Positions 1-64,000 of a stretch of 64,000 bases of DNA are shown here, piece after piece. The first letter of the stretch is position 1; each line of letters begins with the position of its first letter. Both the position numbers and the translations under genes were made by a program. Under the pieces are notes generated by a model that had not been told where the DNA came from, ran no database searches, and was given only the letters and a program-made list of their open reading frames with translations. The DNA is from Pseudomonadales bacterium (lineage in GTDB: Bacteria > Patescibacteriota > Microgenomatia > UBA1400 > PJMF01): positions 11,550-75,549 of the forward strand of contig JACKFY010000002.1 in the NCBI GenBank assembly GCA_020632235.1, read 5' to 3'.

Positions 1-1515
1 TCTTTAAAGGGTGGCTGCGTCTAAGCCTACCTCCTAGGTGTCTTTGGATACGAACTTCCTTTACCACTAAATGTACACTTTGAGACCTTATCTGTAGGTC
101 TGGTTTGTTTTCCTTTTGCTCCTGGAACTTAGCTCCCAGGTGCTGAGTGCCGTGAAACAACAAAAAGTATTCGGAGTTTGACTAGATGCTCGAGATTGCT
201 CCCGAGACACCCGATCAGTGCTCTACCCCTTCTTGTCTTAACACGACCCTATACCTAAATATATTTCAGGGAGAACCAGCTATCTCCGGGTTCGATTGGC
301 ATATTACCCCTTACCACAACTCATCCGAGCCCCTTGCAGCGGACACCGGTGCGGACCTCCCTCTGACTTTCGTCAGAGCTCATCCTGGTCATGGTAAGCT
401 CACCCGGTTTCGGGTCATTCAATAACTACTCTCTCACCACAAGTGGTGAGAGACGCCCTATTCAGGCTCGCTTTCACTACGGCTTCCCCGCGAAACGGGT
501 TAACCTAAAGCAGTTATCAAATACTCGCAGGCTCATTCTTCAATAGGCACGAGATTACCCCTCACCTTGTTTTCTGGTTTATCCAGACGACAAGGTGAGG
601 GGCTCTCTCTGATTGTTAGCAGATAATTTCAGATTCTATTTCACGGGGTCTTCCACCCTTCTTTTCACCTTTCCCTCACGGTACTCGTTCACTATCGGTC
701 TTGTTTGGTATTTAGCCTTGGAGTGTGGTCACCCCAGCTTCGGAAGGGAGTTTGCCGTCTCCCAACTTACTCAGGAACACTGTATGGCATGTCTTATTTT
801 CGTATACACGACTGTCACGTTCTTTGGTTGCGTATTCCACCGCATTCTACTAAGAAGACATATCCACTATTCAGGTCCTACAACACCCCTCACTCTTTCC
901 TTCCAATTCTTTTCAAGAGTTCTGTCCATCCTTTTGCTCGTTTTTTCAACGCTTTTTCTCTGCGTTGAGCATATTTTCGTGCCTCGTATGCTTCATAGTA
1001 CACCAGGCACCAGTCATTCGTTCGACTGGTCCATTTACTACATCCAGAGTTGTGTTCTGTGTAGCGTCGTCGTAAGTCTGAGGTTTGTCCCACATAATAA
1101 CGATCAATGGCTGGGCTGTACAACACATACATATAAAACATAAAAACAATATTAAAACAAAAAGATGTCAAAAACCTTACATTGAAAAGAAAAAGTGAGG
1201 GGTTTGGGCTTTTCCCTGTTCGCTCGTCGCTTACTAAGGGAATCTCTTACGATTTCTATTCCTCTGGGTACTTAGATATTTCAGTTCCCCAGGTTACCTT
1301 CCCTCACCTCTTAGCCTCGAATTTCTTCAAGAACAAAAGGTGAGGGATCCCTTGCATCTCTACAAGGGGGGTTACCCCATTCGGACACCGCCGGATCAAA
1401 GCTTGATGACAGCTCCCCGACGACTTTCGCGGTCAATTTGCGTCCTTCTTCGGCCAAACAAGCCAAGGCATCCATTATCTGCGTTACTTCACATAAATAT
1501 TGCGAAATTGAGCTT
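1..1515 (-). rRNA. rrl: 23S ribosomal RNA, 5' ~1.06-kb portion; the gene continues past the window start. Interrupted by a ~290-nt insertion.
   Basis: Reverse complement matches conserved 23S blocks in order. The 5' end GGATGCCTTGGC..GAAGGACG lies near 1500. GGGGAACTGAAATATCTAAGTACCC is at ~1210-1290. GACCGATAGTGAACGAGTACCGTGAGGGAAAGGTGAAAAGAA is at ~630-700. GGAGATAGCTGGTTCTCC and GCAGCCACCCTTTAAAGA are at 1-20. Spacing between the ~250 and ~390 equivalents is ~290 nt longer than in E. coli. Confidence 0.9.
890..1171 (-). CDS. GIY-YIG nuclease superfamily protein (UPF0213/YhbQ-like), encoded inside the 23S rRNA insertion
   Basis: 93-aa ORF with YYVGQTSDLRRRYTEHNSG...KWTS...WCLVYYE...KRAKGW, the GIY-YIG core pattern. 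Same strand as the 23S gene. Occupies almost the whole inserted segment. Confidence 0.65.
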   Translation of the reverse strand: MTSFCFNIVFMFYMYVLYSPAIDRYYVGQTSDLRRRYTEHNSGCSKWTSRTNDWCLVYYEAYEARKYAQRREKALKKRAKGWTELLKRIGRKE

Positions 1516-1695
1516 TTCGATGCTTATTCAAGTATGACTCCCGATACAAGATCGGAAATCACCTTGGCCTTATATTGACATCAATATTAAAAAAACTTAT
1601 GTTTCTTCACTTTTTAAAGAACAAACCTAGCCAATATTAGTGACTAGTGTGTAACAACTGTGTGCCAATTATTACAAACTATGTACCAATCTGTG

Positions 1696-1790
1696 GACCC
1701 TAAGGCCTGCCCGCGCCTATCTGTGCAGATAGATGGGCGGGGGAGTCGAACCCCCTGGTCTTTCACTTCTTTTACATCTAATCTGTTCGT
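1696..1790 (-). other. tRNA 3'-half-like fragment (T-arm GGGGGTTCGACTCCCCC plus a copy of the tRNA-Ala 3' acceptor CCTTAGGGTCCA), with an interposed hairpin
   Basis: T-arm-like element and a duplicate of the last ~14 nt of tRNA-Ala. No matching 5' acceptor, D-arm or anticodon arm. A hairpin GCCC-ATCTATCTG-CA-CAGATAG-GCGCGGGC sits between them. Confidence 0.4.
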
Positions 1791-1807
1791 CATTGCATGC
1801 ACAATTG

Positions 1808-1881
1808 TGGACCCTAAGGGAGTCGAACCCTTGGCCTCCTGATTGCAAAACAGGCGCTCTAGCCACCTGAGCTAAGGGCCC
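1808..1881 (-). tRNA. tRNA-Ala (anticodon UGC)
   Basis: Reverse complement folds as a cloverleaf: GGGCCCT acceptor with a G3:U70 pair, D-arm GCTC/GAGC, anticodon loop TTTGCAA, T-arm AAGGG-TTCGACT-CCCTT, discriminator A. Lies upstream of and on the same strand as the 23S gene. Confidence 0.85.
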
Positions 1882-2128
1882 ACGAGCCTGTTCATCTCTG
1901 CTCCGATATACATCAGAGCGGGGCATGTTGTTTGAGGGATTCCATGCATAGTGCCTGGAATGTCGAAGTGTTTGAAATCTGTCCCGAACAGAACAGCTAT
2001 TATAACGAGTAGAATCAAGATTGCAAGAGTAAAAAAGCTAAAACTCTTTCACTCGCTGCGAAAAGTCAAGACCCAGGCATGGCACACTGAATGATCATAA
2101 TGCAAAAGCTGGTCTTATACGATATGTT

Positions 2129-2467
2129 TTGATTAAAAATAACCAACCAGTTGCATTGGTTTCATTATGGAGGGACGATGGTTTTTGGGGTAACACACAT
2201 CTTAATGATTATGGATTTGGATACTTTCTCGATCCAAAAGAACGGGGTAATGGTTTAATCACCCAATCTGTGCAGCGCCTGATCCAGATTGTAAGCAGTA
2301 ACCTACGTGTCCGCCAGTTTATTGCCTTTTGCGAAGATGACAACTATAAAAGCGCTGCTGTGCTTGCCAGACTTAGTTTTCAGCCTACTGATGAAGTATT
2401 AAGTGCGCCAGATACCGATTGGCAAGAAAGAAAGTATATTCTGCCAGTGAGTAATCTCAAAAAATAG
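2129..2467 (+). CDS. GNAT-family N-acetyltransferase, N-terminally truncated relative to the family (probable gene remnant); TTG start
   Basis: Contains GNAT motif A (YFLDPKERGNGLITQ) and the C-terminal beta5/alpha4 region (FIAFCEDDNYKSAAVLARLSF). No upstream in-frame coding for the first ~60 residues of the fold; stops are present in every frame upstream. Confidence 0.5.
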   Translation: MIKNNQPVALVSLWRDDGFWGNTHLNDYGFGYFLDPKERGNGLITQSVQRLIQIVSSNLRVRQFIAFCEDDNYKSAAVLARLSFQPTDEVLSAPDTDWQERKYILPVSNLKK

Positions 2468-2499
2468 ATCAACAGAAATATAGTACACTAATCCCAACC

Positions 2500-2961
2500 A
2501 TGCTCATTGCCGACCTCTACAACCCCATTGTTTTTACCGTAGAAGACAACGCTACGGTCAAAGAAACTCTCGATACATTCCTCAAGAAACATGTCAATGG
2601 ACTGGTGGTGGTGAGTCATAAAAACCCTAAAAAAGTAGTGGGTGTGGTCAGTTTACAAGACATGGCAGCAGCAGTCCTTCCCCAGCAGTTTCAAGACAAT
2701 AACCGCATAGCAATGGCCATGTATAAAAAGGGGTTTTTCACCAATCAGTGTCAAGAGCTAAAGAGTAAAAAAGTATCGTCCATCATGCGGAAAGACTTTA
2801 CTGATGTGAATCTCAAAGATAACATCATGGCGGTCATGGCAGACTTTCTGGAAAATGATCTCTACATTGTGCCTGTGATCGAAAAAAATAAGCTGATTGG
2901 TATTATTAACCGCGGACAGATCCGTGATGCGCTGGAGTATGGCATGAGAGAGCTGAAGTAA
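2500..2961 (+). CDS. CBS-domain pair protein
   Basis: 153 aa; two CBS-like segments (VVGVVSLQDMAAAV; LIGIINRGQIRDAL). Immediately upstream of the permease gene. Confidence 0.7.
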   Translation: MLIADLYNPIVFTVEDNATVKETLDTFLKKHVNGLVVVSHKNPKKVVGVVSLQDMAAAVLPQQFQDNNRIAMAMYKKGFFTNQCQELKSKKVSSIMRKDFTDVNLKDNIMAVMADFLENDLYIVPVIEKNKLIGIINRGQIRDALEYGMRELK

Positions 2962-2969
2962 CACACTAT

Positions 2970-4298
2970 ATGATTGCCAGCCTGTCCATCCCCGGTATTA
3001 TCGCTATTTTTGTGCTCTTGGTGGTCTACACATTCTTGATCACCGAGAAACTACCCAAAGTGCTGGTCTCCATTCTTGGCGCGGCAACACTCATCGTACT
3101 GCAGGTATTTAACACCCATGACGCCACACCGCAGGAAAATGCCTTTCAATTTGTTGCCCACAATCTCGATATTTTGGGGTTTGTTATCGGCATGATGGTA
3201 CTGGTGGGCATCGTGCGCGAGTCTGGCTTTTTTGAGTCAGCAGCTATTTACTTGGTCAAACTAGTCAAAGGCCGTCCTGTAGCGCTCCTTATTGCTATTG
3301 GCTACTTGACGCTCGTTATGACAACATTTTTATCAAACATCCCGACCGTGCTGATCTTAACGCCGGTGGTGCTGGTCTTGGTCAAGCAGCTGAAACTTCC
3401 TGTCCTCCCCTACCTCTTTACGCTGGTGGTGATGGCCAATATTGGTGGTGCTATGACGCCTATTTCTGATCCTACTACCTACTACCAGGCAAAAACGGTT
3501 GGTCTTTCTTTTATGGAAGTGATGAGCAATTCTGGCTTGATCGTGCTTATTCTCTCGGTAGTCTCAATCGCCTACATCCTGCTTGTCTTTCGAAAACAGC
3601 TGGCCCAGGCCGCCAAGCAAGACACCGATGTCAGCACCTTTGACCCTAAATCGGCACTAGAAGATCACTACATTCTCAAAGTGGGCATTCCTATTATTAT
3701 CTTGAGTGTGCTCTTGATGGTGCTCAAAGATGCTATTGCCAGCACCTTTGGCATACAGTTGGATAACGCCACTATTACCGTTACATCTGCATTTTTATGC
3801 ATTCTTATCTTTCACAAAGACCCTCGGTCGGTGCTGAGAAATCTGATTGACTGGGAAATTATTTTCTTTTTTATTGGATTATTTATTGTTGTAGGCGCGC
3901 TCGAGTTCACGCATGTCATTGAGATGCTTGCAGATAGCCTGGTGAGTATTACAGGAGGCAATCTCACTCAGCTGGCGCTGTTACTTTCTGTTGGCTCTGG
4001 ATTACTCTCAACATTTATTGACAACGTCCCCTACAACATCACCATGGTCAGCGCCATTCAGGCCATGGAGGCATCAAGCATCTGGGTGTATCCTCTCTGG
4101 TGGGCGCTTAATTTGGGCACCTCAATTGGTGGCTTTGGCTCGCCCATTGCGGCTGCGTGTAACGTGATTATCTTTGGCCAGGCAGAAGAAGAAAAAATCC
4201 ATGTGCTATTTGCCAAGTACTTGGCGCTTGCCCTTCCGCTCGTCATCATTCACAGCTTGATTAGCTTTATGGTGATTTGGGCGCGGTACTTGCAGTAG
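2970..4298 (+). CDS. ArsB/NhaD-superfamily permease (anion/Na+-H+ antiporter-like transporter)
   Basis: 442 aa, ~11 TM segments, with duplicated motifs (FLSNIPTVLILTPVV...GGAMTPISDPTT and STFIDNVPYNITMV...GTSIGGFGSPIAAACNVI) typical of this superfamily. Confidence 0.7.
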   Translation: MIASLSIPGIIAIFVLLVVYTFLITEKLPKVLVSILGAATLIVLQVFNTHDATPQENAFQFVAHNLDILGFVIGMMVLVGIVRESGFFESAAIYLVKLVKGRPVALLIAIGYLTLVMTTFLSNIPTVLILTPVVLVLVKQLKLPVLPYLFTLVVMANIGGAMTPISDPTTYYQAKTVGLSFMEVMSNSGLIVLILSVVSIAYILLVFRKQLAQAAKQDTDVSTFDPKSALEDHYILKVGIPIIILSVLLMVLKDAIASTFGIQLDNATITVTSAFLCILIFHKDPRSVLRNLIDWEIIFFFIGLFIVVGALEFTHVIEMLADSLVSITGGNLTQLALLLSVGSGLLSTFIDNVPYNITMVSAIQAMEASSIWVYPLWWALNLGTSIGGFGSPIAAACNVIIFGQAEEEKIHVLFAKYLALALPLVIIHSLISFMVIWARYLQ

Positions 4299-4307
4299 GT
4301 GTCTCTA

Positions 4308-5417
4308 CTACTTATCTAGCTCAAGATCATACTCTTCACCTTTTGCCAAACTAACTATCTTCACCTCAGCTCCTTGATAAGCTGCAAGCATAGTTTGTTT
4401 AAATTCATCTGACGACAACGCGTTTTTAACCATTTCTACTTCTTCATCACCATCGCACACAAATAGAAGCTTGCTTAGGTTAGCAAAATTCTGTCCATGT
4501 GGGTGAATGTGATTGTTCATTGCGTACCATACTTCTCCCAGTGCTCCCATCAAGCCACCAATAGTGAGAGCGCACGCAGAAAAGTCATTATCAATCGCAC
4601 CAACACCAACCTTGATTGGGTCTATATATCCATCGTGCAACACAATCGCTCTCTTTCCCACAGAAATAACTGCACATGCAGGATCTTGGTAATCCATATT
4701 TTCTGAATGATCACTTTGCAAAGTCTGATTATGCAATACTGTTTCTACATTTTCAGCATGATATATGGCGCCATCTGTGTGATCAAAATAGCCAGTGTGT
4801 ATTGCTATTCCTTCATCAAAAGTCCATGTTTGTGCAACTGTATGCACGTGTTGCAGGTTTTTTCTCCAATTACCAGAAAAATTACGCATCGCTGCAACAT
4901 ACACTAATGCTGGTGGTATGCCGATGCTATTGGCGATAGTGGCAACTTCCTCTTTCAGTTGAAAATTAGTCATTAAGTCATAAGTAATGCTGTTTTGATC
5001 ACGCAGCTTTTGTCCTAAGTCAAGCAGCGCTTGTGAGTGCTGTTTAAATACACCCCGCAGGCCACAGGTTGCTGCATCAGTGTGGTCCAAACGCTCTGCG
5101 CTATTGCCGTGTTGTGTCAAGAGAATTTCGAGTGTGGCTCTGGTGTTCAGGATTCTAATCTGCCTCATGATAGCTTGCATTGTCTGCTCTGTTGGGGCAC
5201 CACCACCTATTTGTGGCACGTACAGTAATAGTTTTCCATCTTTCTCTAGTTTTCCAGAAACACCTACTCTGCCATCATCACACCCCACCACGATCACAAT
5301 GCGTGTAGCTCTGGCAACTATCTTATCTTCATAAAATTTCACTCGATCTCTCAAAGATACATTTTCTAGCTCGGTTGAGTTCTGTTCTTCTTTATTGTTC
5401 TTTGCAGACATGCGCAC
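4308..5417 (-). CDS. hypothetical protein (369 aa)
   Basis: Long ORF with balanced composition and no family motif I can name. Confidence 0.55.
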   Translation of the reverse strand: MRMSAKNNKEEQNSTELENVSLRDRVKFYEDKIVARATRIVIVVGCDDGRVGVSGKLEKDGKLLLYVPQIGGGAPTEQTMQAIMRQIRILNTRATLEILLTQHGNSAERLDHTDAATCGLRGVFKQHSQALLDLGQKLRDQNSITYDLMTNFQLKEEVATIANSIGIPPALVYVAAMRNFSGNWRKNLQHVHTVAQTWTFDEGIAIHTGYFDHTDGAIYHAENVETVLHNQTLQSDHSENMDYQDPACAVISVGKRAIVLHDGYIDPIKVGVGAIDNDFSACALTIGGLMGALGEVWYAMNNHIHPHGQNFANLSKLLFVCDGDEEVEMVKNALSSDEFKQTMLAAYQGAEVKIVSLAKGEEYDLELDK

Positions 5418-5504
5418 ATCTTTCTTTTGTTATTTGAAAACATCGTTTTATACACCCAACACTCTGCATCCGCAATAATTATTTTCTATACTTGACTTTC
5501 CCGT

Positions 5505-6625
5505 CTTCAGAAACGAAACGCACCACTTTGGTAAAATCAGCAGATGAAAAGTGGACATAAAAAAGGAACACACTTGTCTCTAGAGGAGCGGGTGGAAATA
5601 TACAAATTAAAGGAACAAGGCTTCTCAATTCGTAGGATTGGAAGAAAAATAGGTCGCAACCATAGTGTGGTCAGTCGAGAACTGTCTCGAAACTCCAAGC
5701 CATTCAGCAATGAGGGATACAAACCAGTTAAAGCACACACACTATCCAAACAGAGGACAAAGATGCAGCGCCAACAGGCGCCACTCAAAAATCCAGCAGT
5801 ATTTTTGTATGTAAGAGAGAAACTAAGGATAAAGTGGACGCCAGAACAAATAGCGGGAAGATTACCCATTGATCATCCAGGTGAAAGTATCAGCTATGAA
5901 ACCATCTACCAATACATCTATGGTTTGGGAAGAAGAGATACGCTGTGGCACTACTTGGTTCGAGGTCACAAGAAACGAAAACCAAAGAAAACAGGTGCTG
6001 AGACTAAAAAAGCATCTAAAATAAAAGGAGTGGAGTCAATAGAACATCGCCCCACAAAGGCAAACAACCGCAAGCAAGCCGGGCACCGGGAAACAGATCT
6101 GATGGAATCTCCAAGAGGCATAGGTGCGAGCGTTTCAGCTCATATCGAGAGAAAAACAAGATTTATCAAACTTGAAAAGCTTGAGAATAAGAAAGCTGCA
6201 ACCAAGCAAAAAAGTATGCAAAAAACATTAAAAAAGATACAATCTGTGAGTAAGTCAAGAGATCCCATAATTAAGTCAATGACCTATGATAATGGCTCTG
6301 AGAATACGCAGCATCAAGAACTAGCTAAAAACATGCACAAAGGGTTATGTGTGTTATCCCTACCATTCTTGGGAAAAAAGGATCTGTTGAAAACATGATT
6401 GGAAGAGTGAGGAGATTTATTCCTAAAGGGACAGACCTCACCACCGTTAGTGAAGTGTATCTCCAGCAAGTTGAGAATTGGATTAACAACGCTCCGCTTA
6501 AATGTCTGAACCATCTAACACCAAATGAGGCAATGGCGAGAGAAGTTAACAAGTACAAGTTTAATCACTACAGAAAGGTCTTAGACCAAAGTGGTGCATT
6601 TCCAAATTGAATTCGGGTTTCAGAG
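5505..6625 (+). mobile_element. IS30-family insertion sequence (~1.1 kb) with imperfect terminal inverted repeats
   Basis: Left end CTTCAGAAACGAAACGCACCACTTTGG (5505-5531). Right end CCAAAGTGGTGCATTTCC...GGGTTTCAGAG (6586-6625). The reverse complement shares the 12-nt GCACCACTTTGG core and a CTYCWGAAAC outer segment. Encloses the IS30 transposase reading frames. Confidence 0.65.
5544..6610 (+). pseudogene. IS30-family transposase, frameshifted (ORFs 5544-6398 and 6347-6610)
   Basis: N-terminal HTH (LSLEERVEIYKLKEQGFSIRRIGRKIGRNHSVVSRELSRN). DDE region: GHRETDLM, TYDNGSEN, NMIGRVRRFIPKGTDL. The PY.SW-like segment (YVCYPYHSWEK) reads in a third frame around 6340-6380 next to an A6 run. At least one frameshift, probably two. 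Confidence 0.75.
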
Positions 6626-6677
6626 AAAGAAAGGAGAAAATATCCTGTAGTTATTAGCTACAAACGGATGTTTTTAT

Positions 6678-6884
6678 ATGCAAAGAACAAAACATGATAG
6701 AGAGCAGGCATTCCGAGAAGCAGTAGATCGTTTGAATGAAGGAGAGCTCGTGCTTCCAGCTAATCTTGTCTGGTATCTGATGGAAAATGACCTGAGTGAA
6801 GAAAGAAGGCAAGAACTGCGAGAACGTTTTGGCCACACCCACGACGCATCTGAAGCAGAGGAAGAGAAAAAAGTAAAGATTTAA
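6678..6884 (+). CDS. hypothetical small protein (68 aa)
   Basis: ORF only; charged composition. Confidence 0.3.
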   Translation: MQRTKHDREQAFREAVDRLNEGELVLPANLVWYLMENDLSEERRQELRERFGHTHDASEAEEEKKVKI

Positions 6885-6919
6885 GCGAATTTTTACAAAT
6901 TGAAAAAGCAATTTAAACA

Positions 6920-7162
6920 TTGAGAGAACGTACTTCGTACAGTATTCATCGATCTGCATATGGGGGTAATTACATAATAGTAAATAGATCATTTACTATT
7001 AGAGCTGAGTATGAAAGATTGTTTGTACAACATTCGTACTCTAATTATTTTGAAAAAGCAGATGTAATTAATGAGAAACTTAGAGAAATATTTGGGGATA
7101 TTAATTTTTCCTTTGTCCCCTATGAGCCTGGTTCGATTGCTCTTGGAGAAGAGCTAAGTTGA
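6920..7162 (+). CDS. hypothetical small protein (80 aa)
   Basis: ORF only. Confidence 0.3.
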   Translation: MRERTSYSIHRSAYGGNYIIVNRSFTIRAEYERLFVQHSYSNYFEKADVINEKLREIFGDINFSFVPYEPGSIALGEELS

Positions 7163-7278
7163 GAACAAGTATTAGCACGCACTTAATGACGAAACCCTTT
7201 TGCCCCGCCCTACTGGGTGTTCCCGCCTGAAACAGCTATGCTGAAAGTATTGCGGGTATTGTAGAGCGACAAAGAAGC

Positions 7279-7884
7279 CTAGCCAACAAACCCCGCCTTT
7301 TTCAAAACAACCTTGTTTTTCTTTTTTACCTCATCTGGTAGTTTGCCCTCTTCCTCAATGGTAATATCGAGTGTTTTTTTGCCCACCAGCGAGGCGTAAA
7401 ATGCTATTTGTGTGCCTACAAAATCTTTCACAAACGCCGGTTTTTCCAGGTGTGCCCACTCGCAACTGATTACGAAGCGCCCCAGGTGAAAAGTCTGCTC
7501 ACCACCACCCAGCGTGAGAGAGACGCCGTTACCAATATGCACCCCTTTGGGTCGCACCATGTGGCCTTTGATGTTATGTTTTAACTTTCGCGGATCATTA
7601 AACCCCAAAAACCCGGCATACGGCACTTCTGTTTTGTCTGAAAGCGCCTCAAGTTGCTGTTGAAATGTGGCGTCTACTTGATCCCATTCGTCAAGCTTAA
7701 ACGCTTTTTTTATCCAGTCATCCTGGCCACTACTCGCCAGTGAGATATCATCTCCATATAAAGACTTAAGGTGCTTCAAAACTACCTCGCCCCCCTCCAG
7801 CTCTACACCAGCGCCCAGCACGCCAAATCGGGTGCCTTCGTTAATCTGTACTCCTTCGTCGCCGCATGTAATCACAAATGACAT
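7279..7884 (-). CDS. hypothetical protein (201 aa)
   Basis: ORF with an N-terminal MSFVITCGDEG segment that could be an Ntn-type nucleophile, but no confident family assignment. Confidence 0.5.
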   Translation of the reverse strand: MSFVITCGDEGVQINEGTRFGVLGAGVELEGGEVVLKHLKSLYGDDISLASSGQDDWIKKAFKLDEWDQVDATFQQQLEALSDKTEVPYAGFLGFNDPRKLKHNIKGHMVRPKGVHIGNGVSLTLGGGEQTFHLGRFVISCEWAHLEKPAFVKDFVGTQIAFYASLVGKKTLDITIEEEGKLPDEVKKKNKVVLKKAGFVG

Positions 7885-7955
7885 AGTCTCCGTTTCGCCT
7901 AATTCAATAGTTATAAGTGCTTGCAGTATAGCACAAAAAAGAGCTTTCTGTAAGG

Positions 7956-8159
7956 CTAATCGTCGCCCTCACCCTCTTCATCATACTCATCGCCATCGGT
8001 CATCGACTGGATTGTCTGAAGATACTCTTGCATATCTGCCTCGACAGCTTCCCAGTCACCATCCGAGGCACGAATAGCATTAAACAATAGGTCCATATCT
8101 ATTAAAAGCTGGTCATCGGTCACAATCATTCTTTGTTTTGCCATACGTCTCCTTTTCAC
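7956..8159 (-). CDS. small acidic hypothetical protein (67 aa)
   Basis: ORF with a D/E-rich C-terminus, upstream of rpsA on the same strand. Confidence 0.35.
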   Translation of the reverse strand: MKRRRMAKQRMIVTDDQLLIDMDLLFNAIRASDGDWEAVEADMQEYLQTIQSMTDGDEYDEEGEGDD

Positions 8160-8205
8160 TAGCTCCTACTGTCTATCGTTACTCTTTATTCTAGACTCTC
8201 ATTTT

Positions 8206-9492
8206 TTATCTATACTCTATCGATGACAGCTGGGCACCAACAGGACTCAAGCTCATTCGGCGCTGGTTGGCATCAACATTCTCTACATGAACAGTGATCT
8301 CCTCACCGCGCTCGAATGTCTGAGTTGGGTCTATCTTGCTGGAGTGAATCAAGCCATCTACGCCTGGCTCAACGTTCACAAACACACCAAAATTCTCTAC
8401 CCGAGACACCGTACCAGTGAGTGTAGTGCCCGACTGATACCGCTCATCAATAGAAACCCAGGGGTCATCGCTCAGCTGTTTGATCGAGAGATTCAGTTTG
8501 CCTGTTTTCTCATCAACACCCAGCACACGCACTTCTATCTTGTCGCCTACGCTGTGGTATTCTTTGGGGTGCAGCACTTTTTCCCAAGAAATTTCAGAAA
8601 TATGGACTAACCCCTCCACGTGACCAACCGTATCGCTGCCTTCCACAGGTACCTCTACCGTCACAAACAGCCCAAAATGCATCACTCCAGAAACGACTCC
8701 AGGGTAAATCTTGTTTTCTTCAACTGCTTCAAGCGCCTCTTCTTTCTGTGCGATTTCTTCAGCCTCAGACACATGGCGTTCAGAAAAAATAAGGCGGTTT
8801 TTCTCTCTATCAACCTCGATAGCGCGCACCTTGACCGTCTGTCCTACCAACGTACTGTACGAGCCAACCAGTTCTTTGCCAAATTGGCTAGAAGGCACAA
8901 AGCCTCGCGCGCCGTTAATAACTACGATCAAACCACCTTTGTTGGTATCGATTGCCTCGGCATCCAAAATTGTCTCTTCTTCTAAAGCCTGGGTAAAGTA
9001 TCCCCACTTAGCATCAAGCGCCGCTTTTTTAAGTGAAAGCAGTACCCGCCCCTGGCTAATCTCGTCAGAGAGAACGGTAGCGTCAATCGTTTGGCCTACT
9101 TCTAGCTGGCTCACGTACTCTTGCGCCAACTCAAACTCTTTATCTGCCACCACACCTTCTGTTTTTGCCCCAATATCCAGCACGAGCGAGCGCTTGTTGA
9201 TCTGGGCAATAACGCCCTTTACAACGTCGCCCTGCTTGGGGATAACCAGACTGTCTTCATGCTTGGCAAACAGCTCATCCATGGTAGTGATACCACTTGT
9301 TTTTTTTGCTGGTTTTTCTGTATTTTTAGAAGTAGATGCAGACGAATCACTCTTTGAGGATTTTGAAGTCTCTTTCTTTGCTGCAGTTTTTTTAGTTGGT
9401 TTTTCTTTAGCTGACGCTTCTTTAGCGGGAGTCTTCGGTTTTACCGCCTCCTTTTTTTCAGCTGTTTTTTCTGATACCTTTTTGGTTGCCAT
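8206..9492 (-). CDS. rpsA: 30S ribosomal protein S1 with a Lys-rich N-terminal extension
   Basis: 428 aa. Four S1-type OB-fold repeats (GDVVKGVI..., G..VKV..IEVD..K.R...S, GVVSGVMHFGLFV, GTVSRVENFGVFV). N-terminal ~70 aa Lys/Ala/Thr-rich tail. Confidence 0.85.
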   Translation of the reverse strand: MATKKVSEKTAEKKEAVKPKTPAKEASAKEKPTKKTAAKKETSKSSKSDSSASTSKNTEKPAKKTSGITTMDELFAKHEDSLVIPKQGDVVKGVIAQINKRSLVLDIGAKTEGVVADKEFELAQEYVSQLEVGQTIDATVLSDEISQGRVLLSLKKAALDAKWGYFTQALEEETILDAEAIDTNKGGLIVVINGARGFVPSSQFGKELVGSYSTLVGQTVKVRAIEVDREKNRLIFSERHVSEAEEIAQKEEALEAVEENKIYPGVVSGVMHFGLFVTVEVPVEGSDTVGHVEGLVHISEISWEKVLHPKEYHSVGDKIEVRVLGVDEKTGKLNLSIKQLSDDPWVSIDERYQSGTTLTGTVSRVENFGVFVNVEPGVDGLIHSSKIDPTQTFERGEEITVHVENVDANQRRMSLSPVGAQLSSIEYR

Positions 9493-9557
9493 ACACTAGA
9501 TGCTCCTTTCTTTTCGATACTGGCAAGTATACCATAGAGTTGTGTCTTGGAAAGACC

Positions 9558-9562
9558 AGGAG
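9558..9562 (+). promoter_or_regulatory. ribosome-binding site (AGGAG) for pgk
   Basis: AGGAG ends 11 nt upstream of ATG 9574. Confidence 0.5.
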
Positions 9563-9573
9563 AAAACATACCT

Positions 9574-10881
9574 ATGCGCTACCTTGATCAGCAAACCAAA
9601 CAAGCGTTGAAAGGAAAGCGCGTGCTTGTTCGGGTAGACTATAACGTGCCAGTAGATGCTGCTGATACCCCCCGACCCTCCCTCCCCGCCCCCAAACGTG
9701 TCGAAAACTCGCTTGAAACCATTCATTTTTTGCTCAAAAATGACGCGACTCCCATCTTGTGTTCGCACCGCGGTCGTCCCAAAGGGAAAGAGGAGCGCTA
9801 TTCGCTCAAGCCGTTAGCCACTATTTTGAGTGATCAGTACAACATACCTTGTTCGTTTTCTCCTGATTGTATTGGTGATATAGCATATAATATAATACAA
9901 AATACGCCACTAAACAGCATGGTGCTACTCGAAAACCTTCGTTTTTATGACGGGGAAAAAACAAATGATGCCACGTTTGCCAAGCAGCTGGCAGAGTTAG
10001 CCGATCTCTATGTCAACGACGCATTCTCGACTGCGCACAGAAACCACGCTTCAGTTGTGGGCGTGCCTCTCTACCTACCTTCCTATGCTGGCATGAGCTT
10101 TGCCCGCGAGGTGACAACGCTGACTACGCTTCTGGAAAAACCCGAGCGTCCATTCATTGTTGTTCTGGGTGGAGCAAAAATTTCAGACAAAGTTTCAGCT
10201 GTTAAAAATTTAAGCAACCAGGCAGACATGGTACTCATAGGTGGCGCGGTAGCCAATAATTTTTTGAAGGCAGAAGGCTTGGAAATTTACCGCTCATTCA
10301 TAGAAGAACAGCAAGCGGTGGATAGTAGTAAAACGACTGATTTCGTCGCGTTTGCAGGGCAGGTGCTGGCAGATCACGCCCACGAGAAGGTGCTGAAAGA
10401 CGACTATATACCTATCCCCAAGTTACTCGCGCCCATAGACGTGATAGCTGCACCAAGTGCCGTACTACACAAAGACGAGCAAGACCGAGCAGCACCCCAA
10501 CACGAAGTAGTAGAGCTAACACACGACATGCTTGATAAAGATGAAAGTGAAGATAAAATCTATGTTGATATCGGCCCCAAGACACAACAGCTGTACCAAA
10601 GTCTCCTGGCAAGCGCTAAAACCATTTTTTGGAACGGCCCGATGGGCGTTTGGGAACAACCAGAGTTTTCAGACGGCACAAAAACAATTGCAGAGAGTGT
10701 AGCTGGCTCAAACGGCTACACCGTCATCGGCGGAGGTGACACCATCGCTGCGGTTGACCACTTTGGACTAGAAAACAAGTTTTCCTATATATCTGCAGCA
10801 GGCGGCAGCGCACTGGCATTCTTGGGTGGTGAAGTACTGCCTGGCATTGCTGCACTAGAAGAAAATACTCAAGGCGCTTGA
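9574..10881 (+). CDS. pgk: phosphoglycerate kinase
   Basis: N-terminus GKRVLVRVDYNVP. Motifs CSHRGRPKGK, LLENLRFY, and C-terminal GGGDT.AA. An ATG with an RBS is preferred over the upstream TTG of the ORF track. Confidence 0.9.
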   Translation: MRYLDQQTKQALKGKRVLVRVDYNVPVDAADTPRPSLPAPKRVENSLETIHFLLKNDATPILCSHRGRPKGKEERYSLKPLATILSDQYNIPCSFSPDCIGDIAYNIIQNTPLNSMVLLENLRFYDGEKTNDATFAKQLAELADLYVNDAFSTAHRNHASVVGVPLYLPSYAGMSFAREVTTLTTLLEKPERPFIVVLGGAKISDKVSAVKNLSNQADMVLIGGAVANNFLKAEGLEIYRSFIEEQQAVDSSKTTDFVAFAGQVLADHAHEKVLKDDYIPIPKLLAPIDVIAAPSAVLHKDEQDRAAPQHEVVELTHDMLDKDESEDKIYVDIGPKTQQLYQSLLASAKTIFWNGPMGVWEQPEFSDGTKTIAESVAGSNGYTVIGGGDTIAAVDHFGLENKFSYISAAGGSALAFLGGEVLPGIAALEENTQGA

Positions 10882-10940
10882 CAACAACCACTCGCACCAC
10901 GTACGCTGTTTTATGTACGTATGTTTTGTAGAAAAAACAC

Positions 10941-12866
10941 ATGGTAAACGCCGTTGGTGGCACACCGCCCACCACCCCACCACCCACCCCGCCCTCGTCA
11001 AGTACTGGCGAAGATGTGGCGACCAACAATCAGCCATCGACGGACATCTCCAGCTCCGACACATCGAAGAGCGATGCGACAACAAGCAACATGCCTCAAC
11101 CGCAGGCTACTCCTCCTCTAGCGGAAACACCCACCCAACAACCAGTTCCTTCCCCCATACCCACAGTGGCAGCCCCTCTTCCCGCTATGCCACCACAACC
11201 TGGTAGTCAGCTGCCAATAAAAACCCTTCCCGCCGTACCACAAGCTACCGTTAGCCAACAACTAGGAACTAAAAAATCTCAGCCACAAGCTAACCCAACT
11301 CTGGCGAAAGCAACTGCTCCTCCTCCCAAAGAAAAAAAGAGTAAAAAATGGATACTTGCAGGTGCGTTTGCTGCTCTCATTCTCTTGATTGGCGGGATTG
11401 GTGGGTTTTTCCTGATGCAACAAAACCAGGACTTGAGAAACCAGGCAGAGACTATTCCTACTCCAACTCCAAAAATAGCAGTTGTGGGCAGCTCATGTAC
11501 AAAACGAGCATACAAAAGCACTGGTCCTGACAGCAACACTCCCACAAGCACCTCTGTCACCCAGTTTGAACAAGATGAAGCCATTATTTTTGAAATTGAT
11601 GTCACCCAGACACAAGGGCCTGTTCCCCTGATTATTGAAGACGACTACTCTCAATTTTTGGGTGCAGGATGGGATATTGACTCAGTTATGGTCAATGGCT
11701 CTGACACCTGCCAGCCTGACGCGCAGTTTAATGCTAGTAACCCTGGAAAGTACCGCTGTACCTGGCTCATGGCTTCTCCAGGAGCAACACTACCGCTTGT
11801 TATGAGGCTAGAGCCAACGGGTAATCAACTCCAGTCTCTTTCTACTGGCTCAGCACAAAAGCTGACCAACACCGTCAGGCTCATTCCGTGTGAATCATGT
11901 GGTACTGGTGGTATGGAACAGACGGGAGTAGGTGAGCAACCTACTCAAAGTGAAGGGGTGTGTTCAGCACAGATTGAGATAACTACCCCAACAGAGCCAA
12001 CACTCAGCTGTAACAGCGCCTGTACTCCAGGAGCGGTCACTGGCTCTCGCACCGATATGTGCGCCCAGCAACTTGGCGGAGGGTACTCTTGCGTGCAAGT
12101 ACTTGATAAACCAGAAGATCCTAACGAACCAACTCATCGTTGCCGACTCACCAACAACCCAACTGATGAGCAGTGCAAAGAGATAATCGTCATTAATCCA
12201 CCATCACCCAAACCAGCACCGCCCGCATGTAACAGCCTCTGTACTCCTAGTGAAGATCCAGAAAAAGACGAGTGCACGCTTAATCTTGGCTCACAGTATT
12301 TGTGTCTTGATGCTACAGGAAGCTCGACTAGTGAAATACTCAGTGAATATCGCTGTCGACTCAAAGCAAACCCCACAAATGAACAATGTGTTGACCCAAA
12401 TAGAAAAATGACCTGTAACAGCACCTGCACGCTCTCTCTTACCAATGATGAAGTAGATGAGTGCGAACAAGATTTGGGCAGTGAGTATGTCTGTGCAAAT
12501 GTTTCAAGCTCGACTGAAAAAATACTAACCCGTTGCCGACTCAAAGCAAACACGGGTGATGTTTCTTGCAAACAACAAACGGGGCCAACTGCGACTCCTT
12601 CCAGCGCGCCTTCTGCCAACCCCTCGGCAACTCCACAGACAAGCCCAGCTGTGAGTAGTACGCCGTCAGCTTCTCCAGATACCTCATCAAGCCAGAGCCC
12701 GAGTCCAACCACCGGTATTACCGGTACACAGCCATCACCTACTCCGTCAACACAACCCGTGTTACCGCAAGAGTTGCCACAGACAGGTGCATTTGACTCA
12801 TCAGTACTCCTTAAAGTAGGAATGGTGATAGTCACGCTAGGAGCAGCAATTTTGCTACTACTATAA
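10941..12866 (+). CDS. cell-surface protein: Pro/Thr-rich N-terminus, signal-anchor TM, four Cys-rich repeat modules, C-terminal LPQTG sortase sorting signal
   Basis: C-terminus LPQELPQTGAFDSSVLLKVGMVIVTLGAAILLLL (LPxTG motif, hydrophobic segment, end). Internal repeats of the form CNSxCTP...C...Y.C...YRCRLKANPT.EQC. The start may be an internal Met. Confidence 0.75.
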   Translation: MVNAVGGTPPTTPPPTPPSSSTGEDVATNNQPSTDISSSDTSKSDATTSNMPQPQATPPLAETPTQQPVPSPIPTVAAPLPAMPPQPGSQLPIKTLPAVPQATVSQQLGTKKSQPQANPTLAKATAPPPKEKKSKKWILAGAFAALILLIGGIGGFFLMQQNQDLRNQAETIPTPTPKIAVVGSSCTKRAYKSTGPDSNTPTSTSVTQFEQDEAIIFEIDVTQTQGPVPLIIEDDYSQFLGAGWDIDSVMVNGSDTCQPDAQFNASNPGKYRCTWLMASPGATLPLVMRLEPTGNQLQSLSTGSAQKLTNTVRLIPCESCGTGGMEQTGVGEQPTQSEGVCSAQIEITTPTEPTLSCNSACTPGAVTGSRTDMCAQQLGGGYSCVQVLDKPEDPNEPTHRCRLTNNPTDEQCKEIIVINPPSPKPAPPACNSLCTPSEDPEKDECTLNLGSQYLCLDATGSSTSEILSEYRCRLKANPTNEQCVDPNRKMTCNSTCTLSLTNDEVDECEQDLGSEYVCANVSSSTEKILTRCRLKANTGDVSCKQQTGPTATPSSAPSANPSATPQTSPAVSSTPSASPDTSSSQSPSPTTGITGTQPSPTPSTQPVLPQELPQTGAFDSSVLLKVGMVIVTLGAAILLLL

Positions 12867-12931
12867 ACAAAAAATACAACGTAGTATGAAACGAAAATAA
12901 GTACTAAATTGAAGTAAACGTCACATTTTTT

Positions 12932-14608
12932 ATGAACGTACAACAAACAAATACTAGTAAACCTCAACCTCCTTTGTACGGAGACGCAAGTGGTCCTACT
13001 GTCCAAACAGAAAAAGTGGTCAAAAACAGCAAAAAACCTCCTTCAAAGAAAAAAGTACTACAGCTTATTGTTGGATTTGTGTTCTTTATGCTCCTAGTAG
13101 GTGGCTCTTCAGTGGGGCTCTACTTGGCACAACAACAACAGGATGTCAGAAACCAAGCTGCAGCAGATTTGTGTGCCAATATCACCAATAATGTCATTGG
13201 CACTATCAGCAAACCAATCATAGAAAATACAGGCAGAGCTCTGGCAACTGTTCAAAACACCTCTACAGATTGTACCCACGAACTGTCTTTGATGGCCTTT
13301 GAAGTATATGATGACATGCAAGACCCCAACTGGCTCAACACTCAAGTTCTATTTGATAGTAGTACTGCAACTATTGCTCCAGGGGAAACGCTTATTTTAG
13401 ATGTTCGGCTTCCCTCTTGTAACTATCAGATTGACCTAGCAGAAGGAAAGCCGCTCGTACCACCCGATTACAGATCTTCATCCCTGCACTTGTTTGACTT
13501 TGCATTTGGCGGAGGTGCACTATGTGGCGCCCCATCTACTCCTACTCCATCGCCCCAAGTATCGTCTGCACCACTCACTTGTAACAGTGTGTGTCAGCAG
13601 GCAGACAAAGACCAATGTACAGCAAGCATGGGGCCAGAATACTCATGTGTCATGACTGACGGCTCTCGCACAGGACGATGCAGAAGAACCAGCAATCCAA
13701 GTAGTGAAAAATGTGAAGCGCCTACTATTGTCAGTCCCTCTCCCTCTTCTACCACCCCACAATGTAACTCCACCTGTACTCCAGAAAGTGCTAATGTTAA
13801 AGATACATGCGTGCTCAGTATGGGCTCAGCATATGAGTGTACTGTTATCACTAACGCAAATCTTGAAATAAAAGATGAGTATAGATGTAGATTGAAGACA
13901 AACCCAACTAGCACTACGTGTCAAGCTCCTGCCTCGAATGAACCGATTGTCTGCAACAGTGTGTGTGATCCTCTAGCAGATAAATGTGGCGAGGCTGTAG
14001 GAGAAGGACATGCGTGCATCAACACCGCTACCGGCACTAATCGTGCTCAGTATCGCTGTCGAAGAGAAACCAACCCAACCAGCAGCACTTGTTCTCTACC
14101 TACTAGTGTCTCTCCGAGTCCAAGCGTAAGCCCTTCGGTGAGTCCAAGTATCTCTCCTTCTCCTAGCCCTACACCTACCTATACCTGCAACAGTACCTGT
14201 ACGGGTGACAGTCAGTGTCACAGCGCTAATGCAAGCTACGTCTGCTACAAAGAAGGTAGCAACACTACGGGAGTCTGTAGAATGGGTAACAACCCAAGTA
14301 ACACAAGTTGTCAGGCAGCCCAAGGTACCTATGCGTGTAACTCTACTTGCTCTGCAGATGCACAGTGTCAAACAATAGGTAGTGGCTACATCTGTCATGA
14401 GGGTGCATGTAGGATGAGTGCCTATCCAACCCAAACCAATTGTCAGGCACCGGTCGTAGCCCAGCAGCCTGTCTATCAGACACCGACTCCTGCCCAACCA
14501 GTCCTTCCTGAAGAACTACCCCAGACTGGCGCCTTTGACTTCTCACTGGTAGCAAAGATTGGTGTGGCTACCCTTGCACTGGGTGCTGCGCTACTACTTC
14601 TACTGTAA
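12932..14608 (+). CDS. paralogous cell-surface protein with ~6 Cys-rich repeat modules and a C-terminal LPQTG sorting signal
   Basis: N-terminus KKKVLQLIVGFVFFMLLVGG...QDVRNQA mirrors the upstream gene. C-terminus LPEELPQTGAFDFSLVAKIGVATLALGAALLLLL. Confidence 0.75.
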   Translation: MNVQQTNTSKPQPPLYGDASGPTVQTEKVVKNSKKPPSKKKVLQLIVGFVFFMLLVGGSSVGLYLAQQQQDVRNQAAADLCANITNNVIGTISKPIIENTGRALATVQNTSTDCTHELSLMAFEVYDDMQDPNWLNTQVLFDSSTATIAPGETLILDVRLPSCNYQIDLAEGKPLVPPDYRSSSLHLFDFAFGGGALCGAPSTPTPSPQVSSAPLTCNSVCQQADKDQCTASMGPEYSCVMTDGSRTGRCRRTSNPSSEKCEAPTIVSPSPSSTTPQCNSTCTPESANVKDTCVLSMGSAYECTVITNANLEIKDEYRCRLKTNPTSTTCQAPASNEPIVCNSVCDPLADKCGEAVGEGHACINTATGTNRAQYRCRRETNPTSSTCSLPTSVSPSPSVSPSVSPSISPSPSPTPTYTCNSTCTGDSQCHSANASYVCYKEGSNTTGVCRMGNNPSNTSCQAAQGTYACNSTCSADAQCQTIGSGYICHEGACRMSAYPTQTNCQAPVVAQQPVYQTPTPAQPVLPEELPQTGAFDFSLVAKIGVATLALGAALLLLL

Positions 14609-14611
14609 AGA

Positions 14612-14770
14612 CTATCCCCTCCTTCACCATAGAATGGTGAAGGAGGGGTGTTTTAGCACTTCCTTTGTAAGGGAAGACATCCCGACTTTAGTCGCGATAG
14701 AAGGGTTTACCTCTGTTATTTCGATCCGCCGGCTGGCGGATACAAATCTGCATGGAACAGAGATCTCTCC
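14612..14770. repeat. composite hairpin-repeat element (family member)
   Basis: Modules shared with other copies: CACCATAGAATGGTG + GGGGTGTTTT; CCTTTGTAAGGG; GAAGGGTTTACC; reverse-complemented CCGCCAGCCGGCGGATCGAAA motif. Confidence 0.5.
14613..14650 (+). terminator. intrinsic terminator-like hairpin (CCCCTCCTTCACC-ATAGAA-TGGTGAAGGAGGGG, then TGTTTT); also the first module of a composite repeat element
   Basis: 13-bp GC-rich stem, followed by a U-rich tract, 5 nt after the stop of the preceding gene. Confidence 0.55.
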
Positions 14771-14824
14771 TGTCCACGTTATTCCAGTTGAAATGGCAAG
14801 AAAAAAGGACGGCAAAAGCACTAT

Positions 14825-14950
14825 GCGTCTACTAGGACTTACCGATGCTGCGATCGGCACAGGCTTCTCGCCCTACTAGCCGCGTGTGCGTCTACTAGGA
14901 CTTACCGATGCTGCGATCGGCACAGGCTTCTCGCCCTACTAGCCGCGTGT
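14825..14950. repeat. two tandem 63-bp direct repeats, each beginning with the last 15 nt of the adjacent tRNA (GCGTCTACTAGGACT) and containing the palindrome CCGATGCTGCGATCGG
   Basis: Exact duplication at 14825-14887 and 14888-14950. A third copy of the 15-nt start is the 3' end of tRNA-Ile itself (14951 onward). Confidence 0.85.
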
Positions 14951-15023
14951 GCGTCTACTAGGACTCGAACCTAGAACCCCCAAGGTATAAGCTTGGTGCT
15001 CTCACCAATTGAGCTATAGACGC
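14950..15023 (-). tRNA. tRNA-Ile, anticodon UAU (reads AUA)
   Basis: Reverse complement: GCGTCTA-TA-GCTC-AATTGGTGA-GAGC-A-CCAAG-CTTATAC-CTTGG-GGGTT-CTAGG-TTCGAGT-CCTAG-TAGACGC-A. Canonical cloverleaf with anticodon loop C-U-UAU-A-C. Confidence 0.75.
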
Positions 15024-15119
15024 ACGGACAAAAGCATTATACCCCACCACCCACCCCCACCAAAGCAGTGAGTTAGTCTGGTAAAACCAAGCAGCTCGCG
15101 GTACAATACCGCTCGCGGT

Positions 15120-16145
15120 ATGAAAAAAACTCAAACATTTCTAAACAAACACTGGAAAAAACTACTGTTATTCCTTATTTTGTTTGCAGGAGTAGGCGCT
15201 CTTGTGTATGCCCAAGCAAAACCAGAGGTAGAAGAAGTTGTTACTGCTCATCCAGAGATAAAAACCATCACCCAAACACTCGACGTAAGCGGTATTGTCG
15301 ATGCAAAAACAAAAGCAGCGCTCAGTTTTGCCGGCGGGGGCAAGCTTGTCTCACTCAATGTCAAAGAGGGTGAGTACGTGGGCAAAGGCGCACTTATCGC
15401 ATCGCTTGACCAAGCACTTTTGAATAAACAACTGTGGTATGAGCTCAACACCTTTAAAAAAGAGCGTATCGACTGGGACCAAACGCTTGATGACTTTGAG
15501 GAAACCAACCAAACTATTGAAGACAACAGAGCAAAAGAAAAAGACCAACTTGATCTTGATAACAGCGTGCTTAAAGTAGAGATGCAGTCTCTTGCCTTTC
15601 GTGATGCGCGACTAACGGCACCTTTTGCAGGAGTAATCACTGCCCTACCAGTGCCAACAGCGGGTATTGTGATTGGCCCCCAAGACGTGTTCGAACTAGT
15701 TGACCCCACCACCCTTGTGATGCGTGCTGCGGTAGACGAAACAGACATCGCGAAAGTAACCCAGGGGCTCTCGGCTCGTGTGACACTTGATGCTCACCCT
15801 GATGATGAAGTGCGCACGCAGGTGTCCTACATCTCACCTACTAGCCAACAGTCGAGCACGGGCACAGTCTTTGTGGTAGAGCTACCACTCGATACTGTTG
15901 CAGGACTCAACTACTATCGCCTAGGAATGAACGGCGATGTCACCATCATTATTCAAGAAAAAACAGGTGTGTTGAGCGTACCTATTGATGCAACTATCGT
16001 GCGAGACGAAAAAACGTATGTTGAGGTACAACATGCTGATGGCAGTCTGGAAGAAAAAGAAATAGAGGTGGGGATTGAAACTGAAAACGAAGTAGAAGTA
16101 GTGCAAGGGCTCTCGACACAAGATAGTATCGTCATCCCTAGTTAG
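15120..16145 (+). CDS. efflux periplasmic adaptor subunit (HlyD/MacA-like)
   Basis: N-terminal signal-anchor, coiled-coil centre, beta-barrel C-terminus (RLTAPFAGVITAL, GMNGDVTI). First gene of an adaptor-ATPase-permease triad. Confidence 0.7.
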   Translation: MKKTQTFLNKHWKKLLLFLILFAGVGALVYAQAKPEVEEVVTAHPEIKTITQTLDVSGIVDAKTKAALSFAGGGKLVSLNVKEGEYVGKGALIASLDQALLNKQLWYELNTFKKERIDWDQTLDDFEETNQTIEDNRAKEKDQLDLDNSVLKVEMQSLAFRDARLTAPFAGVITALPVPTAGIVIGPQDVFELVDPTTLVMRAAVDETDIAKVTQGLSARVTLDAHPDDEVRTQVSYISPTSQQSSTGTVFVVELPLDTVAGLNYYRLGMNGDVTIIIQEKTGVLSVPIDATIVRDEKTYVEVQHADGSLEEKEIEVGIETENEVEVVQGLSTQDSIVIPS

Positions 16146-16149
16146 TACT

Positions 16150-16926
16150 ATGTTACTCTCTCTGCAAAACGTTCAAAAAATATACACACTTGGCGGGGTT
16201 ACCATCAACGCGCTGGATAACGTTTCACTCTCAATAGACGAAGGAGAGTTTGTGAGCATCATGGGTCCCTCTGGCTCTGGCAAGTCTACGTTTCTGCAAA
16301 TTGCCAGCATGTTAGCCGAGCCAACATCAGGCATCATCTTGCTAAAAGATCATGAAGTATCCACACTCAAAGAGACAGAGCGCGCCAGGCTGCGCAACAA
16401 AGAAATTGGCTTTGTCTTCCAACAGTTTAACTTGCTGGCGCGCACCTCAGCGCTCGATAACGTCGCCCTTCCCCTCATGTACGCGGGGGTGAGTAGTAAT
16501 GAGCGCACACAACGAGCCAAAGAAATGCTTGACCAAGTCGGCCTCTCGGACAGAATGGGTAACGCGCCCGCCCAGCTTTCTGGTGGCCAACAGCAACGCG
16601 TGGCTATTGCCCGCGCGCTTGTTAATAATCCTAGTATTATCTTTGCGGATGAGCCAACAGGCAATCTTGACTCAAAAAGTGGCGAAGACATCAAAAACAT
16701 CCTACTTGATCTTCACCAAGAAGGAAAAACGATCATTATGGTTACACACGAAGAAGATGTGGCAGAAATTTCAAAGAGAAAAATTATCTTCAAAGACGGA
16801 AAAGTTATCTCTGACTCCAAATTTGACACAAGTCACGAGCAAACTGCCTACGGCAAGCGCAAAGTAAAAAAGGCACGAAGCGCGAGTAAAACAAAGCGAA
16901 CATCGCGAAAGAAAGCAAAAAAGTAG
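16150..16926 (+). CDS. ABC transporter ATP-binding protein (MacB/LolD/FtsE-type)
   Basis: Walker [11 protein letters not shown]-loop, signature [15 protein letters not shown], Walker [14 protein letters not shown]-loop VTHEE. Confidence 0.9.
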
Positions 16927-16929
16927 TCT

Positions 16930-18135
16930 ATGTTTTGGCAAATATTTTTGATTGCTGTCAAGGCAATCCTCACCAACAAAACGCGCTCATTCCTGACGAT
17001 GCTGGGAGTGATTATCGGTGTGGGCTCGGTAGTGCTTTTGACCAGCATCGGCACAGGGTTGCAGTCGTATGTATCCGATCAATTTAGCACACTCGGGGGA
17101 ACAGTGATCTTTGTCAGCCCTGGTGATCCATTTGGCGAGGGCGGATTTGGAGAAAGCAGCTTTATTGAGAGCACCAAGCCAGTGCTCAAGCGCTCGTACT
17201 TTGACGAAGTGCTGCGTACACACCGAGATAGCATTAGTGAAGGGGTGGTGAGTGGACTAGCATCAGGACAAGCCAAGTACCGAGAGACTACAAAAAAGGT
17301 GATTTTGTATGGGGTAACCCCTAGCTTTGAGAGTGTTAATAAAGCAACCCCAGCAAAAGGCACCTGGTTTACCGATCTTGACGAGCAAAAAGGTGCGCGG
17401 GTTGCAGTGCTTGGCAGTGGTATTGCCACCGAGCTCTTTGGCGATGTTGACCCTGTGGGCAAACGTGTTCGAATTGCGAGCAGAACGTACTTGATAGACG
17501 CCGTGCTGGAAGAACAAGGTGGCGGGTTTGGTGGGCCTAGCTTTGATAACTATGTCTACATCCCATTTACAACCCTGCAAGATGACTTTGACGTAGAGCT
17601 CATAGACTCCTACTCCTTTGCCGCCAAAGATACCGAGTCTGTCGAGCAAGCCAAAAAAGACATTGAAGAGACTCTTTCAAAGTACCTAGAAGAAGATGAG
17701 TTTACCGTCTATGACCAGGCACAACTTTTGGAAACCATCAATAATATATTGGGGGTTATCACGGTAGCGCTGGGTGGCATCTCTGCTATCTCGCTGGTTG
17801 TGGGGGGGATCGGGATTATGAATATCATGCTCGTCAGTGTCACCGAGCGCACCCGAGAAATTGGTCTGCGCAAAGCCATTGGTGCGACGCCCAACGTGAT
17901 CTTACTGCAATTTTTGATTGAGTCTGCTCTGCTCTCGGTCATCGGTGGTTGTATGGGGCTACTGATTGCCTACCTGGGCTCTCTGGCTATCCAGCCGTTT
18001 TTCCCCGCCAAGGTGACTGTAGAGGCAGTCATACTTGCCTTTGGTGTCTCGACACTGGTCGGTCTGGTGTTTGGCGCTGCTCCCGCCAGACGGGCAGCGC
18101 AGCTCTCGCCCATCGAGGCGTTGAGGTATGAGTAG
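16930..18135 (+). CDS. ABC transporter permease, FtsX/MacB-type
   Basis: N-terminal TM, large extracytoplasmic domain, C-terminal FtsX-like four-TM bundle (IGIMNIMLVSVTERTREIGLRKAIGA). Confidence 0.85.
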   Translation: MFWQIFLIAVKAILTNKTRSFLTMLGVIIGVGSVVLLTSIGTGLQSYVSDQFSTLGGTVIFVSPGDPFGEGGFGESSFIESTKPVLKRSYFDEVLRTHRDSISEGVVSGLASGQAKYRETTKKVILYGVTPSFESVNKATPAKGTWFTDLDEQKGARVAVLGSGIATELFGDVDPVGKRVRIASRTYLIDAVLEEQGGGFGGPSFDNYVYIPFTTLQDDFDVELIDSYSFAAKDTESVEQAKKDIEETLSKYLEEDEFTVYDQAQLLETINNILGVITVALGGISAISLVVGGIGIMNIMLVSVTERTREIGLRKAIGATPNVILLQFLIESALLSVIGGCMGLLIAYLGSLAIQPFFPAKVTVEAVILAFGVSTLVGLVFGAAPARRAAQLSPIEALRYE

Positions 18136-18150
18136 TGCTATACTGACTGT

Positions 18151-18486
18151 GTGAAAAAAATTATCGTTTTACTGCTCCTTATTGCTGGAATAGGTTTTCT
18201 TGCATTTTCAGCAACGCGCGAAACTGCTTTTTCTTTCACTCTGCCTCAAACCGAGAAGATAATCACCATCCAACCCATCAAAATTACCGAGATCTCAGAG
18301 AGTGCGCCAGAACAGCTGTCCCAGCTAGGCAGCAGAGCCCAAACCATCGGTGACACCACTGGACAGGTTTTAGGAGAAGCCATACAGGCAGATACCCAGA
18401 GTGGTGAAAGCATGGCCAACACCGCTGTTGCGTACGGCAAGTATCTCTACTGCAAGCAGGTGGTGGAGGGGTGGGAGGCTAAATAA
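18151..18486 (+). CDS. small secreted hypothetical protein (111 aa; GTG start)
   Basis: N-terminal signal peptide-like KKIIVLLLLIAGIGFLAFSA. Confidence 0.4.
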   Translation: MKKIIVLLLLIAGIGFLAFSATRETAFSFTLPQTEKIITIQPIKITEISESAPEQLSQLGSRAQTIGDTTGQVLGEAIQADTQSGESMANTAVAYGKYLYCKQVVEGWEAK

Positions 18487-20817
18487 CTACAAATTACTCC
18501 TGCTTTGTATCTCTGCCTCCACCATCTCTTTATCTTTACCATACTTCAGGCGCGAGAGCTGCTTTATCATCTCGGCTAGCTTGGGGTTCATCTTGGCTTT
18601 AATTGCATCCATGTCTTTCATCAAACTCATGCTAAAGGGTGGCACTGGCTCGTTCTTCACAATGGTACGAATGTAAACGTGGTACTTCTCAATGTTGGTC
18701 AGGTCGCCCTCATTAAAGGTGGGTGCAAACTCGTGTTGCAAAAAGTTAGCATCAGGCACACCCACACGAAATGACACAATCGTACCCACGTTGCCAAACA
18801 CAGCGTTTTTCACATCTTCGTCAATCTGGCTCACAAACTGGTTGGCCACAATCAGATTGAGGCGATACTTCCTAGCCTCCGAGAGAATAACCGCAAAATC
18901 TTCGGTGGCGTAGTTTTGAAACTCATCCACATATAAAAAGAAGTCTTCGCGCTGATCCATCGGCACATCTTGCCTACTCATAGCAGCTGTCAGTACCTTT
19001 GGTACTAAGATTAAACCTAAAAACTTAGCGTCTTCTTCTCCCAGAATTCCTTTTGAAAGGTTGCATAAAATAATCTTTTTCTCATCCATGGCCTTTCTAA
19101 AGTTAAAAGCACTATGAGGCTGGCCAATAATGTTACGCATAGTTTTGTTGGTTACAAATCTGCCAAACTTCGAGACGATGTAGTCCAATACCTCAGACTT
19201 ATGAAAATCACTGGTTTGGGCAATTTGGTCTGTCCAGTAGCGCTTCACCACCGGGTCTTTGACGTACGGCAGTAGCTCGTTAACATACTTGCTATCGGTG
19301 AGCACGCGCACTAGCTCTATAAACGTACTCCCCTTTTTGTACATGATAGTGAGCATGGCATTGCGAATAGCGTGCTCAAACCGCGGTCCAATGATACCCG
19401 TGCGATGTGGATCATACAGCTTGTACATCAAACCAATGATGGAACTCACCACAAAGTGACGCTGCTCCTCAGTGTCTGCCTCCATCATGTTCATTCCCAT
19501 TGGTCGGGTCAAATCTGAGGGGTTAAAGTAAATAACATCTTCAGCACGCTCTGGCGGCATCAGCTGCAGAATGTCTTCGACAAACTCACCGTGGGGGTCA
19601 ACCGCGCACACACCGTATCCAGATTCAATATCCTGCATAATCATTTCTTTTAAAAACTCTGACTTGCCCGTACCAGTTTTCCCAATGATGTACATATGCC
19701 GCCTTCTGTCATCCAGCGACATATGCACCTCGCGCTCTTGGCCACGATAGAGTGATTTACCCAAAAATAACCCTTTGGTAGGGATCATGCTTGGTGCCGG
19801 AGCATTTTTAGCATTCAGCCACTTAATATGATGTGTTTCTACTGTTTTATTCGGAAAGTGAAAGATGGTAGCTAGCTCTTCTGTATTTAAAATAGCAGTG
19901 TTTCGATTAAAAAACGGCATGTAGCGATACAAAAAATCAATCATAAAAATGTGTTTTAAAAACACCCTACCCTTGTCAAACCCGTTGTAGGCAGATGAAA
20001 ACTGGGCAAAAGCGCCCGTGATGTTGTTGAGGTGCGACTCAGCAGAGTACTCATTGGTGGACGACACCACCACGCGTATAGCCACCCGAAATCCAGGTTT
20101 TTCTGTCTTGGTGGCGATCGCCTCCATCTCTTTTGGATCGTGTCCATAGGTCGCTTTTTCCGGATCAGCCTCTTTTTTCTTTTCGTTTTGAATGTGTGAT
20201 CTACCCTGGTCTCGCCACTTTTTGCCCTCGGGGCGAAGTAAAATCTGGACAATTGCGCCCTCACCGTCATCAAGTTTGGAAAGGGCCGAGGTAATGAGTG
20301 ACAGCCCGTCGGTGGGCAAGTCTTTGTAGGTCTTGATGGGGTAGTAATTGGCTTTTTCTAGCTTGAGTGCGGCAAAGTCAACCCGCCCCTTTTCACTAAA
20401 AATATTCACTTCGTCGCGCTCCGAGATATCAGCGTTGGGGTACGCCCCGTGAATCTGCTTTTCTACCAGGTCGCGGATTTTTTTGGGACAGCTGATGTAA
20501 AAACTAATCTCTTCTTTCAGTGCCACTACCTCAAACGAAAAGACATCTTCTGGTTTTAAAAATGAAAAAACACCACTGTGTTTGATGGAGTACAGCCCAG
20601 CAAACATCTGTTCGGCAGCGTCGATCTTGATTTCGTTGTCTTTGGGCAGGCGCACCAGCAGTGAAACAAAATCAAGCGCATACTCTTCGCGGTTTCTGTG
20701 TTTATACCACTGCAGCAACATGTAGAAAAACACCGCGATGATGGCAGCAAAAATAAGAAGGAAAAACACCAGACTGGCTATTTCTAAAATCTGGGATGCT
20801 ATATTTTGTGTATCCAT
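18487..20817 (-). CDS. membrane-anchored P-loop ATPase of the FtsK/HerA (AAA_10 / T4SS coupling-protein-like) type
   Basis: 776 aa. One N-terminal TM. Walker A MYIIGKTGTGKSEF, then CAVDPHGEF, then Walker B FFLYVDEFQNY, then RKYRLNLIVANQ. No VirB4-type CagE N-terminal domain. Confidence 0.6.
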   Translation of the reverse strand: MDTQNIASQILEIASLVFFLLIFAAIIAVFFYMLLQWYKHRNREEYALDFVSLLVRLPKDNEIKIDAAEQMFAGLYSIKHSGVFSFLKPEDVFSFEVVALKEEISFYISCPKKIRDLVEKQIHGAYPNADISERDEVNIFSEKGRVDFAALKLEKANYYPIKTYKDLPTDGLSLITSALSKLDDGEGAIVQILLRPEGKKWRDQGRSHIQNEKKKEADPEKATYGHDPKEMEAIATKTEKPGFRVAIRVVVSSTNEYSAESHLNNITGAFAQFSSAYNGFDKGRVFLKHIFMIDFLYRYMPFFNRNTAILNTEELATIFHFPNKTVETHHIKWLNAKNAPAPSMIPTKGLFLGKSLYRGQEREVHMSLDDRRRHMYIIGKTGTGKSEFLKEMIMQDIESGYGVCAVDPHGEFVEDILQLMPPERAEDVIYFNPSDLTRPMGMNMMEADTEEQRHFVVSSIIGLMYKLYDPHRTGIIGPRFEHAIRNAMLTIMYKKGSTFIELVRVLTDSKYVNELLPYVKDPVVKRYWTDQIAQTSDFHKSEVLDYIVSKFGRFVTNKTMRNIIGQPHSAFNFRKAMDEKKIILCNLSKGILGEEDAKFLGLILVPKVLTAAMSRQDVPMDQREDFFLYVDEFQNYATEDFAVILSEARKYRLNLIVANQFVSQIDEDVKNAVFGNVGTIVSFRVGVPDANFLQHEFAPTFNEGDLTNIEKYHVYIRTIVKNEPVPPFSMSLMKDMDAIKAKMNPKLAEMIKQLSRLKYGKDKEMVEAEIQSRSNL

Positions 20818-20845
20818 ATCTCTATTCTAACAAGTGTGGCAAGTA

Positions 20846-21547
20846 TTACTCTGGGCGGTAGACTACCTTTCCTGCAAACAGTTTGATCATTTTCTGGCTC
20901 CACTCCACCAACCAACGCACACTAAAAGTGGTGTTTTTTTTGCGCCCCACCTCTTCGACCATTTGAGTAACTGGGAGAACCACCACGGGCTGAGCAGCAT
21001 AGGTAGGCTGGGTCAGGTGCACAGCGTCACCGGCTATGACTACTTCTTGGGGTAGTTGCTCGGTGTGATCGGTCACCTTGGTAATATAGCTTTCTACTTC
21101 TGGGGGGAGCTCGCTGCTCGGTTCATACTCTACCGCGCCACCAGTAGCGCCTGTCTCCATACTTGACTGCGTCATTCTCTCTTTTATCCCTGCAGTGGCG
21201 GTTTGCTGGGGTGTTTGTTGACTGACTAACTCATCAACTGCCTGAGGCAAACTGGCTGCCACTTGACCAAGATCACTCGTATCTAGGCCAGCTGTAGGCC
21301 GATTTTCAGGTGCGACTTCTGGAGTAAGCTCCAGTTGCTCTGCCACAGCAATAGTGTCTTCAAACAAGGCTCGTTTAGCTTGGTCAGAGATGCCAGCCTC
21401 TGGTACTGTGTCGGGTGGTAAAGATGGAGAGGTTGGCGGGGTTTTTGACATGGCCGCTGTTGACACAGGCGCTGGCGAAGTTGCAGTCCCAGAGGAAGTA
21501 AACGCAGAGCGCATTGACTGAAGAGGAGAAGGAGTGGCAGCAGACAT
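20846..21547 (-). CDS. hypothetical Pro/Thr/Ala-rich protein (233 aa), immediately upstream of the ATPase
   Basis: ORF with a low-complexity N-terminal half, 28 nt upstream of the ATPase start on the same strand. Confidence 0.4.
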   Translation of the reverse strand: MSAATPSPLQSMRSAFTSSGTATSPAPVSTAAMSKTPPTSPSLPPDTVPEAGISDQAKRALFEDTIAVAEQLELTPEVAPENRPTAGLDTSDLGQVAASLPQAVDELVSQQTPQQTATAGIKERMTQSSMETGATGGAVEYEPSSELPPEVESYITKVTDHTEQLPQEVVIAGDAVHLTQPTYAAQPVVVLPVTQMVEEVGRKKNTTFSVRWLVEWSQKMIKLFAGKVVYRPE

Positions 21548-21602
21548 ACTGCCACTAGCATAGCACTTTTTTAGCCAGGGAAGAAGGAGTGCACTGAGTT
21601 AG

Positions 21603-22814
21603 TTACTCTTGCAACTCTTGGCTTGCATACTTGATCGAAGTAAGTAGCCAAACTTGGAACATAGTTGCCAACACCACTAGACCAGATAGGCAGTATAAAG
21701 AACTGGCATCAACACCTGCAAAAAGGAACAACACGACAAAACTACCAACCATGCCAATCCCAATGTTGAATACCTCCCTTATCACAAGGTACACCACTTT
21801 ATACTCTTCATAGTTTGGTATTGTATGTAAAAGATTTTCGCTATATACCCGTCTTGGCACCTCCATCATGCTAGCTGCCATTTGTTGCACAACGCCAAAC
21901 ACAACAACCGACCAAAATGAAGGAAAAACGAGAAGCAGCACAAATGATCCTATTAAAACAGTACGCCCAAGCAATAACACGACATCATACTTTGTATAGT
22001 TGACTACCTTTCCCACCACTAGTGAAGTGATGATGGATGCAAGCGCAAATGCACTTAACCAACCTCCCAAACTAAGCTCATTTCCTGTCTTTTCAAAGAT
22101 AAGAAGGGGAATCAACGCCGAGGACAACGCTCCATTTCCCAATGCAAATCCAGACATCGTACCAGACAAAAAAACTCTCATTACTTTTGGTGTTTTTGCA
22201 ATATCTTTCAATATATCCACTCCAAGAAGTGGTTTTTTCTCTGACTCTTGCCCACCAGTACTAAACAAAATTGAGAGAACAAACAACATTGCTGCAGAAC
22301 CAAACAGCCACTTATATCCACTTTCGCCTCCTCCAAGAGTTATTAAAAGCCCTCCAATAATGGGCGCCACCAGACCGACAAAAATCTTGGTAGCAGACTC
22401 TATTCCAGTGTAATTTCCCCTGTTTTTTATGTGCGTTACATCAAAGCGTTGAATCTGGTACGAAAACCAGTACGAGCCATTCACTATCCCTATCAAAAAA
22501 GCTAAGAAAAAAACATGATTGCTCATACTCTCTCCTAGAGGAGCTAGTGCAACATAGATGCAACAAAATCCCACCAGACCAATTTTTTTTATAGTATTGA
22601 GCCAGCCCCTACCAACAAAAGGAGACCACACAACAAACATAGCGGTGTGCGTCAGCGCATAGATGATATTGAAAATAGCAACCGTCTGTATGTCTCCTGT
22701 GATCTTCCATATGAAGACGCTTAAAAAAATGTCAAACGCAGCCCGACCAAAACGAAAAAATCCATGCGACAACAATAGCGTATAAACCGTAGTATTGAGC
22801 CAATTGGCTGACAT
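21603..22814 (-). CDS. MFS-type transporter (12 TM)
   Basis: 403 aa, ~12 hydrophobic helices in a 6+6 arrangement with a central loop. Confidence 0.65.
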   Translation of the reverse strand: MSANWLNTTVYTLLLSHGFFRFGRAAFDIFLSVFIWKITGDIQTVAIFNIIYALTHTAMFVVWSPFVGRGWLNTIKKIGLVGFCCIYVALAPLGESMSNHVFFLAFLIGIVNGSYWFSYQIQRFDVTHIKNRGNYTGIESATKIFVGLVAPIIGGLLITLGGGESGYKWLFGSAAMLFVLSILFSTGGQESEKKPLLGVDILKDIAKTPKVMRVFLSGTMSGFALGNGALSSALIPLLIFEKTGNELSLGGWLSAFALASIITSLVVGKVVNYTKYDVVLLLGRTVLIGSFVLLLVFPSFWSVVVFGVVQQMAASMMEVPRRVYSENLLHTIPNYEEYKVVYLVIREVFNIGIGMVGSFVVLFLFAGVDASSLYCLSGLVVLATMFQVWLLTSIKYASQELQE

Positions 22815-22835
22815 TTCAAAGAGTGTACCACTCTA

Positions 22836-23336
22836 CTACTGAGTGAGAACGACCACACTCCCCACCTCCACCCCATACTCCTCTGCCATGCCAGCGGGTA
22901 GTTCTAACACCATATCGGCCAACCCGGGAGACGAGTAGGTAGGTAGTTGGTCAAGTGGCGTTTCTGGCAGTGGATAGGGCACATCTTCAGTCACACCCGT
23001 CACCCGCCCCTTATGAATCCAGATCATGTCTAGGGGGAACTGCATCTCTTTCATCCAAAACGTGGCGTGCTTTGGCTGGGGAAAAATAAAGAGCATGCCA
23101 TCAGCCCCTATCTGGCTACGCCCACTCAAACCCTGGGTCATGCTCTCTGGTGTATTGACTACTTCTACGGTGAGACGAGCGGTACCGATAGTAATAGTTT
23201 GGTGTGAGCGATCGGCAAATTTGACAGATAAAGAAGAACTTGGCGAAGTATGAAAGCGCTGATAAAGAGCGAGTGCCACCAAAACCACAACACACATGCC
23301 TATCAAGAAAAAAACAAGTGTGGTCGCGCGTGGCAT
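22836..23336 (-). CDS. DUF192 (COG1430) domain protein
   Basis: N-terminal TM, then GMLFIFPQP...FWMKEMQFPLDMIWI...G, matching the DUF192 pattern. Confidence 0.65.
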   Translation of the reverse strand: MPRATTLVFFLIGMCVVVLVALALYQRFHTSPSSSLSVKFADRSHQTITIGTARLTVEVVNTPESMTQGLSGRSQIGADGMLFIFPQPKHATFWMKEMQFPLDMIWIHKGRVTGVTEDVPYPLPETPLDQLPTYSSPGLADMVLELPAGMAEEYGVEVGSVVVLTQ

Positions 23337-23349
23337 ACACGTAGTCTAC

Positions 23350-23630
23350 CATCCCTCACCATAAAGTGATGGGCGAAGGGGTGTTTTCATCCCCTCTTTT
23401 CAAGAGGGGCAGGCTGAAAGCATGGGGTGTTTTAGCCCTCCCTTTCATAAGGGGAGACACATGGCGAAGCCAGGTAGAGGGGTTTTCCCTCGTCATTTCG
23501 ACTGGAACAAAGTGGAGTGGAGAAATCCCCAATGCAGACTTCTCGGATATGCTCGAAGTGACAGACTGAGTTGTGGCCGAAATGACAGATTGGCATGGAG
23601 ATCAAATGGTGAGGAGGGGTATTTTGTTTT
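23350..23630. repeat. composite hairpin-repeat element (family member)
   Basis: Modules: CACCATAAAGTGATGG + GGGGTGTTTT; CCCCTCTTTTCAAGAGGGGC + AGGCTGAAAGCATGGGGTGTTTT; CCTTTCATAAGGGG; CGTCATTTCGACTGG...GGAGAAATCCCC. Confidence 0.6.
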
Positions 23631-23680
23631 ATTCTTTTTAGCTACAATGTCGCATAAAAAATAAAAACCAGATTCAATAA

Positions 23681-23708
23681 GAAAAAAATAGATGCGACTA
23701 TGTCGCAT
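23681..23708 (-). terminator. intrinsic terminator-like hairpin downstream of the glycosyltransferase gene
   Basis: On the minus strand: ATGCGAC-ATA-GTCGCAT followed by CTATTTTTTTC. Confidence 0.45.
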
Positions 23709-23711
23709 TTA

Positions 23712-24815
23712 TCAGCCCAGTAATCTCGTGACAATACTGCGTAGTTTTTCACCAGAACGCGCATTGTACTGCGCCATCTTTGTTATATTAGGCTCGAGCG
23801 AAGTATGCAGTTGGGGGTTTTCAAGCAACTGCTGGAGTAATTTTCTTGCTTTAAGTGGGTTTTCTTCCACAAAACCCAAGTTATACTCACGAATGATATC
23901 AAGATTGCCATCCTCCTGACCGGCAAGATGCGTGATGGCAAAAAATGGCGTTTTCGTAGCCACTGCCTCAAATAGAGTGTTCGGCCCTGCCTTGCCGATG
24001 ATGAGGTCTGCAGCCTGCATGTAGCGATGTAGCTGGGTGGTAAACGAGAGCGGGAGGAGTGTTTTTTGCGAAAACTGATCAGTTATTTTTTGCAGTGCGG
24101 TGAGTGATTTATACAGCACAGTGTTGTTGCCACAGGCCACTACTATCTGCAGTGGAGACGAAGACTCTAGCAAAGCAGGTAAGACCTTCATGATAGCCGT
24201 TGTGCCTTCAGAGCCAGATACTATAAGAAACACAGGGATGTCGGGGCGAAGGCCGAGCTCATTCTGCACTGCTGTTTTGTCGTAAGGCTGTTCAAAGTCG
24301 TTTCGCACAAACCAACCCACCTCTCGCACTTTTACTCCTGGAGCAAGCTGACGAACATACTCGCTGGCGGCGGCGTCAAACGATACGTTGAGATCGGCAT
24401 GTTTGCTAATAATCACACTGTACATCGTCCGGGGGTCAGCAAGAATGTTGAGAAGTGGAACATTGTGCTGCTCTGCATACGGCTCAAGAATAGAGCCAAA
24501 TAATGCATACGTACTAATAATAATATCTGGTTTATGTTGGTTTAAAAATGCAGTAATGCTTGAATGATAGTTTTGCTGAAAGTACTTAAGAACTCCATCA
24601 GAGAATGTTTGACTATGCATCACCGGCCCAAGCACTTTTGGACCACTCGGCATATACTGATACAGCAATGTATAGATGTTTGCTACTTGGGGAGCATCGT
24701 TAAATACCACAATCTTTGCGCTACCTTGCAAGTCCTCTGCTACAGCCTGCGCAATACTCTCATGACCCCACTTGGTAGTAAAAATAGCAATAGTTGGTTT
24801 CTTTTTAAGACTCAC
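23712..24815 (-). CDS. glycosyltransferase family 28 (MurG/UgtP/MGDG-synthase-like)
   Basis: 367 aa with a two-Rossmann-domain GT-B layout; the C-terminal half carries a GT28-type motif. Confidence 0.6.
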   Translation of the reverse strand: MSLKKKPTIAIFTTKWGHESIAQAVAEDLQGSAKIVVFNDAPQVANIYTLLYQYMPSGPKVLGPVMHSQTFSDGVLKYFQQNYHSSITAFLNQHKPDIIISTYALFGSILEPYAEQHNVPLLNILADPRTMYSVIISKHADLNVSFDAAASEYVRQLAPGVKVREVGWFVRNDFEQPYDKTAVQNELGLRPDIPVFLIVSGSEGTTAIMKVLPALLESSSPLQIVVACGNNTVLYKSLTALQKITDQFSQKTLLPLSFTTQLHRYMQAADLIIGKAGPNTLFEAVATKTPFFAITHLAGQEDGNLDIIREYNLGFVEENPLKARKLLQQLLENPQLHTSLEPNITKMAQYNARSGEKLRSIVTRLLG

Positions 24816-24852
24816 AGAAGATAGTATACAAAAAACTTGTTACAATGGGGCT

Positions 24853-25377
24853 ATGAAGTATGCCATTGGCCTGGGAAACCCCGGAAAGCAGTACGAAAAT
24901 ACCAGACACAACGTGGGGTTTATGGCTGTTGAGTACATCCAGAAACAGCTAGACCTTCCTCAGTTTAAAACAGATGTAAAACGAAACATGGCAGTTACTT
25001 CAAACAACGAGCTAACACTACTCAAACCCCAAAGCTACATGAACAACTCTGGAGAGGCAGTGCAAAATTACCTTTCCTACTACAACAAAGAATGGCACAG
25101 TGAGCTAGAACACTTTTTTGTCATACATGATGATCTTGATATTCCCGTGGGAAGCTACAAAGTGCAGCAGGGCACTGGCCCAAAAGTGCATAATGGCTTG
25201 CTGTCGCTCTATCAGCACCTGGGTACAAAGGACTTTTGGCACATTCGTGTTGGTGTGGATGGTAGAAATGGACAACGCGGTGTTTCTGGCAACCAGTACG
25301 TGCTTTCTCCTTTTTTAGAGCAAGAGCGATTGCTACTCCTCCCAGTCTTCCAAGAAATTTTGGAACAACTACACTAG
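24853..25377 (+). CDS. pth: peptidyl-tRNA hydrolase
   Basis: MKYAIGLGNPGKQYENTRHNVGF, MNNSGEAV, HDDLD, GGHNGL-type motifs. Start taken at the conserved N-terminus, not the upstream in-frame extension. Confidence 0.9.
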   Translation: MKYAIGLGNPGKQYENTRHNVGFMAVEYIQKQLDLPQFKTDVKRNMAVTSNNELTLLKPQSYMNNSGEAVQNYLSYYNKEWHSELEHFFVIHDDLDIPVGSYKVQQGTGPKVHNGLLSLYQHLGTKDFWHIRVGVDGRNGQRGVSGNQYVLSPFLEQERLLLLPVFQEILEQLH

Positions 25378-25455
25378 AAAAACAAAGCATCTATGCACAA
25401 AGTCCACAGTTACCACCTTCACCTACCCCTGCCTCATGTTGATGCAAATAAAACT

Positions 25456-26637
25456 ATGCGCCTACTGTACCTCAACCGAGTTATGCGAGATATCGTTAAC
25501 ACACTTGTGATGTTTTTTTTACCACTGTATTTATACAGTCTAGGCGAGACCTTTCCACTGTTTGCCTCACTGCCACTTTCTGGATTTCAAAAAGGTATGC
25601 TGCTAATCGGTGTGTGGGGAGTGCTCTCAAAGGTAGTGTCTCTAATCAGCGTACTACCTATTAGCACAAAAGTAGTACAAATTGGGCACAAAAAAGCCCT
25701 GACCTACTCATATCTTTTACGTGTGATAGCCTTTGCTTGTCTTTTTTTAGCAAACACGCATCCTCTGTTTCTCATTGTTGGGCTGGTGCTAGAAGCTATA
25801 CAGACTAGTCTCTTTTGGAACAGCTACCTGACTATTTTAAGCAACCATGCCTTGCAAAAAAACATGGGTAAAGACTTGGGACTGCAGCAGTTCTTCACGC
25901 AATTAGTCACCGCCGTTGCCCCAGCAGTAAGTGGTCTTATTGCTGCAGTGTTTGGACTAGAGTTTGTGTATATCGTGGGCATTGCGTTCACGCTCATAGA
26001 ACTGAGTGTGAGCCTGCAGATGGAACTATCCATTCGCTCAAAATCCCCCAGCTGGAAAGAATTTAAACAATGGTGGAAAGAGGCAGCCTTTCGCGCCTTT
26101 GCCCTCACTCATGCCTCACGCACACTGCATGATAGCGTGCTCTACATCTGGCCACTCTACGTCTTCTTTATCTTGGGTAGTGTCGAAAAAGTAGGGTTGC
26201 TCTACACCACTACGCTCTTTTTAGTGCTTTTTGCCAGCGCATTTTTGGGCACAGTTGTTAGCAAATCAAGCAGTAAGAAACCCTACTACGTGAGTGGTAG
26301 TATTCTCTCGCTACTCTGGTTACTTCGTATACAAGTTTTGGGTCCTATCTCAATTGCGGTAGTTGACGCCATCGGGAGGCTGACGGGCAACTTCCACTGG
26401 CTGTTTTACGATATGACCTATCTCAAGCGAGCCTCGGGCAAACGAGCGTATAGTTTCTTTGTCTACGCTGACATAATAAGCATAGCTACCTCACTTTCTT
26501 TCTGGAGTATCTTTAGCATCTACTTTCTTCTTTTTGACTCGTGGACAGCGTTGTTTCTGTTTGGGGCGCTGAGCGTGTTTGGCACCTTTAAAATTGAAGA
26601 ACATGGCGCTCCCAGCTGGATAAAACGTTATGAGTAA
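25456..26637 (+). CDS. polytopic membrane protein, probable MFS-type transporter (the start may be 25393)
   Basis: ~10-12 hydrophobic helices; no specific family motif. Confidence 0.5.
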   Translation: MRLLYLNRVMRDIVNTLVMFFLPLYLYSLGETFPLFASLPLSGFQKGMLLIGVWGVLSKVVSLISVLPISTKVVQIGHKKALTYSYLLRVIAFACLFLANTHPLFLIVGLVLEAIQTSLFWNSYLTILSNHALQKNMGKDLGLQQFFTQLVTAVAPAVSGLIAAVFGLEFVYIVGIAFTLIELSVSLQMELSIRSKSPSWKEFKQWWKEAAFRAFALTHASRTLHDSVLYIWPLYVFFILGSVEKVGLLYTTTLFLVLFASAFLGTVVSKSSSKKPYYVSGSILSLLWLLRIQVLGPISIAVVDAIGRLTGNFHWLFYDMTYLKRASGKRAYSFFVYADIISIATSLSFWSIFSIYFLLFDSWTALFLFGALSVFGTFKIEEHGAPSWIKRYE

Positions 26638-26947
26638 CACACAGAAGTCTGGACAAAACACTGCTGGCAACTTTACGCAACTGGGCAGCTTGTTTGAAGA
26701 GTACACGCTGGTAGATAAAGGTGGCTACATTACACAAGAATTTCAAGATTATGGCTACCGACTAGCGATTGATTTGGGTGATATGAAACACAAGGCGCTC
26801 TACATCAAGATGGCAAAAGAGGTGGATAGAACAATTTTGGACGCAGCACTGCGCTTTGTAAGTGATGCTACCCACGCGAAAAGTAAGGCAAAACTGTTTA
26901 TGTGGAAAGTCAAGCAGCTTAAAAACGAAAAAAAAGATGCGAAATAA
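26630..26947 (+). CDS. hypothetical protein (105 aa)
   Basis: ORF that bridges two better-supported genes with short overlaps. Confidence 0.35.
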   Translation: MSNTQKSGQNTAGNFTQLGSLFEEYTLVDKGGYITQEFQDYGYRLAIDLGDMKHKALYIKMAKEVDRTILDAALRFVSDATHAKSKAKLFMWKVKQLKNEKKDAK

Positions 26948-28133
26948 CATAAAACTAGGTGTTTTTATACTTTTGCTGAGTATCGTGGTCGGTTTAGTGG
27001 GCTACAACTACTTTTACACACCATTTGCCCAGTTGCCGCAGGAAGACTCTGCATCAGACTCAAGTCAACTCACCACTAGTTATCCGTTGGTGAACGAGAT
27101 GGCGCCTAGCACTCCAGAAACTGCCACTGCTGAAGAGAGAGCTCTGCAGAACATGTCGCAAAGAGAGAAAGTGTTACTGCTCATCGCCACACCGCTCTCG
27201 GTAGGAGAACCGCTGCAGATTGAAGATGTGCTTGCGTGGCTGGAAACAAATCCCACCGGCATGGTTACGCTGTTTGGCAGTGATGTCTCGGTGGACGAAG
27301 CAGGGGAGGTGGTGTCCCAGGTACAAACTACTTACACAACTGCTGTGTTCTCACCCATCATCGCCGTTGATCATGAGGGCGGGTCGGTGCAGCGACTGAG
27401 TGGAAAAGGTTTTACTACTCTTCCCAGCTGGTTTGCCGTGTGTGAAATAGAAAACCCACAAGAAAGACAAGAGTTGCTAGCCTCTTCGGCAGCAGAACTG
27501 CGAGAAGTGGGGGTCTCGATGGTGTTTGCGCCCGTGGTAGACACACGAGTCAACGGGTCACCACTTGGCAACAGAGCATGTTCGGCTGACCAAGCTATTA
27601 TCACCAGGCGGGCTCAAGAATTTATCACTGCATTTGAAAATAAGGGCGTTGTCTCGGTGATTAAGCACTTTCCCAATATTGGGAAAGTGAACCAGGATTT
27701 GCATGTCTCCTACGGCTCAACAGACGTTTCGCCAGACGAGATGATCGCGTTTGAAAACTTGACAAAGCAAAACGACATGCTGGGCATCATGGTATCACAT
27801 GCAGGGTTAGAATCGATAGACAGCACGCTGCCCTGCGCACAAAACATCGAGTGCGTGGCGCTTGCTCGCAGCAATAAAGATAATCTGATCGTGAGTGACG
27901 CGCTAGAAATGGCAGCTGCTCTTGGAGCGGGTGATCAGACTACAACCCAAGCTGCTATCGATACGCTCAAAGCAGGAGTAGACGTGATCGTACTTGAGAA
28001 AGGCGCCTCATCAGAAAGCCTGGAAGAGCTCGTGGTCAGTATCACGGCAGCAGTAGAGCAAGACAGTGTGCTGCAAAGCAACATTGATGCCGCAGCCCTT
28101 CGTGTACTACACTACAGCACATTTGCTCAATAA
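26937..28133 (+). CDS. glycoside hydrolase family 3 N-terminal domain protein (NagZ-like beta-N-acetylhexosaminidase), membrane-anchored
   Basis: N-terminal TM. Motifs AVDHEGGSVQRL, KHFPNIGKVNQDLHVSYG, and MVSHAG..S.D in GH3 order. Confidence 0.75.
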   Translation: MRNNIKLGVFILLLSIVVGLVGYNYFYTPFAQLPQEDSASDSSQLTTSYPLVNEMAPSTPETATAEERALQNMSQREKVLLLIATPLSVGEPLQIEDVLAWLETNPTGMVTLFGSDVSVDEAGEVVSQVQTTYTTAVFSPIIAVDHEGGSVQRLSGKGFTTLPSWFAVCEIENPQERQELLASSAAELREVGVSMVFAPVVDTRVNGSPLGNRACSADQAIITRRAQEFITAFENKGVVSVIKHFPNIGKVNQDLHVSYGSTDVSPDEMIAFENLTKQNDMLGIMVSHAGLESIDSTLPCAQNIECVALARSNKDNLIVSDALEMAAALGAGDQTTTQAAIDTLKAGVDVIVLEKGASSESLEELVVSITAAVEQDSVLQSNIDAAALRVLHYSTFAQ

Positions 28134-28140
28134 AGAGAGT

Positions 28141-28638
28141 ATGAAGAAGAAGTCAAACGCCACCATCTCAAACAAACACACACTGTTCTCTTTTTGCTTG
28201 ATAGTTCTCGTCTATAGTAGTCTGGGTGGTATTGCGTTGCTCACCGACAACGCCTCGCTTGCAACACTCGCACCACTTAGTATCGGTATTGCACTAGGAC
28301 TCGGCATCCTGATAGTCGACCAATTGTTTCTGAGCCAATACTATCTTGAGTCAGGAGAAACCCAGCTCATCACTCGAAGTGTGATATTTTTACTCATACT
28401 CATTCCACTGAGTATTTTTGTACTCACTTCATCTGGGAGCCTGGTGGGTATGGGTATGATGATAGGGTTGCAAGTAGGGCTCACGGCAGAAATGCTGCAA
28501 CTGCGAAAACAACCAGATGCGTTTGCGCGTCGATTTCTACAGCACGTACATCACCAGTACTCCAATCAAGAGATTAAACTGATCATCTTTGCTGCCGTGG
28601 TGGTTGTCATACTTACTCACCTCTTTGTATTCCTCTAA
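28141..28638 (+). CDS. hypothetical membrane protein (4-5 TM)
   Basis: Hydrophobic ORF. Confidence 0.45.
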   Translation: MKKKSNATISNKHTLFSFCLIVLVYSSLGGIALLTDNASLATLAPLSIGIALGLGILIVDQLFLSQYYLESGETQLITRSVIFLLILIPLSIFVLTSSGSLVGMGMMIGLQVGLTAEMLQLRKQPDAFARRFLQHVHHQYSNQEIKLIIFAAVVVVILTHLFVFL

Positions 28639-28646
28639 ACCCTTCC

Positions 28647-30458
28647 CTACCCCACCCTAATCCCACCAAGCTCCACAAGCGTTGTCACGTCGCCCAACGC
28701 CTTGTCTTCACGGATACCCACCAACCGAGGAAACCTAAGCGCCACACCTGCGGTGTGGCTTGGCGAAGTAGTAATTTCATCGGCGGCAAGTTCTACCACC
28801 AGTTCTGGCTCCACCCAGATATCAGGAGTGTGTTGCTTATCTACCTGGTAGTTTTTTGGTTGCTGAGAAACTTCAAGGTTTGCCAAACGGGCTTTAAGCT
28901 CGGCTAACTGCGCCTCTGTCATACCCGTTCCTACTTTGGTAAGTGTTACTACCTGCAAATCGTTGGTTGAAGTATCAATGACACCTGCTAAAAATGCTCC
29001 TATGCCAAACTGAGCTCTGCTGCCCTTACCCAAGTAGTATCCCATTATCACTGCGTCAACAGTGTCAGAAAGTTTGCCACTACTTCCCTCTGACTCCTTT
29101 ATCTTGACCCAAGACCAACCCTTTCGACCACTTTGGTACACCGAATCAAATTGCTTTACCACTGCCCCCTCCAAACCTTTTTCTAGTTCTGCTTCATGAA
29201 ATGAGTGCAGCTGAGTTGCGTCTGTCGTAACAATAAACGGAGTAAGCTCAAGCGATGGACCCGAGGTAACAATTTTTTTAAGTAACTGTTTTCTTTCACT
29301 CAAAGGTATATCAAGTTGGCCCTCTTCCTCGAAGAGTAATACATCGTAAATATAAAAACGAATCGGCACCTCGCTTGATTGCTCTGCAACACCATGTTTT
29401 CTCTTTCTTGTGATTGTTTTTTGAAACGGCAGAAGCTGATCATTGACTGGGTCATACCCAATTGCCTCTCCGTCAAGAATACATGATTCACACTCAAGGA
29501 GTTGAGGGAGCGTATCTATCTCTGGGAACATATACGTCACATCTTCCAAACTTCTAGTAAACACTTGAGTACTTGGTTTTCCTTGGCTGGATTTCTGAAT
29601 ATGAATCTGCACACGCAGACCATCATACTTTGGCTCGGCAATTACCTTACCCATTTTTTCAATAATTTCTGCAGAGGTATTCAACCGCTGGCACAGCGCT
29701 GGCACGACCGGGATACCCACCACTACTTTGTATTGATTTTTCAATGTGCGCTCTACATCGTCAAGAGTATCTTTGTTGGTGACGTTCGAGAGGTAAAACA
29801 ACGCCAAGTTGCCTATGTCTGCCTGCTTTTGGTAGGCGTCCTCTAGCAGACCTCGGTGTGACTTATCACCTACAATAGACCAAGAAAGCGCATCGATCAT
29901 GGTCATCACCGAAAACCCCAGGCGCATCTTGCCCATGACAATTCTGGTCACGTACTTGGCAGAAAGCGCGTCGAGTCGCCCGAGAAGTGATGAGAGTGCC
30001 GCTACCTTTCTCTCCTGCGAGCCCTGGCCACTGTCTTGGGCAATACGTAGTAAATCTTCAAATACTTCCTGAAGGGACATGCTAGAAGGCCGCGCGCTAG
30101 TCAAGCTAGCTGAGGCTTCTCGCACTGCTAGTGCTGTCTGGCCTATATCACCTATCTGTTTGTACAAACGCTCAACTTCTTGAATCTTGTTTTCAGAAGA
30201 AGACTCACCAAACAGATCAACTGCTACATCAGCTTGAGGCATTAGCTGAGCAAGTGAGCGAATCAGCATCTTGGCAGATAACTGAAACTCTAGAGACTGA
30301 TACGCGGGCACCAAACCTCCCTGCAGTAAGTAGCTGGCAGGAATAATCTCTGCTTCATCCAGTTTTTTAAACAAATCAGCTAAAATCCCTGTCATTTCTA
30401 ACCGAGAGGAATGCTGTTCTAGCTGTAATAAAGTTTTGGAAAATGTTGCAAAAAGCAT
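28647..30458 (-). CDS. ATP-dependent DNA ligase
   Basis: Motif I AEPKYDGLRVQIH (active-site Lys), downstream nucleotidyltransferase and OB-domain motifs. Start set at MLFATFSK; an upstream in-frame Met is possible. Confidence 0.85.
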   Translation of the reverse strand: MLFATFSKTLLQLEQHSSRLEMTGILADLFKKLDEAEIIPASYLLQGGLVPAYQSLEFQLSAKMLIRSLAQLMPQADVAVDLFGESSSENKIQEVERLYKQIGDIGQTALAVREASASLTSARPSSMSLQEVFEDLLRIAQDSGQGSQERKVAALSSLLGRLDALSAKYVTRIVMGKMRLGFSVMTMIDALSWSIVGDKSHRGLLEDAYQKQADIGNLALFYLSNVTNKDTLDDVERTLKNQYKVVVGIPVVPALCQRLNTSAEIIEKMGKVIAEPKYDGLRVQIHIQKSSQGKPSTQVFTRSLEDVTYMFPEIDTLPQLLECESCILDGEAIGYDPVNDQLLPFQKTITRKRKHGVAEQSSEVPIRFYIYDVLLFEEEGQLDIPLSERKQLLKKIVTSGPSLELTPFIVTTDATQLHSFHEAELEKGLEGAVVKQFDSVYQSGRKGWSWVKIKESEGSSGKLSDTVDAVIMGYYLGKGSRAQFGIGAFLAGVIDTSTNDLQVVTLTKVGTGMTEAQLAELKARLANLEVSQQPKNYQVDKQHTPDIWVEPELVVELAADEITTSPSHTAGVALRFPRLVGIREDKALGDVTTLVELGGIRVG

Positions 30459-30502
30459 GCAACTATTATAGCTAACAAAGACTAACAAAATAGCGTGAAA
30501 TC

Positions 30503-31066
30503 ATGACTGCTATAATGTACTTTATGCTAGAACCGACCGAATATACTTTTAATCTTTTGCACATACTGTTTGGATCATATCCCCCAGAGATATTTTTAGA
30601 AATTATTCTTCGTGTAACTATTATTCTTATGTATACCTACATAGCATTCAAGGTACTCGGAAAACGAGCAGCAGGTGAAATGAGGAATGCTGATGCAATA
30701 CTAGTGATTGCGCTTGGTTCTGCAGTTGGTGACGCCCTGTTTTATCCTTCAATTCCACTAATAGTATCTCTCACTGTTGTAACCGCAGTAATAGTGATAG
30801 ATGTTTGTTACAACTATCTAACAAAATACAATAGGTTTTTTAAATATAATCTCTCTGAGAGTCCTACACTAATAGTTAAAAATGGAGAGATGATGAAAGA
30901 AAATATCAGAAAGGTAAAATTAAACCATAATGATGTTAGAATGCTGTTGCGCCTTGAGGGTATTGAGTATTTAGAAGAAGTGAATAAAGCATACTTAGAG
31001 CCTTCTGGAAAAATAAGTGTTTTTAAAAATGCAACATTTGACAAAACTACAAGTATTCTTCCTTAA
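30503..31066 (+). CDS. DUF421 (YetF/YdfS-like) membrane protein
   Basis: Two to three N-terminal TM helices plus the C-terminal LVIALGSAVGDALFYPSIP...LRLEGIEYLEEV...LEPSGKISV pattern. Confidence 0.6.
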   Translation: MTAIMYFMLEPTEYTFNLLHILFGSYPPEIFLEIILRVTIILMYTYIAFKVLGKRAAGEMRNADAILVIALGSAVGDALFYPSIPLIVSLTVVTAVIVIDVCYNYLTKYNRFFKYNLSESPTLIVKNGEMMKENIRKVKLNHNDVRMLLRLEGIEYLEEVNKAYLEPSGKISVFKNATFDKTTSILP

Positions 31067-31102
31067 TGGGCTGGCAAAATATAACATAGTTATGCATTGT
31101 AT

Positions 31103-32194
31103 TTACTCCACCAGCCGATACGTCACGCCCTTGGTCACACCTTGTTTTTCTAACACTCCCTTTTCTATCAGGTCTTTAATATCGCGCAAGATAGTATCGA
31201 TAGAAACATTGGGCAACACATGCAGTGCGTCATCAGAGGTAATCTCTTCTTGGTTTTGGAAAAGTTCGAGCAAAATAATCTGCCGCTCGGAAAGCGCCAC
31301 CTGCTTGCCCAGCTGGCGCTTCAGCTTTAGGTCTTTGGAAAGCTTGGTCACCTGACGTTGTACTTTATCAAGCTCGATAGCCAAGCCGTAACAAAAATAC
31401 TCCAGCCAGTAGGTAAGGTCTGCCTCGCTGCTGTGTTGTACTGAGAGTAACGCCCGGTAGTACGCCTCGACATCGCTATCAAAGTACTGCTCGAGCGAGA
31501 AAAACTTTTTAAAGTCATACCCTAGGGTGTAGAGCACGAGCGACGCTACTGCTCGCGCCGTTCGCCCATTTCCCTCAATAAACGGATGAATATACACCAG
31601 TTGATAATGTGTGATAGCTGCCCGAAAGATAGCGTGCACACTTTCAGCACTAGAAGAAAGCGCCCACTCAAAAAAATCATCAATCAAGTAGGGGATCTCG
31701 ACAGAGACAGGTGGGCGAAACACCACCTGGCCACTGGTCGCACTTTTGACAATCACCTGTTTGTCACGAAACTGACCTACATACTCATCTGGCACTAGGT
31801 GCGTCACCGTAATCTCGTGAATATCTTTGAGCATCTTTTCGGTAAATACATCACTATACTTCAGGCTTGTTTGGTCACTCATCCATGACAGCACGTTACG
31901 ATAGTTGATGACTTCTTGAATATCACGCTGGCGCGCTACAATCCCCGTTTTTTTAGCCAGCTCACCACTATCGTTTTCTTCCCTCAGGCGAACTACTTGC
32001 TCTGCCTGCTCTTCTGTCAGATCATTACCCTCTATTTTAGTGCCAAAATGAACTGTTCTAGTCAGCGCCTCATTTCGAAACTTTGCCTCCCAGGCAGGAA
32101 CAAGCGGCGCGTTATCAATCAGTGTCTTTGCTGCCTCTATTTTACTGATGTAGGTAAGGAGGTTGTTTGTTATAGTGAAATGGGGTTGGTACAT
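31103..32194 (-). CDS. Fic/DOC family protein
   Basis: Fic motif HPFIEGNGRTARA. Start placed at MYQPHF to remove the divergent overlap; the ORF is open to 32386. Confidence 0.85.
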   Translation of the reverse strand: MYQPHFTITNNLLTYISKIEAAKTLIDNAPLVPAWEAKFRNEALTRTVHFGTKIEGNDLTEEQAEQVVRLREENDSGELAKKTGIVARQRDIQEVINYRNVLSWMSDQTSLKYSDVFTEKMLKDIHEITVTHLVPDEYVGQFRDKQVIVKSATSGQVVFRPPVSVEIPYLIDDFFEWALSSSAESVHAIFRAAITHYQLVYIHPFIEGNGRTARAVASLVLYTLGYDFKKFFSLEQYFDSDVEAYYRALLSVQHSSEADLTYWLEYFCYGLAIELDKVQRQVTKLSKDLKLKRQLGKQVALSERQIILLELFQNQEEITSDDALHVLPNVSIDTILRDIKDLIEKGVLEKQGVTKGVTYRLVE

Positions 32195-32237
32195 ACTCCC
32201 ACAGTACAGTATTTTCGCAAAAACTGCAAAAGTAACT

Positions 32238-32774
32238 ATGCCAGACATCAAAACGCCCGATACTCTCAGGGATTTACCCTCTGCTATCATTGAAAACATC
32301 ACCACGCTCGCCACTAATGGCTTTGCTTTGGTAGTTGCCCTGGCCTGGAATGAGACGGTCAAGCTCTTTGTCACCCAGTTTATCAACCCCCATCTTGGTC
32401 AAACAGGTGAGTTGATCTCACTCACCCTCTACTCTATTGTCATCACTCTGTTTGCTGTGTTTATCACCATGCAGCTCTCGGCATTTCAAAAAAAGGTAGA
32501 AGAAATTGAAGACAAAATCCTGCCGCACGACATAGAAGACGACGAGCTAGCCGAGGCTGCTAGCCTGGCAATAGGCAGCACCTACAAACACTTCAAAGGT
32601 GCCACCGTCAAGATCTTGGATGTTGCCAGGCACTCAGAAACCAAAGAAGCTATGGTGGCCTACACCCACCTGGATACTGGCGAAACGTGGGTCCGCCCCT
32701 TGACTATGTTTATGGAAAAAGTGGAGGTCAAGGGCAAATGGGTGCCTCGATTTAAAAAGATCACTACAAAATAA
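32238..32774 (+). CDS. DUF1653-domain protein with an N-terminal membrane-associated segment
   Basis: C-terminal YKHFKGATVKILDVARHSETKEAMVAYTHLDTGETWVRPLTMFMEKVEVKGKWVPRF matches the DUF1653 pattern. Confidence 0.55.
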   Translation: MPDIKTPDTLRDLPSAIIENITTLATNGFALVVALAWNETVKLFVTQFINPHLGQTGELISLTLYSIVITLFAVFITMQLSAFQKKVEEIEDKILPHDIEDDELAEAASLAIGSTYKHFKGATVKILDVARHSETKEAMVAYTHLDTGETWVRPLTMFMEKVEVKGKWVPRFKKITTK

Positions 32775-32835
32775 CTATTTTAGCTAAAATAGGTAAATTG
32801 ACAAAATAGATAAAATAGCTATAATAACTAGTGTT

Positions 32836-33084
32836 ATGCATACTATTTCTGCTACACAACTCAAAAATAATACCGCCGACATCCTCAATCGGGTTGCCTA
32901 CGAGCAGGTCGAAATCTTGATAAAGCGCCACGGGAAGACTGTGGCTAAAATTACTCCTACCGAAACAAAAAATTATCAAGAAGTAGTTGATGCAACATAC
33001 GGCATGCTTCCTGACTTCCCAACTGCCGAAGAAATTAGAGCAATGCGTGTCAATAAAGACTGGTCAGATATACAAACTTGGTAA
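32836..33084 (+). CDS. type II antitoxin, Phd/YefM family
   Basis: 82 aa; N-terminus ISATQLKNNTADILNRVAYEQVEILIKRHGKTVAKI. Confidence 0.75.
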   Translation: MHTISATQLKNNTADILNRVAYEQVEILIKRHGKTVAKITPTETKNYQEVVDATYGMLPDFPTAEEIRAMRVNKDWSDIQTW

Positions 33085-33509
33085 TGCAGTACTTACTCGA
33101 TACCAATATCATTATCAAACACTTACGCCGACAGCAAAAGGTTGATCCAAGATGGTTAGAAAAAGAATGCGGTGTATCATTATTTACTTATGCTGAACTA
33201 CTATATGGCTGTTATAGATCCGCTAACCCTCTCCATGAACAAAGAATCCTTGATGAAACTCTCGAGTTGCTCGATATTTCTGTTGTCGATATAGGGCTTA
33301 AAGAAATTGAGTTGTACATACAAATCAAAGTTAATTTAGAAAAAAAAGGTCAAAAACCAGAAGACTTTGATCTCCTCATTGCTGCAACTGCGCTGGGTCA
33401 AGACCTCACGCTCATCACCAACAACGCCAAGCATTTCAAGAGGATTTCAGGCTTGAGAGTGCTTGCCACAGAGCCCGAGGCACTTCCTCTACCAGATCAC
33501 TCGCATTAA
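33078..33509 (+). CDS. vapC: PIN-domain toxin (VapC-like)
   Basis: Starts MVMQYLLDTNIII, has acidic residues at PIN positions, and overlaps the antitoxin stop by 7 nt. Confidence 0.75.
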   Translation: MVMQYLLDTNIIIKHLRRQQKVDPRWLEKECGVSLFTYAELLYGCYRSANPLHEQRILDETLELLDISVVDIGLKEIELYIQIKVNLEKKGQKPEDFDLLIAATALGQDLTLITNNAKHFKRISGLRVLATEPEALPLPDHSH

Positions 33510-34416
33510 AGTACGGGCCCTTCTGGGCGTACAAATTGTCCCCTGCTTTTTTATTGATGTATGAGCCTACCACCGCTGCCGTCTTGGGATGATGCTTGCA
33601 GTACAAGGCTGCGATCAGCCCAGCCAAAACATCACCTGTGCCACCTTTGGTCATGCCAGAGTTGCCACCAGTTATATAGACTGACCCGTCCATTTGAGCG
33701 ACATAGTCGATGACGCCCTTTATCACTACCGTAGCTCCCTGCAGGTCACCCGACATTCCTGTCGCAGCGCTCAAGTTTACAGGAAAAAATGTGTCAGAGG
33801 TCGAAGTAATATCATGACCAAAATCTTTCCACTCCCACGTTTCAGGAAGTTTGGTAAAAAGAGTACGCACCTCCCCCTCATGCGGTGTCACAATGCAGTT
33901 TTTATGTAGTAGCTCTGGGTTCACCATCTGAAGCGCCCCAGCATCAACCACCCACTTTTTGTCTGGGTACTTTTCAAGAAGGTAGTTGACGACAAACTCG
34001 GTGTCTTCATTCCACTTTTCTGTAGTTTTACTCCCTTTCGTAAGGGGATCCCCCGATGTTTCATCGGGGGAGGAATGTTTTGGGGGGTTTCTGGTCATCC
34101 CCGGCCCAATCAAGACGCAATCTGCCTCGTCAATATAGCTCTCGATGTCTTGTCTGGGCACCACAATACCGTTCCAAAATGCACCTTTTGCCTCTTCAAC
34201 CAGTCTATTATTGCTGGGCACTGATGCATAAAACACCATATCGACAAACTTGCTGGCAACATCAAGACTCCACTTGCTGGCCGCATGAAACAGCTCTGAC
34301 CCCCCAATGATCATCAGTTTGCCGTTTTGGCCTTTGTGTGAGTCTGGCCTAGGCAGTTTTATTCTCTTTAAGTAGCTCTGTATCTGTTTGTCCATAGTGT
34401 CCTTGTGGTTTAACAT
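33436..34416 (-). CDS. ADP-dependent NAD(P)H-hydrate dehydratase (YjeF C-terminal / Nnr-like carbohydrate-kinase fold)
   Basis: GKLMIIGGS, DCVLIGPGMTR, VVDAGAL, TPHEGE, GGNSGMTKGGTGDVLAGLIAAL. Confidence 0.75.
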   Translation of the reverse strand: MLNHKDTMDKQIQSYLKRIKLPRPDSHKGQNGKLMIIGGSELFHAASKWSLDVASKFVDMVFYASVPSNNRLVEEAKGAFWNGIVVPRQDIESYIDEADCVLIGPGMTRNPPKHSSPDETSGDPLTKGSKTTEKWNEDTEFVVNYLLEKYPDKKWVVDAGALQMVNPELLHKNCIVTPHEGEVRTLFTKLPETWEWKDFGHDITSTSDTFFPVNLSAATGMSGDLQGATVVIKGVIDYVAQMDGSVYITGGNSGMTKGGTGDVLAGLIAALYCKHHPKTAAVVGSYINKKAGDNLYAQKGPYFNASDLVEEVPRALWQALSSLKSS

Positions 34417-34424
34417 CCTTTCCC

Positions 34425-34515
34425 TTGTAAGGGAAAAACTCTGGCGGAGCCAGAGAAAAGGGTTTTCCCTCTGTCACTCTGCCGTGCCACGGTAGAGTCT
34501 TCTCACTCCCTGAAA
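34425..34515. repeat. composite hairpin-repeat element (family member)
   Basis: CCCTTGTAAGGG + AAAAACT-CTGGCGGAGCCAGAG-AAAAGGGTTTTCCCT + CTGTCACTCTGCCGTGCCACGG; parallels 45.7 kb and 51.5 kb copies. Confidence 0.55.
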
Positions 34516-34528
34516 AACTATATCAAGC

Positions 34529-34807
34529 TTGACAAAGAAGAAGAAGAAGATAATCGACTTTATTATAAGACAACAAAGAAAGATGTGTATGCCGAATGAA
34601 AAAGGTTACTTTACAGAAGAAGACTTTGAAAAAACCAAATTAGACATGCTTGATGCCGGGCAAAACCCATATCCAAACTTAACACTTCAAGAAGCGCGAG
34701 AACTAGTCAAGCTCCTCAGTCTACAAAAAACAATTTTGCTTTCAACTGAACAACAAGAAAGGAGCGCTTTTCTTCAACAAAAAGCTGTCGGCGCGGGGGG
34801 GGGATGA
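34529..34807 (+). CDS. hypothetical protein (92 aa)
   Basis: ORF only. Confidence 0.3.
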   Translation: MTKKKKKIIDFIIRQQRKMCMPNEKGYFTEEDFEKTKLDMLDAGQNPYPNLTLQEARELVKLLSLQKTILLSTEQQERSAFLQQKAVGAGGG

Positions 34808-34911
34808 AGAATACATAGAACACCAACCAGTTGACCCCTCCCAAAATGTAACTGGCGTACGACTGGTAACAAAGAGAAGGTAAATACTAGACCTTAGTCG
34901 CCCTTTTGTAT

Positions 34912-35332
34912 CTAGTCAAAAATAGCAAACCGCTGGACCCCAAGAGCATCATAGCCTCGATTAAAACTAAAGATAAAAGGAATACCCAGCGCGCGCATCA
35001 CCGCTGCGTTTGAGCAGTCAACAAAGCTGGTCCCCCGCTTTTTTAGTGATGAAAAAAGCTCTAGAGACGCTTGAAACAAATTTCTGTCAACAAAAACACT
35101 TTGATACTGCTGGGCTTTTTCTAAAAAATAAACAGGCAGGCTGCTGGCCGCACTTGTGACTGAGCACCGTTGCTGTCTCGGCAATAACTTGGTTTGAGGT
35201 AACAATGGAGATGCGCTCACTCACAATATGGGCAAACATATGGGCAACACGGCTGTGATGTGCATCGTCTTGAAGAAAAAGAGCTACAAAGGCATCGGAG
35301 TCCAAAAAAACATCAAAGTTATGTGTCTGCAT
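34912..35332 (-). pseudogene. PIN-domain toxin (VapC-like) disrupted by a frameshift (ORFs 35087-35332 and 34912-35220)
   Basis: N-terminal half FLDSDAFVAL...TSNQVIAETATVLS and C-terminal half SFVDCSNAAVMRALGIPFIFSFNRGYDAL lie in different frames. Confidence 0.65.
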
Positions 35333-35642
35333 CGGCTAGATCCCCTCTCCATGCACCGTCGTCACCATAGAGCGCTTCATCTATCTCACTTGAGATATCT
35401 TCTAGTCGAGTGTATTGAAATGATGTATCAGATTTGCTCATGGCGCCTATCATACTTTGAACGGCCCCGTAACCTACTGCTTGCTGTTCTTGAAACTTTC
35501 GTCGTGCTTCTTTCTCTGCAACACTCGTCATAAACTCAGAAAAACTTTGGCCAAGCGCTGCTGCCTCACGCTTTAGGTATTGGTGCAAATTAGTGGGCAT
35601 AGTGATGGTAGCTCTGGTAGTCATACCACCTATTATATGCAC
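35319..35642 (-). CDS. ribbon-helix-helix (CopG/RelB-like) antitoxin
   Basis: ITMPTNLHQYLKREAAALGQSFSEFMTSV, a typical RHH N-terminus. Directly upstream of the disrupted PIN gene. Confidence 0.6.
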   Translation of the reverse strand: MHIIGGMTTRATITMPTNLHQYLKREAAALGQSFSEFMTSVAEKEARRKFQEQQAVGYGAVQSMIGAMSKSDTSFQYTRLEDISSEIDEALYGDDGAWRGDLADADT

Positions 35643-35652
35643 GCATACTGCA

Positions 35653-36723
35653 TCACAACCTCACTACATTACTGTTCGGTAGATCAATCTCTAGCTCTCT
35701 CACCGTTGTAATAACAGACTGATAGCTGGGTAAGAGATCAGAAATGATTACCCTACTCTCATCATCAAGCTCTGAAAAAATGTCATCGAGCATCAAGAGT
35801 GGCGTGTAGCCAAGAGTGCTCTCAAGATACTGCAGCTCACACAGTTTGAGCCAGAGCACTCCCAAGCGTTGCTGGCCACGAGAGCCAAAGCGAGCAATGT
35901 CAAACTCTTCCCCCTCAAGCACCTGCAGCTGCTCGCCTCGCCAAGACTGCAGCGTGACCATGAAGTCATCTTTGTGGGGGCCCACCAGTGTTCTACCAGC
36001 AGCAATTTCTTTTGAGCGGTATGCTTCTTGACGCTCTGGCGAGATCACACTCGGCAAATACTGGACGCGAAACTGCACGGGAAACTCTAGCACAATAAAG
36101 GTGGAGAGTAGTTTCCTTCGCTCCTCTTGAAGTAGTACACCGTGCTTGAGGATGCTCATATCCCAATACTGCAGACTGCTAGCCGACTGCTCGCCCTCAC
36201 GCACTGCCAACAAAACTTTATTCCTCCTGGTGAGTGCCTTTTCGTACTGACCGAGGGAACGAGCATACTCGGGGCTCGTCACCGAGAGAATGGCGTCAAG
36301 TAAGCCCCGCCTGCGAGACTTTGAGCCTTCAATCAGTCTCATATCTTCTGGCCTGAAAACAACACTGGCAAACTGGCCCACAAAGTCTTTTTTGCGCCGT
36401 CGCACGCCATTTACCGAGTAGAGGCGCTTGGCTACTCGCTTTCCCTGCACCAGGCCTTTGGTCAGGAGGAGCTCGAGTTCTTTTTGCTCGTCATCATGCT
36501 CTACTACCGCGATAATTCTGCCAAACTCGCTCTCAAACTCTATTACGTCATCTATCACACTGGCGCGGAAACTCTCTCCTGTAGTCAAAAAGTAGAGTGC
36601 CTCCGCAATAGTTGTTTTGCCACTACCATTTTCGCCCACAATCACGGTTGTTTGTTGTGAAAAATCAAGAGACAAAAATGTGTGTTTGCGAATGTTGGTG
36701 AGCGAGATGGTTTTGAGTTGCAT
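35653..36723 (-). CDS. recF: DNA replication and repair protein RecF
   Basis: N-terminus MQLKTISLTNIRKHTFLSLDF...VIVGENGSGKTTIAEALYFL. C-terminal signature and D-loop region. 356 aa. Confidence 0.85.
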   Translation of the reverse strand: MQLKTISLTNIRKHTFLSLDFSQQTTVIVGENGSGKTTIAEALYFLTTGESFRASVIDDVIEFESEFGRIIAVVEHDDEQKELELLLTKGLVQGKRVAKRLYSVNGVRRRKKDFVGQFASVVFRPEDMRLIEGSKSRRRGLLDAILSVTSPEYARSLGQYEKALTRRNKVLLAVREGEQSASSLQYWDMSILKHGVLLQEERRKLLSTFIVLEFPVQFRVQYLPSVISPERQEAYRSKEIAAGRTLVGPHKDDFMVTLQSWRGEQLQVLEGEEFDIARFGSRGQQRLGVLWLKLCELQYLESTLGYTPLLMLDDIFSELDDESRVIISDLLPSYQSVITTVRELEIDLPNSNVVRL

Positions 36724-36728
36724 AGACT

Positions 36729-36998
36729 CTAATATTTATCATGAGTAATAAGATCAAAAAAAATATAGGTGTTGCCATCAACCACACATAGCGCTCGCAG
36801 ATCTCCTGTTATCCTTACTGAAAACTGATTGCTTCTTTTTCCCACCAGCTTATGGGTTTTTAGTGATGGATGGTACGGGTTTTTTGAGAAATACTGCAGT
36901 TGTTTTTCTATAACTTGGCGTAAGGCAGGGTTTTTTTGGCAACGTTTCTTGACTATTTTTTGGAATGAAGTAGTGAGTACCAACTTCATACTAATCAA
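36729..36998 (-). CDS. RelE/ParE-superfamily toxin
   Basis: 89 aa; C-terminus RITGDLRALCVVDGNTYIFFDLITHDKY. Confidence 0.6.
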   Translation of the reverse strand: MISMKLVLTTSFQKIVKKRCQKNPALRQVIEKQLQYFSKNPYHPSLKTHKLVGKRSNQFSVRITGDLRALCVVDGNTYIFFDLITHDKY

Positions 36999-37248
36999 GA
37001 AAGTCTAATGACCCTGAAAAGGGGATTGTGTTACCATTTCTATGTTCTTGTATGGCTGTGATCCCCTGGCCTTCTTGTTTTTTGGAAAGCATAAATGTAG
37101 GCATGCTTTGGTGAAAAATCTGCTCAGTAGCTTTTTGCACAATAAACTTGGCTGTTTTTGCCGTATTATAGCCAAATTGCTCACCATACATGGTGAGGAG
37201 CTGGGCCTCTTTATCGGTCAATGTGAGTTGTATTTTTGTCATACCCAC
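36991..37248 (-). CDS. putative cognate antitoxin (85 aa)
   Basis: Small ORF overlapping the toxin start by 8 nt. Confidence 0.45.
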   Translation of the reverse strand: MGMTKIQLTLTDKEAQLLTMYGEQFGYNTAKTAKFIVQKATEQIFHQSMPTFMLSKKQEGQGITAIQEHRNGNTIPFSGSLDFLD

Positions 37249-37301
37249 GTCAGTATAGCAGATAAGTAGGCTTTTTACAATACTTTTTTGCTACTTTTTG
37301 C

Positions 37302-39038
37302 CTACTTTCTCTCAACATTAAAAAATGCCCCACCGCACGGGCTGCCAGACCACTGTGGAATACGCAAGTTACCAGGGGCGCGCACATTAAACGCCTTGCA
37401 AAAATCACTCCCACTCATGCTAACGCCAGAAATAGTCACGTTGTTGGTCGCCCCCTCTCCCTGCGAGACAGAAACGCTCCCTGCACTCGCAATACCACCA
37501 TACTTGCTGGCCACATCGCGCAGCTCACTCATCGAGTACGGGTTGCCCCCCCAACAACTAGTGGTGACCGGTGTCACACGCTCCAGCTCTTCACCCGTAC
37601 CATTTTTCATTACTACATACGCATTGACAATATCAGCCATCTCTTCAGGGCTCAACCACGGGCTAGAGCGCCCGCAGGTCGCCCCAGAGCTGCTGTACCC
37701 CTGCCTCCACCAGGCTTTGTACAGCCATGGCGAGCCACCAATGCGCTCGTATGCTTTGGTGAGCAGGTCAGAACCACCACCTCCATCGGTCGTGTCCCAG
37801 CCAGCAGTACGAGTAAACCCACCGTGCGTTGAGGCAAACTGCGTTAGCACTGGCGAGCCACCATTGGTCAGCACCATTCCTCTGGTTTCTGCTACTGCTT
37901 CGGCCCAGGCTCCGCCCTTTGGCTCATTCTTGAATACCTGGCATGCCTCGGTAGTACAGATAGAGCTTTGGCCGTTATTGGTGTGGCGAATGGCATAGGT
38001 GCGCGCAGCAATAGCCTGCACTTTTAAGACTTCTTTTGGCCAACTGGCTGGCACTTCATAAATCCGTAACAAATACCAATCTTCAAACGAGCCAGAGCCC
38101 ACACCACTCACCGTAATTTGATCCATCGCAGGGTAATCTGTCTGAATAGTTGAACCTGGATAGTAGGCCGAGAGGATCTGCTGATAGCTCTGCCCACTTT
38201 TTGCCCGCCCCAGTGCTCCATACTGGCTCATGCCATTGCGGTGCGAGTACGCCCCAAATGAAAACACACCAAAGTATCCTGCTGGCGCTGTTGCGTTAAA
38301 GTTGTTGATAGAGCCCATTGAGTCGTCAGATAACTCGCCATCACCACTCACCGTAAACCCACCACTTCTGGCAGCAATGATCTCTTGCTGCCTAGCAGAG
38401 AGCGCAGCGATCTGGCCAGCCAGGTCGTTTTGATACACCTTTGCTTTTAAGACTTCTTCTTCAAAAAATGCCTGCTGGCTATCAAGTTGTTTTTGTAAAT
38501 TGGCTAACAGTACTTGGTTTTGTTCCAAGGTTTGCTTGTCTTTTTCCAGCTGGACGATGTCGCCAGAAATAGACTGGATCAACTTGTTGTCTTGGGCCTT
38601 GACCGAGTTTCGATAGGCTAAATCTTTGGTGATGTTGGCCGCATCTTGCGAGGCGATCACCAGCATGAGGGGTGAAAACGTGCGCGCTTTTTTGTATTGG
38701 TCGGCGATACGCAGAGTGAGCATCTCGTACTGTACGGCCAGGTCGAGCTCACGATCATCAATACTCTCGGCGAGCTCTACTGCCTCTTTTTTAGCACTTT
38801 CTACCCCCGCGCGTGCTGAGCGAATCTTTTTTTCCAGAGATGCAATTTCAGATTCAAGTGGCTTGGTCGCACTCTCCGACTGTTGTTTGAGGTTTTCCAG
38901 CTCATCAATTTGCCGTTGCAGCTCTTCTACCTCGTCAGCCTGTATCAAGATGGGAGTGGGCAGATGCCACACTAGCCCAACTAACACTAAAACGCCAAGA
39001 AGTAACACCAGCAGCCGAGCAGCTTTCATAGATATCAT
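37302..39038 (-). CDS. SpoIID/LytB-domain protein with an N-terminal signal-anchor and coiled coil (peptidoglycan lytic transglycosylase family)
   Basis: C-terminal region WYLLRIYEVPASWPKEVLKVQAIAARTYAI...QVF...AVAETRGMVLT...FASTHGGFT, matching SpoIID/LytB conserved blocks. Confidence 0.7.
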   Translation of the reverse strand: MISMKAARLLVLLLGVLVLVGLVWHLPTPILIQADEVEELQRQIDELENLKQQSESATKPLESEIASLEKKIRSARAGVESAKKEAVELAESIDDRELDLAVQYEMLTLRIADQYKKARTFSPLMLVIASQDAANITKDLAYRNSVKAQDNKLIQSISGDIVQLEKDKQTLEQNQVLLANLQKQLDSQQAFFEEEVLKAKVYQNDLAGQIAALSARQQEIIAARSGGFTVSGDGELSDDSMGSINNFNATAPAGYFGVFSFGAYSHRNGMSQYGALGRAKSGQSYQQILSAYYPGSTIQTDYPAMDQITVSGVGSGSFEDWYLLRIYEVPASWPKEVLKVQAIAARTYAIRHTNNGQSSICTTEACQVFKNEPKGGAWAEAVAETRGMVLTNGGSPVLTQFASTHGGFTRTAGWDTTDGGGGSDLLTKAYERIGGSPWLYKAWWRQGYSSSGATCGRSSPWLSPEEMADIVNAYVVMKNGTGEELERVTPVTTSCWGGNPYSMSELRDVASKYGGIASAGSVSVSQGEGATNNVTISGVSMSGSDFCKAFNVRAPGNLRIPQWSGSPCGGAFFNVERK

Positions 39039-39074
39039 TCACTATAGCAGGTGCGGTGTGCACTTGAGAAGAAG

Positions 39075-39400
39075 TGAACCCCTTGCCTGCAGTTGTCACT
39101 CTGCCTTGCCCGAAATGCTATGCACAGTCGTTGCAGGCGGGGAGCGAAGCATGGCGCATGGACTCACTCCCTTTCATAAGGGGAGACATCAAGCGACAGC
39201 ATGATAGAAGGGTTTTTCTTTGTCATTTCGACTCCCGACACGTCGGGACTGGAGAAATCCCCAACACAGACTTCTCTCCGTCAGCTGGCGGATCAAAGTA
39301 GTAGATGGGTTTAGCTCTCCCCTTGCAAGAGACTTCATCAAGACTTGTAAACGCGGATACCTCCATTCCAGTCGGCATGACAAGTCTTGCTTCGTCACTC
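39075..39400. repeat. composite hairpin-repeat element (family member) in the divergent promoter region between the SpoIID-like gene and the pilin array
   Basis: GTCACTCTGCC; CCCTTTCATAAGGGGAG; GTCATTTCGACTCCCGACACGTCGGGACTGGAGAAATCCCC; CTTCTCTCCGTCAGCTGGCGGATCAAAG; AACGCGGATACC...GGCATGACAAG. Confidence 0.6.
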
Positions 39401-39458
39401 TCAACTAAAACAAACGAAGGGGTTTGCTCAATAGCTCCATCTGGAGTAAAATAACAGG

Positions 39459-40610
39459 GTGAAGAAAATACTACTACTGTGCTTTGCTGTATTGCAGATA
39501 GGCTCGTTTGTGATGCCGAGTCAAACCAAGGCGCAAGACATGTGTGGCGGCATTAGTGTTGAACCACCAATAGCATCACCACACCTAGATGGAGAGGTAC
39601 TCATCGTTAAAATAGCTGGATTTACAAATGGAGCATACAGAGAGTTTGCTATTACGGAAGACAGATTTGCCGCAATCACTCTTGAATCAGCAAGCGGAAC
39701 TGCTGTTGATGGTAAAATCACGCTGCAGTTTTCAGGCAACGGAGTAAAAAAACTTCTTTGGGCAGCGGATAGTAGAAAAATTTCTATGAACGGAGAAGGC
39801 TCTAATGACTGTGTTGTTCCAAATAGTTATTTCGAAATAGGTGAAAGTAGCACTAGTGGAAATCATTCTTGCGACCTCAACATTACCTATACAAACGATG
39901 AAAACGACACGTTCGGAAAATGGGGGTGCATAGACACCACAAGCGATTTTAGCATTAACGCTACTAACATTACAGACCCCCTGGGTGTGTTTTCGGGAAA
40001 TGAGGCAACATTACACTATGACAGTAACGCAGCTACCCTTGTTGATCTTGATGGTAACGGCAATTTTTTAAATCCTAAAATACTTCAATCAAATGAAACT
40101 AATTATGGCAATAACCATAGCGTGAGATTTGCTGTTGCAATAAGTGATTTAATTATTTACCACACGGCATGCGAAGAAACAGTCGGCACAATTGTCGAAT
40201 CATGCGCCAATGCCGTCACCCCCACCTCCACCACTCCCTTCCAACTTTGCTCCCAAATCCCCAATCCTGTCCAAAGGGCTGAATGCGAAACATGCGCTAC
40301 TACAGGAGGAGGTGACCCAGAAAACCCCGGTGGCGTCTGGACAGCAGTTGGCTGCATCAGCAAAGACCCTGCCTCTATCATCCAGTCACTCATCAAGGTA
40401 GGCCTGGGCATGTCTGGCGGCGTGGTGCTACTCACTTTCCTAGCTGGCGGCTTTATGCTCACTACTTCCCAGGGTAACCCTGAGGGCGTCAACAAGGCCA
40501 AAGAAATGATGACCGCCAGCGTGGTGGGCCTGGTATTCATGCTACTATCAATTAGTATCTTACAATTTATTGGCGTAACCGTACTACGAATACCAGGGTT
40601 TGGTACATGA
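39459..40610 (+). CDS. T4SS pilin-like protein (VirB2/TrbC-type C-terminal domain) with a ~280-aa N-terminal extracellular domain
   Basis: Signal peptide. C-terminus VGLGMSGGVVLLTFLAGGFMLTTSQGNPEGVNKAKEMMTASVVGLVFMLLSISILQFI: two hydrophobic helices flanking a GxxG/K-rich loop. Confidence 0.55.
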   Translation: MKKILLLCFAVLQIGSFVMPSQTKAQDMCGGISVEPPIASPHLDGEVLIVKIAGFTNGAYREFAITEDRFAAITLESASGTAVDGKITLQFSGNGVKKLLWAADSRKISMNGEGSNDCVVPNSYFEIGESSTSGNHSCDLNITYTNDENDTFGKWGCIDTTSDFSINATNITDPLGVFSGNEATLHYDSNAATLVDLDGNGNFLNPKILQSNETNYGNNHSVRFAVAISDLIIYHTACEETVGTIVESCANAVTPTSTTPFQLCSQIPNPVQRAECETCATTGGGDPENPGGVWTAVGCISKDPASIIQSLIKVGLGMSGGVVLLTFLAGGFMLTTSQGNPEGVNKAKEMMTASVVGLVFMLLSISILQFIGVTVLRIPGFGT

Positions 40611-41035
40611 GACAACTTACAATCACCCTTATTGGTACATGTTTGATACTATTTTGTACCCTCTTTGTGCCAAACATCACCCAGGCGCAAGGGGCTCTAC
40701 CTGATGGTTGGGTAGATGATGGTATTCCCCAAGAGGCATTTGACGCGGTCAACCCACTCGTGATTGAGCAAAGTAGTCAAGCACACCAACTCTCAACACC
40801 TGGTGGGATCGTCTCTCGCGCACTGGACTTCGCTTTTCCCATTGCTGGCATGGTACTGTTTGTGATGCTGGTTTGGGGTGGGTTTGAGATGTTGGCAGGC
40901 TCATTTGGTGGCGAGCAGTCACTGAATGCTGGAAAAAGCCGCGCCACCGCTGCTCTGGTAGGTTTCTTACTGCTGTTTTGCAGTTATTGGCTGATGCAAA
41001 TTATTCAATATGTATTTGGTATAGTTATTTTGTAG
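40607..41035 (+). CDS. T4SS pilin-like protein (VirB2/TrbC family)
   Basis: Signal peptide ending AQG. IAGMVLFVMLVWGGFEMLAGSFGGEQSLNAGKSRATAALVGFLLLFCSYWLMQII. Confidence 0.6.
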   Translation: MRQLTITLIGTCLILFCTLFVPNITQAQGALPDGWVDDGIPQEAFDAVNPLVIEQSSQAHQLSTPGGIVSRALDFAFPIAGMVLFVMLVWGGFEMLAGSFGGEQSLNAGKSRATAALVGFLLLFCSYWLMQIIQYVFGIVIL

Positions 41036-41523
41036 TGATAAAACGTATTTGCATCTTACTAGCTGCACTTCTTCTTTTAGGTGGCTTGTATGTTTTTTCC
41101 CATCACCCTGTGCAGGCACAAAGCTTTACCTGTTTTGAGCAGTGCGCGGCATTTTTTGGAGATGATACGCGATGTATAGGATTAGGGCTTCCTGCCTGCC
41201 CCCCCTGTACACCAGGAATAAGCGCGGGCACTGATCTTGGCGCCTGCCTCAAGCTTTCCAACGACACGCCCGTACGAGACGTCTACTCTAGCCCCTCAGT
41301 CCTGATCAACCTGGTGGTGCGCAATGTCTTTGTGCTAGCAGGCGTACTACTATTTGCTCTGGTGTTTTACGTGGGGTTCAAGATGCTCACGGGCGGTAAA
41401 AAAGGCTTTGAAGATTCGCGCAAAGCTCTCACTGCTGCCGTTGCGGGGTTTATTCTCATGTTTTCTGCCTACTGGATCATCCAGATTATCAAGTACCTAA
41501 CGGGCGCTGACATACCTATTTAA
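41035..41523 (+). CDS. T4SS pilin-like protein (VirB2/TrbC family), Cys-containing N-terminal region; GTG start proposed, ORF open from 40978
   Basis: LAGVLLFALVFYVGFKMLTGGKKGFEDSRKALTAAVAGFILMFSAYWIIQII. Confidence 0.5.
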   Translation: MIKRICILLAALLLLGGLYVFSHHPVQAQSFTCFEQCAAFFGDDTRCIGLGLPACPPCTPGISAGTDLGACLKLSNDTPVRDVYSSPSVLINLVVRNVFVLAGVLLFALVFYVGFKMLTGGKKGFEDSRKALTAAVAGFILMFSAYWIIQIIKYLTGADIPI

Positions 41524-41527
41524 TAGT

Positions 41528-41974
41528 ATGAAAAAATTACCACTCAGTTTTTCCAAAGCAATACTACTCTGTTTTATATTTCTGACAGCTTTACTAGCCC
41601 TCCCCCTCACCTCGCAGGTGAGGGGCCAAAGCTCTCTGGGCACCATCGATGTCCCTCCTGGCGTTGATGTCTACATCGCGCAATCTGGACTCTCGGATGA
41701 CGAGATCGCCATCATCTTTTTTATCAATCGTGGCATCTTGCTCATCACCGTTATCAGCGCCCTCTGGGCATCGCTGATGATCATCCTCGCCAGCTACACA
41801 CTACTCACCTCTCAGGGTGATACGGGCGCCTACACCAAAGTCAAGCAGTTATTTATCAACGCCGTCATTGGCCTACTACTCATACTGCTCACCTACACTA
41901 TTGCTGGCATCATCGGTCTACTTGTTTTTGGCGACCCAGGGTATATTTTAAATCCAGAATTGCCGCAGCCATGA
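41528..41974 (+). CDS. T4SS pilin-like protein (VirB2/TrbC family)
   Basis: Signal peptide. ITVISALWASLMIILASYTLLTSQGDTGAYTKVKQLFINAVIGLLLILLTYTIAGII. Confidence 0.55.
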   Translation: MKKLPLSFSKAILLCFIFLTALLALPLTSQVRGQSSLGTIDVPPGVDVYIAQSGLSDDEIAIIFFINRGILLITVISALWASLMIILASYTLLTSQGDTGAYTKVKQLFINAVIGLLLILLTYTIAGIIGLLVFGDPGYILNPELPQP

Positions 41975-42525
41975 GAAAACTTGTCCTTATTTTCATCCTG
42001 ATGTGCGTCACTATTATACCTAAAGCGGAGGTGTACGCTCAAAGCTCGGGCTGCAATTATGTCGGGCAATGTGTGGGAGGCAGAAGGTGCGAATGCGAGC
42101 TTGTCAACCCTACTACCGGCAACTGCACGTTGCTCAACCCTAGTGGGTCACTATGCGATACCTCAATTACTGGTGGAGTTGAGCCCCCTCAGGGAATAAC
42201 TGACTTTCAAGACAATAATGGCAATATTGTTGACATTGGCATCATCAACTTTGCCTCTCTTGCTATTCGAGCGCTCACCATAGTCTCTGGCATCTTCATT
42301 ATGTTTAACATCATTCGCGCTGGCTGGTACTACCTGATGGCCTGGGACAACACCGAGGCCACTGGCAAAGTAAAAGAGCTGCTCACCTACTCGGTCATTG
42401 GCTTGGGTGTGATTGCTACTGCCTACACTATCGCTGCGCTCATCGGCCTCATCATGTTTGGCGACCCCACGTTTATCCTCAACCCACAGCTATCTAGCGC
42501 TCTTTCAACTACCACTACCCCATAG
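41971..42525 (+). CDS. T4SS pilin-like protein with a Cys-rich N-terminal module
   Basis: Signal peptide; six Cys in the first 60 mature residues. ALTIVSGIFIMFNIIRAGWYYLMAWDNTEATGKVKELLTYSVIGLGVIATAYTIAALI. Confidence 0.55.
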   Translation: MRKLVLIFILMCVTIIPKAEVYAQSSGCNYVGQCVGGRRCECELVNPTTGNCTLLNPSGSLCDTSITGGVEPPQGITDFQDNNGNIVDIGIINFASLAIRALTIVSGIFIMFNIIRAGWYYLMAWDNTEATGKVKELLTYSVIGLGVIATAYTIAALIGLIMFGDPTFILNPQLSSALSTTTTP

Positions 42526-42552
42526 TCTGCTCTTTGCTATAATAGCCCCACC

Positions 42553-42933
42553 ATGCTACTACCCACCCTTATTGCCCAGTTTGGAGACGGCTTTCAGCCG
42601 GCGGTGGACAACAGCTACACCCAAAACGCCGACACTATCGAGGGTGCTACCAACAACACCGCTCTTGTTCTCTCCAACATCATCGGCATTCTCACCATCC
42701 TTGGCGGGCTGTTTTTTGTGGTCTATTTTATTATCGGCGCACTCAACTGGACACTGGCAGGCAATGACTCTGGCAAAGTAGGAAAAGCCATAGACCAAAT
42801 GCGCAACGCTACTATTGGTTTAGCACTCTTGGTGGCCTCATACGCTATTATCGGTGTTATTGGTAGCATTCTTGGGTTTAATATCTTTAATATTGCAGAT
42901 CTAATAAAAGGAGTTGCACCTGTAACAAACTAA
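42553..42933 (+). CDS. T4SS pilin-like protein (no obvious signal peptide)
   Basis: IIGILTILGGLFFVVYFIIGALNWTLAGNDSGKVGKAIDQMRNATIGLALLVASYAIIGVI. Confidence 0.5.
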   Translation: MLLPTLIAQFGDGFQPAVDNSYTQNADTIEGATNNTALVLSNIIGILTILGGLFFVVYFIIGALNWTLAGNDSGKVGKAIDQMRNATIGLALLVASYAIIGVIGSILGFNIFNIADLIKGVAPVTN

Positions 42934-42941
42934 AACCAAAC

Positions 42942-43451
42942 ATGAAAAAATTCTTTCAAACTTTCTCCGTTACGTTTTTATCACTCCTCATCTCTGTTCA
43001 GACAACCTTGGCTCAAGGAGCTGGAGGCGGTGGCGGAGGTACGGGCGGAGGAAGTGGTGGTTCTGGGGGTGGAGGCAATACTGGCGGTGGAGTAGGTGGT
43101 AGCGACCCTGTGTACGAGAACGGTATTATCACCAACCCCGTAATCGGCGACCTTGGCGCCTCTGGCGATGCAGCCTCTGGCAGCACGTTTCAAACATTAT
43201 TTGTACACTTTTGGCAGGTGATTATAATTATTGGTGCCGTAACTGTCCTCCTGATGTTCCTTTGGGGTGCTATTGAGTGGATTGCAGCCGGTGGTGACTC
43301 GGGTAAGATTGAGAAAGGGAGAAACCGCATCATCAATAGTATAATTGGACTCTTCTTACTTGTGTTTTCATTCATTATTATCAACTTTATTGGCTGGCTG
43401 CTCTTCCGGGGCTCATTCCAGATTCTTATATTTAATGTACCAACACCATAG
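42942..43451 (+). CDS. T4SS pilin-like protein with a Gly-rich N-terminal tract
   Basis: Signal peptide, a (G)n/GGS/GGT stretch, then IIIGAVTVLLMFLWGAIEWIAAGGDSGKIEKGRNRIINSIIGLFLLVFSFIIINFI. Confidence 0.55.
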   Translation: MKKFFQTFSVTFLSLLISVQTTLAQGAGGGGGGTGGGSGGSGGGGNTGGGVGGSDPVYENGIITNPVIGDLGASGDAASGSTFQTLFVHFWQVIIIIGAVTVLLMFLWGAIEWIAAGGDSGKIEKGRNRIINSIIGLFLLVFSFIIINFIGWLLFRGSFQILIFNVPTP

Positions 43452-43454
43452 CTT

Positions 43455-43931
43455 ATGATCTTTCAAACAACCATAAATCTTTCTCAAGAGGCTGCTGCAC
43501 AAAACCTCACTGGATATGACGCAGACCCCAGCGGCGGTATGGCCTTCCTCATCGGCCGTATTCTCTCTATTGCCATTGTTGTGGGTGCCGTTCTCCTATT
43601 GTTGTATCTTGTTTGGGGTGGCATTGAGTGGATCGCATCTGGCGGTGATAAGGGCAAGCTAGAGTCTGCCCGCAGCAAGATCACCCAGTCAATTATTGGC
43701 ATGATCGTCTTAGCTGGCTCCGTTGCTCTTTTCATGCTGGTGCAAGCGTTTCTTGGTTTTCAAGTCTTGCAATTTAATTTTGTAGGAGGGAGCAGGAATC
43801 CTGGAGGAAATACACCAAATTGTAATTATCAGACACAAACAACATGTAATGCTGCCCCTGGCTGTACCTGGATAATTGATAATAATTTTACACCACCAAA
43901 TGAGTTTTGTATGCCGGATGGAAATGGTTGA
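43455..43931 (+). CDS. T4SS pilin-like protein with a Cys-containing C-terminal tail
   Basis: LSIAIVVGAVLLLLYLVWGGIEWIASGGDKGKLESARSKITQSIIGMIVLAGSVALFMLV, then a tail with five Cys. Confidence 0.5.
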   Translation: MIFQTTINLSQEAAAQNLTGYDADPSGGMAFLIGRILSIAIVVGAVLLLLYLVWGGIEWIASGGDKGKLESARSKITQSIIGMIVLAGSVALFMLVQAFLGFQVLQFNFVGGSRNPGGNTPNCNYQTQTTCNAAPGCTWIIDNNFTPPNEFCMPDGNG

Positions 43932-44062
43932 CAATAACTAAACTATAGGATACAATAAAACCAGTAAAAAGTATTACTTGACTATACCTTGGCTACATGC
44001 CTATAATGTCTTGCCAAGGAGGCAGTACGTAAAAATAGTAGTACACAAATAAAAAGGAAATA

Positions 44063-44479
44063 ATGCTACAAAAAGCACGAAAATCTCTCAACACAGCACT
44101 GGTAACTGCTGGTGCACTCTTGGCAACAAGTATGCCAGCACTTGCACAAGATCCACAAGATCCTATTGGCACTGTTACAGTTCAGAGTACTGATGGTTAT
44201 TTTTCAAATTTTGGCGACCTCATAAGCGATCTTGTAGTTATTGCAATGGCAATTGCTGCATTATTAGTATTTGTTTATCTAATCTGGGGTGGCATTGAAT
44301 GGATCACTTCCGGTGGTGATAAAGGTAAAACTGAGTCTGCTCGCAACAAAATCACTGCAGCAATTATCGGTCTTATCATTCTTGCAGCTTCATATGCCTT
44401 GCTTAGAATTGCTTTAGAGTTTATTGGCGTAGATGGTGGCCTCCAGGGCATACTCAATAGAGCTGGTGGAAACAAATAA
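44063..44479 (+). CDS. T4SS pilin-like protein; candidate major pilin
   Basis: Signal peptide. VIAMAIAALLVFVYLIWGGIEWITSGGDKGKTESARNKITAAIIGLIILAASYALL. Followed by the strongest intrinsic terminator in the array. Confidence 0.6.
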   Translation: MLQKARKSLNTALVTAGALLATSMPALAQDPQDPIGTVTVQSTDGYFSNFGDLISDLVVIAMAIAALLVFVYLIWGGIEWITSGGDKGKTESARNKITAAIIGLIILAASYALLRIALEFIGVDGGLQGILNRAGGNK

Positions 44480-44500
44480 CTTATTGTAGATATACAGGAA

Positions 44501-44540
44501 ACCCCTCACTTTAATTTTTTAACCAAGGTGAGGGGTTTTT
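44501..44540 (+). terminator. Rho-independent terminator (AAACCCCTCAC ... GTGAGGGGTTTTT)
   Basis: 8-11-bp GC-rich stem followed by T5, 22 nt after the stop of the 44063 gene. Confidence 0.7.
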
Positions 44541-44657
44541 CGTTCCAGTTATGCTAAAATATGTGTGGTGTTACAGTACAACTACTTCAATGTATCCTCT
44601 ATTGATTTTTATAGGATATTTTGATATAATAAATCCGTTTACACATAAAATACTCTT

Positions 44658-45224
44658 ATGAAGAAACTTTTTCTCTCTGCTCTACTTGGTTTTTGTCTGA
44701 TGCTTACGCCTAGCGTGTATGCCCAGGGCATGCTCAACACCCCTAGTGACCAAACAGGTGACGTGGTAGCACGCAAAGATGGTGACATACTGTACCTAAC
44801 CACCTCGGTTACTGACAATAGCGCAAGCGGTACTACCGAGCAAACAAGCCAGACAACCACTACTACCTCCAGCACCCAACAAGATGGCGATGTTGTACTG
44901 AATACCTACTTTGGCCAAATTGTGATACCACAAGGCTACTTTCATAACTTTGGAGAGCTTTTCACAAAGCTCCTCACTGCAGCCATGGCGGTGGCAGCTC
45001 TGCTCACGCTTGGGTTTCTCATCTGGGGCGCGTTTAAGTGGATCACCTCTGGCGGTGATAAAGGGAAAATTGACTCAGCTCGCTCGACCCTTATTGCCGC
45101 GGTGGTAGGGCTCATTATTGTCGCTGCCTCGTACGCTATTTTACTACTAACCCTCAACTTCCTCGGCATTGAAGGTGGCCTCAATGGCCTACTACAACGG
45201 GCTGGCTCTGCCATGAGCAACTAA
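44658..45224 (+). CDS. T4SS pilin-like protein, paralog of the 44063 gene with a longer Thr-rich N-terminal region
   Basis: AAMAVAALLTLGFLIWGAFKWITSGGDKGKIDSARSTLIAAVVGLIIVAASYAILLL...GIEGGLNGLLQRAGS; shares the GYFxNFGxL and C-terminal motifs with 44063. Confidence 0.6.
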   Translation: MKKLFLSALLGFCLMLTPSVYAQGMLNTPSDQTGDVVARKDGDILYLTTSVTDNSASGTTEQTSQTTTTTSSTQQDGDVVLNTYFGQIVIPQGYFHNFGELFTKLLTAAMAVAALLTLGFLIWGAFKWITSGGDKGKIDSARSTLIAAVVGLIIVAASYAILLLTLNFLGIEGGLNGLLQRAGSAMSN

Positions 45225-45266
45225 CCTTTTACCTTCCTCAGCTCAAAATCATGCTATACTCCTGGT

Positions 45267-45674
45267 ATGAAACAACATCTGTTTGCTAAAAATCTTTTCA
45301 TCACACTCACGCTTGTATTGTGGAGTGTTTTTTTGCCCGTCCAGGCACATGCCCAGACCAGCGCCTGGGGTGGCACTTGCGTGGGTGGGCCAGACCGTAA
45401 CGTAGCGACTATTCAGGGTCTGGAGTGCTTAGTAGCCAATGTGTTTGTGGTGATTATCACCCTTATCGGCCTGGCTGGGTTTGTGATGTTTATTATTGCC
45501 TCGTTTCGCTGGATGACGGCAGGCAGCAACACCGAAGGCATCAAAAAGGCGCGTGCCACCATGACCTACGCGGTGGTGGGCATTGTGGTCTCGCTTTCTG
45601 CCTTTATAGTGCTCAATGTCCTGGCAGACTTTACTGGAGTTGAAGCCATCAAGGTGTTCCGTATTCCCAGCTGA
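45267..45674 (+). CDS. T4SS pilin-like protein
   Basis: Signal peptide. VFVVIITLIGLAGFVMFIIASFRWMTAGSNTEGIKKARATMTYAVVGIVVSLSAFIVLNVL. Confidence 0.55.
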   Translation: MKQHLFAKNLFITLTLVLWSVFLPVQAHAQTSAWGGTCVGGPDRNVATIQGLECLVANVFVVIITLIGLAGFVMFIIASFRWMTAGSNTEGIKKARATMTYAVVGIVVSLSAFIVLNVLADFTGVEAIKVFRIPS

Positions 45675-45679
45675 AGTTC

Positions 45680-46035
45680 TGGGTTTTAGCATTCCCCTCT
45701 TTTCAAGAGGGGCTAGCTGAAAGCCAGGGGTGTTTTAGTCCTTCCCCTTGTAAGGGGAAAACTCAAGTGATAACTTGAGAAAAGGGTTTAGCCCTCCGTT
45801 TCATAAGGGGACCCGCCTGCATCAGCTGTGCTGAAAGCACTGCGGGCAGGGACATCAAGCGAAGCGTGATAGAGGGGTTTAGCGCTTCTCCCGAACTGAG
45901 TCGGGACTTTGTCATTTCAACTCCCGACCTGTCGGGATTGGAGAAATCCCACCCAGATGTCCCTGCCCGCAATGTCTGCGACATAGTCGTAGCAGGCGGG
46001 TCTACTACGCTCGAAATGACATTCTAGCTTTCGGT
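45680..46035. repeat. composite hairpin-repeat element (largest family member), immediately 5' of the giant hydrolase gene
   Basis: CCCCTCTTTTCAAGAGGGGC + TAGCTGAAAGCCAGGGGTGTTTT; CCCCTTGTAAGGGG + AAAACT-CAAGTGATAACTTGAG-AAAAGGGTTTAGCCCT; CCGTTTCATAAGGGG; GTGCTGAAAGCAC; GTCATTTCAACTCCCGACCTGTCGGGATTGGAGAAATCCC. Confidence 0.6.
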
Positions 46036-46039
46036 CCAC

Positions 46040-49000
46040 ATGACAACCAAACCAGCACAACCCACTCAGGCTTCCAGAGCCAAAGCTGGTATAATCGAGG
46101 CCATGTTGGCCCTACGATCTCCCACTCGGTTTTTGTTGTCGTGCCTTTTGGCAAGCAGTCTCTTGCTGCTCTCGGTAAGTGGAGTTTTGGCAGGTAAAGC
46201 GGGCATTAACATTGGCGACCACTTTGGTGAAGTAGACCAAGCAGCACAAATCACCCGTGATGGTGGTTGGATAGTCGTCATGGCACAGCCGGGCGACTGC
46301 ATGGATCTCTCGCAAATGATGGCAGATCACCCCAACACCAACTTTGTTATCCGCGGACACCACCCTCACACCGACGTAATGTCTCCTGAACACGCAAAAG
46401 CATGGGCCTACACCCTAGCCAACATGAATACGGGCGGAAGAAAAGTATATTTTTACCCTGTGAACGAGCCATTTACCCGGGGGGCGCAGGAGGGGTTTTC
46501 CAACGACCCTGCCACCACCGCTCAGATGGTGAACGCGTATGTTGACACTCTTCTCTCTACTGCTCCGGGACTAGACCAAAAGGTGGTATTTCTCTCGCCC
46601 ATGATAAACAGAACACACCCAAACTATGAAAGCAATGTGGACTTGTTGGGCGGAGCAGGTTTTTACAATAAATTTTCTGGTATATCAATGAATTTATATG
46701 ATTTTCAAGGCTGCGGAGGGCCGTTTTGCCACCCCAACAAACATCTTAACTCAGGAAGATTTTTAGAAGACAAAGCGCTCGAAGGCATTGATGCTGGCAA
46801 GCAGGTCTACGCTGTCGAATCTGGCGTGGTAAATGGAAACGTCGTCTACATAGACACCCAACTGCGAACGTACTACGAGGCTGGTTATGGCAGCCCTGGG
46901 CCATTTCTTGACTCCAGGCTGGCAATGACCGCCACATTTTCCTACAACCCCCACGCCAGCGACTGGAGCATCTACGGTACACAGACCGCTAGTTTTTTTC
47001 AGGGGTTGGGTGGTGGAACTGCGCCAATTCCAGAAACCTTTGACGAGGAAGCGTGGTTTGCTGACAACAACATACAAGACAAAATTGACGCAGGCGAGAT
47101 CATCCAGTGTGACGAGTGCGGCTTGAGCCCTTCCACCCCCGACGGGGCTGGCTACTGTGCGGCTGTGGGCAACTATAGTACGACGATCTTCCCCGAGTAC
47201 GAATACGAAAACACCGAGTACTACATCCATCCTATTTGCGAAAATGAAGAGGTGTGCCGAAGTGGTAGTTATGAAGAGGCAACCGTGGAGTATAAAAACA
47301 GCCTCATAAACCAAGGGTATGAGGCCTACTGCGCCAACGAAGAAGTGCAAGTACTCGGCACTACGGGGCAAAACTGGGATCTCTACCTATCACTCATTGC
47401 CTCTGGACAACAACCCGGGAGTCAGCAAACAACACAAAGCGAGTACGTGCTTGACGCCACCAACATGAAGGTGCCGCTATTCAGAGATGTATCGGGTAAA
47501 CGCTGGCGCATGACATCGCTGGAAGAGTTTTTTGGATTTAGAGATATTTACACCAACAAAGACACTGAAAGCCTCATCAACAGCGCTATGATTGAAAAAC
47601 TAACTTCCCAAGAGCAGCGCTGTCAGCTGTCGGTGCAGATCTTGCGGGAGACCAAGCAATTTTGCCAGCGAGAAGAAAATGCAGATACAGCCTCGTGCTA
47701 TCTCAATACTCAGATACCAGACCCTGCCGGCTCGGTAATTGGCAACATGAAGAGACTCGACGCCCTCTCTCTTTTTGAAGGACAAGGCACAACATGCAGT
47801 GAGCTTGTCCAGCGTCAAGACACAGACCCGCTAAAAGCCGCCATTATGAATAATCCATTGTATCTTGAAAGGCTCTATAGACTGGGGTTCTTGGTAACCT
47901 CAGTACGGCAGGTTGCGCCAAATAGCTACACAGGCAATCCCGATACTTTTTTTAGTTTTTTTTCGAATAACTATAGTTCTGGGGTGGGGCTCGCCTACGC
48001 CTCTAGCATGAACGATGTTTCGATCACTGCATTTAAAATCCCTGATGTTGGGCTGGGTCATGACTACGAAAAACTCCAAAACGAAGATGGTTCTACAGCG
48101 GATTTGCAAGACACCAGCATATATACCGACCCATTGTACAACACCAAGCTATCGGTGCTCAGCACCAAGCAACAGCAGTACGCAGCCACCATGAGTGCAG
48201 AGTATAAAGATATACTCAGGCACAACTCATACACCGAGTACGAACGTCCAGATGGCTCTGTCGTTACTGGTCCTCGTCCGTTTGGCGGTAATGACCTCAT
48301 CAACTGCCCTTTCACTCCTGGCTGTGGCGTACCTCATTTTGACCCCAGCACGCCAGTTGACCCGCTTTTTCGTGCAATTATAGACTTGGTCAATACCAAC
48401 AAAGGCATTTACGGCACAGAAGACAAAGATGAAGACGGCAAGCCCGATGTTATTCCTGGCAGGACCTACACAGTAGAAGACATAGCTGATAGAGACAAAG
48501 GTTTGTATCTAAACTGTAAGCCAGAAATAGTCGAGATCACCCCCGAGGGTGTGACGCGCATTTCAGATCCATCGACCATTGATGAGTCTGACCCCTATAG
48601 AAACCTAGAAAATGACCTGGGCGAAACAAACGAACACATCGCGTTGTCTCTGGCAAACAGACTCAGAAACGGTGACACGAGCACTCCTATTTCGAGAACA
48701 AACTTTAGCCCATTTACTTCTATTATCAAATCAACTAATACAGAAAAAAATAGGTACGCTATGATCAACACCTATGTGGTGTATCCGGGAGAGTACGAGG
48801 CAAACGAGATTGCAAATGCTATTCGCAGCCCCTTTGTGCCCTTTGAAGACGCAGAAGAGATTGACATAAACAGACTCAAAGGTTGCGACCCCTACGAAAC
48901 AGACTGTCCGCCACTGCTACAACCAGACGGATCGGTCAAACCAAAAATCCAGAGAGGATTTGAGCTCATTGGAGGTATTTTTCAGTCAAGCTGGGGAAGT

Positions 49001-49750
49001 GTTGTCTTTCCATTCAGGGACGTCACTATCTCGTGCCCACCTGGCGAACCAGACTGCAACTACAAAGAGGCTGGTGCTGGAGTCATTGCGTCCAACCTTA
49101 CCAACACACTGATGATTCCTGGCGAAAAACTAGGTTTTTGGACCAGAGAGATCCAGAAATCACTCAATACCGCCGTCAGCACCCAACGCTCATACCTTGA
49201 CAGCTGTCAGACACTAGAGCAATTTTTACTGGGCACCTGCGGCGGGGCAACAAGTAGTGGTTCTACCACCACTCTAGCCAGTAGTGTTGTACCCACTCCA
49301 ACCATACTAGGAAACCACCAGTGCATACCTGTTCCAGAGGGAAACCCTTACTGCAGCATCTCTGCTATTCAAAGCTTTACGGGCTGGGATGAAGCTCGTG
49401 CCCGCACAGCGTCCATCATCTGTAATGTTGAAAGTGGGGGTAACCCAAATGTAGCAAACACCAGTTGTTTGGTAGGTGGTACTGTTGACTACAGCATCGG
49501 TCTGTTTCAGATCAACCTACTTGCTCACGGTACACCTGGCATTCTGTTTGATGCAAACGGGCGAACAAACGGTAGTCCTGGCTATGACCCAACAGCAGTC
49601 CCCTGCAGTGTTGCCAATGCAGCGCTCCTCGAGCAAAACGAAACGTACTACTTTATTCCTGATAATAACTTGAGAAAAATGGTGGAGTTGTCAAATGATG
49701 GGACCAACTGGCAGCCTTGGGCAGCTGCTAGCTACTGCGGGATCAACTAG
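46040..49750 (+). CDS. giant secreted protein (1236 aa) with a C-terminal Rpf/SLT-like lytic transglycosylase domain and an N-terminal glycoside-hydrolase-like (NEP motif) region; putative T4SS-associated cell-wall hydrolase
   Basis: Signal peptide ~residues 22-50. C-terminus IICNVESGGNPNVANTSCLVGGTVDYSIGLFQIN...W (ESGGN...GLFQI transglycosylase signature). N-terminal region FVIRGHHPH...VYFYPVNEP... Confidence 0.7.
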   Translation: MTTKPAQPTQASRAKAGIIEAMLALRSPTRFLLSCLLASSLLLLSVSGVLAGKAGINIGDHFGEVDQAAQITRDGGWIVVMAQPGDCMDLSQMMADHPNTNFVIRGHHPHTDVMSPEHAKAWAYTLANMNTGGRKVYFYPVNEPFTRGAQEGFSNDPATTAQMVNAYVDTLLSTAPGLDQKVVFLSPMINRTHPNYESNVDLLGGAGFYNKFSGISMNLYDFQGCGGPFCHPNKHLNSGRFLEDKALEGIDAGKQVYAVESGVVNGNVVYIDTQLRTYYEAGYGSPGPFLDSRLAMTATFSYNPHASDWSIYGTQTASFFQGLGGGTAPIPETFDEEAWFADNNIQDKIDAGEIIQCDECGLSPSTPDGAGYCAAVGNYSTTIFPEYEYENTEYYIHPICENEEVCRSGSYEEATVEYKNSLINQGYEAYCANEEVQVLGTTGQNWDLYLSLIASGQQPGSQQTTQSEYVLDATNMKVPLFRDVSGKRWRMTSLEEFFGFRDIYTNKDTESLINSAMIEKLTSQEQRCQLSVQILRETKQFCQREENADTASCYLNTQIPDPAGSVIGNMKRLDALSLFEGQGTTCSELVQRQDTDPLKAAIMNNPLYLERLYRLGFLVTSVRQVAPNSYTGNPDTFFSFFSNNYSSGVGLAYASSMNDVSITAFKIPDVGLGHDYEKLQNEDGSTADLQDTSIYTDPLYNTKLSVLSTKQQQYAATMSAEYKDILRHNSYTEYERPDGSVVTGPRPFGGNDLINCPFTPGCGVPHFDPSTPVDPLFRAIIDLVNTNKGIYGTEDKDEDGKPDVIPGRTYTVEDIADRDKGLYLNCKPEIVEITPEGVTRISDPSTIDESDPYRNLENDLGETNEHIALSLANRLRNGDTSTPISRTNFSPFTSIIKSTNTEKNRYAMINTYVVYPGEYEANEIANAIRSPFVPFEDAEEIDINRLKGCDPYETDCPPLLQPDGSVKPKIQRGFELIGGIFQSSWGSVVFPFRDVTISCPPGEPDCNYKEAGAGVIASNLTNTLMIPGEKLGFWTREIQKSLNTAVSTQRSYLDSCQTLEQFLLGTCGGATSSGSTTTLASSVVPTPTILGNHQCIPVPEGNPYCSISAIQSFTGWDEARARTASIICNVESGGNPNVANTSCLVGGTVDYSIGLFQINLLAHGTPGILFDANGRTNGSPGYDPTAVPCSVANAALLEQNETYYFIPDNNLRKMVELSNDGTNWQPWAAASYCGIN

Positions 49751-50634
49751 CTATCACTCCCCAACTTCTTCGCCTGCTTGACAGGCAGCTCTGCCCCAGA
49801 AGACACAATGGTGCGCTTTGGCTGCGGACTGCGTGAAACCACCTGTTCTTGCACGGATGTGCCAGAGTTGCTCTGGGCGGGCTTGCTGCGCCGCGCGCCA
49901 AGTCGCAGTAGCGACGCGACTGTCTCAAATGTCTGAGCTGTAGCACTCAAAGAGGTAAAGTACTGGGTTTGTGTCTCGATGCCGCGTAAAAACGCAGTTG
50001 CTGCTTCTTCTGGTATGGGTAGCTGGTTGTTTAGTAATGCAACTGCCGTTGTCTCACTCAGACTGGCAGCATTGTCGGGTTTAATAGTCAGTGCAGCAGT
50101 ATTGCTAGCAGTACTACCCACCTGGACAATGGTCGCCTTTTCGTAGGCATCCTCATATCCTTCATACACTGCACCCAAAGAAGAAAGTGAAGATACACCC
50201 ACCAAAAATATGGCATCTACCTCCAAACCCGCATAGTCATAACTTAGCTTTGAGGTATCGAGCGGCAGGGCGCCAGCCTGCGGCTTGATGGTGAGATAAA
50301 ACGTGCTGGAGTCATCACTGATGTGATAACTAACTTTATCCACCGCTTCTTCAGAGTAGGGGAACGATACGATCAGGCTTTGATTACCCACCTCTGTTTG
50401 GGTTTCAGAAAGCACTTCAAAACCTGCGGTTTCCACCCTTGGTTTTGCTGGACTAGCCAAGCTGACTGCTTTACCCGCTGCTTTCAGTGAAGTGTATACC
50501 CCAGCAGTAGCAGCCAAGACATCAGTGGTTGCATTGCCTGGATACACCACGAGAACAGAGCTAACTTCTTCGAGTAGTTCTGTGAGTTGGTTTTGGTCAG
50601 TATTCATGCCGTTAGTATAGCAAATAGATGGCAA
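49747..50634 (-). CDS. hypothetical protein, possibly a degenerate DHH/NrnA-like fold
   Basis: Pattern LVVYPGNATTDVLAATAGVYTSLKAAGKAV resembles the DHH N-terminal layout but lacks the catalytic Asp/His residues. Confidence 0.4.
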   Translation of the reverse strand: MPSICYTNGMNTDQNQLTELLEEVSSVLVVYPGNATTDVLAATAGVYTSLKAAGKAVSLASPAKPRVETAGFEVLSETQTEVGNQSLIVSFPYSEEAVDKVSYHISDDSSTFYLTIKPQAGALPLDTSKLSYDYAGLEVDAIFLVGVSSLSSLGAVYEGYEDAYEKATIVQVGSTASNTAALTIKPDNAASLSETTAVALLNNQLPIPEEAATAFLRGIETQTQYFTSLSATAQTFETVASLLRLGARRSKPAQSNSGTSVQEQVVSRSPQPKRTIVSSGAELPVKQAKKLGSDS

Positions 50635-50716
50635 AATAGCTAGTACTATATCAAAATAAAGTATGCTACACTATCTAGTGTACGTACATGACCAACGCGG
50701 TCAAGAAAGGAAATGT

Positions 50717-51157
50717 ATGAGCGACGACAAACGAGGACTCAACGCAGGCGGTATGCTTCTGGGCGCACTTGCTGGGGCAGTCGCTACATTTTTCCTCTCT
50801 CCCCAATCAGGTGAACAAAATAGAAAAACTGCCTCTACTGCACTAAAAAAGGCCCAACAAAACATGAGTGAGAGTGGTGCTGATATTCGCTCTTCTGTTG
50901 AGTCATTTGTTTCAGAACTACGAGGAAGTACTAGTGGTGCATTTGAAGATGCTGATGCATACTTTCAAGAATTACAAGAAAAAGCAGAACAAACACTTGC
51001 AGAAATGAACGAAGTAGATCTTGACTCACTCATCAAAAAAGTGGAAAAAGACATGAAAAAAGCAGGAAGAGAACTGCAGTTTACTGCCTGGAAATACAAG
51101 GTAAAAGCGCAGTGGTACCTGGCTAAAGCCAGACTTGAAAACAAGCTGCGTAACTAG
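50717..51157 (+). CDS. YtxH-like protein
   Basis: N-terminus GGMLLGALAGAVATFFLSPQSGEQNRK, then a helical charged region. Confidence 0.5.
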   Translation: MSDDKRGLNAGGMLLGALAGAVATFFLSPQSGEQNRKTASTALKKAQQNMSESGADIRSSVESFVSELRGSTSGAFEDADAYFQELQEKAEQTLAEMNEVDLDSLIKKVEKDMKKAGRELQFTAWKYKVKAQWYLAKARLENKLRN

Positions 51158-51199
51158 GTAGTGTACAACCCAAGCTAGGCACACGCCTAAACATACTAT

Positions 51200-51451
51200 A
51201 TGGATATACAAACACTTTTTTATGTAGTGGCCATCTCTTTCATGGTGCTGTTCATGATTGTGATGGGTGTTGTTGGTCTTCTCGCCTGGAGACTCAAGCA
51301 AGCACTAAGGAGCATACCTACCTTAAGCGGCGCAATAGCCACCGGCCTGGCAGCCGCCAAGAAAAAAGAGTTTTTAAGCACCGCTGGTTTTACCGCATTT
51401 ACTATTATTTTGGCAAAATTAAACGAGAAGTTTTCCAGCAAGAGGTCCTAA
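51200..51451 (+). CDS. small membrane protein (83 aa, 2 TM)
   Basis: ORF with two hydrophobic helices. Confidence 0.35.
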   Translation: MDIQTLFYVVAISFMVLFMIVMGVVGLLAWRLKQALRSIPTLSGAIATGLAAAKKKEFLSTAGFTAFTIILAKLNEKFSSKRS

Positions 51452-51602
51452 TCCCCTACCTTTGTCACTCTGCCGCGCCCACCTCCTTGTCTCTCTGAAC
51501 TTGTTTCAGAGACTACCCTCACGCCTGTCAACGCGGATGCTGAATCTCGTTCAGCATGACAGGCTAAAACGTGGAGAAGGGTTTACCCCTTCCCACTACC
51601 GT
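51452..51602. repeat. composite hairpin-repeat element (family member)
   Basis: TTGTCACTCTGCCGCGCCC; CTGTCAACGCGGATGCTGAATCTCGTTCAGCATGACAGG palindrome; GGGTTTACCCC. Confidence 0.5.
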
Positions 51603-51612
51603 ACTATCAGAT

Positions 51613-51867
51613 ATGAAAATGGTCACACTCAACACCAAAATTACCCCAAGTCAGCACCAGTGGCTGAAAGAGCAGGCGCAACAAAACAAGATGAGCCTTG
51701 CTGAAACACTCAGACAAATTGTAAAAAAAGCTCAAGAGGAACGAGCGGATGAGCTTATGCAACGAATACGAGACTGGCACGCCAACAACAATCTCACATT
51801 TGATGGTACCGAAGCAGTAGATATCATCCGCAAAGCAAGAGACACTCGTTATGGCCCTGATAGTTGA
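51613..51867 (+). CDS. ribbon-helix-helix antitoxin (CopG family)
   Basis: MKMVTLNTKITPSQHQWLKEQAQQNKMSLAETLRQIV. Confidence 0.6.
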   Translation: MKMVTLNTKITPSQHQWLKEQAQQNKMSLAETLRQIVKKAQEERADELMQRIRDWHANNNLTFDGTEAVDIIRKARDTRYGPDS

Positions 51868-52290
51868 TGCCTCCGTTGTATTGAAGTGGGTTCTCCCCGA
51901 ACCAGGAACAGAAAAAGCTATTACGCTTTTTGACCTTCACGCCAGTAAAAAAATCGAGCTATACGCACCAATCCTGCTATTATACGAGGTGACAAACACC
52001 ATCGCCCTAAAAAAAGACCTCAGCTCTAAGCAGGTAAAAGATGCGCTCGCCATAATATTAGATGAAAGAATTAACCTTGTGTCTATGGAGATATATATGC
52101 AAAAAATAGCCCAAGCTGTTCGCGGCTAGTCCATCTCTGCCTATGACGCCAGCTATGTGGTGCTGGCTCAGCAGTACGACTGTCCTCTCGTCACCGCCGA
52201 CACAAAGCTCATTTCGGCAGTGGGTAAACCCTTTGTCCAAACTCTTGAAGCGCTAGACATCCCCTCTTTTTCCCTCACCATAAAGTGGTG
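51851..52290 (+). pseudogene. PIN-domain toxin (VapC-like) interrupted by a frameshift/stop near 52125
   Basis: N-terminal frame MALIVDASVVLKW...LLLYEVTN ends at 52129. The C-terminal PIN segment SISAYDASYVVLAQQYDCPLVTADTKLIS continues in another frame. Confidence 0.65.
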
Positions 52291-52365
52291 AGGGGGGGGT
52301 TTCATATCCCCTCTTTCAAAGAGGGGCGGGCTAAAAGCCGGGGGTGTTTTTCCCCCCAGATACTA
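52270..52365. repeat. composite hairpin-repeat element (family member), immediately 5' of the VirB6-like gene
   Basis: CACCATAAAGTGGTGAGGGGGGGGTTTCAT + CCCCTCTTTCAAAGAGGGGC + GGGCTAAAAGCCGGGGGTGTTTT, near-identical to the 23.4-kb and 45.7-kb modules. Confidence 0.6.
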
Positions 52366-52380
52366 TATAATCGCCCCTGC

Positions 52381-54108
52381 ATGCGAAAGAAGCTACTTGC
52401 TCTACTAGCTTTTGTTGTGGTGGGTGTTATTTTTTCCCTCTCTCCTTCTGTAGCTGTAGCCCAAGATGATGCCGACAATAACTTTGGTTATGCTATTGCC
52501 CAAGAAGAAATCACTGCTTATCGCCAAGCTACTGAAAACTGCGATACTCCCTCTCTTGAGTGTCTGGTGCACAACACCACCCGCTTTACCGCAATAGAAA
52601 TCATCTACAATATTATAGGTAGAGAAGACTTTCTTGAAAATGACAGCATAGGATGCGACCCAGCAGACCCCGGGTGTCCCCCTCCTACATCACAAGCTCC
52701 CGCAGATGGCGGTTTTTTAGGTGATATTAACAGCTTTATTGGTAGTATGTACGCCAATCCAGCCGCAAATACCAGAACGTACGTCTCTGACGTGCTTGAC
52801 TCCGCCAACATCGCCCAGCCAGCCTACGCCCAAGGCATTGGCTTTGCATCACTTAACCCCATTCTTTCCATGTGGAAAAAGTTTCGAAACATTGCCTACC
52901 TTGCTTTTGTGGTGCTGTTCATCGTGATCGGCTTTATGATTATGTTTCGCACCAAAATCGGCGGGCAAAACGCGGTCACTACCCAGCAGGCTATTCCCAG
53001 CATTATTGTCAGTTTGCTCTTGGTCACGTTTTCATACGCCATTGCAGGCCTCCTCATAGACCTGATGTACCTATCTATGTTTATGATTGCCGGTATATTT
53101 AACGGCACTGGCTACAGGGGTGGCGACATCATCAGCTATGATATTTTCAACCTCGCAGGCGAAATGTTTAACGCTGGGAAGAACTCATTTGGTGTGGGGG
53201 GCAATATTGTAGAAACTGTGCTCACCGCTGCTAGCGGCAGTACTCTGCTTGGGACGATTGGCGGTATTTTTGGCGGCATAACCCTTGTGCTTGTGCTTGC
53301 CATAGCTATGCTCATCGCTACTTTTAAGCTATTTATAGAGCTACTCAAGTCATACGCTGCTATTGTGCTCAATGTAGTGGCGGCACCCATCATCCTAATG
53401 ACTGGCGCAATACCAGGCAAAAACCCCTTTATGGGGTGGTTTAAAGGCATGGTGGGCAACCTCGCTGCCTTTCCTACCGTCTTACTCATGCTGGTGATGT
53501 ACAAAGAGTTTGTAGAAAATGCGAGTGGGGCGGGAGGGTTTGTGCCACCGTTTACCCTGCAATCTGGCGCAAGCGGAGTAATAGGCTCTATCATGGGCTT
53601 GGCTATTATGCTGGCGTTGCCAGAGATTGTGAAAAAAGTGAAAGAAGTTCTGGGGGCAAAAGATGGATTTGGTGTTGATATTGCAAAAACTGCTGCAGGC
53701 AGAGCTGAAGACTACCTCCCAATGCCATTTATGGCTACTCGCGGTGTTGGTGGCAGTCTAAATGCCATGAGATTAGCTAGAAAAGACAACATGGGTCTAG
53801 CAGATACTTTGAGAGCTGGAAGAGATGGGTATACAAGAATTGATGGCGAAGGACAACTCATGGGTGGTTTACAAGGAAGTTCAAAAGGGTTGTTTGGAGG
53901 AGCAAAGGCTGGATATGACTTTGGCTATAATATAAGAAAAAATATTGACAGAGTAGCAGACGGAAGGCTTGTTGATGTCGAAAATCAAAACAACCTTTTG
54001 GCAAAAATTCAAGAACAAACTAAGCAAAAAGAGCCACCAAAAGGATTTGTTTCTGTTGGTGGAAAACTAAAAAGAGCATCGAGCTATAAACCACCAGAAT
54101 CGCATTAA
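52381..54108 (+). CDS. VirB6/TrbL-like polytopic membrane protein (T4SS channel component candidate)
   Basis: Signal peptide, ~170-aa extracytoplasmic region, six or more TM helices, hydrophilic C-terminal tail. The upstream ORF extension (from 52285) lies inside the repeat element. Confidence 0.5.
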   Translation: MRKKLLALLAFVVVGVIFSLSPSVAVAQDDADNNFGYAIAQEEITAYRQATENCDTPSLECLVHNTTRFTAIEIIYNIIGREDFLENDSIGCDPADPGCPPPTSQAPADGGFLGDINSFIGSMYANPAANTRTYVSDVLDSANIAQPAYAQGIGFASLNPILSMWKKFRNIAYLAFVVLFIVIGFMIMFRTKIGGQNAVTTQQAIPSIIVSLLLVTFSYAIAGLLIDLMYLSMFMIAGIFNGTGYRGGDIISYDIFNLAGEMFNAGKNSFGVGGNIVETVLTAASGSTLLGTIGGIFGGITLVLVLAIAMLIATFKLFIELLKSYAAIVLNVVAAPIILMTGAIPGKNPFMGWFKGMVGNLAAFPTVLLMLVMYKEFVENASGAGGFVPPFTLQSGASGVIGSIMGLAIMLALPEIVKKVKEVLGAKDGFGVDIAKTAAGRAEDYLPMPFMATRGVGGSLNAMRLARKDNMGLADTLRAGRDGYTRIDGEGQLMGGLQGSSKGLFGGAKAGYDFGYNIRKNIDRVADGRLVDVENQNNLLAKIQEQTKQKEPPKGFVSVGGKLKRASSYKPPESH

Positions 54109-54137
54109 AGATTCTTTCAAAGAATAGGTCAAATACA

Positions 54138-56351
54138 TTATTGTTTCTTATCTTCTTTTGGTGGGACAAGCTCTGTTAAGCGGGTGAGGGGGGGGTGATT
54201 ATTTTCTCCAGTATAAATATCAATAGCTTCTTTCTCCTCAGATCCTGGAGAAGAAAAAAACTCCTTAAAGAAACGAGTGCCAGCATATCTATCTCCAAGA
54301 GGAAGGTCTTTCTTTAGAAACATCTTGCTGTAAGCTGTAGCATACCTTTTTCTTTCTTTTTTCCTTCTTCCTGGGCCAATTCTACGAAGGTCTACTGCTT
54401 CTAAGTAGCGAATGGTTTTAGTGAGACTGTCTTTCAAAGGACCCGAGGTAAGACCTGCTGTATCTCTTGTTTGCTCAAGTTTCTCAATTACCTCTCTGTT
54501 GAGTTTTATAAGTTCCTCTGGATTTCCTACGAAGGAAACATACATTCTCATTATTCTGTCTGTGAGGTATGGATAAAGAATAGAGCCCAACCTTTCGGCA
54601 TAAAATACCTTCGTTTTTCCCAGCAGGCCCGTAATTTTTCCTATCTCACTTCCAGATTTATTTGATGAACCAAGAATGTCAGAAGCTTTTAAGTTCTGTG
54701 GAACTGACCCTATTATGAGCTGTAAAAACTCAGCAAAATTTGCCTCAGCGAGTTGGTACTCTCCAAATCCTTGCACATCAGACCTACTTATCTGCAGCGA
54801 AGTGCCATAGACAATCTGGCCATTTACACTTATTTTTTCTTCAGCGCTCAGAAAAAAAATATCTATTGGAGAAAGCAGCGATTTTCCAAGACCAAGCTCT
54901 GGAATTTGATCTATAAGCGGCCCAACATCGTACTGTGAATTTAAGTAAGTAATAACAAGCTCCTTCATTTTTTCTAAATCACCAAACTTTCCTGCTCTGG
55001 CACCTTGTCCACGGTAGCCCATTCTTTGCCCCGAAATCTGGTTAAAAGGAAGCAAATATTGTGATCCATTTCTCTCGTTTCCAGGATATCCATAGGAACT
55101 ATGAAACATATAGGCCATTGGATTCTGCACCGCAACTACTTCATAGCCTTTGCTAGAAGAGCTGTGTTTTGTGCCTCTCGATTTTCTTCTTAACTGTCCT
55201 TCCTGTAAAACAATTGAGGCAAAATCAAATGCAATGAAAGTATTCCAAATAATTGAAAGGAGGGCTTCGTGCAGTTGTTTTTCTATATTTTGGCCAAAAA
55301 AAGAGTCTGGGAAAAGCTGTCGCACAACCTCTCTAAGAAAGTCTTGTCCTGAGTCACTCACTAATTTTTCGTAAAAACCGCCCTCAGTAATAGAGTGGTC
55401 TATAAGAGTGTGTATAGCATCAGATATTTTATTCCCAAAAATAGGGTTGTATGTTGTAATTTGTAACAACTCCTCACGAGTAAGTAGAAATTCATTTACC
55501 CAAGAACTTTCGCCAGGACCATATACAGAAGTTCTGTTTTCAGCAGCCACCTTTCCCACAGATTTTTTTCCTACCATATTGCTGAGAATAAAGCTGTATA
55601 TCTCAGTTTGTTCTATCCAAAAATCGTCATCATGGTGCTTTTGTAGTTCTTTCCCTCCAGCCTTTCTACTCCAAAACTCAACGACATAACTACCAACTTC
55701 CGTTGGATTTTCTGCGCCATAGCCCTGTGCAGAGAGTCTAATCCCCTTTCTCTTCAAATATGCGATCAGATCTCTAGTTGCCATATCTCTTGGAGACTGC
55801 TCTTTCTTTGCTAAATCAAGCCGCTTCAACAAGCTACTAGCTGCATGAATTATCTTGCCTTGACTATAGCTCTTCGTAAAGCCATCCAACTGTTCCACCA
55901 GCTCTTGCAACTTATCAACATCACCATCCACTAAAGCCCCCGTTGCAAACTGACCTTCAATAAGAGCTGTGAGTTGTTGAACCCTACCTATGTCTTTCTT
56001 CACTTCCTCGCTCTCACCACTAGCATCAACAACGGGTGATTCTGTTACGATCGCTGTTTCAGATTCAGAAAGCTCTTTTATTCTGGCTTTTATCCTTTTT
56101 AGATTTTCTAAAATTTCACTTTTTTTAGAATCATCAATCTGAGTAGTTTTTGTCAAATTTTGGTATTGTGTAACAAACTCCCTTCTTTGTGATTTTAATG
56201 TATCTAGGTCATCTGCATCATAGAAATTCAAAGTATCCACCACTCCCTGCAATTCACGTTGAAAACCCTCTACGCCCATTCTTTCTTGAGATGACTTGTT
56301 CTCTTCAGACTGGTTATTCGGAGAATCGCCTTCTCGATTCGGTTCACTCAT
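54138..56351 (-). CDS. hypothetical cytoplasmic protein (737 aa) within the T4SS-like locus
   Basis: Long ORF with balanced composition, no TM segments, no P-loop. Confidence 0.55.
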   Translation of the reverse strand: MSEPNREGDSPNNQSEENKSSQERMGVEGFQRELQGVVDTLNFYDADDLDTLKSQRREFVTQYQNLTKTTQIDDSKKSEILENLKRIKARIKELSESETAIVTESPVVDASGESEEVKKDIGRVQQLTALIEGQFATGALVDGDVDKLQELVEQLDGFTKSYSQGKIIHAASSLLKRLDLAKKEQSPRDMATRDLIAYLKRKGIRLSAQGYGAENPTEVGSYVVEFWSRKAGGKELQKHHDDDFWIEQTEIYSFILSNMVGKKSVGKVAAENRTSVYGPGESSWVNEFLLTREELLQITTYNPIFGNKISDAIHTLIDHSITEGGFYEKLVSDSGQDFLREVVRQLFPDSFFGQNIEKQLHEALLSIIWNTFIAFDFASIVLQEGQLRRKSRGTKHSSSSKGYEVVAVQNPMAYMFHSSYGYPGNERNGSQYLLPFNQISGQRMGYRGQGARAGKFGDLEKMKELVITYLNSQYDVGPLIDQIPELGLGKSLLSPIDIFFLSAEEKISVNGQIVYGTSLQISRSDVQGFGEYQLAEANFAEFLQLIIGSVPQNLKASDILGSSNKSGSEIGKITGLLGKTKVFYAERLGSILYPYLTDRIMRMYVSFVGNPEELIKLNREVIEKLEQTRDTAGLTSGPLKDSLTKTIRYLEAVDLRRIGPGRRKKERKRYATAYSKMFLKKDLPLGDRYAGTRFFKEFFSSPGSEEKEAIDIYTGENNHPPLTRLTELVPPKEDKKQ

Positions 56352-56434
56352 ACCCTCAAATTATACCACTGTTACCCCTGCCAGACCATACTGCCCCCAC
56401 AAATCTGCGCTAGAGTTCGCTATAATCAAACAAA

Positions 56435-59400
56435 ATGTTTGACGCTCGTACTGACTCGCCAGAAACAACAGAGCAAACCGCTCAAGACAACCAGGGTGGG
56501 CAAAGCATACCCAGGGGGCACGTACTTGTCTCCGACCTCAAGCATCTCAAGACTGGCCTGGCAGGAAATGACTGGCAGCAGCTAGAGAAATTGCTCTTGT
56601 CTATCCTTGGCGCACTTGATGGTGAACACCACCTGCTGCATGACCAAAAAATAACCATTGCTCTTGAGGATGGAATGGGAGAACTGACCACAACCAACGA
56701 GCCGCACTCGGCTTTTGGGCGAGAAGAACAAAAAGTCTGGTTGTTTTTTACCGATGTTCTTAGTATTTCTCTTGACGCGCTCGAGCAGCTAGAGGTGCCT
56801 GGATACTCAGAGAGTGAGGTTGCAGCAAAGCTAAACAGCTTTTCAAACAAAACAGGGGCAGACTCTGGCGTTATAGATGAAGTAGAGCTGGTGGATAATC
56901 AAAACCTGCGCTTTGAGGTATTTGAGATTGTACAAGCTGCCTACGAGGCAGTTTTGGCCCATATCAATGCACAAACGAAACAAGAGCCGCCAGAAAAAGA
57001 AACAGATAAAAGCGAAACAACTTCTGATGATCCAGGGTTAAAAAAGCAACAAAGGGGTGATGCTGTAACTCTTTCTGGGGCAAAAGTACGAAGAAAAGAA
57101 ACAACGGAGGGAGGCGGTGAAACAGGCCAAACCCAACCAGCCCAGCAAACACTACAAGAAGAAAAGCTCTACGGCACGCGCACTGCTGCCCAGGCCTTCC
57201 AGTACCAAGCTGCCTGGCTGCAGGCTGCAGGCATGCATCAGATTGCTACCCAGCTAGGGATTGATATTGACAGCCTGGGGGCAGAACAACAAGCGCTACT
57301 GCGCACTGCGCTACAAAACGCCATAGGCCAGTATCTGAGCGATCCGCGCAACTTGCAAAACCTAAGCGACCTAAAAAATGCCGACATATACCGCCTAGAG
57401 GCATTACGAGAGATAACGAGACTGCTGAATGGACAAAAACTCCAGATTGTCTTGACTAGAGTAGATGAGCAAGGAGTAGAAGCACAAAGCGAGACAAGCG
57501 TTACCCTAGACCAACCCACCACCGTTGACGACACACAACTACTCTCCCAGGCAATACGCCAGCACTTCCCCAATGTAAGTAACCAACAAATTGTCACTAT
57601 TGAGCAAATGCTGCACACACTAGAGGTACTAAACGGCTCTAGCGTTACTATCACCCCCACTATTGTTATTGAGATCTTTGAACAAGCCACCGCCATTCGC
57701 CTCTCTCCAGACGACCCGCGCCTGCTCTCACTCGTTGCTTTTTTCAAGACCTTTGTGGTGATGCAGGTCAAGGAAGCTGCCCTGATCACAGAAAATAAAG
57801 ACACAGAAAGTGGTATTACTATTGCCGGTACTCCCAGAGAAAGCCTAGAGCAACACTACTCACCTCGCACTATCGTATTAGCAGAAACAAGCAAAGATGA
57901 GCCAGAAGTTCTCCCCGCAGAGCAAAGAGAAAATGTGGCTCGCCGGGCTGGCCGGCTGGGGGATCGCCAGTTTTTGAAAGTACAAAAAATGTATGGCCCC
58001 GTGTGGAACAGCTTTACTGCCGAGCAACAAGAAGCTATCGCCGCTTATATCCAAAGCAAAAACCCCCAGTTTACCCCCTACCGAGACCCCATCAGCAAAG
58101 AACTGCTCTTTCCCATCGAGTTTACCTGGCTCTCGGGCAGTGAGTTAAAGCGTGTTGTTGAGAAAAAAACGAGTGGTGGGGTTGTTATTGACTCGGCGCA
58201 GGCAAATAACTCTGTGGCAGAGTTTGAGCGACTGCGGATAGATCCGAAAATCCAAGAGCAACTTGAGGTAATCGAGCTAGAACAGCTCTACTCCCAGGCA
58301 TTGCTTGAACAACTCGATGAGCAGCAAAAGCAAATCTTATTAAACCAGCTGGTACAGGAACAGATCGCCAAGTACCAGGCTCAACTAGAGTACTTTGCGG
58401 CAGTAGAACAGTTGGAGCAGCAGATCTTCATTCAACAAAGACGTGCATATATAGAGCAACAACTAGCACTTCTAGAGGCTGGAGAAGCACAACTAGCAGA
58501 TTTTCAATATGCCCAGATGATGGGTGGGATTGTCTCCCAAGAACGACAACAAGCAGCTTGGGAAGCAGCAAAGGCGGGTGGTGAGCCTATTCCAGAAGGA
58601 ACTACTCCCAGTCGATTTTTCAAACGAGGGCAAACTGCTGGAAGTATAAGAAACACTACTGTCAATAAAGCAACAAAGCGCGCTCAAGATCTAAAAGAGT
58701 TAGCAAAGCTAGCTGCTGCTGCGGGCAGAGTAGCAAGTGGCGACATCAAGGCGCTTGTTGATGTTATTCGCAATAAGCAATTTAGAAAACTTGTGAAATA
58801 CCTCGGCTTAGGAGGCATCGCGGGAGGGGTTATTTCTTATATTCTGGGGGGACTAAAAGCGCTCGCAGGATTTGTGGGTGGTGGAGTTATTGGTGGTACT
58901 GTTGGTGGATTCATTGGCTTTTCAATTGGAGGTCCGCTTGGAATTATACCAGGCATTCTTGTCGGCTCAGCAATCGGAGGGACTATAGGCTCAGCAATTG
59001 GAGGAACTATGGGAGGGTGGCAGGGTGGGTTCACTTCCTCTATCGGCACCACAGAGGGTCTTTCAAATATCCAGGCTGCCACTGGCGGTGTCAGCAACAT
59101 CGTGACAGGAACAGGTGGACAAGCAGCTGGCGCAGGAGGATCTACTCTCACTACCTCAGGTGGAGGTGCGGGAGGATTTGGGACAGCTACAACTACCACA
59201 GCTGCCACTGGTGGTGGAGGCGTTATTGCAAGCGCAACGGGCGCGGCTGCAGCGGCCGCCAGTGCTCTGGGTATTGGCGTACTAGCCCCAGCCATGGGTA
59301 TTGCCATGATTGCTGGTATGTCGCTCTATAACCTTTGGATCATCCAACACTCATTTTTAGCACCCCTACCCCTGGGCACACCTCTCACCGCCCAGCCAAG

Positions 59401-60310
59401 CTACTCCCAGTACATCGAGGTAGAAAAATCGGTCACCCCCAGCGTGCTGGAAAACGGCAGTGCGCCGCCCACCCAGCTGACCTACACCATCACCATTCGC
59501 CCCAGGAGTCTGTACCAGGTAGAGATCATAAGCGCCACCGACACCTTTCAGTTTTTGGGCAAAGACGGGGAAAAAGTAGATCCCGTTATTACAGAGCTAG
59601 ACAGCAACAACCAACACCCAGTCGATTTACAGACGGATTTTGACATCACACCAGCCGAAAAGGTAACTACCACCAAGACAGGCACCTACACCTTTACCAT
59701 CACCAACTCCCCCACCGACGTCATGATCCAGAACACCTTTGAGGTAGACTTTATCGCGTACGACGGCACAGGCGCCCAGGTGGCAACAGACAGCATCACC
59801 GCCACTGCCCAGCTGCCGGTGGGAACGCCAGAGATATTTGGCTGTTGGCCCACGACGGGCTCTATCACCCAGCTACCATACAACCTACGGTCATGGAGTT
59901 CTACCTCCCAGTTCGCGGACGGCCACAGCAGGGTGGCAGAATACAACCACGACGCATTTGACATTGCTAATGGTGCTGGCACACCTATTTATGCGCCATT
60001 TTCAGGAACTGCCTTTACGGGCAATAGTTTTGCAGGGGGGATATGGGGATATGGATACTATGTAGTACTAAAAACCAACAGCAATCAAAGCCTTATGTTT
60101 GCCCACATGACACGACAAGCGTTTTCGGGCACAAAGAGTGTTACAGCAGGAGAAACCATAGGGTTTATGGGCAGTACTGGCAACAGCAGGGGAAGCCATC
60201 TTCACTACGGTATACTAGAGACGACCAGCACTCCTTTTGGGGTCCTTAGAACGCTTGTTCCTGATAGAAGCGCTCCACTTAATACATATGTAACAAGCTG
60301 CTATGACTAA
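56435..60310 (+). CDS. giant protein (1291 aa): coiled-coil N-terminal region, Gly-rich membrane segment, beta-rich region, C-terminal peptidase M23 (LytM) domain
   Basis: C-terminus HDAFDIANGAGTPIYAPFSGTAF...GYGYYVVLKTNSNQSLMFAHMT...GETIGFMGSTGNSRGSHLHYGI (HxxxD ... HxH M23 signature). Central GGIAGGVISYILGGLKALAGFVGGGVIGG... Confidence 0.75.
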   Translation: MFDARTDSPETTEQTAQDNQGGQSIPRGHVLVSDLKHLKTGLAGNDWQQLEKLLLSILGALDGEHHLLHDQKITIALEDGMGELTTTNEPHSAFGREEQKVWLFFTDVLSISLDALEQLEVPGYSESEVAAKLNSFSNKTGADSGVIDEVELVDNQNLRFEVFEIVQAAYEAVLAHINAQTKQEPPEKETDKSETTSDDPGLKKQQRGDAVTLSGAKVRRKETTEGGGETGQTQPAQQTLQEEKLYGTRTAAQAFQYQAAWLQAAGMHQIATQLGIDIDSLGAEQQALLRTALQNAIGQYLSDPRNLQNLSDLKNADIYRLEALREITRLLNGQKLQIVLTRVDEQGVEAQSETSVTLDQPTTVDDTQLLSQAIRQHFPNVSNQQIVTIEQMLHTLEVLNGSSVTITPTIVIEIFEQATAIRLSPDDPRLLSLVAFFKTFVVMQVKEAALITENKDTESGITIAGTPRESLEQHYSPRTIVLAETSKDEPEVLPAEQRENVARRAGRLGDRQFLKVQKMYGPVWNSFTAEQQEAIAAYIQSKNPQFTPYRDPISKELLFPIEFTWLSGSELKRVVEKKTSGGVVIDSAQANNSVAEFERLRIDPKIQEQLEVIELEQLYSQALLEQLDEQQKQILLNQLVQEQIAKYQAQLEYFAAVEQLEQQIFIQQRRAYIEQQLALLEAGEAQLADFQYAQMMGGIVSQERQQAAWEAAKAGGEPIPEGTTPSRFFKRGQTAGSIRNTTVNKATKRAQDLKELAKLAAAAGRVASGDIKALVDVIRNKQFRKLVKYLGLGGIAGGVISYILGGLKALAGFVGGGVIGGTVGGFIGFSIGGPLGIIPGILVGSAIGGTIGSAIGGTMGGWQGGFTSSIGTTEGLSNIQAATGGVSNIVTGTGGQAAGAGGSTLTTSGGGAGGFGTATTTTAATGGGGVIASATGAAAAAASALGIGVLAPAMGIAMIAGMSLYNLWIIQHSFLAPLPLGTPLTAQPSYSQYIEVEKSVTPSVLENGSAPPTQLTYTITIRPRSLYQVEIISATDTFQFLGKDGEKVDPVITELDSNNQHPVDLQTDFDITPAEKVTTTKTGTYTFTITNSPTDVMIQNTFEVDFIAYDGTGAQVATDSITATAQLPVGTPEIFGCWPTTGSITQLPYNLRSWSSTSQFADGHSRVAEYNHDAFDIANGAGTPIYAPFSGTAFTGNSFAGGIWGYGYYVVLKTNSNQSLMFAHMTRQAFSGTKSVTAGETIGFMGSTGNSRGSHLHYGILETTSTPFGVLRTLVPDRSAPLNTYVTSCYD

Positions 60311-61325
60311 TATTAAAAAAGCCACCTTCTCACAAAAAGTGCGCCACTTTATCCAAACGCTCCCTAATTGGCTTAAAGCAATAGTATTATTTGTTTTTTT
60401 TGCTCTTGTGGCATCGTCTATTTTTCAATCTCTTACAACTCAAAGACAATCGGTCGTGCGCGTCTCTGAAGGCCAAGTAAATTACTTGGGTGAAACAACT
60501 ACTTTTGAAGACATAGTATTTGTTGGTACTACTTCGAGCTTAGAAACAACAGGTAGTATCTACTCAACTTCTCTTACAAATCAGGGCGAGCAAATTGCAC
60601 AACGACTTATCGAGCGTTATGCACTACTTCCCTCTCCACACCTTGATGATCTGTGGGTAAATGGCGAAAGTTCACTTTCATACGATGCATTGAGCCAAGA
60701 ATTTCTCTTTATTCCTGGCTTAAGTACATCAGAAAACACCCAGGGCGTGTTTAATACCGCAGCTGCCATCCAGGAGGCACAGCAGTTCTTAACAAACGAT
60801 CTGCAGATACAAAACATAACCCCTCTACAAGAAGGTATTATATATTTTGATAGCGGTTATGAGTTTAACAAAACATCCGAGCTAAAAGCGACAATTGCAC
60901 AAATTCCTTTTGCCCAAACCACAGTAGAAAACAACCCCGTCTTTCAGAATACTGCATACACCCCTCCTTATATCGTGGTTATTGACAAGGACAACACTCT
61001 CTTAAAAGTTGTGTTTTCACCTTATATGTTTAGTGCTAGAGCTGAGCAAGAAGCGGATCTCATTTCTGTCAACACAGCTATAGAAAATATTAACAACAAT
61101 CAAGGGATTCTTATTCAAACAGAGCACAATCCCTTTGAGTACACACCCCTTGACTCCATTAATAGTGGGAGCTTGGATCAAGCGAGTGTTGAGTATAGAC
61201 TAGATACAGACCAATCGCTCATCTACCCCTTCTACCGTTTCACTGGCACGCTCACCAACAACCAAGGGCAGTCATTTGAGGGCACTATCATCACCCCAGC
61301 CGTCGAAACTACTCATCAGCCTTAA
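60303..61325 (+). CDS. membrane-anchored protein (340 aa), candidate VirB8/TcpC-like T4SS component
   Basis: Short cytoplasmic N-terminus, one TM (AIVLFVFFALVASSIF), ~300-aa extracytoplasmic region. Size and topology resemble Gram-positive VirB8 homologs; the assignment rests on synteny and topology only. Confidence 0.35.
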   Translation: MTNIKKATFSQKVRHFIQTLPNWLKAIVLFVFFALVASSIFQSLTTQRQSVVRVSEGQVNYLGETTTFEDIVFVGTTSSLETTGSIYSTSLTNQGEQIAQRLIERYALLPSPHLDDLWVNGESSLSYDALSQEFLFIPGLSTSENTQGVFNTAAAIQEAQQFLTNDLQIQNITPLQEGIIYFDSGYEFNKTSELKATIAQIPFAQTTVENNPVFQNTAYTPPYIVVIDKDNTLLKVVFSPYMFSARAEQEADLISVNTAIENINNNQGILIQTEHNPFEYTPLDSINSGSLDQASVEYRLDTDQSLIYPFYRFTGTLTNNQGQSFEGTIITPAVETTHQP

Positions 61326-61410
61326 ATGACCCTTTTTGGACTATTTTTGTCACCACTGTGTGCTATGGTCTAGTGCTCGCGCTCGTGGTGCGCTATACTT
61401 GCCAGAGAGT

Positions 61411-62613
61411 ATGCGCGAACATCCTATTCCCCAAGACATCACTGGTTATCGCTTTCACATCATCGGCAACATGACGCTCAAGCAGTTTGGCGAGTTGGCA
61501 CTTGGTGTTATTGTGGCTGTTATTGTGTATGCCACCAACTTGCCCATTATTTTAAAGTGGCCACTCATTGCTCTATTTGGCTTGATGGGTGTAGTTGCTG
61601 CATTTGTCCCCATTGCCGAAAGACCTCTCGACCACTGGCTGCTTGCGTTTTTTCGAGCACTCTACAAACCAACCCTCTTTTTTTGGAAAAAATCTCCCAA
61701 CATCCCGCCCTCACTCATCCATAACGCGTCAAAAGAACAAGTGGTAGTAGAGCAAGAACTAGATCTTTCCCCCCACCGCAAACAGCGCATCCGCGAGTAC
61801 ATTCACTCTGTCTCGAGAACAAAAACTATTATTTCTCAAGAAGAAAAACAAGAAAAACAACGAGTTGCGCAGATACTAGAGCAGTTTGAAGTTGGAACTA
61901 CCACCCCGCCACAGGGCGCAGTTGCTACAAAACAAAAACCAACACTAGGAGTGCGCGTGCGCCAAGTGCAGTTTGAGGTAGAAAACCTCAACAACCTTCC
62001 TGTTACCAAACACACAAAACAGGAAAAGGTCGTGTTTGCTCCACCACCCTCTCGGCTCGCAGAAGTACAGCCCCAAAGCGCAGAACAAGAGTTGGCCAAT
62101 GCGGCAAAATCAAAACTTGCGGTTGATCAGGTAGCGCACAAAGTAGAAATTCCTGAAACAACCCTCATCGAGGTAGACAAGTTGCACAACATTGACGAGG
62201 TTGCCGCCCAAGACACCCAAGACAACGCAGCAGCCTACATTGCTACAACACACACACCACAGAATGAAGTGGTGGCGAGCAGCAGCGCCTCGTTTAACAC
62301 CAACCTTCCCTTCCCCACCCTCCCCTCCACCCCCAACACGCCAGTCGGCATGGTGCTTGACGGTCAAAATAACTTGCTCAGCGGCGTTATTGTTGAGATT
62401 CAAACAACAACAGGTGCAGTTGCACGAGCAGTAAAGACCAATAAACTCGGTCAATTTAGTGTTTCAACACCGCTCAAAGATGGTGAGTACGTGCTCTCGG
62501 CAGAAAAGCCAGGGTACGTATTTGCAAAACAATCACTTTCTACCCATAACCAACACCTCCCTCCTATCGAAATCCGCGGCTCTGTTGACCCAAGCCACTC
62601 ACAAACAGTATGA
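61411..62613 (+). CDS. VirB3/TcpE-like two-TM domain protein with a C-terminal carboxypeptidase-regulatory-like beta-sandwich domain
   Basis: N-terminus PIPQDITGYRFHIIGNMTLKQFGELALGVIVAVIVYA...LIALFGLMGVVAAFVPI (TcpE/PrgI-like). C-terminus GMVLDGQNNLLSGVIVEIQTTTGAVARAVKTNKLGQFSV...GEYVLSAEKPGYV. Confidence 0.5.
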   Translation: MREHPIPQDITGYRFHIIGNMTLKQFGELALGVIVAVIVYATNLPIILKWPLIALFGLMGVVAAFVPIAERPLDHWLLAFFRALYKPTLFFWKKSPNIPPSLIHNASKEQVVVEQELDLSPHRKQRIREYIHSVSRTKTIISQEEKQEKQRVAQILEQFEVGTTTPPQGAVATKQKPTLGVRVRQVQFEVENLNNLPVTKHTKQEKVVFAPPPSRLAEVQPQSAEQELANAAKSKLAVDQVAHKVEIPETTLIEVDKLHNIDEVAAQDTQDNAAAYIATTHTPQNEVVASSSASFNTNLPFPTLPSTPNTPVGMVLDGQNNLLSGVIVEIQTTTGAVARAVKTNKLGQFSVSTPLKDGEYVLSAEKPGYVFAKQSLSTHNQHLPPIEIRGSVDPSHSQTV

Positions 62614-62624
62614 TGAAGTAACGC

Positions 62625-64000
62625 CATGCCCACCAACTACACCCAGTCAACCACCCAAGAGTATCTTGATATTTATGACATCACCAACAACCTCGTGGTG
62701 ATGAAAGATGGCTCTACTAGCATGATCTTGACGGTAGATGCCATGAACTTTGGCCTCTTGGCAGAAGAGGAGCAAGACGCAGTGATGTATGCCTACGCAG
62801 GGCTCCTTAACTCACTCAATTACCCTATTCAAGTCATTGTAAAGTCACAGACAAAAGACGTAACCTCATACCTTCAACGTCTCAAAGAACAAGAAATAAA
62901 AGCGAGCTCTCGACTAAACCAAGAGAGAATTGGGCGATACCGAGAGTTTGTGAGCAACCTTATTCGCGAGCGAAATGTGCTTGATAAAAAATTCTATGTT
63001 GTTATTCCTGCCACCGCCATTGAGTTGGGTATTGTGCCCGCAAGCAGTGTGCTGCCTGGCAAACAATCATTTAACGCCGAGAGTGTAGACAAGCCTGTTC
63101 TACTTGAAAAAGCCCAAACAGTACTTGAACCAAAACGAGATCACATTGTTTCTCAGTTTGCCCGGATTGGACTCTACTCTCGGCAGTTAGAAACACAAGA
63201 GATTATCCAGTTGTTTTATGTCAGCTACAACCCAGAAGCGGCAGAAGGTCAACAACTAGGCGAAACACAAAGCTATGCCTCACCACTAGTGAGCACCTTT
63301 TCAGAAGAGGTGGCTGTGCCAGAAGTAGTCCCAGTGTCTGAAGAACCTGTTGGTGAGGTGCCTATAAGTCAGTCTCAGCCAGAGGCTGATCCTGCTTTGG
63401 CGCAAGTGAGTGGTGCGACAGTAAACCCAGATTCTCTCCGTCAGCTGACGGATCGACATGACGAAGCGGAGATCGACATGACAAGTAACAATCAACCCCA
63501 GCCAGAGGCTAATCCGCCTTTGGCGGAAATAACCACTTTAGTAGACAAAAGTACTAATACTCAACCAGAGGTGATGGGTGAAATGAGTACTTCACCACAG
63601 CAAAGTGACGAAAAAATCCCCCCACCCACCATCCCTAAAGCCATTTTCTCTGGTCCTACGTCAGCTCCATCAACTGATGAAGTTCAAACACAGATTTATT
63701 CAGATCTGGCACAAACGAATAACATAATAGTAAACCCAGATTCTCTCCCTCAGCCGATGGATCGAAATGACAAAGTGGAGATCGACACGACAGATGACAA
63801 CCAGACAATAGCCAACAAACATCAGTCGGAGGAGGAGGCCCTAGAAGCCACAAATCAGCCGGAACAAAGCCCTCAGAACGCCCAGGAGGCCCTAAATTCT
63901 CTCGCGGGACAAGTTGTTTCAGCTCCTCCTCAACCACAAATTAATCCTGCTTTAGTGCAAGCACCCAACTCCCAAACGCTCTCTCGTACCTCAGCTGTCT
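62625..64000 (+). CDS. VirB4-like T4SS ATPase N-terminal region (CagE/TrbE/VirB4-type domain) with a repeat-containing low-complexity insertion; ORF runs off the window
   Basis: YDITNNLVVMKDGSTSMILTVDAMNFGLLAEEEQDAVMYAYAGLLNSLNYPIQVIVKSQ matches the VirB4 N-terminal pattern (compare A. tumefaciens VirB4 HIVLLEDGSIMSIARIDGVAFELEE...). The frame stays open for 1376 nt to the window end. Not in the ORF table because it has no stop. Confidence 0.6.

Follow-up and report, generated by a model that had tools for sequence, protein, structure and literature searches.

In-frame copies of a REP-type palindromic module in the predicted-disordered tail of a T4SS TraC/TrsD-like gene from a CPR genome

The 64,000-nt stretch of DNA analysed here (the window) carries hairpin-forming repeats in its spacers, and near its end segments with the same core lie inside an open reading frame. 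This raises the question of whether a palindromic repeat can sit within a gene and be translated there as a low-complexity linker, or whether the spacer copies derive from a coding repeat. The first-pass annotation had proposed both, for a gene that it called VirB4-like and described as open for more than 1.3 kb. The reading frame is indeed open across all 1375 nt within the window, and the gene is divided as follows.

62626..64000, plus strand: T4SS TraC/TrsD-like gene, which runs off the window end; the full product, P0241, has 538 aa and the C-terminus LPPLPEIT
62626..63291, plus strand: folded, conserved N-terminal domain, aa 1-222 (pLDDT 70-97; 60-76% identity in many Microgenomates homologues)
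63292..64000, plus strand: C-terminal tail, hypervariable and predicted to be disordered, rich in P/Q/T/E/S/A

A resemblance to VirB4 may hold for the N-terminal domain and fails for the protein as a whole. TrwK/VirB4 are the best Foldseek matches of the N-domain, at only E = 0.036 (probability 0.93), and the NCBIfam models VirB4_plasma (N-terminal region of VirB4; E = 1e-5) and TrsD (E = 3e-5) both score far below their cut-offs. The precomputed Pfam match is PF26593 (TraC-like / TrsD family, PF26593, NF041427); the Pfam scan in this analysis gave none, and a PDB sequence search with the N-domain returned no match. The C-terminal P-loop ATPase domain of VirB4 (DUF87 / AAA_10) is absent from P0241, which stops at aa 538, and in relatives the ATPase is encoded by a separate downstream gene (gene order in the relative L123: M23 peptidase, 340-aa protein, PrgI-like, T4SS TraC/TrsD-like gene, ATPase). 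Genes of the TraC-like / TrsD family are expected between a PrgI/VirB3-like gene and the virB4 ATPase gene. The gene product is best described as TraC/TrsD-like, with an N-domain whose fold probably resembles that of VirB4, and it is not a whole VirB4. For an epibiotic Saccharibacterium, TrsD, a homologue of the same component class, is reported to be essential (bioRxiv 10.1101/2025.01.22.634366). The tail of P0241 sits between the conserved N-domain and the conserved LPPLPEI end; structure prediction gives it a pLDDT of ~37-45 and no secondary structure, and its DNA has 0 stops in the gene frame versus 18 and 16 in the other two. The tails of homologues are unalignable, with lengths of ~30 to 440 aa. 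Other assemblies break within the tail, and QLTDRHDEAEIDMTSNNQPQPEANPPLAEITTLVDK is an example of a peptide from the predicted tail.

Within this tail the repeat occupies the following positions.

63417..63494, plus strand: copy 1 of the repeat unit, in which a second bare terminus GAGATCGACATGACA comes after a REP-type module; translation TVNPDSLRQLTDRHDEAEIDMTSNN
63427..63463, plus strand: canonical module inside copy 1, CAGATTC-TC-(inner palindrome)-TC-GACATGAC, with CGTC as the opposite-strand tag
63437..63452, no strand assigned: perfect 16-nt inner palindrome TCCGTCAGCTGACGGA, with a 6-bp stem and a 4-nt loop when folded
63453..63482, minus strand: two family termini GTCATGTCGA in copy 1, from a terminus scan of the window
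63726..63803, plus strand: copy 2 of the repeat unit, with a decayed inner palindrome (TCCCTCAGCCGATGGA) and the consensus terminus GAAATGACA kept; translation IVNPDSLPQPMDRNDKVEIDTTDDN
63762..63771, minus strand: exact family terminus GTCATTTCGA in copy 2, from the same scan

The coding segments VNPDSLRQLTDRHDEAEIDMT, beginning at 63421, and IVNPDSLPQPMDRNDKVEIDTT, beginning at 63727, share the reading frame set by the ATG at 62626. The 23-mer core of the repeat is TTCTCTCCGTCAGCTG(A/G)CGGATC; as TTCTCTCCGTCAGCTGRCGGATC it occurs exactly in a spacer (39272-39294) and in the gene (63432-63454), and with 3 mismatches at 63741-63763. These 3 matches in the window compare with 0 expected, none being present in any of 100 dinucleotide shuffles, which rules out chance resemblance. 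Together with the within-window BLAST match to the spacer cluster at 39140-39460 (32 nt, 90.6% identity, E = 9e-6), this bears out the claim that two in-frame coding segments share a core with a spacer element. Copies 1 and 2 are alike at 63 of 75 nt, have sharp edges (~63417-63494 versus ~63726-63803) and are offset by 309 nt, or 103 codons. Both had been placed correctly; the count of two, in contrast, was too low, as the full protein holds a third copy, past the window end and known as protein sequence, so that the repeats lie at aa 269, 372 and 495 of 538. The translated element reads ..DSLRQLTDR(N/H)D(K/E).., and copies 1 and 3 are identical across 28 aa. Copy 1 is also found in the independent assembly L001, and in part in L002, which rules out an assembly artefact for this copy. 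A 37-nt motif, QPEA(N/D)P(P/A)LA(E/Q) (63369, 63492 and 63924; also 11090 and 11273), was considered as a further hairpin module and rejected, because its copies are conserved as peptide but only 65-81% alike as DNA, and because 700 nt should contain such 6-bp stems by chance alone.

The coding copies belong to a family that is dispersed through the spacers of the same genome, of which the following members are of direct relevance.

39267..39298, plus strand: spacer relative CAGACTTC-TC-TCCGTCAGCTGGCGGA-TC-AAAG, the right half of a larger element that opens with TGTCATTTCGA at ~39221
14711..14750, minus strand: reverse-complemented spacer relative GATTTGTATCCGCCAGCCGGCGGATCGAAATAAC, DNA fold z = -3.5
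23340..23640, no strand assigned: spacer mosaic of same-family hairpin modules, with three family termini
45680..46045, no strand assigned: spacer mosaic with a complete element TGTCATTTCAA ... TCGAAATGACA, from the terminus scan

The first of these had been recognised earlier at 39270-39300, a position that is corrected here, and the reverse-complemented relative expected near 14722 was found at ~14711-14750, matching copy 2 over 40 nt at 77.5% (within-window BLAST, E = 0.03). The 64-kb window holds ~7 spacer clusters as well as head-to-head elements; the spacer elements are ~100 nt long with the layout 'TGTCAT..-hairpin-..-hairpin-..ATGACA', and full elements carry the inverted termini TGTCATTCCG..CGGAATGACA; in MITEs, inverted termini go together with a target-site duplication. 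The window contains 14 occurrences of the family terminus GTCATTTCGA (at most 1 mismatch), where 3.1 +/- 1.7 would be expected, and 3 of the 14 lie in the gene tail, on the minus strand (63453, 63473, 63762). No RNA family of Rfam was matched by the whole window at gathering thresholds, or by the spacer element and a foreign element at E up to 10.

Beyond this genome, the 20-mer core (63435-63454 in copy 1) has exact matches at no fewer than 118 loci (>=118) of GTDB species-representative genomes from many phyla, mostly in non-coding DNA, and it is identical letter for letter in Bacteroidota, Acidobacteriota, Verrucomicrobiota, Patescibacteria and others. Among the matches listed, the perfect-palindrome variant accounts for 104 loci, only 9 of which lie in ORFs of at least 600 nt, 48 of which have an ATGAC-type right flank, and for which the longest ORF spanning the locus has a median of ~200-220 nt. 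The canonical module of copy 1 can be aligned with modules of 26 other genomes. The bases flanking the 20-mer at +/-1 are Watson-Crick pairs in 61 of the 93 unique foreign modules among the matches listed (shuffle maximum 47), and covariation is seen in the outer stem of the 28 canonically flanked modules, with 17 double-sided changes versus 5.5 +/- 2.6 in shuffles, none of 500 reaching 17. Matches to the G-variant of the 20-mer in high-GC genomes were set aside, being ordinary coding sequence and not elements. The 20-mer has no exact copy in IMG/VR viral contigs, a canonical 40-nt module has no match in PLSDB plasmids, and a literature search with the sequence strings returned unrelated primers only.

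This distribution bears on the proposal that the segments are an ancestral coding repeat, from which the spacer copies derived or which they resemble by chance. Three copies in frame, two of them identical as protein, fit such an origin. Nonetheless, no match is expected by chance, and in many phyla the 20-mer and the termini occur as repeats outside coding sequence. The copies themselves differ at codon positions 1, 2 and 3 in the ratio 4/6/2, in 9 non-synonymous and 2 synonymous codons, a mainly non-synonymous divergence that also argues against an ancestral coding repeat, as does the comparison with homologues, where the LRQLT, PSADG and RND motifs are present in none of 119 homologous tails. 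Therefore we regard a coding origin as hardly credible, and the suggestion that the spacer copies came from the gene is left unsupported. When the tail by itself was used as query, matches came only from the same species. The collections searched contain no empty-site allele, since even the closest homologue shares just 76% identity in the N-domain, and we therefore infer the insertion event rather than see it.

A second case in the same genome, this time controlled by orthologues of a conserved enzyme, lends further support to the translated-linker proposal, in addition to the dispersed, mostly non-coding family, the motif-free homologous tails, the non-synonymous divergence and the predicted disorder.

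34020..34095, minus strand: two perfect hairpins in the NAD(P)H-hydrate dehydratase gene (33436-34416, minus strand), encoding a 26-aa insert that follows GPGMTR; DNA fold z = -4.76

The insert is missing from the orthologues P0123, P0164 and P0179, and a relative has a canonical REP dimer at the same site of this gene. The loop after GPGMTR presents itself as a hot spot and a simple test bed for palindromic repeats becoming protein. Further in-frame parallels with alignable orthologues are present in Gottesmanbacteria, in HtrA and in an aminotransferase.

We propose that a REP-type element entered a permissive tail in the single frame open to it, was then duplicated within the tail and has been drifting neutrally, a reading to which we give a probability of roughly 70%. 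The element would correspond to the right half of the ~100-nt spacer elements of the same genome, with the 16-nt palindrome as its inner hairpin, and would have inserted into the disordered C-terminal tail of the TraC/TrsD-like gene. The repeat unit has one open forward frame only, which is the frame of the gene. The insertion would have survived because it landed in this stop-free frame, in a region without a fold to disrupt, and would therefore be translated. A segment of ~80-120 nt carrying the element may then have been duplicated, or converted, inside the tail to give three in-frame copies, which would have drifted neutrally with loss of the copy 2 hairpin. The single original insertion, the duplication or conversion step, the neutrality and a mobilising activity are what we infer from these comparisons. 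With the global consensus as outgroup, the core has stayed at the consensus in copy 1 and the terminus (GAAATGACA) in copy 2, so that both must descend from a canonical element.

A single insertion, duplicated inside the gene, seems a better source of the copies than separate insertions. If instead a composite mobile unit of ~80-100 nt, made up of the module and the second terminus, had inserted three times independently, this would account for the sharp unit boundaries and for copies 1 and 3 being identical over 28 aa with upstream flanks that have diverged (agreement at only ~8 of 18 residues), and the shared frame would be forced in any case by the single open forward frame. However, the composite 3' part GGATCGAMATGACRAAGYGGAGATCGACAYGACA of the unit has no other occurrence in the window and no match in JGI metagenomes (nor has the last 32 nt of the window in the latter), and a weakly similar L(A/V)Q-x5-(V/A)N motif precedes all three copies, as segmental duplication predicts. 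We therefore consider repeated insertion unlikely. More doubtful still is that the hairpins are kept for a function, be it as mRNA structures (ribosome pausing, RNase marks), as recombination substrates for tail length or as an acidic peptide working in the T4SS. The perfect palindrome kept in copy 1, and by inference in copy 3, the greatly varying tail length in the family and the breaks of other assemblies inside the tail would agree with a function, whereas in copy 2 non-compensatory changes on either side have abolished the hairpin, copy 1 folds over 75 nt with no significant stability (z = -1.4) and the motif is found in no homologue.

The module has counterparts among known repeats that enter genes. 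CGTC/TGTC-tagged REP palindromes, which include Neisseria dRS3 and Rickettsia RPE-4 and RPE-6, have an unpaired terminal CGTC (variants TGTC, CCTC), complementary A-T at stem positions 1 and 2, a stem of 8-9 bp closed by a loop of 4-5 nt, and an unpaired 3-nt tail with the consensus CCA; they are present in many copies per genome, mainly in spacers and often as head-to-head dimers, and intragenic REPs have already been documented (Di Nocera, De Gregorio & Rocco 2013, PMC3733652). The module described here is similar in that its other strand opens with CGTC (copy 1, reverse complement ..CTTCGTCATGTC..) or TGTC (copy 2, ..CTTTGTCATTTC..), followed by a stem starting AT; among the matches listed, 38 of 93 unique foreign modules end in ATGAC. 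Its outer stems take forms such as ATTTC/GAAAT, ATTCC/GGAAT and ATTGC/GCAAT, with AU at pair 11-40 in 17 and UA at pair 12-39 in 25 of 28 sequences. Head-to-head pairs and mosaic spacer clusters are seen within the window as well, in-frame members within genes are likewise shared, and the translations DSRLRGND and VIPAKAGI (PMC3733652) compare with DSLRQLTDRND here and VIPSE...VEMT in L125. The module departs from the CGTC REPs in having a stem of two parts, 4-5 bp on the outside and 6 bp on the inside, which are separated by a 2x2 TC/TC internal loop and closed by a 4-nt AGCT loop; the CCA tail is replaced by CTC or CTG after the stem (GGAATCTCGC in foreign elements, GAATCTGG in the window), CPR are not among the reported host phyla, and different phyla share the same inner 20-mer.

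Rickettsia palindromic elements of the RPE-1 type, as Ogata et al. reportedly described in 2000, are selfish palindromic DNA lying in frame in coding genes, translated and tolerated at permissive sites. The in-frame insertion with a preserved host ORF is alike in both; RPE-1 is ~100-150 bp long and restricted to Rickettsia, whereas the unit here measures ~40-80 nt, sits in a tail predicted to be disordered and would have multiplied inside the gene. The dRS3 consensus is ATTCCC-N8-GGGAAT, and the spacers here resemble the Neisseria intergenic mosaic elements (NIMEs), which are built from dRS3 in a different organism, in being mosaics of short repeats with ATTCC..GGAAT-type palindromes at their borders; to our knowledge, translated copies of NIMEs have not been described. 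With REPIN/RAYT systems and IS200/IS605-derived mini-elements the module shares dispersed hairpin doublets, probably handled as single-stranded DNA, but the GTAG tag is absent. Cyanobacterial small dispersed repeats (said by Elhai et al. in 2008 to be ~20-27 nt long, to nest in other repeats and sometimes to lie within genes) are similar by description as very short nested repeats, although sequences and hosts differ. The link between NIMEs and CGTC-1 repeats has been made before, and no dedicated transposase has been reported for CGTC REPs (PMC3733652).

That phyla share the 20-mer without a single difference is relevant to how CGTC-type REPs are mobilised. Tentatively, TC-TCCGTCAGCTGACGGA-TC (16-20 nt) might be viewed as an interchangeable 'cassette' of an undescribed cross-phylum REP-like class, nested in covarying outer stems, swapping with other hairpins at the same position and inserted in frame in CPR housekeeping genes; if so, a conserved single-strand-DNA activity, or frequent inter-phylum transfer, would write one hairpin into genomes and occasionally into proteins. 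REPs inside genes are familiar from Rickettsia and others; what is added here is a new lineage and a module shared letter for letter by many bacterial phyla. Among the papers listed by a full-text literature search none mentions both REPs and CPR, and our results indicate that CPR/Patescibacteria genomes, usually regarded as streamlined, do carry REP-like palindromic repeats that invade coding sequence. In-frame REPs would account for the odd charged peptides and the assembly breaks in the hypervariable tail of this T4SS component, and five of the six tail arginines fall within the three repeat segments.

The tail of the T4SS TraC/TrsD-like gene, whose ORF opens with an ATG at 62626, leaves 458 codons visible and continues past the window end, harbours repeat segments shared with the spacers of the same genome. 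The first-pass annotation had reported two hairpin-repeat segments in frame inside this gene, and both are present there, with the ORF open:

63421-63495, copy 1 segment, in frame with the host ORF
63730-63804, copy 2 segment, in frame with the host ORF

The two copies are identical at 63 of 75 nt and lie 309 nt, i.e. 103 codons, apart. The edges of the repeat unit are sharp, at ~63417 and ~63494, with a weaker likeness over ~45 nt further upstream. The core TTCTCTCCGTCAGCTG(A/G)CGGATC occurs exactly at 63432 and in the spacer element at 39272, and with three mismatches at 63741; it was found in none of 100 dinucleotide shuffles, which argues against a nucleotide likeness no better than chance. 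When six spacer repeat clusters were searched against the whole window by BLAST, the T4SS tail was the only strong coding-region match (32 nt, 90.6%, E = 9e-6, to the cluster with the spacer element near 39270). The reverse-complemented relative near 14722 matches copy 2 over 40 nt (77.5%, E = 0.03). Separate evidence comes from the family terminus GTCATTTCGA, which occurs 14 times in the window at up to one mismatch (3.1 +/- 1.7 expected), three of these in the T4SS tail. Copy 1 is confirmed by its presence in an independent assembly (contig L001, GCA_020429115.1), colinear with the window at 12 mismatches in 9,978 nt.

The full product of the gene, found as a cluster member (P0241, MCB9801847.1, 538 aa), continues past the window end as ...NLDSLRQLTDRHDEAEIDMTSNNQPQPEANLPLVETPSLPPLPEIT, and the protein therefore contains three copies, marked by DSL at residues 269, 372 and 495, and not the two originally proposed; the conserved C-terminal motif is also present. 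Copies 1 and 3 share 28 identical amino acids with diverged upstream flanks, and copy 2 is the diverged member. Five of the six arginines of the 316-aa tail fall in the three repeat segments and are compositional outliers there. Contigs from other assemblies of the same organism end within the tail, L001 at window position 63719 and the Logan contig L002 at 63459. The latter end would represent a k=31 graph branch if a second copy were identical from 63429 on, and the P-to-L change directly before DSL in copy 3 fits such a branch point.

Homologues of the host protein (258-673 aa; sole precomputed Pfam domain PF26593, 'TraC-like') consist of a well conserved N-domain of ~220 aa and an unalignable tail, rich in P/T/Q/A/S, highly variable in length and usually ending in LPPLPEI. 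NCBIfam matches the N-domain weakly with TrsD/TraD and with the N-terminal part of a VirB4 model, and the confident AlphaFold model of the N-domain (pLDDT 70-97) finds TrwK/VirB4 chains as best Foldseek matches (E = 0.036), whilst tail residues 213-458 are modelled at pLDDT ~37-45 with no secondary structure. The genes of a relative run in the order M23-peptidase giant protein, 330-aa protein, PrgI/VirB3-like, TraC-like gene, DUF87/AAA_10 VirB4-type ATPase and dnaA; the ATPase is thus a separate gene after the TraC-like gene, and the upstream neighbours in the window are those of the relative. According to a survey of Patescibacteria T4SS (bioRxiv 10.1101/2025.01.22.634366), virB4 has a TrsD homologue as its neighbour in most CPR genomes. 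The label 'VirB4-like' therefore fits at most the N-domain and not the whole gene, and the repeats sit in a tail predicted to be unstructured rather than in an ATPase. The window derives from a Candidatus Woesebacteria MAG (CPR, Microgenomates). The NCBI entries for its Woesebacteria-like proteins P0121, P0241 and P0041 name 'Pseudomonadales bacterium', which appears to be a taxonomic mislabel.

The evidence favours insertion over an ancestral coding repeat. The motifs LRQLT, PSADG and (A/G/D/S)RND(K/G/R/E) are absent from all 119 homologous tails, so that these homologues do not share the segments at the amino-acid level, and a search with the tail alone matched the same species only. Copies 1 and 2 differ at first, second and third codon positions 4, 6 and 2 times, by 10 transitions and two transversions, with nine non-synonymous and two synonymous codons; judged from these counts, selection on the peptide has left no apparent sign. 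An ancestral coding repeat, or chance, is accordingly highly improbable. Copy 1 keeps the consensus 20-mer (the module core, with a 16-nt inner palindrome) and copy 2 the consensus terminus GAAATGACA, therefore the ancestor was a canonical element. In copy 2 the two bases of a G-C pair in the hairpin have become C and T, with no compensating change, and the fold is lost, a decay that speaks against retention of hairpins or peptide for a function, which we regard as unlikely. Of its three forward frames the unit has a single one free of stops, which is the gene's own. We propose, with a probability of about 0.7, that a single REP-type element inserted into the permissive, disordered tail and would have survived because it landed in the open frame; the segment may then have been duplicated or converted inside the gene, with its copies drifting neutrally. 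Three separate insertions of the composite unit would also give three copies, but neither the rest of the window nor JGI metagenomes contain the 3' part of the composite, and all copies have a weak upstream motif in common, which makes this doubtful.

Full elements of ~100 nt from other phyla have the structure TGTCATTCCG-[hairpin A]-GGAATCTCGC-loop-GCGAGATTCC-TC-[hairpin B]-TC-GGAATGACA, in which hairpins A and B are interchangeable, as either position can hold a GCGAAGC mini-hairpin, CCCGCGAAGCGGG or else the 16-nt palindrome. The unit in the gene matches the right half, AAACCCAGATTC-TC-palindrome-TC-GA(A/C)ATGAC, followed by a second bare terminus GAGATCGACATGACA. Spacer clusters in the window are made of the same parts:

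~7170-7260, spacer cluster
14600-14790, spacer cluster
23340-23640, spacer cluster
34410-34520, spacer cluster
39100-39460, spacer cluster
45680-46045, spacer cluster
52255-52365, spacer cluster

No Rfam family matches the repeat, IMG/VR viral contigs gave no exact copy of the 20-mer, and PLSDB plasmids gave no match to a canonical 40-nt module.

When GTDB species-representative genomes were scanned for exact copies of TCTCCGTCAGCTGRCGGATC, at least 118 loci emerged. Among the matches listed, 104 carry the perfect-palindrome (A) variant, often on several contigs per genome, in Bacteroidota (Draconibacterium, Maribellus, Vicingus, Crocinitomicaceae, Seramator), Acidobacteriota/Terriglobia, Verrucomicrobiota, Neomarinimicrobiota, Balneolaceae and several Patescibacteria. 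Nine of these 104 lie inside ORFs of at least 600 nt, and the longest spanning ORF has a median of ~200-220 nt. The observation of the first-pass annotation is confirmed and its interpretation partly supported: its first alternative, a hairpin repeat inserted in the gene and translated there, is favoured by the evidence, and the converse, that the spacer copies derived from the coding repeat, is wrong, given a 20-mer found in many phyla and seldom in long ORFs. An (A/G)ATGAC-type right flank follows the 20-mer in 48 of the 104 listed palindrome-variant matches, and canonical cases have complementary flanks, GAT(T/C)NN ... NN(A/G)ATGACA. The flanks at +/-1 form Watson-Crick pairs in 61 of 93 cases (shuffle maximum 47), and among 28 aligned canonical-flank modules 17 double-sided changes were counted, against 5.5 +/- 2.6 in shuffles, a value reached in 0 of 500. 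The G-variant in high-GC genomes was rejected as an element, being ordinary coding sequence. Elsewhere the 20-mer is nested, with other flanks, in longer lineage-specific multi-copy repeats of Vicingus (contigs L046, L050, L062, L074, L092, L110, L113) and Bacteroidales (L005, L027, L028, L043, L044), and in a multi-copy Seramator-type repeat, also with other flanks (L012 and L036, S. thermalis; L077, Bacteroidetes MAG).

The CGTC-tagged REP superfamily, with Neisseria dRS3 and the Rickettsia repeats RPE-4 and RPE-6 among its members, contains many in-frame intragenic REPs with peptides such as DSRLRGND, VIPAKAGI and VIPGLDPGI (Di Nocera et al. 2013, PMC3733652). No transposase dedicated to these REPs has been reported in the literature. 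Translation of REPs inside genes is a known phenomenon, and the peptide DSLRQLTDRND found here is of the same type. On its other strand the module reads (C/T)GTC followed by an AT-first stem, as in these REPs, but it lacks their 8-9 bp stem with a 4-5 nt loop and their CCA tail; instead of a simple stem-loop, it has a short outer stem that encloses a TC/TC internal loop and, within this, a second palindrome of 6 bp. Because two features are shared and two are not, we classify the module as a variant related to the superfamily, outside its four families. New points are that the host is a CPR bacterium, that the module is nested, that it was amplified inside the tail of a T4SS protein, and that the 20-mer cassette is identical from phylum to phylum.

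Other genes offer in-frame parallels:

Window 33436-34416, minus strand, NAD(P)H-hydrate dehydratase, 26-aa insert after GPGMTR
L011 549-1751 and L030 5397-6656, minus strand, Gottesmanbacteria HtrA-like protease and aminotransferase pair, DPSPSADGSG

The DNA of the dehydratase insert (34020-34095) contains two perfect hairpins (fold z = -4.76) and matches the spacer module CTCCCTTTCATAAGGGGA. In alignment A1 the insert is missing from orthologues P0123, P0164 and P0179 and other orthologues have different inserts at the same site; the position after GPGMTR is an insert hot spot across Microgenomates. A relative's dehydratase (P0122; L125 400-470) has at this site a canonical in-frame REP dimer, TGTCATTCCGAG...GAGATGACA, translated as VIPSEIEES...TVEMT (VIPSEIEESKIDLSTTVEMT). 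The GPGMT codons read GG(G/A)ATGAC (window 34085-34110; L125 376-393) and mimic the REP terminus; as an idea only, such mimicry might be the reason why inserts pile up directly after it. In the Gottesmanbacteria pair, from one contig, DPSPSADGSG is the translation of the 20-mer and coincides precisely with gaps in homologues that have PDB structures. The 20-mer also encodes EDPSADGEK in an ArgRS-like protein of 808 aa from a Patescibacteria MAG (L018 2565-4991, minus strand), which in addition has a long insert of low complexity close to its N-terminus.

The T4SS tail contains the peptide motif (S/P)QP(E/Q)A(N/D/T)P(P/A/T)LA(E/Q/K) three times (63369-63405, 63492-63528, 63924-63960). Two further occurrences (11090-11126 and 11273-11309) lie in a surface protein with an LPQTG anchor (10941-12866), in its low-complexity N-terminal region. 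A 63-nt unit is perfectly duplicated in tandem at 14824-14949, directly adjoining a tRNA-Ile gene (14949-15023, minus strand) with the anticodon TAT (UAU), unusual in bacteria. The 23S rRNA match at 1-1498 (minus strand) spans 1498 nt and covers model positions 1-1129 alone, and its 5' part therefore contains ~370 nt extra, as an insertion; a 176-aa ORF lies at 613-1143 on the strand opposite the 23S rRNA.
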